Shown here: positions 1 to 15,296 of the stretch, one piece after another
Layout of the letters: every line of letters starts with the position of its first letter
Position numbering within the stretch: the first letter of the stretch is position 1
Virus record (IMG/VR): IMGVR_UViG_2713896777_000009
DNA length: 15,296 bases
Direction: 5' to 3' (one strand)
Source: a virus
Taxonomy: Duplodnaviria; Heunggongvirae; Uroviricota; Caudoviricetes
Program-made: the position numbers and the translations under genes
Notes under the pieces: model-generated
The model's input: the letters and a program-made list of their open reading frames with translations, nothing else
What the model was told of the DNA's origin: nothing
Database searches by the model: none

Positions 1-75
1 ATGATTAACAGCCCATGACAGGCAGACGATGATGCAGATAACCAGAGCGGAGATAATCGCGGTTACTCTGTTCAT
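1..75 (-). CDS. Rz: Rz i-spanin, N-terminal part only (runs off the window start); begins [25 protein letters not shown]
   Basis: Reverse complement of 1-75 gives an ATG at 75..73 overlapping the endolysin stop (ATGA), then a signal-anchor helix typical of lambda/P21 Rz. Truncated by the window edge. Confidence 0.8.
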
Positions 76-523
76 TGCTGACCCCACAAACAGATTTCAC
101 GCTCAATCTCACGACGAGTCATGAGACCTTTCCATTGCTTACCGCCAGCATATGTCCAGCGACGTAGCTGATCACATGCGCCTTTGATATCGCCCTGGTT
201 TATTTTGCGAAGAAGCGTCGATGTTNNNNNNNNNNNNNNNNNNNNNNNNNNNNNNNNNNNNNNNNNNNNNNNNNNGCGACAGTGGCAAGGTCTTTATTCA
301 AGAGTGCTTTGCATTCTGCTTTGGTATACGTTTTACCGAGCATGATGTCTTTTCCTGTATGCCCGTGACATACAGTCCATACACCAACAATATCTTTGTA
401 TGGTATGTAGCTGACACCTTCCAGACCATCGTTACCACTTGGGCCAGTGATTAACACTGATGCTATAGCAATTGCTCCGCCACCAATAGCAGCAGCAACG
501 GCTTTTCGTAATGATGGAGGCAT
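72..523 (-). CDS. R: SAR endolysin (phage 21 R-like, T4-lysozyme fold) with an N-terminal signal-arrest-release helix; interrupted by the 226..275 assembly gap
   Basis: ORF track 200..523; N-terminus [27 protein letters not shown] is Gly/Ala-rich SAR-like, followed by [25 protein letters not shown]. Past the gap the frame resumes as [50 protein letters not shown], ending at the stop 72..74. ATG 523..521 overlaps the holin stop. True length is obscured by the N run. Confidence 0.88.
226..275. other. Assembly/scaffold gap (50 N) inside the endolysin gene
   Basis: Run of exactly 50 N; coding frame is consistent on both sides if roughly 96 nt are missing. Confidence 0.95.
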
Positions 524-738
524 TATTCACCTCTCGCAGCCTTGCGCTTATCTTCTTTAATCTTGAAATAAAGGTTTGTCAGGTACGTCAGCAGGCCAAA
601 TACCAGGCTACCCAGCACACCTATTGCTGCCCACTGTGAGGGCGTGACTTTATCGAGCAGCTGTAAAAACCAGTAACCGGCACTACCTGCTGAGGTGCCA
701 TAGGCGACACCCGTTGTTAACTTATCCATGGATTTCAT
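523..738 (-). CDS. S: Class II holin / pinholin (S21-like) with dual-start motif MKSM
   Basis: ORF 523..783; translation [71 protein letters not shown] has two TM helices and a charged C-terminus. ATG at 738 and 729 (Met1/Met4). RBS GAGGTGGGG lies upstream. Stop TAA overlaps the R start by 1 nt. Confidence 0.88.
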
Positions 739-875
739 AACCCCACCTCGCAGACAAAGCGGGTGTAAATTGAGGGAATACAACGTATCGCAAAAAAGCA
801 GAAACGTAACAGACTCGGAGTCAGTGAATAACTCAGGTATTGGGTTATCAGCTAATATCGAGACTCAAAAAATGG

Positions 876-900
876 AAAAACCCGCTCGACGGCGGGTTTA
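876..900 (-). terminator. Intrinsic terminator-like hairpin upstream of the lysis cassette (stem ACCCGC/GCGGGT, T-run on the minus strand)
   Basis: Plus strand reads aaaaACCCGCtcgacgGCGGGTtta; on the minus strand the stem is followed by TTTTTCCATTTTTT. Confidence 0.45.
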
Positions 901-1326
901 AGCTGTGTGACGAAGTAACCACTCTTAACAGCATAACCAATTTTTTACGTACGTAAACCACTAAATGATATTTGCGAGAATGCTACCGAGTATTGAAAAC
1001 ACCACTACAAATACATAAACAAATCTCAACAAATAACCAACAAATAATTTCCAGCGTTATTTTTAGCCGATTTAAATTGAACCTTCAAATTATAGGGCAC
1101 TTATAAATAACAGCCATTAATATAAATTGGCTAATAGATTTATTTTTATTCAGCCAAGAGCCATGAATAGGATTCGATAGAAAAAGTTCAGATAAAAATA
1201 GAGATCTACTTCACAAATCAAATGAGAAACCAAAACTTACATCTTGAAATAATCACATTGATTAGATGAATATTTATCGCGCAGTGACATCATTTTTTAA
1301 TAATAGTTCAAAAAAAAGGGCTCACG

Positions 1327-2409
1327 ATGAAAAAATTAACAGTGGCAATTTCTGCTGTAGCTGCATCAGTACTGATGGCGATGTCTGCTCAGGCAGCTGA
1401 AATTTATAATAAAGACAGTAACAAGCTGGATCTGTACGGGAAAGTTAATGCTAAGCACTACTTCTCCTCTAATGATGCAGATGATGGTGATACTACTTAT
1501 GCCCGTCTTGGCTTCAAAGGTGAAACCCAAATCAACGATCAACTGACTGGTTTCGGTCAGTGGGAATATGAATTCAAAGGCAACCGCGCTGAATCTCAAG
1601 GTTCCTCCAAAGATAAAACCCGTCTTGCCTTCGCTGGCCTGAAATTCGGTGACTACGGCTCCATCGATTATGGCCGTAACTACGGTGTAGCATACGATAT
1701 TGGTGCATGGACCGACGTTCTGCCAGAATTCGGTGGCGATACCTGGACCCAAACAGATGTATTCATGACTGGTCGCACCACAGGTGTTGCAACTTATCGT
1801 AACAATGACTTCTTTGGTCTGGTTGATGGTCTGAACTTTGCTGCTCAGTATCAGGGTAAAAATGACCGTACTGACGTAACTCAAGCTAATGGTGATGGTT
1901 TCGGTTTCTCCACTACTTATGAGTATGAAGGTTTCGGCGTAGGTGCAACCTATGCTAAATCTGATCGCACTAATAATCAGGTTATCTACGGTAACAACAG
2001 CCTGAATGCATCTGGTCAAAATGCTGAAGTATGGGCAGCTGGTCTGAAATATGATGCGAACAACATCTATCTGGCTACTACCTATTCTGAAACCCAAAAC
2101 ATGACTGTTTTTGGTAAAAACCATATTGCCAACAAAGCACAAAACTTCGAAGTAGTTGCACAATATCAGTTCGACTTCGGTCTGCGTCCGTCCGTTGCTT
2201 ATCTGCAATCTAAAGGGAAAGACTTGGGTGCTTGGGGTGATCAGGACCTGGTTGAATATATTGATGTAGGTGCAACCTATTACTTCAACAAAAATATGTC
2301 CACTTTTGTTGACTACAAAATCAACCTGATTGATAAGAGCGATTTCACGAAAGCATCTGGCGTTGCTACCGATGATATCGTTGCTGTAGGTATGGTTTAC
2401 CAGTTCTAA
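1327..2409 (+). CDS. nmpC: Outer-membrane general porin, OmpC/OmpF/PhoE family (prophage NmpC/OmpD-like); candidate lysogenic-conversion gene
   Basis: 360-aa ORF with signal peptide [23 protein letters not shown]|AE, Gly/Tyr-rich beta-barrel repeats and terminal aromatic YQF. RBS AAGGG before ATG 1327. Opposite strand to the flanking phage late genes. Confidence 0.93.
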
Positions 2410-2423
2410 TTTGATTACTAAAA

Positions 2424-2481
2424 CATATGTTGTGGGAGGCTTTGCCTCCCCAACATATAAGTGGCTCCCTCAAGCCACTTC
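2424..2481. terminator. Two tandem hairpins between the convergent porin and Q/late transcripts; likely bidirectional terminator (porin terminator and tR'-like)
   Basis: Hairpin 1 ATATGTTGTGGGAGG-ctttg-CCTCCCCAACATAT (2424..2459); hairpin 2 AAGTGGCT-ccctca-AGCCACTT (2460..2481). On the minus strand hairpin 1 is followed by GTTTTAGT. Confidence 0.55.
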
Positions 2482-2597
2482 CTTTAGAAGCACAACCTTG
2501 CTTCTAACTATATAAACCTTCTGTTATATATTACCCTTTATTTTTGGGGGCGTTTCAACGCCCCATTCTTAATAATTTTTAGTAAACAATTGGCATA
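2482..2597 (-). promoter_or_regulatory. Putative late promoter (pR'-like) and Q-utilisation region downstream of Q
   Basis: Position only: the intergenic stretch immediately downstream of Q and upstream of tR'-like hairpins. On the minus strand there is TTGAAA-18 nt-TAATAT and a GGGGCG/CGCCCC hairpin at 2544..2563. No experimental mapping. Confidence 0.3.
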
Positions 2598-2981
2598 TTA
2601 ATTAGAGTTATTAACAACGATATCCATCTCTAACCGGATATCTAATGCCATTAACATCCCTTCAATTATGCCCTCAGCCTTCTGTAACCTTTTCCCGATA
2701 TAACCATCAGAGCAGCAATGCTTACCTGCCAGTGACATGAATGTCATACCGACTACATAATAATCTACTAATAAATCGTGCAAATCGCTGTTGTTCTTTT
2801 TCAGACGGGCCATGCACCCGCAAATGATCATCGCGTCATCGTCACAACATTGCGGGCGAGATTTTACTTTTGAAGTAATTAATCCCTTAAAACCGGCGGC
2901 AATGGACGACCAGGTCACATCTTCATGATTATTAGCCGCCCACGCTCCCCAACGCTCAAGAACCATCTGAATATCACGCAT
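2598..2981 (-). CDS. quuD: Late-gene antitermination protein Q (DLP12 QuuD-like family, 127 aa)
   Basis: Translation [24 protein letters not shown]...[16 protein letters not shown]...; ATG at 2981 with GGAG RBS. The ORF-track start at 2996 is a TTG extension. Sits upstream of the lysis genes on the same strand. Confidence 0.78.
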
Positions 2982-3066
2982 CAACTTACTCCACAAAAAT
3001 CAGACCAGAACGCCAATTACAAGCAAAAATCAACGAAACAGTATTAGTTGATTGTTATCTCTGACT

Positions 3067-3207
3067 TCATACTCCTGCTCCTGTCAGGGTTTTGGCGTAA
3101 TTCTTCAGTATTCGGTAATCGGTCAAAACAGAACCGGGGAAACGATATAAGCGCAGACGCCCCCAGCGGTGGCGAAGACGTTCTGCCATATAAAACTCAA
3201 ACATCAT
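3067..3207 (-). CDS. ylcG: Small nin-region protein (YlcG-like, about 46 aa)
   Basis: Manual translation [49 protein letters not shown] overlaps the rusA stop (ATGA), consistent with translational coupling. Below the ORF-track length cutoff. Confidence 0.5.
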
Positions 3208-3566
3208 TCATTCCCCATTTCGGTGATGGTCAGTTCCAGCCTCCCACCTTTGGTAACAGGCATCTTCACAACGCGGTAATCAACGACCTGAGCATCATCC
3301 AGCCAGAAACCTGCTTTAGTGAGTGCGTCAAAAGCGGCTTTTTGCAGATTATCCAGGTCACGGCGACGGCGATCCGGCATGTGGCACTCAATGCGGATTT
3401 TCACAGGCATAGCCAAGCCGATATCCAGCATTGCGTTTTTAATGATTCGGGCGACGTTATCGCGGTATGCCTGCCCCTCTGCGCTGACGTGCGTGCGCCC
3501 GCGATTATGGCGGTAATAGCGATTATTGCTCGGAGGCCAGGGTAATGTGATGCTGTAGGTATTCAC
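3204..3566 (-). CDS. rusA: Holliday-junction resolvase RusA (120 aa, GTG start)
   Basis: Translation (M)[122 protein letters not shown] start overlaps the ybcO stop (GTGA); RBS AGAGGGGG upstream. Confidence 0.85.
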
Positions 3567-3853
3567 GCCTTGATTACCCCCTCTTTCAGCCAGATAACCT
3601 GCGTTCTCGCCATACCTTCCAGCGCGCATTCTTTTGCGTACTCAGCATCGACAAAATGCGTGCGGCGGTCGATTTCGTCGTGACAGGCAGAACAGGCAAT
3701 GGTGGCAATAAGGTCTGGCGGTTTAATACCGGTGCCACACAGTCCAGCCAGCCGGATATGTGCCAGTACAGACGTTTCAGGGTTGCCATTGCATACGCCA
3801 GGGATTCTTACCTGGCATTCGCGACCACGCGCTGCTTTTCTCAAATCAGCCAT
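3563..3853 (-). CDS. ybcO: nin-region protein YbcO-like (Cys/His-rich, putative nuclease, DUF1364-like)
   Basis: Translation [99 protein letters not shown] 3853 preceded by AGGAGG and overlapping the ninE stop. Confidence 0.75.
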
Positions 3854-4016
3854 GATTCCTCCTTGCTGCCAGTCGCAACCATTTTTTATCAACCAGGCTG
3901 GCGGTATATCCGAGCAGTGTTGGTATTTCGGATGGTTTTAGCTCAGGCTTACGCTTACGACGATTTGGTACTCTGTAGATGTGTCCGTTCATGACACGAA
4001 TAAGCGGTGTAGCCAT
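3846..4016 (-). CDS. ninE: NinE (56 aa)
   Basis: Manual translation [59 protein letters not shown] overlaps the ybcN stop (TAATG). Below the ORF-track cutoff. Confidence 0.75.
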   Translation of the reverse strand: MATPLIRVMNGHIYRVPNRRKRKPELKPSEIPTLLGYTASLVDKKWLRLAARRNHG

Positions 4017-4471
4017 TACGCCTCCTGCTTGTCGCGCAGCAGCTGGAACTCGCAGCTCTGCGGAATAGTCAGGTGGCAGCCAATATTCATCGCCCAGGCT
4101 TCAACCTTACACAGGAAGACATACATCTCTCCGGTATCAAGATCGGAGGTATGGCGTAACGACTGGATAGTAGTGATTTCGCCGGTTACGACATCAACCA
4201 GGTCCTTGGTTTCATAACCGAGGTATGTGTGTTTGAGAGCATCTTTTACCCATGCTGCGGTAGCGAACGATTTCCCCCTGCGGATAAGGTATTCACTGAT
4301 TTCGCTGTACCACATGTGGCTAAGTGCATTCTGGGAAAGACTGCGTCTCTCGCGCCACGGTTTAAGCACCATGCGAAAGCACTTGCCGTCTTCCAAATAA
4401 GGCTGGAGCTGCTGACCGATAGCGGTGAAGTTACCGCGATGCAGTTTGATGCCGTCTTGTGGGAGGTTCAC
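4016..4471 (-). CDS. ybcN: NinB/Orf-family recombination protein (DLP12 YbcN-like), GTG start
   Basis: 151-aa [65 protein letters not shown]...; RBS GGAGGT 5 nt before GTG 4471. Confidence 0.8.
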
Positions 4472-4506
4472 GCTTCACCTCCGCAGAGGTCAAACGCTGG
4501 ATAAAG

Positions 4507-4599
4507 AAAATCGCAGGTGCATTTCTGCATCTGTGACGGGAGAAGATAGTTTAGATTGTATGTGCGCATAAACGTCCCCGTTTAGCGCAGAAGTCACCG
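4507..4599. repeat. 93-bp direct repeat, copy 1 (left boundary of the HEPN/Bro-N cargo segment)
   Basis: aaaatcgcaggtgcatttctgcatctgtgacgggagaagatagtttagattgtatgtgcgcataaacgtccccgtttagcgcagaagtcaccg matches 6829..6921 in the same orientation with about 5 mismatches. Contains an internal imperfect palindrome GCGCATAAACG/CGTTTAGCGC. Confidence 0.9.
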
Positions 4600-4620
4600 G
4601 AGGAGTTCAAACTCCGGTGA
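4591..4620. terminator. Perfect 9-bp stem hairpin (TCACCGGAG-gagttcaaa-CTCCGGTGA) at the end of repeat copy 1
   Basis: Inverted repeat read directly; only weak T-tracts flank it, so terminator function is uncertain. Confidence 0.35.
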
Positions 4621-4692
4621 CTTAATTATGACAAGTTGATTATTGAAAATCAAAAGTCATTTAAACAATAATGATACCCAGCAAGAGATTTC

Positions 4693-5094
4693 TTATTTTA
4701 ACTCATAGATCAGACAGTCAACGATTTCTAAACCATTTACCATAGAATTAGAAACGCGAACTTTACCATCGTTGACTCTAGCAAATCCTTTTAACATTTT
4801 ATAAACAAAAGCTGAATCCCCCTTAGCCTCAATTGCTTCTAATGGTATCGGCTTATACTTTTTTGATATGCTATTTCTATTTATCTCACTGATTTTTCTA
4901 TATATTTCTGCCGGCCCACGTTCTGAGAAGTCACTGATAACTAAAATATATCTCCAAGATAGATCTGGGTAATAAAACCACATTGCAGCATCAATAGTTA
5001 AATTCTGTAACTTGAGTTTTTTTAACAAAAATTGACCTGAGAATTCCATATCTTTTGTCAACTCTCTGCCGATTACCAGTGTGCTTTTACCCAT
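4693..5094 (-). CDS. Hypothetical protein (133 aa), downstream overlapping partner of the HEPN gene; no recognisable nucleotidyltransferase motif
   Basis: ORF MGKSTLVIGRELTKDMEFSGQFLLKKLKLQNL...; ATG 5094 with GGAG RBS 7 nt upstream, lying inside the last 22 nt of the HEPN gene in another frame. AT-rich, unlike flanking phage genes. Confidence 0.6.
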   Translation of the reverse strand: MGKSTLVIGRELTKDMEFSGQFLLKKLKLQNLTIDAAMWFYYPDLSWRYILVISDFSERGPAEIYRKISEINRNSISKKYKPIPLEAIEAKGDSAFVYKMLKGFARVNDGKVRVSNSMVNGLEIVDCLIYELK

Positions 5095-5489
5095 TTCAAA
5101 ACTCCAGAATTTTGGTCACCTACAGCATCAAACAATTGTTCGGCCATAGCTTTACTTATGTTATTGTCGTATCTAAATTGCTCGCTCCAGTCTTTAACGA
5201 CCGACCAGTTAATCTCCAACGAAACATCATTTTTTGCGTCAGCAATCAAAATTTGATGTAAGTTGGCAATTTTGAGAAGTTGCGACAAATCATGAGTATA
5301 TGAATCATTTACGACTTTTTTGTTTGGAAACTCATGTTGTAAAAATGACTTGGCAATACAGGCCTTCAATGCACATTCAACTGCATACCCACAAAGATAA
5401 TATGCACCATGAAAAAAGCCATGATCAAGCAAGCATTTGGCCTCATTAAGCCTAGTGTCAGATAATGCTTCAAGGTCGTTTTTATTCAT
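5073..5489 (-). CDS. HEPN-domain protein (138 aa; Pfam HEPN PF05168-like fold, without a clear Rx4-6H motif)
   Basis: Translation ...HGFFHGAYYLCGYAVECALKACIAK...YTHDLSQLLKIANL...EQFRYDNN... has HEPN-like helices, an H-D-L motif and an RY motif. Candidate sigma70 promoter upstream on the minus strand (-10 TATAAT 5523..5528, -35 TTCCTA 5547..5552). Confidence 0.62.
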   Translation of the reverse strand: MNKNDLEALSDTRLNEAKCLLDHGFFHGAYYLCGYAVECALKACIAKSFLQHEFPNKKVVNDSYTHDLSQLLKIANLHQILIADAKNDVSLEINWSVVKDWSEQFRYDNNISKAMAEQLFDAVGDQNSGVLKWVKAHW

Positions 5490-5788
5490 ACAATTATAAC
5501 TTGAATTATCCTAATTTTTATGATTATACCCTTATCAGGTATGATGTAGGAACTGAAAACAATATTGGATATCATTTTCGGTATTTCTCTGCAAATTCCA
5601 GCCCACAGGATCTCGGTGTACAATCTGTCGCTGATCGCGCAAATTTAGGGTCAATCACTTCATTTTTTGCATCAAACCCTCACTAACATCGAACGATTAT
5701 AGTACAAGTAGTGTTCTTGACTTCTCATTAAACCGTCAGCATTCAATTAATTACAAAATACTAGCGGCATTTCTCTCCCGCAACTTTA

Positions 5789-6397
5789 TTACAGCCGTTC
5801 AGAACGTAAATGCGTCAATACTCGACTCCACTTATCATCCTGCCACGGCCGGAATTTTACATGTGCCGTTTCTCTGGCAAGGATTGCCTGTGCCTTATTG
5901 AGTATCCGGGGATATTCTTGTTCGATTGAAGTGAAGCGACCGGCTTCGCGGTGTTCTGCTACCTGAAGAAGCGGAGTGACGTTTTGGCAAGCGGTTAACA
6001 TTGTGTCACTTGCCCGCCATAACCAAGCAAGTGTGCAAAGTTCGTTATCAGTGAATTGTTTTGTGATTGGGGATTGTTGAATTTCTCGATCGAGAATATC
6101 CAGCACCCAGCGGCGGAATTCTTTGGCCACAGGAGTGCGGGCGAACATGGCGATCAGATGGGCGCCACGGAGGGAGAAAATGCGAGTCTTCTTACGATAA
6201 TTTCCTGAGGTCGTTGATTCGACGACCTGAGACATTCCGTCAGTAAACTCATCAATATTTTTGTTGTAGATGTCGGTTACTGCTTTGGTGCTGGCATATT
6301 TTAATGCTGCCGCCAATTCTTTGCTGGTAAACCAGATCTGGTTGTTGTGATTTATAGGAGTGAATTTTACATCGCGGAATGCGAGCTGAGTGACCAT
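5789..6397 (-). CDS. Bro-N domain protein (phage antirepressor/KilA-type N-terminal domain) with an uncharacterised C-terminal domain; start uncertain (ATG 6397 or 6532)
   Basis: Translation from MVTQLAFRDVKFTPINHNNQIWFTSKELAAALKY...RIFSLRGAHLIAMFARTPVAKEFRRWVLDIL matches the Bro-N pattern. The ORF-track start 6634 is TTG and spans a minus-strand terminator, so the long form was rejected. Confidence 0.68.
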   Translation of the reverse strand: MVTQLAFRDVKFTPINHNNQIWFTSKELAAALKYASTKAVTDIYNKNIDEFTDGMSQVVESTTSGNYRKKTRIFSLRGAHLIAMFARTPVAKEFRRWVLDILDREIQQSPITKQFTDNELCTLAWLWRASDTMLTACQNVTPLLQVAEHREAGRFTSIEQEYPRILNKAQAILARETAHVKFRPWQDDKWSRVLTHLRSERL

Positions 6398-6560
6398 AGC
6401 GATAATCTCGTTTTGAATTTGAGCTATCACCACCGACGACGCCAATCGACTGGTGGTGGACTGTGCAAGGTTGGCGTAACCGGTCAAAACGAAATCCGGC
6501 GCTTCCGAAGAAGCCCTCACACAGCCCACCATAATTTTTGTGTAGACGTGCACTGCGCAT

Positions 6561-6586
6561 AAAAAAACCGCGAACGCGGTTATGCG
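6561..6586 (-). terminator. Intrinsic terminator on the minus strand (stem ACCGCG/CGCGGT followed by U7)
   Basis: Plus strand aaaaaaACCGCGaaCGCGGTtatgcg; on the minus strand the hairpin is followed by TTTTTTT. Confidence 0.5.
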
Positions 6587-6828
6587 TCGTTTTGATGTCC
6601 GGGACGCCAATCCCGTGTGCCGATTTTGCGGCAACGCACAGAATATAGCGCCGGATAAATAATGTCGTCAACCCTTGCATATGGGGGGCGCGATGATCAC
6701 TACTACCACCATAATCGCTCCAACTGTTGCAACTACTTTAGGCTAAGACATCACGATTTCCATATCACCTTTAGCCGCCAGACAAACAGAGACTCCCTGT
6801 TCTTGGCTGCCAAAAACACCGAATGCAA

Positions 6829-6921
6829 AAAATCGCAGGTGTATTTCTGCATCTGTGGAGGGAGAAGAGAGTTTGGATTGTATGTGCGCATAAACGTCCC
6901 CGTTTAGCGCAGAAGTCACCG
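6829..6921. repeat. 93-bp direct repeat, copy 2 (right boundary of the HEPN/Bro-N cargo segment)
   Basis: Aligns base for base with 4507..4599 (about 88 of 93 identical). Confidence 0.9.
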
Positions 6922-7149
6922 TAGTTGTTCATATTCTGATGACATGATAATTTCCTATTGAATAGAAAAAATTAACACGACTCATTCTTATGACTGGAAA
7001 AAGCAATCATGCTAATAATCATTGTTGTTCCAGTTCCAAATGCAGCGAAATAATCACCAATATTTTTTCTACCGGTTTCGACTTTGATGCTATATTCTGC
7101 TAACACCTAACTAACACTACGTTTCACACAGCAATTACATGGAAATAAC

Positions 7150-7497
7150 ATGACTATCAAAGCGACTGACATAGAGATTCTTCATCGTTATGCTGAAGGG
7201 GTAATGGAACGTTCTAACCATCATGCAAAAAATGTTGGTGCAGCCGCTCTTACATTGCTAGGAGGTGTTATCTGGAAAGCCCTGCCCGGATCAATCGAGA
7301 TAAGAACGTATAACGGAAGTCTTGCAAATATGGTGTGGTGGCAAAGCGAAAGAACATTAAAAAATTATGCAATCTCATACAACCATAATTCATGTGAAAT
7401 TGAAATGAGAGATGAATCAGTCAAAGGTGCTGTATTATTTAGCATTTCCAACGAAACCACTCCAGAAAAAATATTATCACAGCTTTCTGAGCTTTAA
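7150..7497 (+). CDS. Hypothetical protein (115 aa), opposite strand to the early-right operon, between P and the nin region; moron-like
   Basis: ORF MTIKATDIEILHRYAEGVMERSNHHAKNVGAAALTLLGGVIWKALPG...; preceded by 230 bp of AT-rich sequence and followed by a GC hairpin at 7502..7519. No family recognised. Confidence 0.55.
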   Translation: MTIKATDIEILHRYAEGVMERSNHHAKNVGAAALTLLGGVIWKALPGSIEIRTYNGSLANMVWWQSERTLKNYAISYNHNSCEIEMRDESVKGAVLFSISNETTPEKILSQLSEL

Positions 7498-7501
7498 TTA
7501 A

Positions 7502-7519
7502 AGGCGGTGCTAACACCGC
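7502..7519. terminator. Hairpin GGCGGTG-ctaa-CACCGCC between the convergent 115-aa gene and P; U-tract on the minus strand
   Basis: Inverted repeat read directly; on the minus strand it is followed by TTTAATTAAAG. Confidence 0.45.
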
Positions 7520-7701
7520 CCATACCATTACTCCACATCTTACGCAACTTGATAATTATGCTCTATTAAATACCCACAATATTTCATCAATGCATGGGTC
7601 AGCTACAAAATGTTTACCGTGGTAATTCCTGTTTTCGCAACATCTCAAAAGAACAATAAACACTGTATTTCTTCAAGTAACGAAGAATCTTTCTTTGCCC
7701 G

Positions 7702-8403
7702 TCATACACTTGCTCCTTTCAGCCCAAACTTAGCTTTGATTTCTGCGATCTTCGCCAGAGCCTGTGCACGATTTAGAGGTCTACCGCCCATAACAGGAAG
7801 TTGTTTTACTGGTTCAGGTATCGTCTCACCACGGTTAATTCGCGCTGTCATACAGGTCAGTTCATCGGCAGCCTTGCGCCGTAATTCCGCGTCAGTCAGC
7901 GCATTGGCCCGCATGTTCTGGTACAGGTTGGTAACCAACCAGTAATGCGCGTTCGATTTCCACGGATAAGACTCTGCATCCGGATACAGGCCACGCTTCC
8001 GGCAATACTCGTAAACCATATCAACCAGCTCGCTGACGTTTGGCAGCCCGGCGTTAACGGATGCTTCTTCCCGGCACCATGCAACAAACTGCCCGGGTGA
8101 TGGCAGAAATGGTCTATTCTGCCGACGGGCAACACGCATTCCGGCGCTCACCTGTTCCATCGTGGTGATCCCGTTTTCCCGGAAAGCCAGAACCCACTGG
8201 CGGCGGATTTCGTTCAGTTCGTTCTGGTCACGATTAGCCAGGCTCGCCGGGAAAGTTGCCAGTAACTGGCTGAATACACCGTTGATTATCTGCGCTACCT
8301 GCTGTACCTGCGGCTTTTCGTCGTACTGTTCCGGCATGTTGTTGGCGATCCGACGCATCTGCTCACGGTCAAAGTTAATCATCTGTGCGGCGATGTTTTT
8401 CAT
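7702..8403 (-). CDS. P: Replication protein P (lambda P-like helicase loader, 233 aa)
   Basis: Translation MKNIAAQMINFDREQMRRIANNMPEQYDEKPQVQQVAQIINGVFSQLLATFPASLANRDQNE...AKIAEIKAKFGLKGASV is near-identical to lambda P as I recall it. ATG 8403 overlaps the O stop (ATGA). Confidence 0.93.
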   Translation of the reverse strand: MKNIAAQMINFDREQMRRIANNMPEQYDEKPQVQQVAQIINGVFSQLLATFPASLANRDQNELNEIRRQWVLAFRENGITTMEQVSAGMRVARRQNRPFLPSPGQFVAWCREEASVNAGLPNVSELVDMVYEYCRKRGLYPDAESYPWKSNAHYWLVTNLYQNMRANALTDAELRRKAADELTCMTARINRGETIPEPVKQLPVMGGRPLNRAQALAKIAEIKAKFGLKGASV

Positions 8404-9413
8404 AGATCCACCCCGTAAATCCAGTCTGTGTTTGTCAGGTCGAGTTTTGGTTTGCCGACTGTCACGCCAGCCTGTTGCTTGTTCCGGTTGATTTCGAGCT
8501 GGGTCCACTTGTCGCGGAGTTTGGCCGGACTCAGCACGTTACCGGACNNNNNNNNNNNNNNNNNNNNNNNNNNNNNNNNNNNNNNNNNNNNNNNNNNGCG
8601 GAGTTTGGCCGGACTCAGCACGTTACCGGACCAGAAGTTGTCCTGGCAGGCCCAGCGGAACAGTACACACATGTCGCGGTGGTTACGTCCATCACGTTCA
8701 CGCATCAGACGGATATCGTTAGCCCACCCTGCAAAATTCGGTTTTCTGGCTGATGGCGCGATGGTCTTCACCATGTCAAACATCCACTCTGCGGCGGTCA
8801 GGTCTTCTGCTGTCCCCCACTTGCTGCCGCTCTGAATCGCAGCATCCGCTTTCACCACAGGAAGGTCGTTTTCTGGCAGGTCAGAGGATTCGCCAGAATT
8901 CTCGGACGAATAAGGTTTTATATTGTCTTTTGTTAGTTTGTCTTTTGTGTTTACCTGATTCGGGTAAGTGCCTTTACCTGATTTGGGTAAACTTTTCTTA
9001 CCTGATTCAGGTAAATTTACCTCTTTCAGGTAAACTTTATTTTTCTTACCTGATTCGGGTAATGTTGACCATTCACTGACCACATTATTAATGCCGATAT
9101 TCCGCCCGCTCTGAATAAAAATCCCACGCTTTACCAGAACACTTTTTGCAGCAGAACACTTGTGCGGCAATATCCCGGTCAACTCGGAAAGTTGCTCGTT
9201 GCTCACCCAGTCCAGTTTTTTATTAAAGCCATATGTTTTGCGCATGACAGCCAGGAAGACCAGAAGCTGGTGCTGTGTTAATCCGGCCAGCATTACAGCT
9301 TCCAGCAACTCATTTGCAATGCGCGTATAACCATCATCGAGATCTGCCACGCGCGGCTCCTTTTGTGCCGCATCCGGCACTGGAAAATTGAATATCTCAG
9401 CAGTGTTTGCCAT
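8400..9413 (-). CDS. O: Replication initiator O (lambda O family); N-terminal origin-binding domain differs from lambda, C-terminal P-interaction domain is lambda-like; interrupted by the 8548..8597 gap
   Basis: Translation MANTAEIFNFPVP...VADLDDGY...TYPNQVNTKDKLTKDNIKPYSSENSGESSD...FWSGNVLSPAKLRDKWTQLEINRNKQQAGV...DLTNTDWIYGVDL; ATG 9413 with GGAGG RBS. Iterons lie inside the gene. Confidence 0.9.
   Translation of the reverse strand: MANTAEIFNFPVPDAAQKEPRVADLDDGYTRIANELLEAVMLAGLTQHQLLVFLAVMRKTYGFNKKLDWVSNEQLSELTGILPHKCSAAKSVLVKRGIFIQSGRNIGINNVVSEWSTLPESGKKNKVYLKEVNLPESGKKSLPKSGKGTYPNQVNTKDKLTKDNIKPYSSENSGESSDLPENDLPVVKADAAIQSGSKWGTAEDLTAAEWMFDMVKTIAPSARKPNFAGWANDIRLMRERDGRNHRDMCVLFRWACQDNFWSGNVLSPAKLRXXXXXXXXXXXXXXXXXSGNVLSPAKLRDKWTQLEINRNKQQAGVTVGKPKLDLTNTDWIYGVDL
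8548..8597. other. Assembly/scaffold gap (50 N) flanked by an identical 34-bp sequence on both sides
   Basis: gcggagtttggccggactcagcacgttaccggac occurs at 8514..8547 and again at 8598..8631, indicating overlapping contig ends joined with N. Confidence 0.9.
8896..9064. promoter_or_regulatory. Replication origin within O: five iteron-like palindromic repeats (TTACCTGATTCGGGTAA core) adjacent to an AT-rich stretch
   Basis: Repeats at about 8950, 8974, 8998, 9017 and 9046, each about 19 bp with TTACC...GGTAA symmetry; AT-rich tract 8896..8949 lies on the gene-downstream side, as in lambda ori. Confidence 0.8.
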
Positions 9414-9499
9414 AATTCCTCCCGCAATGAGTGTGTTACGATTTGCACCTGAAAGTCGGTTCTGTTCCAGCAGACCGGCTTTCGCCATTTCTGAACCTG

Positions 9500-10039
9500 T
9501 CATATCGCCCCCAGCATGGTAGTAACCATCGCCATCAATGGACCAGCCAGCTCTGGGTCCACACGAAACATCGACACAATACCTTCACTAATTTCCTTCA
9601 GTTTCTGGTGGCGTGGTGCGTTGAGAATGACAGCCTGTTTTGCCTCACTGAGTTCCTTTTCCATTTCAGCCAACCTAGCCATGAAGCTATCCTGCTCAAC
9701 CAGGTAACCGCGATATTCCAGCGGTAGTACCGCCAGAATTGCCGGGGTCAGTTCACGCACGTTATTTCGGTATTTTTCAGAATCGAATTTGTTATCGAGG
9801 AAGCGGAACAGCTTCTGGCGTGTACGGCTGACATCATCAGGGAAATCGATGGTGCCGCCGCCCTGCTCCCGATACTCATTCACAATGAGTGTGGCAACGA
9901 CATCCTGATTATCTACAGCCGACCAGGCGCGGACGGCATCACGGATTTTTTCGTGGCCTGGCACCTGTTTTGTTTGAGAACGATTTATCACCGCAGTCGG
10001 GCTAAATCCGCTAGTCTGTTGGTATGGAAGTGGTTGCAT
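9500..10039 (-). CDS. Hypothetical early protein (179 aa) in the cII position between cro and O; possibly a YdaT/CII-like regulator (family assignment unverified)
   Basis: ORF MQPLPYQQTSGFSPTAVINRSQTKQVPGHEKIRDAVRAWSAVDNQDVVATLIVNEYREQ...; strong RBS AAGGAG 6 nt before ATG 10039. Confidence 0.6.
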   Translation of the reverse strand: MQPLPYQQTSGFSPTAVINRSQTKQVPGHEKIRDAVRAWSAVDNQDVVATLIVNEYREQGGGTIDFPDDVSRTRQKLFRFLDNKFDSEKYRNNVRELTPAILAVLPLEYRGYLVEQDSFMARLAEMEKELSEAKQAVILNAPRHQKLKEISEGIVSMFRVDPELAGPLMAMVTTMLGAI

Positions 10040-10085
10040 AATTGACTCCTTTAGTTTGAATTGACTGTTAAGTTGATTGCTTATT

Positions 10086-10097
10086 GTTAAAGAGCGT
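10086..10097 (-). promoter_or_regulatory. boxA-like element (CGCTCTTTAACA) in the cro-distal intergenic region; no adjacent boxB hairpin
   Basis: Minus-strand sequence matches the boxA consensus CGCTCTT(T)A; no GC stem-loop follows it. Confidence 0.3.
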
Positions 10098-10108
10098 GAA
10101 ATGGAAAT

Positions 10109-10339
10109 TTAAGCTGCGTTCTTTTCGGTGTGTGGAAACAACTTCGGAAGATCCGGGCGAATCTGGTATGCCTTCACTACTCCACCAGTAGCCGTAACAA
10201 TGCTGCCGACATGTTCAGGGGATACCTTTGCTTTGTTGTGAAGCCACTTATAGACGGCCTGCTGTGAAACTTCGCAGGCAGCGCCCAGTTTCTTTTGTGA
10301 ACCAACGATATTGATCGCTGTTTTGATAGCTGGGTTCAT
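10109..10339 (-). CDS. cro: Cro-like transcriptional repressor (76 aa, HTH)
   Basis: Translation MNPAIKTAINIVGSQKKLGAACEVSQQAVYKWLHNKAKVSPEHV...; divergent from cI across an operator-bearing intergenic region; RBS GGAGG 5 nt before ATG 10339. Confidence 0.72.
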   Translation of the reverse strand: MNPAIKTAINIVGSQKKLGAACEVSQQAVYKWLHNKAKVSPEHVGSIVTATGGVVKAYQIRPDLPKLFPHTEKNAA

Positions 10340-10443
10340 AACAACCTCCGTGGTTAATTTGAATCAAGATTAAAACTATGGTTGTTTTTAGTCAACAACC
10401 ATTTTCGTTTGATGGAATAAAACCTTGGTTGTACATTTGGACT
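10340..10443. promoter_or_regulatory. Immunity-region right operator/promoter region (OR with divergent pR and pRM)
   Basis: pR on the minus strand: -35 TTGACT (10390..10395), 17-bp spacer, -10 TTAATC (10368..10373). pRM on the plus strand: -35 TTGATG (10409..10414), 17-bp spacer, -10 TACATT (10432..10437), 6 nt before the cI ATG. Repeated half-sites AACAACC/GGTTGTT, including the palindrome ATGGTTGTT-N7-AACAACCAT. Confidence 0.6.
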
Positions 10444-11133
10444 ATGAAAACAACACTCTCAGAAAGACTTAAAGAAGCCAGATTAGCGCGAGGCCTTACA
10501 CAAAAGGCGCTTGGGGATTTGGTCGGGGTTAGCCAGGCTGCTATTCAGAAAATCGAAACAGGGAAAGCTAATCAAACAACTAAAATCGTGGAGATCGCGA
10601 ACGCTTTGGGTGTGCGCGCAGAATGGTTATCTTCTGGCGTTGGAAATATGTCAGACAGTACAGTGCAACCAATACAATCAACTGTCAGCCATTCCAAATA
10701 CTTCAAGATTGACGTTCTTGATATAGAAGTCAGTGCTGGGCCGGGAGTCATCAACCGTGAGTTTGTAGAAGTTCTACGCTCGGTTGAGTACTCGTTTGAC
10801 GATGCTCGTCACATGTTCGATGGTAGGAAGGCAGAAAATATCCGCATCATTAACGTGCGTGGTGACAGCATGTCAGGAACGATCGAACCAGGTGATCTGC
10901 TGTTCGTTGATATCACGGTTAAATCTTTCGACGGTGATGGTATCTATGCATTTCTGTACGACGACACCGCCCATGTAAAGCGCCTGCAAATGATGAAGGA
11001 TAAACTGCTGGTTATCTCTGATAACAAGAGCTACTCACCGTGGGACCCTATCGAGAAAGACGAGATGAACCGGGTATTCATATTCGGTAAGGTTATTGGG
11101 AGCATGCCGCAGACGTACAGAAAACACGGATAA
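10444..11133 (+). CDS. cI: CI-type prophage repressor (HTH_XRE N-terminal domain, LexA-like S24 autopeptidase C-terminal domain)
   Basis: Translation MKTTLSERLKEARLARGLTQKALGDLVGVSQAAIQKIETGK..., Ala-Gly cleavage site (EVSAGPG), catalytic GDSM serine and downstream VKRL lysine. Near-leaderless start as for lambda pRM-cI. Confidence 0.9.
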   Translation: MKTTLSERLKEARLARGLTQKALGDLVGVSQAAIQKIETGKANQTTKIVEIANALGVRAEWLSSGVGNMSDSTVQPIQSTVSHSKYFKIDVLDIEVSAGPGVINREFVEVLRSVEYSFDDARHMFDGRKAENIRIINVRGDSMSGTIEPGDLLFVDITVKSFDGDGIYAFLYDDTAHVKRLQMMKDKLLVISDNKSYSPWDPIEKDEMNRVFIFGKVIGSMPQTYRKHG

Positions 11134-11214
11134 TCAGCCGCGTGTTGATGAGGCTTTTGGGTAATACGCTGAAGAAAATACCTTATAAAAAATAACATTA
11201 CGGGAAAGGCAAAA

Positions 11215-11478
11215 ATGAGTAATAAAACACTTGTTAAAAAATCAAATAACTGTGTCGATGCATACGCCGACGCGTTTGGCTACTCTTCGTTTGGTGACGG
11301 CTCTCAGCGCCTAGGTTCAATTTCTTTTTTTCATAATGTAACTGAATGGCCTGTTGATGAAAGTGACGATGTTGAGAACATAAAGTACAACATTGCAACC
11401 ATTAGAATGCCCGAAGAATTGATGCTTAAATTGGCTGACTTCATTCGCGACCAGCATGACAAAGCTAAAACAAACTAA
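11215..11478 (+). CDS. Hypothetical acidic protein (87 aa) immediately downstream of cI (rex position)
   Basis: ORF MSNKTLVKKSNNCVDAYADAFGYSSFGDGSQRLGS...; RBS GGAAAGG before the ATG; AT-rich relative to cI. No family recognised. Confidence 0.55.
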   Translation: MSNKTLVKKSNNCVDAYADAFGYSSFGDGSQRLGSISFFHNVTEWPVDESDDVENIKYNIATIRMPEELMLKLADFIRDQHDKAKTN

Positions 11479-11490
11479 TCGTAATTAATT

Positions 11491-11934
11491 ATGAAACACG
11501 ATTATTACGAAGCTCCAAACCTAAATGATAAAATTGCAAAGGCGGCAGAATCATTTTGTTTGCACTCCAGTGCGTCTTCCCAGCTAGCAGGTATATCTGG
11601 AAAAAGATGGGACATGCTACAATCAAGTGGTAGCAGTGGGTCTGGGAGTGATAACATGCCTGAAAAAGTTGCAAAACTGGAGTCCGATGTTGCTCATATC
11701 AAACGAGACGTTGATGAACTTAAAACAGACGTTAAAGCTATCGACAAAAATATGATAACTATTCTTGCACGTCTGGACTCTATAAAAGAATCCTTAACAA
11801 ACAAGCCATCAAGTGATGCTGTCGATAGAAAGATTTCAGACGCAAAGCTTGCGGTATTGCTTGGTGTTCCAGCAATCATCGCTGCAGGAACAGGACTTTA
11901 TAAGCTATCAATGTACTTTTTCTTTAGTGCTTAA
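11491..11934 (+). CDS. Hypothetical protein with Gly/Ser linker, coiled-coil segment and C-terminal transmembrane helix (147 aa; alternative start at 11656 gives a 92-aa XhlA-like membrane protein)
   Basis: ORF ...SSGSSGSGSDNMPEKVAKLESDVAHIKRDVDELKTDVKAIDKNMITILARLDSIKESL...LAVLLGVPAIIAAGTGLY...; the ATG at 11656 has a GGGAG RBS while the ATG at 11491 has none obvious. Confidence 0.55.
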   Translation: MKHDYYEAPNLNDKIAKAAESFCLHSSASSQLAGISGKRWDMLQSSGSSGSGSDNMPEKVAKLESDVAHIKRDVDELKTDVKAIDKNMITILARLDSIKESLTNKPSSDAVDRKISDAKLAVLLGVPAIIAAGTGLYKLSMYFFFSA

Positions 11935-12011
11935 GAAAATGCTCGCACCCTTGCATTAGGTAAAGCGATTTTTCATTCCCCATTACCCTCGCTCTTAACC
12001 AATCATCTAAA

Positions 12012-12039
12012 CCCGGCCACCGTGCCGGGTTTTCTTTTG
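12012..12039 (+). terminator. Rho-independent terminator ending the cI/rex-position operon (CCCGGC-caccgt-GCCGGG followed by TTTTCTTTT)
   Basis: GC-rich stem-loop followed by a T-tract on the plus strand; a boxA-like CGCTCTTAA lies about 20 nt upstream at 11990. Confidence 0.7.
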
Positions 12040-12164
12040 CCCTCCCCTCATCATACACCGTTCAAAAAAACCACCACGACCTCGCTTCAGTTATCGCTAT
12101 GCGATGCAAGTCACAAAATAAATCCATCTTAAATACAACCAGTTATATCTAAAACAACCAACAA

Positions 12165-12207
12165 AACAACTTTTGTTGTTGACGATAAAACAACTATAGT
12201 TTTAAAT
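12165..12207 (+). promoter_or_regulatory. pL-like early-left promoter with overlapping operator (OL)
   Basis: TTGACG-ataaaacaactatagtt-TTAAAT is nearly identical in architecture to pR (TTGACT-aaaaacaaccatagttt-TAATC). Palindrome AACAAC-TTTT-GTTGTT overlaps the -35, and further AACAACC half-sites lie upstream at 12150..12170. Confidence 0.5.
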
Positions 12208-12212
12208 GAGTT

Positions 12213-12301
12213 CATCGCAACAACACAACGATACGGCAATCACCTGATTCACCGTTGCGATGACCGCTTAGATCCGCAGCTTGAATTTCAGCAGGCTTCG
12301 G
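12213..12301 (+). ncRNA. Two stem-loops in the pL leader (possible put-like cis-acting antitermination RNA, or a nut remnant); speculative
   Basis: Stem I: CATCGCAAC (12213..12221) pairs perfectly with GTTGCGATG (12254..12262). Stem II: CCGCAGCUUG (12274..12283), loop aauuucag, CAGGCUUCGG (12292..12301), 9 of 10 pairs. No N-like ORF lies between pL and kil/gam. Confidence 0.25.
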
Positions 12302-12484
12302 GGAGTGCGAGGGATGAAACGGACGCGTGAACGTCGGTGTGACCAGCTGAAATCAACTCAACATTTCATACCTTAGTCGCTTCAACGAGGCGGCTTAGTT
12401 ATGACAACCGGCGGCCATCCACCGCCTGAATACGCGCAGAAGTCTTTATATGTTCAGCAGCCCAGCTTACGGGCAGGAGTTTTT

Positions 12485-12691
12485 ATGGTTCATCAACATT
12501 ACGGAACGCAGACCGTTAATCGCGGTGCGGTCATGCCAGGAATGCTGGTCAAACGCAAAGATGGTACCTGGACTGCATCAGCTAATTTACGCGGACGACT
12601 TTATCTGCATCGCGGCATTGAGCGCACTTATACCCGTGACTTGCTCGTGGAAGTTTTTCTCGACGGACGCGGCAACGCTCTGAATCACTAA
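12485..12691 (+). CDS. Kil-like small protein (68 aa; possible KilR-family host cell-division inhibitor) upstream of gam
   Basis: ATG 12485 preceded by GGAG; translation MVHQHYGTQTVNRGAVMPGMLVKRKDGTWTASANLRGRLYLHRGIERTYTRDLLVEVFLDGRGNALNH. Family assignment is from recalled similarity only. The upstream 28 codons of the ORF-track ORF lack an RBS. Confidence 0.4.
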   Translation: MVHQHYGTQTVNRGAVMPGMLVKRKDGTWTASANLRGRLYLHRGIERTYTRDLLVEVFLDGRGNALNH

Positions 12692-12766
12692 TCCCCTTTC
12701 CTGTTTTCCGAATCAGCCTGGCATTCCGCGGGCGATTTTTTCACAGCCATTTTCAGGAGTTCAGCC

Positions 12767-13063
12767 ATGAACGCTTATTACATTCAGGATCGTCTTGAGG
12801 CTCAGAGCTGGGCGCGTCACTACCAGCAGATCGCCCGTGAAGAGAAAGAGGCAGAACTGGCAGACGACATGGAAAAAGGCCTGCCCCAGCACCTGTTTGA
12901 ATCGCTATGCATCGATCATTTGCAACGCCACGGGGCCAGCAAAAAAGCCATTACCCGTGCGTTTGATGACGATGTTGAGTTTCAGGAACGCATGGCAGAA
13001 CACATCCGGTACATGGTTGAAACCATTGCTCACCACCAGGTTGATATTGATTCAGAGGTATAA
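12767..13063 (+). CDS. gam: Gam (RecBCD inhibitor), short GamS form (98 aa)
   Basis: Translation [60 protein letters not shown]...[10 protein letters not shown] matches lambda Gam; RBS AGGAG. An in-frame TAA at 12689 precludes a lambda-like GamL extension. Confidence 0.9.
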
Positions 13064-13068
13064 AACGG

Positions 13069-13854
13069 ATGAGTACAGCACTCGCAACGCTGGCAGGGAA
13101 GCTGGCTGAACGTGTCGGCATGGATTCTGTCGACCCACAGGAACTGATCACCACTCTTCGCCAGACGGCATTTAAAGGTGATGCCAGCGATGCGCAGTTC
13201 ATCGCATTGCTGATCGTCGCCAACCAGTACGGCCTTAATCCGTGGACGAAAGAAATTTACGCCTTCCCTGATAAGCAGAACGGCATTGTTCCGGTGGTGG
13301 GCGTTGATGGCTGGTCCCGCATCATCAATGAAAACCAGCAGTTTGATGGCATGGACTTTGAGCAGGACAATGAATCCTGTACATGCCGGATTTACCGCAA
13401 GGACCGTAATCATCCGATCTGCGTTACCGAATGGATGGATGAATGCCGCCGCGAACCATTCAAAACCCGCGAAGGCAGAGAAATCACGGGGCCGTGGCAG
13501 TCGCATCCCAAACGGATGTTACGGCATAAAGCCATGATTCAGTGTGCCCGTCTGGCCTTCGGATTTGCTGGTATCTATGACAAGGATGAAGCCGAGCGCA
13601 TTGTCGAAAATACTGCATACACTGCAGAACGTCAGCCAGAACGCGACATCACTCCGGTTAACGATGAAACCATGCAGGAGATTAACACTCTGCTGATCGC
13701 CCTGGATAAAACATGGGATGACGACTTATTGCCGCTCTGTTCCCAGATATTTCGCCGCGACATTCGTGCATCGTCAGAACTGACACAGGCCGAAGCAGTA
13801 AAAGCTCTTGGATTCCTGAAACAAAAAGCCACTGAACAGAAGGTGGCAGCATGA
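13069..13854 (+). CDS. bet: Bet / Red-beta single-strand annealing recombinase (261 aa)
   Basis: Translation [66 protein letters not shown]... is essentially lambda Red-beta. Confidence 0.95.
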
Positions 13855-14531
13855 CACCGGACATTATCCTGCAGCGTACTGGGATCGACGTGAGAGCTGT
13901 CGAACAGGGAGATGATGCGTGGCACAAATTACGGCTCGGCGTCATCACAGCTTCAGAAATTCACAACGTAATAGCAAAACCCCGATCAGGAAAGAAGTGG
14001 CCTGACATGAAAATGTCCTACTTCCACACCCTGCTGGCTGAGGTTTGCACCGGTGTGGCTCCGGAAGTTAATGCTAAGGCGCTGGCCTGGGGAAAACAGT
14101 ACGAGAACGACGCCAGAACCCTGTTTGAATTCACTTCCGGCGTGAATATTACTGAATCCCCGATCATCTATCGCGACGAAAGTATGCGCACCGCCTGCTC
14201 TCCCGATGGTTTATGCAGTGACGGCAACGGCCTTGAACTGAAATGCCCGTTTACCTCCCGGGATTTCATGAAATTCCGGCTCGGTGGTTTCGAGGCAATA
14301 AAATCGGCTTACATGGCCCAGGTGCAGTACAGCATGTGGGTGACGCGAAAAGATGCCTGGTACTTTGCCAACTATGACCCGCGCATGAAGCGTGAAGGCC
14401 TGCATTATGTCGTGATTGAGCGGAATGAAAAGTACATGGCGAGTTTTGACGAGATGGTGCCGGAGTTCATCGAAAAAATGGACGAGGCACTGGCTGAAAT
14501 TGGTTTTGTATTTGGGGAGCAATGGCGATGA
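13851..14531 (+). CDS. exo: Exo / Red-alpha 5'-3' exonuclease (226 aa)
   Basis: Translation [36 protein letters not shown]... is essentially lambda Exo; start overlaps the bet stop (ATGA). Confidence 0.95.
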
Positions 14532-14710
14532 CGCATCCTCACGATAATATCCGGGTAGGCGCGATCACTTTCGTCTACTCCGTTACAAAGCGAGGCTGGG
14601 TATTTCCCGGCCTTTCTGTTATCAGAAATCCACTGAAAGCACAGCGGCTGGCTGAGAAGATAAATAATAAACGGGAGGCGGTATGCACAAAGCATCTCCT
14701 GTTGAGTTAA
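14522..14710 (+). CDS. Lambda orf60a-like small protein (62 aa)
   Basis: Translation [62 protein letters not shown]; position immediately after exo, as in lambda. Confidence 0.7.
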
Positions 14711-14874
14711 GAACGAGTATTGAGATGGCACATAGCCTTGCTCAAATTGGAGTCAGGTTTGTGCCAATACCAGTAGAAACAGACGAAGAATTTCATACGT
14801 TAGCCACATCCCTTTCACAAAAGCTGGAAATGATGGCGGCGAAAGCAGAAGCAAACGAGAGAGACCCGGCATGA
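14683..14874 (+). CDS. Lambda orf63-like small protein (63 aa)
   Basis: [66 protein letters not shown]; overlaps the preceding ORF end, typical of this lambda segment. Confidence 0.6.
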   Translation: MHKASPVELRTSIEMAHSLAQIGVRFVPIPVETDEEFHTLATSLSQKLEMMAAKAEANERDPA

Positions 14875-14954
14875 CAACAACAGAATGCATTTTTCTGGCA
14901 GCAGGCTTCATATTCTGTGTGCTTATGCTTGCCGACATGGGACTTGTTCAATGA
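14871..14954 (+). CDS. Possible 27-aa hydrophobic peptide (MTTTECIFLAAGFIFCVLMLADMGLVQ)
   Basis: Short ORF whose ATG overlaps the orf63-like stop (ATGA) and whose stop overlaps the next ATG; single predicted TM helix. Weak evidence. Confidence 0.3.
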   Translation: MTTTECIFLAAGFIFCVLMLADMGLVQ

Positions 14955-15166
14955 CACCTCAGCAGGAAAACGCCCTTCGCAGCATTGCCCGTCAGGCTAA
15001 TTCTGAAATCAAAAAAGCCAGACAGCAGTTTCCGGATAAAAACGTCGATGACATTTGCCGTAGCGTACTGAAGAAGCACCGCGAAACGGTAACGCTAATG
15101 GGATTCACACCGACTCATTTAAGTCTGGCGATCGGCATGTTAAACGGCGTCTTTAAGGAGCGATGA
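14951..15166 (+). CDS. Small hypothetical protein (71 aa) of the lambda exo-xis region
   Basis: ATG 14951; translation MTPQQENALRSIARQANSEIKKARQQFPDKNVDDICRSVLKKHRETVTLMGFTPTHLSLAIGMLNGVFKER. The ORF-track 93-aa form starts at a non-ATG codon. Confidence 0.5.
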   Translation: MTPQQENALRSIARQANSEIKKARQQFPDKNVDDICRSVLKKHRETVTLMGFTPTHLSLAIGMLNGVFKER

Positions 15167-15296
15167 ACATGAAAAGCAAAATCATCAGGGAGCTACAGGC
15201 TCCTTTTTTATTGTTCGCATTCACCCTCAAGCGTATTAACCAACAATTCAGGGATTAATGGAAGATGGCAGACATCATTGATTCAGCATCAGAAAT

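Follow-up and report, generated by a model that had tools for sequence, protein, structure and literature searches.

Why does a lambdoid prophage carry the same short sequence twice, in the same orientation, on both sides of a small set of accessory genes? We addressed this question in the prophage record IMGVR_UViG_2713896777_000009, of which the whole stretch of 15,296 nucleotides analyzed is referred to here as the window. The preliminary description had reported two near-identical 93-bp direct repeats with about five mismatches, and this proved to be exact, both copies being 93 nt long, in direct orientation, and different at five sites (L/R: 4520 C/T, 4536 A/G, 4537 C/A, 4547 T/G and 4553 A/G).

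4507..4599, minus strand: copy L, 93-nt core, with the 3' arm of hairpin H1, hairpin H2, the first ~21 ylcH codons, hairpin H3 and the U-run; directly upstream of ybcN
6829..6921, minus strand: copy R, 93-nt core, five mismatches to copy L; heads the antirepressor module

The copies match perfectly over 46 nt (4554-4599 = 6876-6921) and belong to a longer repeat family detected by repeat search of the window (4492-4653 versus 6814-6975, 162 nt, 81% identity). Outside the 93-nt core, their similarity is weaker and found mainly on the high-coordinate side, where H1 and a promoter-like site are located. No other direct repeat of more than 34 nt was found in the window (the 34-mer flanks an N-gap), which excludes chance as the source of this pair. 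In 176 complete E. coli genomes, among them NC_013361 (O26:H11 11368), the stretch from 4400 to 7100 showed 100% identity, the genomes with this arrangement being O26/O111/O103 EHEC. An assembly artefact, raised earlier as a possible refutation, is thereby excluded. The 93-nt repeat is the core of a duplicated leader cassette of ~125 to 160 nt. Rather than an anonymous linker, the cassette appears to be a functional leader, with a putative promoter, hairpins and the ylcH upstream open reading frame (uORF).

Copy L heads the series ybcN-ninE-ybcO-rusA-ylcG-quuD, and copy R heads the cargo, i.e., isrK/C4 RNAs, a Bro-N/P22_AR_C antirepressor, and a HEPN protein with its partner.

4016..4471, minus strand: ybcN (Orf/NinB-like, PRK09741; NCBIfam 4.3e-83, RefSeq), first nin gene behind copy L
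4693-5094, minus strand: HEPN partner, 133 aa, overlapping the HEPN gene
5073-5489, minus strand: HEPN-domain protein, 138 aa (Pfam HEPN 3e-06; PADLOC PDC-M28A 1.8e-07)
5789..6397, minus strand: antirepressor, Bro-N + P22_AR_C (Pfam 1e-13 and 7.9e-17; PHROGs anti-repressor Ant; RefSeq CDS)
6449..6671, minus strand: regulatory part of the cargo, with a promoter-like site from 6671 to 6642 (promoter/terminator scan)
6449-6536, minus strand: C4-type antisense RNA (Rfam 82.5 bits, gathering score 45)
6561-6633, minus strand: isrK-type RNA (Rfam 64.1 bits, gathering score 50), overlapping a c4-a1b1 match at 6596-6648
7150..7497, plus strand: VCH_CASS14-family gene (Pfam 5.7e-20), upstream flank of copy R, common to the empty-site genomes described below

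The genes of the repeat region are on the minus strand, and the VCH_CASS14-family gene is on the opposite one. The segment had been described as a HEPN pair plus a Bro-N gene; the Bro-N gene and one HEPN gene stand, the second HEPN does not, and the isrK/C4 RNA genes had been overlooked. The HEPN protein and its partner match phrog_5737 and phrog_5760, the latter, a PHROG without assigned function, being that of the partner, which gave no family match in Pfam, NCBIfam or PADLOC, so that a HEPN pair is not established. By the same three resources, no nucleotidyltransferase or known antitoxin, as expected of HEPN-MNT or HEPN toxin-antitoxin systems, was recognised in the partner. The two genes are also found in L062, where the antirepressor is lacking and a single leader lies downstream of them, and they behave as a separately mobile two-gene moron (4693..5489, minus strand). 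Searches of Pfam, NCBIfam, PADLOC, PHROGs and RefSeq found no recombinase or transposase between or beside the copies. The prophage encodes Gam, a RecT-family annealase, a YqaJ exonuclease, YbcN (Orf) and RusA.

Each repeat copy forms part of a larger predicted RNA unit preceded by a promoter-like site, better preserved in L than in R.

4625..4653, minus strand: putative copy L promoter, sigma-70-like (TTGATT-17 nt-CATAAT, with TG before the -10 hexamer; consensus scan)
4502..4623, minus strand: leader RNA unit L (covariance model R1, 147.4 bits), with H1 4593-4621, H2 4563-4589, a C/U-rich spacer, H3 4514-4533, and a U-run at about 4506-4513
6947..6975, minus strand: degenerate copy R counterpart of the promoter (TTAATT-17 nt-AATTAT; read from alignments)
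6824..6945, minus strand: leader RNA unit R (covariance model R1, 136.8 bits), with H1' 6915-6943 (weakened, 6-bp stem), H2 6885-6911 (identical to L), and H3 6836-6855

The copy L promoter-like site is the equivalent of the -35/-10 marked as putative in the phage 82 annotation, and its counterpart in copy R gave no match in the consensus promoter scan. Among related copies, TTGATT is kept in 102/125, the 17-nt spacing in 117/125 and CATAAT in 89/130, although the DNA upstream is unrelated between genomes. Folding gave a minimum free energy of -43.6 kcal/mol (z -4.9) for unit L and -30.5 (z -2.7) for unit R, in which a G-to-A change in H3 breaks one pair and turns a Cys into a Tyr. H1 is a covarying stem with the conserved loop YYUGAACWM (UGAAC); the stem is strong, but the sequence that follows it is UUCUGCGC. 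The imperfect palindrome noticed earlier in each copy is real and corresponds to H2 (GCGCTAAACG-GGGA-CGTTTATGCGC), with a GGGA Shine-Dalgarno sequence in the loop and the AUG of the leader ORF in the 3' arm. H3 is weak, with seven pairs and an internal mismatch. It passes a permissive terminator scan in both copies (five pairs, ATTTTCTT and ATTTTTTG), and its U-run is not kept in all copies, the variants being CGATGTCT, CAATTCTT and CGATATTT. A nut/boxB reading of H1 was discarded: the GAACA of its loop resembles the lambda-type GAANA, but the loop is 9 nt long and without closing pairs. Two boxA-like sites in the window (10088-10096, minus strand, and 11990-11998, plus strand) are followed by unrelated sequence, and no link to N was made.

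The stems were evaluated in 99 distinct sequences, with an alignment fitted to the model and compared with slid controls. The modelled structure had 97.7% of cells paired (20 to 41% in the slid controls) and changes on both sides in 20/28 pairs, with a covariation score of 0.385 (0.02 to 0.06 in the slid controls) that was reached by 0/500 shuffles. Compensatory changes affected 8/10 pairs of H1 and 10/11 of H2. Per-variant folding resolved H2 into six stem types with one invariant GGGA loop and the start codon in the 3' arm. G.U pairs were many, on the sense strand only. For H3, we found one compensatory change (A-U to C-G) and loop replacements; the invariance it shows in the main sample stems in part from the design, as the search pattern itself fell within this hairpin, and the second sample, anchored in H1/H2, was small. 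RNAalifold on a plain MAFFT alignment recovered H1 and mis-paired H2, since the H2 types were misaligned there, and was replaced by per-variant folding and model-based alignment. Judged by these comparisons, the leader is a three-hairpin RNA with strong covariation support that is absent from Rfam, where neither copy had a match at gathering score or E<=10 (the only match touching copy L, SSRC34_2 at 18.8 bits, is due to chance). The suggestion that the palindrome may be a regulatory element thus gains support, in the form of an RNA hairpin with compensatory changes; we infer the regulatory role of the leader itself from its sequence.

Such a structure could also belong to a small RNA gene, with each copy yielding a trans-acting RNA of ~110 nt that ends at H3 and the U-run and the ORF being incidental. 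The architecture is sRNA-like (5' stem-loops, C/U-rich single strand, terminator), the promoter is conserved, most of the changes within the H3 region are non-synonymous or leave the structure intact, and RNA from the ylcH locus has been detected in K-12 transcriptomics, with a 2-fold change under microaerobic growth (PMC8910356). Yet the U-run is variable, no Rfam match appears even at E<=10, our literature search found no paper dealing with both ybcN and an sRNA, and in-frame indels leave the ORF open, with an overlap into the following start codon in every case. We therefore consider an sRNA gene unlikely.

The short minus-strand ORFs reported in both copies do exist, but their starts had been misread, the real ones lying 13 codons upstream (MRTYN...).

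4468..4569, minus strand: ylcH / orf33, 33 aa; its stop overlaps the GTG start of ybcN (GTGA, ybcN at 4471)
6751..6891, minus strand: ylcH' variant of copy R, 46 aa; the tail differs after codon ~24

Copy L thus has the 33-codon ORF with its stop overlapping the ybcN/orf151 start. Copy R does not; its ORF ends in TGATG, followed by a degenerate small membrane-protein ORF (MEIVMS-stop), and RefSeq annotates a truncated ylcH-like pseudogene there. Among related copies the ORF is open in 130/131. In the literature searched, ylcH turned up in expression tables only. The view that YlcH is a functional 33-aa Cys-x-Cys peptide, with copy R as a decaying paralogue and the hairpins as secondary, would account for a 12-residue motif conserved across divergent N- and C-terminal tails, and, in line with a pseudogene, a Cys has disappeared or a stop has appeared in each of the three R lineages. 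We nevertheless find it rather implausible, as the best-supported features, H1 and the larger part of H2, are not within the ORF, the N-terminal third is swapped wholesale between types (MRTYNPNS, MRPQSELL and VQTTIRTP), some L-type copies have LNG, LIG or LSG in place of QKC and retain the H3 stem, and the protein has no family in NCBIfam or PHROGs.

The leader is present in 4252/5426 complete E. coli genomes (about 78%), usually in a single copy. In phage 82, K-12 DLP12 and most of the 4252 carriers, this copy is directly before ybcN. Two genomes (NZ_CP114130 and NZ_CP173115) lack the cargo and carry one leader copy, bordered by ybcN and, at its other end, by the P/CASS14 flank found here. 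Their empty-site sequence, compared with window positions 4455-4599 joined to 6922-7520, showed 0 mismatches over 745 nt, i.e., it consists of the L copy plus the R flank. It has the L allele at all five diagnostic sites, an allele found at >=99% identity in only 181 records. The distal part of ybcN is 9% different in these genomes (29 mismatches, 4139-4454), which points to a minimum of one additional exchange. Deletion through L/R recombination is the most likely origin of the empty-site allele, the direction of the with/without polymorphism not being provable from these genomes.

Genomes with different cargo between the two copies were found as well. Depending on the genome, the antirepressor is followed by the HEPN gene and its partner, by a 169-aa protein (phrog_1779), by a 118-aa protein, by a 66-aa protein with a theta-like 81-aa and a 195-aa protein, or by a 66-aa and a 225-aa protein in a backbone with the same CASS14 flank, amounting to at least five alternative gene sets. 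The 500-nt flanks of 130 leader copies formed 82 similarity clusters upstream and 14 downstream, as anticipated for a recurrent boundary sequence. The first genes or modules behind the leader were of at least five kinds, namely YbcN-type and lambda-NinB-type genes (distant Orf-family relatives of each other), unrelated ORFs of 271 and 346 aa, and the antirepressor module. Cargo is present, absent or replaced, with junctions inside the repeat, which agrees with its early interpretation as a recombination or module boundary. From these junctions, we infer repeat recombination as the cause of the polymorphism.

In every two-copy genome seen, copy R was tied to the antirepressor module and the R-side junction was identical, which suggests that the duplication of the leader was probably a single old event and not a repeated insertion. 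A phylogeny of L and R on 93 nt gave no date for the duplication because the differences are too few (only 3 to 8 nt) and the copies were probably homogenised. The duplication could likewise be a passive scar, left by a single ancient event in which the antirepressor module entered ylcH, with inert copies and cargo variation produced by exchanges elsewhere. All R-type copies do share one downstream junction (...GCATTCGGTGTTT...), 421 to 429 nt before the antirepressor gene, and the cargo varies 3' of the antirepressor, not at copy R. However, the perfect L-copy/R-flank composition of the empty site and its uncommon L allele speak against inert copies, and R copies occur behind at least four different upstream contexts, which implies that exchanges end in or adjacent to the leader. 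A passive scar is, on balance, quite improbable. The idea that the repeats are ends of a mobile cassette or target duplications made by a site-specific recombinase or transposase, or else an assembly artefact, is already refuted and has practically no probability left: direct repeats bracket the cargo, the leader abuts IS200/IS605 tnpA in some remnant loci and the window has N-gaps, but the cargo lacks a recombinase or transposase, a repeat of 93 to 160 nt at 95%/81% identity is no target-site duplication, the identical arrangement is found in 176 finished genomes, and the IS adjacency (several 83%-identity matches under tnpA) is incidental, representing a truncated DLP12-like remnant next to ybcM (emrE-ybcL-ybcM-leader) cut by the IS.

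The explanation that we favour, and hold to be probable, regards both repeats as copies of one leader cassette, placed at the head of the nin/Q-proximal operon and acting both as a recombination substrate and as a cis-acting gate. The cassette is the head of the late-early nin operon in prophages of the phage-82/DLP12/phi80 lambdoid type, at the position of lambda tR2. On the minus strand, its order is putative promoter, H1, H2, C/U-rich spacer, H3 with the U-run inside a leader ORF of 29 to 33 codons, whose AUG is buried in the 3' arm of H2, and a stop overlapping the first nin start. Copy L heads the ybcN operon and copy R, with its other ORF tail, an immI/isrK-type antirepressor module, behind which the HEPN-containing two-gene moron is inserted. 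The L and R copies (46 nt perfect, 93 nt at 95%) could be substrates for RecA- or Red-type homologous recombination, by which the cargo would be deleted or moved into any phage carrying the leader. For comparison, recombination of lambda with prophage homologies that contain no perfect stretch longer than 49 bp has a rate of about 2e-6 per phage (PMC3945230).

As for the gate, the first nin gene may be translated only via coupling to the uORF, H2 may limit initiation, and H3 with the U-run may attenuate transcripts without antitermination, and a leader gated in this way would hold the Q-proximal genes silent during lysogeny. Sequence features are the sole basis for the putative promoter, the attenuator function assigned to H3 and the coupling through the uORF. 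The operon is weakly expressed from the region naturally upstream of it, rusA needing promoter-supplying insertions (PMC4118853), which fits a gated leader. A bolder and doubtful proposal sees in the leader a cis-acting RNA element, as yet undescribed, of temperate enterobacterial phages. A phage or host factor, or another RNA, would bind its invariant H1 loop UGAAC and an H2 "operator" (Shine-Dalgarno and AUG) and so gate the Q-proximal operon. If so, any module acquiring a copy would become co-regulated and recombinationally portable, making the leader a reusable operon head for accessory modules, the antirepressor switch being one example.

The locus provides a population-backed example of the exchange of accessory genes among lambdoid prophages, the genes in this case being an antirepressor switch and a candidate defence pair. 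The duplicated leader brackets a 2.3-kb segment that is present, absent or replaced in EHEC prophages identical in other respects, and a short, putatively functional leader marks the edge of this hypervariable slot. As a by-product, the widespread three-hairpin leader RNA at the tR2 position is a reasonable candidate for Rfam-type curation, and it may be relevant to how Q-proximal genes stay silent in lysogens. The case is ordinary but well-documented phage mosaicism and does not overturn current views of it.

The closest known relatives of the element are phage 82 orf33 and K-12 DLP12 ylcH (b4588), with 95 to 98% identity (96.8% over 93 nt for X92588 of phage 82; K-12 ylcH differs at 5/93 positions from each window copy) and the same 33-codon ORF in the same place, directly upstream of and overlapping orf151/ybcN. 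Both have a single copy, unlike this prophage, in which a second one with another ORF tail heads the antirepressor module. The GenBank entry of phage 82 (X92588) annotates a putative promoter, an inverted repeat and an RBS at the element, and the "possible regulator-binding site" of that annotation behaves here as a predicted RNA stem-loop with a covarying stem. In phi80, the inverted repeat IR4 is annotated at the H2 position. Lambda tR2, between ren and ninB, is the positional equivalent of the leader, as each separates the replication genes from the first nin gene, and both are hairpin-containing non-coding elements met by PR transcription. However, tR2 is a simple GC hairpin with a T-run, without promoter or uORF, whereas in the leader H1 is without a strong U-tract and H3 is weak, and no sequence or structure homology was found between them (best R1 match in lambda, 6.3 bits, E 0.37).

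The cargo, but not the repeat, resembles immI of P1/P7 (c4-icd-ant) and isrK-orf45-anrP of Salmonella Gifsy-1 (PMC4825925). It carries C4- and isrK-family RNAs and, behind them, a Bro-N/P22_AR_C antirepressor, an arrangement that matches those loci in order and strand; here, in contrast, a ylcH-type leader copy precedes the module and a HEPN moron follows it. The wider parallel is with the linkers and morons of lambdoid mosaics, as framed by the modular theory and by homologous or homeologous exchange through Red or RecA (PMC2327257, PMC3945230). There too, a short conserved sequence lies between non-homologous segments, with variable accessory genes at one side and with/without alleles whose junctions fall in the conserved sequence. 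Unlike other mosaic linkers, the boundary described here seems to be itself a functional unit (promoter, structured leader and uORF), and it is present twice in one genome, so that it can also support intramolecular deletion.

The two repeats lie in direct orientation on the minus strand at 4507-4599 (copy L, ahead of ybcN) and 6829-6921 (copy R, ahead of the antirepressor module). As the preliminary description had proposed from the sequence, they are nearly identical (93 nt each, with mismatches at 4520, 4536, 4537, 4547, and 4553), and they share a 46-nt perfect block (4554-4599 = 6876-6921). A repeat finder returned a longer pair, 4492-4653 versus 6814-6975 (162 nt, 81% identity), while the second-longest direct repeat of the window is a 34-mer present at both sides of an N-gap. 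Since the stretch 4400-7100 was recovered at 100% identity from 176 complete Escherichia coli genomes, mostly O26, O111, and O103 EHEC (e.g., NC_013361, at 622 kb), and the next repeat is only 34 nt long, the pair is not due to chance, and the assembly artefact considered in the preliminary description can be ruled out. Runs of 50 Ns are found at 226-275 and 8548-8597, the second flanked by the exact 34-nt duplicate (8514-8547 = 8598-8631) within the O/P replication region. This 34-mer is single in complete genomes, so both gap and duplicate (8514-8631) are artefacts of scaffolding, and ORFs called across the gap are unreliable.

All the genes around the repeats are on the minus strand except one, in the following order along transcription:

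O-like gene with ori iterons, then P
7150-7497, plus strand: VCH_CASS14-family gene (CASS14; integron cassette protein family, phrog_5959), between P and copy R
6829-6921, minus strand: copy R
6700-6760, minus strand: degenerate small membrane-protein ORF, directly 3' of copy R
6449-6671, minus strand: isrK-type RNA and then C4-type RNA, preceded by a promoter-like site
Minus strand: Bro-N/P22_AR_C antirepressor gene
4693-5489, minus strand: HEPN protein (PADLOC PDC-M28A, phrog_5737) and overlapping 133-aa partner (phrog_5760)
4507-4599, minus strand: copy L
Minus strand: ybcN, ninE, ybcO, rusA, ylcG, quuD

The corresponding region of lambda holds ren, tR2, and ninB; a kinship of the repeated sequence with tR2 was considered and rejected, as the two are not related. 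Five iterons of ~22 nt (TTACCTGATTCGGGTAA-like, 8946-9062) inside the O-like gene are expected to be the replication origin, and a hairpin, GGCGGTGCTAACACCGCC, follows the VCH_CASS14-family gene (~7503-7520). The boxA-like sequences CGCTCTTTA and CGCTCTTAA are located at 10088-10096 (minus strand) and 11990-11998 (plus strand), where nutR and nutL would be expected; the former lacks an obvious boxB, and a GC hairpin with a T-run (~12013-12040) follows the latter.

The repeated sequence is the previously annotated orf33/ylcH region. Phage 82 (X92588, 96.8% identity) was among the 27 records matched by the 93-mer in the phage collection, and its depositors had annotated putative -35/-10 sites, an inverted repeat ("possible regulator-binding site"), an RBS, and orf33 immediately preceding orf151. 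An inverted repeat (IR4) is annotated at the same place in phi80, and the K-12 counterpart is ylcH (b4588, 33 aa), which overlaps ybcN in the DLP12 prophage. We found this leader in 4,252 of 5,426 complete E. coli genomes (6,291 places, median of one per genome) and in prophages of Enterobacter, Citrobacter, Trabulsiella, Lelliottia, and related genera, with the copy L allele being uncommon (only 181 records at ≥99% identity). A second class of leader, degenerate and with 83% identity, was detected in E. coli chromosomes near fliE/yedK (comparison loci L004 and L005, both at 3501-3593). It sits in a tiny DLP12-like remnant (emrE-ybcL-ybcM-leader) cut off by an IS200/IS605 element; this remnant occupies a chromosomal site other than that of DLP12 and is found in many genomes.

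Comparison of ~150 copies from IMG/VR, GTDB genomes, and GenBank resolved the following elements, with coordinates for copy L:

Promoter-like site: TTGATT in 102 of 125 copies, CATAAT in 89 of 130, 17-nt spacing in 117 of 125
4593-4621, minus strand: stem-loop H1, 10-11-bp stem and 9-nt loop
4563-4589, minus strand: stem-loop H2
4514-4533, minus strand: hairpin H3, CAG-A-UGCA GAAA UGCA-C-CUG, followed by a U-run, inside the leader ORF

The 93-bp repeat therefore takes in H3 and the whole of H2, together with the 3' arm of H1 and roughly two thirds of the ORF. Upstream of copy R, H1 persists in a weakened form and the promoter in a degenerate one. The promoter-like site is kept even though different genomes have unrelated DNA ahead of it. 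The H1 stem is highly varied (GUCACCGGAG, GUCGCAGUCGG, UUGCUGACGG, UCUGCCAG, and others), with common G.U pairs that work on the sense strand only, while its loop (4603-4611) retains UGAAC in nearly all copies. A constant loop amid free stem change suggests a specific binding partner, either protein or RNA. H2 has six distinct stem sequences with pairing preserved in all and an invariable GGGA loop, and its 3' arm carries, at a constant position, the start codon of the leader ORF (AUG or GUG). With a length of 29 to 33 codons, this ORF is uninterrupted in 130 of 131 copies and has entire N-terminal segments swapped in frame; its stop codon invariably overlaps the start codon of the following gene. 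In a sample anchored outside H3, we found one compensatory change (A-U to C-G), four copies with the loop replaced and the stem retained, and changes in the internal mismatch as well; the U-run is not kept in every copy.

A covariance model built from 14 copies hit the window at exactly two sites, the two copies (147.4 and 136.8 bits). In an alignment of 99 distinct sequences, which was fitted to the model and is thus biased towards the structure, 97.7% of cells were paired versus 20 to 41% with the partners slid; 20 of 28 pairs changed on both sides, and the covariation score was 0.385 versus 0.02 to 0.06 in the slid controls, a value reached by none of 500 shuffles. Compensatory changes affected 8 of 10 pairs in H1 and 10 of 11 in H2, and the per-variant folds of both stems independently agreed with this picture. 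The leader is a conserved structured unit with a putatively coupled upstream ORF (uORF), present here in duplicate.

To what extent the leader is a boundary can be seen from its flanks. Grouped by similarity, the 500-nt stretches preceding the promoter in 130 copies formed 82 clusters, versus 14 for the 500 nt downstream. The upstream slot contains ren, emrE-ybcK-ybcL-ybcM (K-12), PD-lambda-1, CASS14, or the HEPN pair, and the leader is followed by YbcN-type genes, lambda NinB-type genes (distant Orf-family relatives of the former), unrelated 271-aa and 346-aa ORFs, or the antirepressor module. These counts and the varied first genes place the leader at the border that separates a hypervariable slot from the conserved nin module. 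Among the two-copy genomes seen, paired copies occurred only with the antirepressor module, and copy R was always 421 to 429 nt ahead of the antirepressor gene with a constant downstream junction, which points to one old fusion of leader and module. The genes that follow the antirepressor vary:

HEPN protein and partner: window, L036, L127
169-aa phrog_1779 protein: PhiR26_1, L047
118-aa protein: IdasGreatGrand
66-aa, theta-like 81-aa, and 195-aa proteins: L037
66-aa and 225-aa proteins: a genome sharing the P/CASS14 flank of the window

A query for the empty site (window 4016-4599 joined to 6922-7520) found an uninterrupted match in two genomes, NZ_CP114130 and NZ_CP173115, with the order P, CASS14, single leader, ybcN. 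They showed no mismatches over the composite from 4455 to 7520 and matched copy L at each of the five diagnostic sites; that is, their sequence is exactly the product expected of a crossover within the 46-nt block. Given this fit and the scarcity of the L allele, deletion from a two-copy ancestor seems likelier than a preinsertion state, although the distal ybcN, with 9% divergence from the window, indicates further exchange, and the direction is not proven. The segment between the copies is thus present in some alleles, absent from others, and replaced in still others, with junctions within the leader. The proposal that the repeats bound a cargo that could be gained, lost, or exchanged is supported, with refinements, by the recurrence of the boundary sequence, by single copies lacking cargo, and by different cargo behind a shared flank.

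Within the cargo, the C4-type antisense RNA (82.5 bits) and the isrK-type RNA with c4-a1b1 target sites (64.1 bits) follow a TTGACG-18-TATATT promoter-like site, and 6449-6671 is, by sequence, an immI/Gifsy-1 isrK-anrP-like antirepressor switch in an EHEC DLP12-type prophage. Of the "HEPN pair" first described, one protein has the HEPN domain; its partner lacks it and has no family assignment beyond phrog_5760. The two genes move together, whether or not the antirepressor accompanies them (in L062, where it is absent, they lie beside a single leader), and are a candidate two-gene toxin-antitoxin or defence moron. The small membrane-protein ORF, coupled by TGATG to ylcH' (the leader ORF of copy R), stops after six codons in the window (MEIVMS*), is intact in L006 (~5030-5200), and is read through in PhiR26_1 (…MEIVMFWPEVVVTVVAAMAVIIMVSIYWG).

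The two copies would provide homology for RecA- or Red-type recombination, which could delete the segment or transfer it to other phages that carry the leader. The prophage has genes for Gam, a RecT-family annealase, a YqaJ exonuclease, YbcN(Orf), and RusA, and ~2e-6 recombinants per phage have been reported for homologies with a longest perfect stretch of 49 bp (PMC3945230). The leader itself may act as a gate for Q-proximal operon expression. In this view, H2 would hold the start of the uORF, on which translation of the first nin gene would depend, and H3 with its U-run would attenuate transcripts lacking antitermination. The reported need of DLP12 rusA for promoter-supplying insertions in order to be expressed (PMC4118853) fits this idea. 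The leader might instead be a ~110-nt trans-acting sRNA, or its ORF might encode a functional Cys-x-Cys peptide. All R-type copies seen (window 6836-6855, L006, L037, L047, L036, L127, and L007) have G>A or C>T changes in the Cys-x-Cys codons or H3 region, which are rare among L-type copies. These changes turn one or the other Cys into Tyr or replace Gln with a stop, and they arose in three separate lineages, suggesting that ylcH' is not maintained as a protein.

Searching Rfam returned no family for the element, and as far as these libraries show, a covariation-supported three-hairpin leader used as the duplicated head of two modules had not been curated previously. The leader behaves like the boundary sequences and morons long described in lambdoid mosaics, and the cargo is an antirepressor module of the same type as immI/isrK-anrP (PMC4825925), together with the candidate defence moron.

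Follow-up and report, generated by a model that had tools for sequence, protein, structure and literature searches.

Two small genes that directly follow the cI repressor gene of a lambdoid prophage, ORF-A and ORF-B, appear to form a candidate prophage exclusion cassette which, by analogy, would be of the RexAB type while being made of unrelated proteins. The genes lie in the window (the whole 15,296-nucleotide stretch of viral DNA analysed here), which matches a lambdoid prophage of E. coli O26:H11 str. 11368 with 100% identity and is also found in many O26 and O103 STEC genomes; the matching prophage adjoins tRNA-Arg (intD site, DLP12-like). That the pair is an accessory cassette expressed in lysogens is, in our judgement, very probable, and "candidate exclusion system", the label given to it in a preliminary description of the sequence, is the correct one as long as "candidate" is retained. 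As far as our searches show, novelty lies in four aspects: the description at the level of the whole family, the division into input and output modules, the linkage to mnt and the conservation of the internal start of ORF-B.

On the plus strand, the window displays the order replication genes, YdaT-like gene, cro-like gene, palindrome, cI, ORF-A, ORF-B, terminator, pL-like region and kil/gam/bet/exo (Table 1). This layout matches that of lambda, cro - oR - cI - rexA - rexB - tImm - oL/pL - N, in the opposite orientation. The preliminary description, which had placed two genes co-oriented with cI in the rex position, is thereby borne out: the order reads cro, oR/pRM, cI, A, B, terminator, oL/pL. 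A terminator scan detected no plus-strand terminator in the spacer between cI and ORF-A and none ahead of ORF-B, and an internal promoter within this spacer was rejected, as the promoter scan returned none at consensus level. The spacer is of much the same length (79–82 nt) in the other lambdoid carriers.

The strong terminator noted earlier behind the pair, at 12012..12039, was recovered with slightly different limits as the best of the terminator-like sites in our scan (9 sites, versus 2.7 expected), and its folding z-score is -3.4. It is predicted to end the cI–A–B transcript and, as such, is the equivalent of lambda tImm. It is part of the prophage backbone and separate from the cassette, since it is found directly behind cI in prophages whose slot is empty. 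The putative pL was identified by eye (the consensus scan missed it because of its -10 rule); it would read away from the cassette, in agreement with the direction of kil/gam/bet/exo. Rfam revealed no RNA element within or near the pair. The lysis genes essD, rrrD and rzpD, which constitute a complete lysis cassette, belong to the late region, about 10 kb from the pair. The same prophage also carries iss/bor and an ompC-like porin gene.

Table 1. Features of the immunity region, in window coordinates
Feature	Position	Strand	Remarks
YdaT-like gene	9500..10039	-	
cro-like gene	10109..10339	-	Divergent from cI
Operator-like palindrome	10378..10402		Between cro-like gene and cI
cI-type prophage repressor	10444..11133	+	Pfam Peptidase_S24, E 1.5e-18; HTH_3, E 6.5e-13; WP_000858975.1, start agrees
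cI–A spacer	11134..11214	+	81 nt; holds the ORF-A ribosome-binding site GGAAAGG
ORF-A (type A1)	11215..11478	+	87 aa, acidic, predicted cytoplasmic; variable partner component
ORF-B, long form	11491..11934	+	147 aa, predicted tail-anchored; A-cognate N-terminal region, Gly/Ser linker, coiled coil, C-terminal TM helix
B N-terminal region (type N1)	11491..11655	+	Residues 1-55; predicted helix 11-26, then low-complexity Gly/Ser linker
Internal Shine-Dalgarno and start of B	11644..11658	+	GGGAG 11644..11648, ATG 11656..11658; predicted 92-aa short isoform 11656..11934
B coiled-coil segment	11656..11799	+	Residues 56-103
B single C-terminal TM helix (tail type T1)	11842..11910	+	Residues ~118-140; T1 pattern AKLAVLLGVPAIIA.GTG.YK
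Intrinsic terminator	12009..12039	+	9-bp stem with 6 G-C pairs, 12009..12032; T-run to 12039
Putative oL/pL region	12160..12210	+	TTGACG 12179..12184, 17 nt, TTAAAT 12202..12207; operator-like CAACA/TGTTG repeats

Both ORFs are genuine genes under purifying selection, as judged from pairwise dN/dS values against diverged copies: 0.05–0.16 for A, 0.09–0.13 for residues 56–147 of B and 0.16–0.59 for residues 1–55 of B. The RefSeq annotation of O26:H11 11368 lists their products as WP_000066829 (ORF-A) and WP_012565042 (ORF-B), and each matches a PHROG of unknown function (ORF-A, phrog_4231, E 7e-54 over residues 1–87; ORF-B, phrog_3556, E 1.5e-58, profile positions 128–267 of 276). The AT-richness ascribed to the genes holds modestly: their GC contents are 0.39 and 0.40, versus 0.46 for cI, 0.456 for the window and about 0.52 for the recombination genes, so that the pair is only mildly foreign in composition. 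The first product is indeed an acidic 87-aa protein (pI 4.96, with 14 acidic versus 10 basic residues) and is devoid of any hydrophobic segment. The second is a 147-aa protein in which every element previously listed was found, namely a Gly/Ser linker (SSGSSGSGSD, residues 46–55), a coiled coil (an unbroken heptad repeat over residues 60–102, with V L V I V L V I M I L I L at the a/d positions) and a single C-terminal transmembrane (TM) helix. The latter corresponds to the only hydrophobic segment of the protein (19-residue Kyte-Doolittle mean of 1.8), and this tail is nearly invariant in the alignment of the T1 relatives. AlphaFold places helices at residues 56–103 and 108–146. With the N-in topology that we infer, nearly the whole of B would lie on the cytoplasmic side, with fewer than 10 residues left past the TM helix.

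ORF-B starts 12 nt past the ORF-A stop and has no Shine-Dalgarno sequence there; translation of the long form is therefore probably coupled to that of A. A second start is found inside the frame, 7 nt past a GGGAG Shine-Dalgarno sequence. This internal ATG (GTG in one lineage) is kept at the homologous position, directly after the Gly-rich linker, in all 30 unique sequence contexts of the family, and it is preceded by 6–8 nt by a Shine-Dalgarno sequence that the linker codons themselves spell out (GGAGG, GGGAG or GGGGG). The median Shine-Dalgarno duplex energy is -9.4 kcal/mol for the internal start (range -6.3 to -12.1), versus -4.2 for the long-form start and -3.6 for the A start. When synonymous codons were resampled, the mean was -7.76 +/- 0.36, compared to -9.65 for the observed sequences, and 0 of 2000 trials were as strong, a figure that is no strict probability because the contexts are phylogenetically related. 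An in-frame Shine-Dalgarno sequence made of glycine codons is a clear case of a linker doubling as a translation signal.

Two forms of B are thus probably produced, the long, A-coupled one and a 92-aa one reduced to the coil and the TM helix. The remark that the protein would be XhlA-like if started at 11656 agrees with the architecture of the short form, and the family-wide conservation of this start takes the matter beyond an annotation ambiguity. A more radical interpretation is that B is really just the 92-aa XhlA-like protein, with the first 55 codons of the long frame, and perhaps ORF-A, as a non-functional leader: the internal start has by far the better Shine-Dalgarno sequence, and several database annotations call just a 90–93-aa form. 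We regard this as highly improbable. The long frame is real: it is open over 37–86 codons in all lineages, it co-varies with A and its dN/dS is below 1.

The interval between cI and N is known from the literature as a mosaic hotspot in which rexAB and bstA are found, and the repressor promoter ranks among the most active ones in lysogens (PMC8585504). The window conforms to this picture. Among 5426 complete E. coli genomes, 1520 contain the cI gene (at least 80% coverage) and 198 the A–B pair. Where the cI protein is identical (WP_000858975.1) and the terminator the same, the slot between them is empty at two loci (L094 and L096), and elsewhere it is occupied either by genes for a HipA-like kinase and a DUF3037 protein (PADLOC PDC-M66, E 6e-15 and 4e-16) or by genes for a 353-aa protein and an ASCH protein (PADLOC PDC-M11, E 3e-133 and 7e-52). 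These two systems share with A–B exactly the same slot behind the identical repressor, but their proteins are unrelated to A and B; like A–B, they are candidates only, of unknown mechanism. The slot between cI and the terminator thus behaves like a defence hotspot, of which the pair is one cargo. BstA of BTP1 is similar to A–B by its position downstream of the prophage repressor, with an apparently shared promoter and its own Rho-independent terminator (PMC8585504). It differs in being one large protein that associates with DNA, is no membrane protein and comes with a self-immunity element encoded in the DNA (aba); it displays no similarity to A or B.

To survey the family, we scanned IMG/VR with an alignment of B and combined the scan with an ORF analysis, which yielded 45 unique pairs. 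A–B belongs to a large uncharacterised family of two-gene modules in Enterobacterales. A small gene precedes the B-like gene in every pair, the two being separated by -34 to +29 nt, and a repressor gene comes directly before the pair in 33 of them (cI/HTH in 28, Mnt in 5; the HTH assignment was confirmed with Pfam for three representatives). In the 28 cI/HTH-linked cases, the repressor gene is divergent from cro, a YdaT-like gene and replication genes. About a quarter of the pairs have no adjacent repressor gene, and some of these belong to Pantoea-type prophages, in the neighbourhood of DUF6246 and tail genes.

The family is strikingly modular. The partner A falls into at least nine types that are unrelated or barely related (A1, A2 and A9 of about 90 aa, A3–A6 of about 140–160 aa, and the Cys-rich A7), and the A type maps one-to-one onto the type of the B N-terminal region over the 45 unique pairs. 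The tails, of at least four types (T1–T4), are shuffled: A1 is found with T1, T2 and T3, A2 with T1, T2 and T4, and A4 with T1 and T3. The joint between the modules consists of the Gly-rich linker and the first heptads, and it is in these heptads that the alignment reveals the sole family-wide motif, (R/K)-(V/I/L)-A-x-L-E-x-(D/E)-V, with L8, E9 and V12 invariant; indels in the coil of the relatives span whole heptads (7 aa). The simplest reading is that of an input module (A and the B N-terminus, which presumably bind each other) connected to an output module (the coil and the membrane anchor). As for the relationships between A types, hhalign gave no match between A1 and the large A3–A6 group, and a homology between A1 and A2 was not accepted: their alignment is collinear over 77 columns, but with P = 0.05 and a probability of 1%.

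The pair is also encountered in a second repressor context. In P22-like phages (Salmonella phage UPF_BP1 and loci L010-14, L037 and L070), an A1/B pair whose A is 94–95% identical to that of the window directly follows mnt in immI, divergent from arc–ant. At L010, the mnt stop overlaps the A start (ATGA), in place of the lambdoid spacer, which suggests that the pair is translationally coupled to mnt. Linkage to two unrelated repressors that are both expressed in lysogens, the HTH-S24 cI and the ribbon-helix-helix Mnt, is the strongest argument for a lysogen-expressed function. Note that such linkage points to lysogenic expression, not to what the proteins do.

In these phages the pair sits in the interval between gene 16 and gene 9, i.e. 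the location of sieA in P22, whereas the window itself is lambdoid. This position is at the origin of the main rival to a Rex-like mechanism, a superinfection exclusion acting at the entry step in the manner of P22 SieA, HK97 gp15 or T4 Imm: B, in the inner membrane, would block DNA delivery, A would be a cytoplasmic cofactor or specificity factor, and the cell would survive. Indeed, the P22-like carriers of the pair lack sieA, B is a predicted inner-membrane protein, and A–B resembles SieA in its position next to mnt (A1/B relatives), in its probable expression from the prophage and in its predicted inner-membrane component. SieA is a single 162-aa protein with 3–4 TM helices that blocks DNA injection, and its conserved motif, FxRYPxEAxxFNK, is cytoplasmic too (PMC10883804). 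The same study finds sieA at this location in only about a third of P22-like phages (PMC10883804). By contrast, A–B comprises two genes, B has one TM helix, and neither protein displays similarity to SieA or contains its motif. Moreover, the predicted topology leaves hardly any of B outside the cytoplasm, and a diversifying soluble partner together with an exchangeable N-terminal input domain suits intracellular sensing better than the blocking of a channel. We therefore consider an entry block unlikely. A 161-aa gene found near the pair in P22-like loci was considered as a SieA gene and rejected: it encodes a lipoprotein.

Neither protein belongs to a known sie or rex family, as had been stated from the sequence, or to any known defence family: searches of Pfam, NCBIfam and PADLOC gave no match for ORF-A and coiled-coil noise only for ORF-B. 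The same holds for the relatives. When PADLOC-DB 2.0 was searched with A and B of the window and with further types (seven of A, three of B), only coiled-coil noise was obtained (E >= 0.001), and no A or B type matched a Pfam family or a PADLOC model above threshold. The remote-homology and structure searches suggested earlier as a check returned nothing that names A: an exhaustive HMM search with the A profile retrieved 8 clusters only, with no informative remote relative, and a sequence search of solved structures retrieved nothing for A and generic, mostly trimeric, coiled coils for B.

The resemblance of B to XhlA and SPP1 gp24.1, holin-like proteins of Bacillus phages, deserves closer consideration. 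Like these proteins, the short isoform of B (about 82–100 aa across the family) consists of an N-terminal coiled coil followed by one C-terminal TM helix, and SPP1 gp24.1 shares with B the dual start. XhlA/SPP1 gp24.1 proteins, whose TM helix is C-terminal, are harmless alone and lethal together with a two-TM holin (PMC6316719). The B protein of the window scores 12.1 bits against Pfam XhlA (PF10779; E 0.23, coil only), while relatives with a T3 tail match the whole profile with 24.9 bits (E 2.4e-5), both below the gathering threshold of 34.7. The window protein also matches the XhlA-type 'hemolysin' phrog_1193 (E 1.4e-4), and one UniRef cluster has been automatically named 'Hemolysin XhlA'. 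The differences are that A–B is part of the immunity region instead of a lysis cassette and has no XhlB-type holin or endolysin gene next to it, that B is extended by an input region at its N-terminus and has a dedicated partner, encoded by a gene of its own, and that the hosts are Gram-negative. The link to XhlA would thus be one of shared architecture, with possible remote homology and without family membership.

These features raise the possibility of a toxin-antitoxin-like or lysis-timing module, in which the short B would be a holin-like toxin or accessory and the long B and/or A the antiholin or antitoxin; its purpose would be to stabilise the prophage (addiction) or to tune lysis after induction, rather than to act on other phages. 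The dual start is a classic holin/antiholin device (lambda S105/S107; SPP1 gp24.1), the similarity to XhlA, albeit sub-threshold, points in the same direction, and a gene for an acidic protein is closely coupled to a downstream gene for a membrane protein; such close coupling, together with interfaces that co-vary, would also be compatible with a type II toxin-antitoxin system. Several observations nevertheless make this interpretation quite unlikely. The prophage already has its complete lysis cassette (essD, rrrD, rzpD), the pair is wired to lysogenic repressors and not to late promoters, it alternates with candidate defence systems, and it is optional, most prophages that have this cI being without it (198 versus 1520 genomes).

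With RexAB, A–B shares its genomic slot and its wiring. RexA is a 279-aa protein and RexB a 144-aa protein with four TM segments; in both systems, two genes co-oriented with cI lie in front of tImm, the first encoding a soluble protein and the second a membrane protein (predicted in the case of B), and transcription from pRM, known for rexAB, would apply to A–B as well. RexB, moreover, can be expressed apart from RexA via pLit (HK544 record), a situation analogous to that created by the internal start of B. By contrast, the sequences display no similarity, A has only 87 residues and B combines one C-terminal TM helix with a coiled coil. The equivalence of position is literal in HK544, a phage of lambda immunity: a distantly related pair substitutes for rexA–rexB between the lambda-type cI and Timm, which strengthens the earlier assignment of the genes to the rex position. 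The record of this immunity region reportedly stems from the study of Degnan et al. 2007. That two hypothetical genes replace rexAB is something others had already seen (HK544 record, Sakai VT1 annotation). Searches by accession, locus tag, PHROG identifier and keyword found no functional study of any family member (the study of Degnan et al. 2007 fell outside them), and the literature searched reports no phenotype for any member.

On balance, we favour phage exclusion as the role of the pair, on several grounds: the slot is a hotspot in which candidate defence systems take the place of the pair, repressors of two kinds precede it, the family fills the positions of rexAB as well as sieA, and modules are swapped as in an arms race. 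We give about even chances to the more precise proposal that A–B is a Rex-like module in which a sensor controls a membrane effector, carried as a lysogen-expressed moron cassette. In this proposal, a lambdoid prophage would have received the cassette in the gap that separates its repressor gene from its immunity terminator; A and B would be transcribed with cI from pRM/pRE and, as a result, be made in lysogens. A and the B N-terminus would bind each other to form a cytoplasmic sensor or gate, and the tails of oligomerised B would damage or depolarise the inner membrane, thereby aborting the infection. The ratio of long to short B could set a threshold or confer self-immunity on the prophage. 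An abortive mechanism of this kind is our best guess within the exclusion role, albeit a tentative one: it is suggested by the mostly cytoplasmic location of B, the cytoplasmic location of the variable parts and the holin-like tail. Against the Rex-like proposal speak the sub-threshold scores of the XhlA link, the lack of the two-TM holin on which canonical XhlA depends, the lack of any match to defence models and the roughly one quarter of pairs that have no repressor gene next to them. It is likewise conceivable, though rather doubtful, that the pair founds a widespread Rex-like Abi class of Enterobacterales prophages, including the O157:H7 Stx1 phage and HK544, in which B would be made from two starts, the short form being the pore-forming or threshold-setting subunit and the long form being coupled to an exchangeable sensor, and in which sensors and tails would be swapped at the conserved coiled-coil joint. 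Should A–B be an exclusion system, it would provide a compact and experimentally tractable analogue of RexAB, whose mechanism, to our knowledge, is still unclear after 60 years, and its natural input/output modularity would allow direct tests of how the sensing of a competitor leads to membrane damage.

The family is present in clinically important prophages, including those of O26 and O103 STEC and the Stx1 phage of O157:H7, and could for this reason shape which phages, therapeutic ones included, infect such strains, as well as the spread of Stx phages. The presence of lysogen-expressed morons in prophages of pathogens is also what one would expect from lysogenic-conversion genes unrelated to phage defence, encoding a host membrane or stress-fitness factor like bor/iss, lom or YqjD/ElaB; the window prophage does contain iss/bor and an ompC-like porin gene, and B would be tail-anchored like YqjD. 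We deem this improbable: the fast swapping of inputs and outputs and a linkage to phage immunity regions that recurs in many genera are what genes involved in phage–phage conflict typically display, and no similarity to virulence or stress families was detected in Pfam or NCBIfam. The relatives in the O157:H7 Stx1 prophage (Sakai VT1 annotation) are distant: their B is 29% identical to that of the window over the C-terminal module only, and the pairwise similarity of their A to ORF-A is undetectable. Both proteins of this pair have been detected by proteomics in uninduced cultures, and the B relative was identified by mass spectrometry as the 19.8-kDa long form.

The interval between cI and the terminator varies in content among E. 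coli chromosomes. Downstream of a cI protein identical to that of the prophage, the segment matching window 11134..12008 holds, in the four chromosomal loci compared (L094-L097), either nothing or one of two candidate systems of PADLOC, PDC-M66 and PDC-M11, whose composition is listed in the table below. These loci constitute a natural series at a single hotspot, ready for a comparison of cargo.

Relatives of the pair itself also occur in unusual arrangements. An E. coli protein of 134 aa (P0005) consists of residues 1-56 of the 87-aa protein A joined in frame to a B tail of the T2 type. A short repeat encoding DVENIK is present in A and also in B of the type found in the Salmonella P22-like phage UPF_BP1, and the fusion was apparently made by deletion between copies of this repeat. 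At another locus (L042:1022-1761), the gene located 5' of B encodes a 99-aa XhlA-like protein with a coil and a C-terminal TM helix; two tail-anchored coiled-coil genes thus stand in tandem, replacing the layout of a soluble partner followed by B. In two P22-like prophages (L010:7776-8261 and L011:7774-8667), extra morons adjoin the pair in the gene 16-gene 9 interval: one encodes a 161-aa lipoprotein (signal peptide ...LLAGC) and the other an acidic protein of 297 aa that ends in a C-terminal TM helix; sieA is absent from both loci.

Several other features of the window were recorded. The sequence is masked at two places (~230..290 and ~8560..8610, 100 N altogether), which break up the gene for lysozyme and the O-like replication gene, and the ORFs that cross them contain X stretches. 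In the nin region, the Rfam matches to C4 antisense RNA and isrK lie directly 5' of the ORF with the P22AR domain and overlap its start; the RNAs and the ORF together make up a secondary immunity module of the P1/P7 c4-ant style, here carried by a lambdoid prophage.

Features of the window and of the equivalent repressor slot
Feature	Position	Strand	Basis
133-aa partner gene	4693..5094	-	
HEPN-domain gene	5073..5489	-	annotation
ORF with P22AR C-terminal (antirepressor) domain	5789..6634	-	annotation
C4 antisense RNA (RF01695)	within 6449..6633	-	Rfam, 82.5 bits
isrK (RF01394)	within 6449..6633	-	Rfam, 64 bits
'toxin YdaT domain-containing protein', 179 aa	9500..10039 (cII position)	-	annotation
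PDC-M66: HipA-like kinase + DUF3037	slot 3' of identical cI		PADLOC candidate
PDC-M11: 353 aa + ASCH	slot 3' of identical cI		PADLOC candidate

The nin region also carries a small pair of overlapping genes (4693..5489 as a whole), a HEPN-domain gene and its 133-aa partner, which could form a toxin-antitoxin module of the HEPN/MNT type or a defence module. Finally, most repressor-linked pairs in other prophages are accompanied by a gene of ~178-187 aa at the position equivalent to that of the YdaT-like gene.

Follow-up and report, generated by a model that had tools for sequence, protein, structure and literature searches.

A mosaic pL leader with neither N nor put, and a predicted structured RNA cassette before kil, in a common lambdoid prophage type of E. 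coli

Lambdoid phages pass their early terminators by way of N in the textbook scheme, and by way of put RNA in HK022. We compared with these systems the early-left leader of a 15,296-nucleotide stretch of viral DNA (IMG/VR record IMGVR_UViG_2713896777_000009; "the window" below means this whole stretch). The leader belongs to a DLP12/Bievrevirus-type lambdoid prophage that is very common in E. coli. It shares with the lambda N/nut system the map position (pL, leader, first early-left gene), a similar leader length, and a boxA after cro in the pR transcript, but it lacks an N-family protein, boxB, any boxA in the pL leader, and a terminator of the tL1 type. With putL and putR of HK022 and the putL-like RNA of HK639 it has in common a candidate cis element at the pL transcript start of an N-less lambdoid phage, with two adjacent predicted stem-loops and a base-paired 5′ end. 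The leaders of the phi80/HK225/HK639 type share its first ~20 nt (CATCG.AAC.A.ACA.CGA) and the whole kil-proximal cassette; in those phages, however, the shared start opens a long leader containing boxA or, in HK639, put, and a hypervariable gene and an intrinsic terminator follow before the cassette is reached, all of which is replaced in the window by ~115 nt of unrelated noncoding sequence without a terminator. The Rac kilR leader is likewise a long untranslated region before a toxic FtsZ-inhibitor gene in an N-less lambdoid prophage; kilR is silenced by Rho/NusG, and its 5′ UTR gives rise to the small RNA KilS (PMC5793797, PMC8175672). The Rac region (KilS, b4833) differs in having no sequence similarity to the window leader.

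The sequence-only reading saw no ORF resembling N or Nun in the window, and wider comparison agrees. There is no N or Nun, nor any match to an N family, among the ~30 window ORFs compared with PHROGs; N is absent from the RefSeq annotation across the matching prophage of one strain, in which the leader segment 12150-12400 is 100% identical, and from the related phage 4A7, whose complete genome does have a Q-like gene. The N-less layout is common to at least 16 sequenced phage genomes of the phage collection (4A7/Bievrevirus, the PhiR series, IdasGreatGrand, Perceval, and others), and the element is present in 2211 of 5426 complete E. coli genomes (~40%). Between the two options that had been offered, loss of N from a cryptic prophage or N-independent early expression through something like put, this wide sharing makes the first the wrong one. 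Early-left expression here must be N-independent; the suggested put-like RNA fares less well, as described below.

A boxA without boxB had also been reported beyond cro, and it proves to be an exact rrn-type boxA on the minus strand (10084-10095, GCTCTTTAACAA; 10084-10097, CGCUCUUUAACAA; consensus GCUCUUUAACAA). It lies between cro and cII in the pR transcript, and no boxB hairpin follows it. It is tied to this cro allele only (19 of 81 relatives, the others having a 30-nt cro-cII gap), and no boxA occurs in the pL leader in any of 87 leaders. The window therefore resembles rrn-type boxA/Nus-factor antitermination in carrying the exact consensus, but carries it on the pR side only, and this boxA is not conserved among lineage relatives.

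The cI/immunity operon ends 5′ of oL/pL at an intrinsic terminator (12009..12032, plus strand; 9-bp stem with six GC pairs, followed by a T tract), which gives a weak isrJ-like Rfam match of 21 bits, below threshold. The oL operators and pL, as read from the sequence, occupy 12160..12207 on the plus strand, with direct repeats at 12163-12177 and 12187-12201. The promoter, correctly placed at the outset around 12179..12207, consists of a −35 element TTGACG (12179-12184), a 17-bp spacer, and a −10 element TTAAAT (12202-12207), and lies among operator-like repeats (I1, I2, I8, D6), which are found again, inverted, at pR (10370-10410). Relatives with other immunity types resemble the window from 12214/12215 onward, which makes A12214 the most likely start of the pL transcript; many E. 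coli matches likewise start there. The first gene of the operon is kil (12485..12691, plus strand; 68 aa, FtsZ-inhibitor family; PHROG 294, E = 3e-37; NCBIfam "FtsZ inhibitor protein"), followed by gam, bet, and exo. Both the NCBIfam and the PHROG match begin at ATG 12485, and variable sites at codon positions 1, 2, and 3 of kil number 0, 3, and 18. A 96-aa extension of Kil from ATG 12401 can be discarded: the family matches start at its residue 29, and one relative, PhiR30_1, has a frameshift just 5′ of ATG 12485. With kil starting at 12485, the noncoding leader is therefore 271 nt long, in keeping with the initial figure of about 280 nt between pL and kil.

Three segments, joined at 12214, 12248, and ~12364, make up this mosaic leader, along which the C/G ratio varies (1.64 at the 5′ end, 0.57 midway). 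Segment i (12214..12247, plus strand) contains the putative +1, the 5′ arm of stem I, and a CA-rich loop (CAACAACACAAC, 12218-12229). No other part of the leader varies as much (0.74 variable sites per nt), and an O157-type variant has other sequence in place of 12214-12247; the pL transcripts of HK639, HK225, and phi80 open with similar CATCGAAACGAAACATCGA. Segment ii (12248..12363, plus strand; ~115 nt), which holds stem II, is specific to the lineage. A blastn search of the phage collection returned no homologue of it outside the lineage, and its anchors, searched against one genome per species, gave 12 hits, all by chance and in unrelated phyla. With 0.17 variable sites per nt, it varies less than the kil-gam spacer (0.24) and third codon positions (0.26-0.36). 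Segment iii (12364..12484, plus strand; ~120 nt) lies directly 5′ of kil and is the conserved cassette.

The joint in front of the cassette separates the window from its more distant relatives. In phi80, HK225, KO-TP1, ENT1, HK639, and >120 viral contigs, the cassette lies directly 3′ of an intrinsic terminator (..GCGGGTTTTTT, then CATACC), whereas the window junction (..CAACATTT, then CATACC) is not a terminator. Neither a hairpin nor a T tract precedes CATACC in the window or in 86 of 86 lineage relatives, which read ..CAACA(T/C)(T/C)T at this point. Because the 120 viral contigs were retrieved with a pattern requiring TTTTTCATACC, they indicate that the terminator-cassette arrangement is common rather than that it is general. 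The gene before that terminator is hypervariable, falling into >40 unrelated groups, and in phi80 the slot holds a gene annotated as N plus tL1.

Between 12214 and 15187 we found no strong terminator on the plus strand. A hairpin with a T run in the kil-gam spacer (12716..12740, plus strand) has a 5-bp stem, and its T6 run is a minority allele, most relatives having GATATTTTC; it is probably not an efficient terminator. The first convincing intrinsic terminator of the pL operon (15187..15205, plus strand; 8-bp stem, then TTTTTATTGTT) lies ~3 kb from pL and 3′ of the recombination genes. Past it the matching prophage carries TraR-like, DUF4222, xis, and int genes, and since this terminator stands between pL and xis/int, a read-through mechanism may be needed for the late-early genes. 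Three intrinsic terminators had been proposed in the right operon. The site at 6561-6586 is the terminator of an Rfam isrK match and that at 878-899 is a good terminator, but the site at 7502-7519 combines a 7-bp GC hairpin with a U tract that is only weak.

Both the minimum-energy fold and the alifold consensus fold pair 12214-12221 with 12254-12261 as a 5′-terminal helix, stem I, and stem II is predicted at 12273-12302, with outer pairs 12265-12267/12307-12309 (both on the plus strand). In stem I, 98.3% of cells are paired and the changes are one-sided (wobble) only; this first helix is preserved across three very different 5′ arms. None of 16 common polymorphisms breaks a predicted pair. 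The predicted stems have a local z-score of −2.1 (six of 200 shuffles fold as well), and the whole leader, with z = −0.5, is no more stable than shuffled sequence. The two strong stem-loops of the sequence-only reading are thus recovered by minimum-energy folding, but the word "strong" is only weakly confirmed by this z-score. Comparison of relatives revealed no compensatory change: there are 0 two-sided changes in stems I and II across 36 distinct relatives, and because shuffles match the observed value in 500 of 500 cases, stem conservation is uninformative either way.

To search for put, we rebuilt the family from phage records and made a covariance model (R1) from six putL RNAs, with 19 pairs of which six covary, leaving putR outside the training set. 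R1 recovered HK022 putR as a positive control (36.3 bits, E = 6e-8) but detected nothing in 12040-12484 or after cro, its best hits in the window having E > 2 and lying in coding DNA. A fuzzy search of the window for the put core (GAACGGC...GUCGG / GGCGGG.UCAGGA.GA.CGGCAAU) was negative. All putL RNAs carry a −10-like NANNAT at +23 to +28 (PMC9378689). This motif is absent from the leader, where 12236-12241 (+23 to +28 if counted from the putative start, A12214) reads GCAATC and the neighboring registers fail too. A blastn search for another copy of the leader elsewhere in the window gives chance-level matches of 13-15 nt only (E 0.8-7), and the motifs CGCAGCTT[G/A]AATTTC and AATCAACT[C/T]AACA, common to the leader and the post-cro region, are likewise at chance level. 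A put-like RNA as in HK022 is therefore not borne out, and the same two-stem element, sought in the window downstream of pR, did not appear. The leader also differs from put of HK022 and HK639 in its lack of covariation and of an adjacent terminator to overcome: with the gene and its intrinsic terminator missing from the slot, there is no nearby terminator on which an antiterminator RNA could act. Position does agree, stem I beginning at the putative +1, 12214. In HK639 only a putL-like feature is annotated in the stretch examined, from which the region 3′ of its cro was excluded, so a putR-like second copy may not be obligatory for put RNAs. In that phage the put-like RNA is distinct from the conserved cassette and lies upstream of it.

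The cassette itself is common to phi80, HK225, HK639, Klebsiella KO-TP1, Enterobacter ENT1, and >120 IMG/VR contigs. A model of it (R2) scores 86.4 bits at 12367-12428, the sole copy in the window, and 60-86 bits in leaders of the phi80/HK225/HK639 type; neither DicF nor any other Rfam family matches the cassette or leader at E up to 10. Its variability of 0.093 per nt is the lowest in the region (0.019 for sites with a minor allele count of at least 2), compared with 0.26 per site at kil synonymous sites. In the many lambdoid phages that carry it, it stands in every case immediately before the next gene's ribosome binding site. Its elements are all present in the window: CAUACC, covarying hairpin A, GUUAUGACAACCGGCGGCCAUCCACCGCC, GCGCAGAAGUCUU, hairpin C, and the Shine-Dalgarno of the next gene. 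Hairpin A (12367..12403, plus strand; 12375-12383 with 12387-12395) is closed by an invariant helix, CAUA.C / G.UAUG (12367-12370 and 12372 with 12398 and 12400-12403), in which AUG 12401 is buried. It shows two-sided compensatory changes at six pairs, and its covariation score of 0.392, against at most 0.053 in controls, is reached by 0 of 500 shuffles. Over the cassette, 98.7% of cells are paired versus 31-46% in slid controls, with 131 two-sided compensatory cells.

Within the near-invariant block UUAUGACAACCGGCGGCCAUCCACCGCC lies a GC hairpin, GGCGG-CCAUCCA-CCGCC (12410..12426, plus strand), unchanged in 44 diverse sequences except for two wobble changes. The annotation of HK639 makes this hairpin part of a "terminator"; as a general attenuator or terminator it is ruled out, a T run following it in only 3-6 of 118 variants. 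The motif GCGCAGAAGUCUU (12434..12446, plus strand) is kept across cassette variants, and since these read it in different frames of the upstream ORF, it is conserved at the nucleotide level. Hairpin C, GCCC-AGCUUAC-GGGC (12460..12474, plus strand), stands just 5′ of the kil Shine-Dalgarno GGAG and has GC to CG compensatory changes at two of three modelled pairs. Read from 5′ to 3′, the cassette offers a hairpin that hides an AUG, a GGCGG/CCGCC hairpin with Pro-Pro-Pro codons in its 3′ arm, and a hairpin abutting the next ribosome binding site. By its comparative record it is a truly structured, widely conserved RNA. It probably tunes toxic kil in cis, but "control of kil" may be too narrow a description, since the cassette precedes unrelated genes in other phages.

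The explanation that we prefer, with a little better than even confidence, is an N-independent mosaic pL leader from which the first terminator is missing and in which a cis-regulatory cassette stands before kil. Polymerase starting at pL would reach kil-gam-bet-exo without any antiterminator, which these genes would not need because the terminator is absent and the next strong one is ~3 kb downstream. Segment ii would fill the slot of the relatives' gene plus intrinsic terminator, and the first 8 nt of segment i would pair with 12254-12261 into the 5′-terminal helix, stem I, which may shield the 5′ end of the mRNA. The cassette would act in cis after transcription, controlling how the gene next in line is translated or how stable its mRNA is; the helix burying AUG 12401, the invariant GC hairpin, and the abutment of hairpin C on the Shine-Dalgarno suggest such a role. 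The long untranslated leader might also let Rho/NusG silence toxic kil when pL leaks, Rho dependence being proposed here by analogy with Rac kilR. In all this we infer that transcription starts at 12214, that there are no internal promoters, and that nothing terminates within the leader.

Several other explanations bear on the same observations. Segments i and ii (12214-12363) might be a functionless scar left by replacement of nutL-N-tL1, or of a gene plus terminator, with only the kil-proximal cassette functional. The sharp joints of the mosaic, the stems without covariation, and the lack of homologues outside the lineage would all suit a scar, as would an arginine-rich pseudo-ORF (MKRTRERRCDQLKSTQHFIP and stop; 12314..12376, plus strand) that is not a gene. 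Among 86 relatives this frame begins with GTG and is open into kil in 62, has ATG and a TAG stop in 20, and is frameshifted in one; its variable sites number 9, 5, and 7 by codon position, against 0, 3, and 18 in kil. We nonetheless find a scar doubtful: segment ii varies less than the kil-gam spacer and third codon positions, has stayed nearly the same in several immunity types and in 40% of E. coli genomes, and has no predicted pair broken by any of the 16 common polymorphisms. That same conservation below synonymous sites, together with the survival of the first helix in three very different 5′ arms, could be turned to the opposite account, namely that stems I and II form a new, nonhomologous put-like RNA that would bind elongating polymerase in cis and, in place of N, let it resist terminators, the one at 15187 and Rho-dependent sites among them. 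Such an RNA would sit at the +1 of pL in an N-less lambdoid phage, as putL does, with two adjacent predicted stem-loops, and it would have a real terminator to overcome 3 kb downstream, before xis/int. We consider this quite improbable, given that R1 is negative in the leader though it detects putR, that NANNAT is missing at +23 to +28, that no partner element follows pR, that covariation is lacking and the local z-score is only −2.1, that the relatives which keep the terminator do not have this segment, and that the put-like RNA of HK639 is separate from, and 5′ of, the cassette.

The remaining alternatives give the leader a product of its own. A leader-encoded small protein could be an N-like arginine-rich peptide from 12314, whose KRTRERR resembles an arginine-rich motif, or MTTGGHPPP... 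from AUG 12401, with polyproline stalling on the GC hairpin gating downstream expression. For the latter, the AUG and first nine codons are near-invariant, the PPP codons supply the 3′ arm of that hairpin, itself invariant, and the third of them occurs in synonymous forms (CCC/CCA/CCT); that third base, however, falls immediately beyond the hairpin, and RNA structure accounts for it just as well. No Shine-Dalgarno precedes the 12401 ORF, whose AUG is paired within the invariant helix and whose distal part varies in frame and length between variants; the 12314 frame lacks a coding signature and is broken in many relatives. With no protein family match in addition, a small protein is very unlikely, and the 12314 ORF as a mini-N is ruled out by its codon-position statistics, its stop and frameshift alleles, and the absence of a PHROG N match. 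Still further from probable is a trans-acting small RNA or sponge, made of the leader or a processed 5′ fragment, whose CA-rich loop might pair with the R1 seed of GcvB like the prophage anti-sRNA AgvB. The loop (CAACAACACAAC, 12218-12229) is perfectly complementary to 12 nt of R1 (GcvB nt 72-83), flanked by G-U pairs, placed in the predicted loop of stem I, and kept in most relatives; AgvB follows the same CACAACA logic (PMC4104026), and KilS from the kilR 5′ UTR provides a precedent. Judged by a count of exact complements, though, the match is not statistically special, since window coding DNA contains three others of 11-13 nt. The motif is missing from the O157-type variant, pL is repressed in lysogens, the leader has no terminator to close a short RNA, and there is no Rfam match. 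As direct counterparts, AgvB is ruled out by its location at the PR′ moron site rather than pL, and KilS by the dissimilarity of the Rac sequence, in which R2 finds nothing significant; a preprint on the Pas small RNAs makes no mention of kil or the early-left operon. A bolder proposal, also doubtful, is that the cassette may represent a widespread new class of riboregulators in phages, gating the gene, whichever it is, that comes after the first early-left terminator, perhaps through translation or stalling on a 9-codon leader coupled to Rho-dependent polarity or mRNA decay, and that stems I and II could separately be a nonhomologous put analogue.

Neither N nor put is present in this prophage type, which sequenced phages share and which ~40% of complete E. 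coli genomes contain. The early-terminator problem seems to have been solved in this lineage by having no first terminator. For annotation, this means that the absence of N should not be taken as a sign of a defective prophage. A cassette supported by covariation and without an Rfam match lies before a toxic cell-division inhibitor, and it could bear on the silencing of kil by prophages.

The early region of a lambdoid prophage makes up the window. Its + strand carries, in order, cI (10378-11133; gene search and PHROG scan), a pair of ORFs of the lysogeny operon, a terminator (12009-12032), oL/pL, the leader, kil, gam, bet, exo, and small ORFs; the - strand carries cro, a cII-like gene, O, P, an ant module, ninB, rusA, Q, and a holin gene. 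Over 251 nt (12150-12400), a stretch that takes in pL and most of the leader, the window has 100% identity to a prophage in E. coli E2865, which is inserted at a tRNA-Arg adjoining fimZ/sfm and has a DLP12-type gene set in its RefSeq annotation (quuD, rusA, ybcN/O, essD, rrrD, and a porin). This insertion site is that of DLP12. The leader is present in 2211 out of 5426 complete E. coli genomes, and a phage collection yields matches in 16 sequenced phage genomes (87-96% identity).

Several neighboring features deserve mention. A porin gene (360 aa, NmpC-like, annotated OmpC) occupies the opposite strand, where it separates Q from the lysis genes (1327-2409, +), as does the porin of DLP12. In the nin region (4693-5489, -), an ORF of 133 aa adjoins one of 138 aa, the second being a HEPN-domain protein according to RefSeq; they may be a defence or toxin-antitoxin pair. 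The slot that holds rexAB in lambda (11215-11934, +), bounded by cI and the immunity terminator, has cargo that differs from relative to relative: two unknown ORFs here (PHROGs 4231 and 3556), a SIR2-family protein in an O157 prophage, and, in phage 4A7, an ORF of 353 aa together with an ASCH-domain protein. This is likely a defence slot expressed in the lysogen. Directly upstream of the Ant gene, the segment 6449-6633 (-) strongly matches two Rfam families, C4 antisense RNA (82.5 bits) and isrK (64 bits with terminator); with the adjacent ant-like anti-repressor ORF (5789-6634, -), it forms an antirepressor control module of the P1/P7 or Gifsy-1 IsrK-AnrP type within a lambdoid pR operon, its terminators placed between P and Q. 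The right-operon terminators predicted by the sequence-only reading do exist: That at 6561-6586 is part of the isrK match, that at 878-899 is good, and that at 7502-7519 has a GC hairpin but only a poor U tract.

The same reading saw no N or Nun gene, and three sources agree: Neither is found by the PHROG scan among the ~30 window ORFs, no N is annotated by RefSeq in the same prophage type (a strain with the identical leader segment), and the complete genome of phage 4A7 contains a Q-like gene and no N. The boxA without boxB reported beyond cro is likewise there, as an exact rrn-type boxA. It is tied to one cro allele only (19 out of 81 relatives) and is therefore no lineage-wide substitute for N; in other lineage members, the cro-cII gap is 30 nt. 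A lambda-type boxA (CGCTCTTAA; 11989-11997, +), 13 nt upstream of the immunity-operon terminator hairpin, belongs to the 3'-terminal part of the cI-operon transcript, outside the pL transcript, and is probably coincidental.

At the position proposed for pL, 12179..12207, we find a -35 element TTGACG (12179-12184), a 17-bp spacer, and a -10 element TTAAAT (12202-12207), flanked by operator-like repeats that occur inverted at pR. In relatives with other immunity types, similarity to the window begins exactly at 12214/12215, which suggests that the pL transcript starts at about this point. The kil start is ATG 12485, because family matches begin there, one relative has a frameshift directly upstream, and variable sites in kil are distributed 0/3/18 over codon positions 1/2/3. 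The long non-coding stretch between pL and kil, first put at ~280 nt, is a leader of 271 nt (12214-12484).

This leader is non-coding and mosaic, and a conserved structured RNA makes up its 3' third. Its joints are at 12214 (the start), 12248, where the O157 type has 12214-12247 swapped, and ~12364. An open frame at 12314 (MKRTRERR...), N-like in look, was rejected as coding: Variable sites are distributed 9/5/7 by codon position, a stop is present in 20 out of 86 relatives, and one has a frameshift. The segment 12364-12484, hereafter the cassette, differs in kind from the rest of the leader. It is common to phi80, HK225, Klebsiella KO-TP1, and Enterobacter ENT1, and to >120 viral contigs; HK639 also carries it (70 bits with a covariance model of the cassette, from whose training set HK639 was absent).

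A put-like antiterminator RNA, as in HK022, had been suggested for the leader. To test this, we reconstructed the put family from the records of phages HK022, HK639, phiEt88, CobraSix, UPF_BP1, and S9-5, whose six putL RNAs share a consensus of two stems in which six pairs covary. The resulting model detects HK022 putR, absent from its training set (36 bits, E 6e-8), but has no hit in either the leader or the region after cro. Nor does the leader carry the -10-like element that is specific to putL RNAs and located at +23 to +28 (PMC9378689). The idea that the same two-stem element might recur downstream of pR fared no better: The window holds no second copy of the leader, and two short motifs common to the leader and the post-cro region are at chance level. 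On the tests run, the leader is outside the put family.

The two predicted stem-loops, stem I (12214-12221/12254-12261) and stem II (12273-12302), do appear in the minimum-energy fold, but are only mildly more stable than shuffled sequence (local z = -2.1; 6/200 shuffles), and the leader as a whole does not exceed shuffles at all (z = -0.5). Across 36 distinct relatives, an alignment too uniform to test the stems, they are 99% paired with zero two-sided changes, and shuffling gives values equal to those observed. Pairing with the 3' arm CCGUUGCGAU, which is constant, is retained by three 5' arms that differ greatly (window, O157 type, and Z142-3 type). This is suggestive, yet these arms are of common ancestry at the paired bases. 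We consider it rather unlikely that 12214-12363 is a functionless recombination scar, and quite improbable that the two stems are a non-homologous analogue of put.

The cassette is a real RNA structure. In 44 diverse copies, the pairing of hairpin A (12375-12383/12387-12395) is preserved through at least five unrelated stem sequences. Two-sided changes occur at six pairs and add up to 131 compensatory cells; the paired fraction of cells is 98.7%, compared with 31-46% with slid partners, and the covariation score is 0.392 versus ≤0.053 in controls (0/500 shuffles reach the observed value). Hairpin A is closed by an invariant helix, CAUA.C / G.UAUG, in which AUG 12401 is buried. There follow a near-invariant block UUAUGACAACCGGCGGCCAUCCACCGCC containing a 5-bp GC hairpin, the motif GCGCAGAAGUCUU, a second covarying hairpin (12460-12474), the SD, and the ATG of the next gene, which is kil here and others elsewhere. 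The cassette varies less than any other stretch of the region (0.093 variable sites/nt vs. 0.26 at kil third positions), has no Rfam match, and is present in the window as a single copy. A weak match to its model in HK022 (4445-4488, -; 16.5 bits, E 0.014), beside IS903 in the early-left operon, may be a remnant cut by the insertion. The GC hairpin is annotated as a terminator in the HK639 GenBank record (4188-4216); a T run is nearby in only 3-6 out of 118 variants, and the annotation probably does not hold in general.

In phi80, HK225, KO-TP1, ENT1, and HK639, the cassette starts directly after an intrinsic terminator (..GCGGGTTTTTT followed by CATACC). At least 120 viral contigs have this order, a figure that shows its prevalence and not its generality, since the retrieval pattern required a T run. 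In contrast, the pre-cassette terminator is absent in the window and 86 relatives (..CAACATTT followed by CATACC). The kil-gam hairpin is weak, its T6 run being a minority allele, and the first convincing + strand terminator of the pL operon does not come until 15187-15205, between the recombination genes and the TraR-like, xis, and int genes. No strong terminator precedes exo, and pL transcripts can therefore reach kil-gam-bet-exo without an antiterminator.

In the phi80-type layout, which HK225 shares, the first early-left gene is hypervariable, with >40 unrelated protein groups among 120 IMG/VR contigs; only five of the 120 genes before the pre-cassette terminator are of the phi80 "N gene" type. 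The gene is bounded by conserved non-coding DNA (upstream, a leader ending ...CCCGCATCAGCGGGTAACGACAGAGGGTAAGG; downstream, terminator and cassette). This slot looks like a gene-exchange hot spot, perhaps used for early anti-defence genes.

The lineage is without N, a nut pair, or put. Of the proposed N-independent early antitermination, the independence from N thus stands, whereas the put route falls and the recombination genes need no antiterminator to be reached. We lean slightly toward an N-independent, terminator-free mosaic leader with a cis-acting cassette, Rho/NusG silencing of kil, and protection by stem I. The cassette would exert post-transcriptional control on the first downstream gene, the weakest step of this scheme. 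The long untranslated leader could let Rho/NusG suppress leaky toxic kil, by analogy to Rac kilR, for which such suppression was shown (PMC5793797) and whose 5' UTR yields the sRNA KilS (PMC8175672). Stem I, at the 5' terminus, might protect the mRNA. A translated leader peptide, MTTGGHPPP, is very unlikely, its conservation being equally explained by RNA structure. Least probable of all is a trans-acting RNA or GcvB sponge: At 12218-12229, 12 nt are indeed exactly complementary to the GcvB R1 seed, but three other + strand complements (8131-8143, 8831-8842, and 7502-7512) bring the exact matches of 11-13 nt to four in 15 kb, those outside the leader being antisense to O and P and in the hairpin after ORF 7150-7497. 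By our own calculation, ~0.4 matches of ≥12 nt are expected.

N-less lambdoid phages are already known, and put-like RNAs have been guessed for them, for example in phage LLS (PMC12315714); put to the test in this lineage, that guess failed. Two features appear to be new: a terminator-free architecture in a very common prophage type, and an RNA cassette that is supported by covariation, lacks an Rfam match, and is common to many lambdoid early-left operons.
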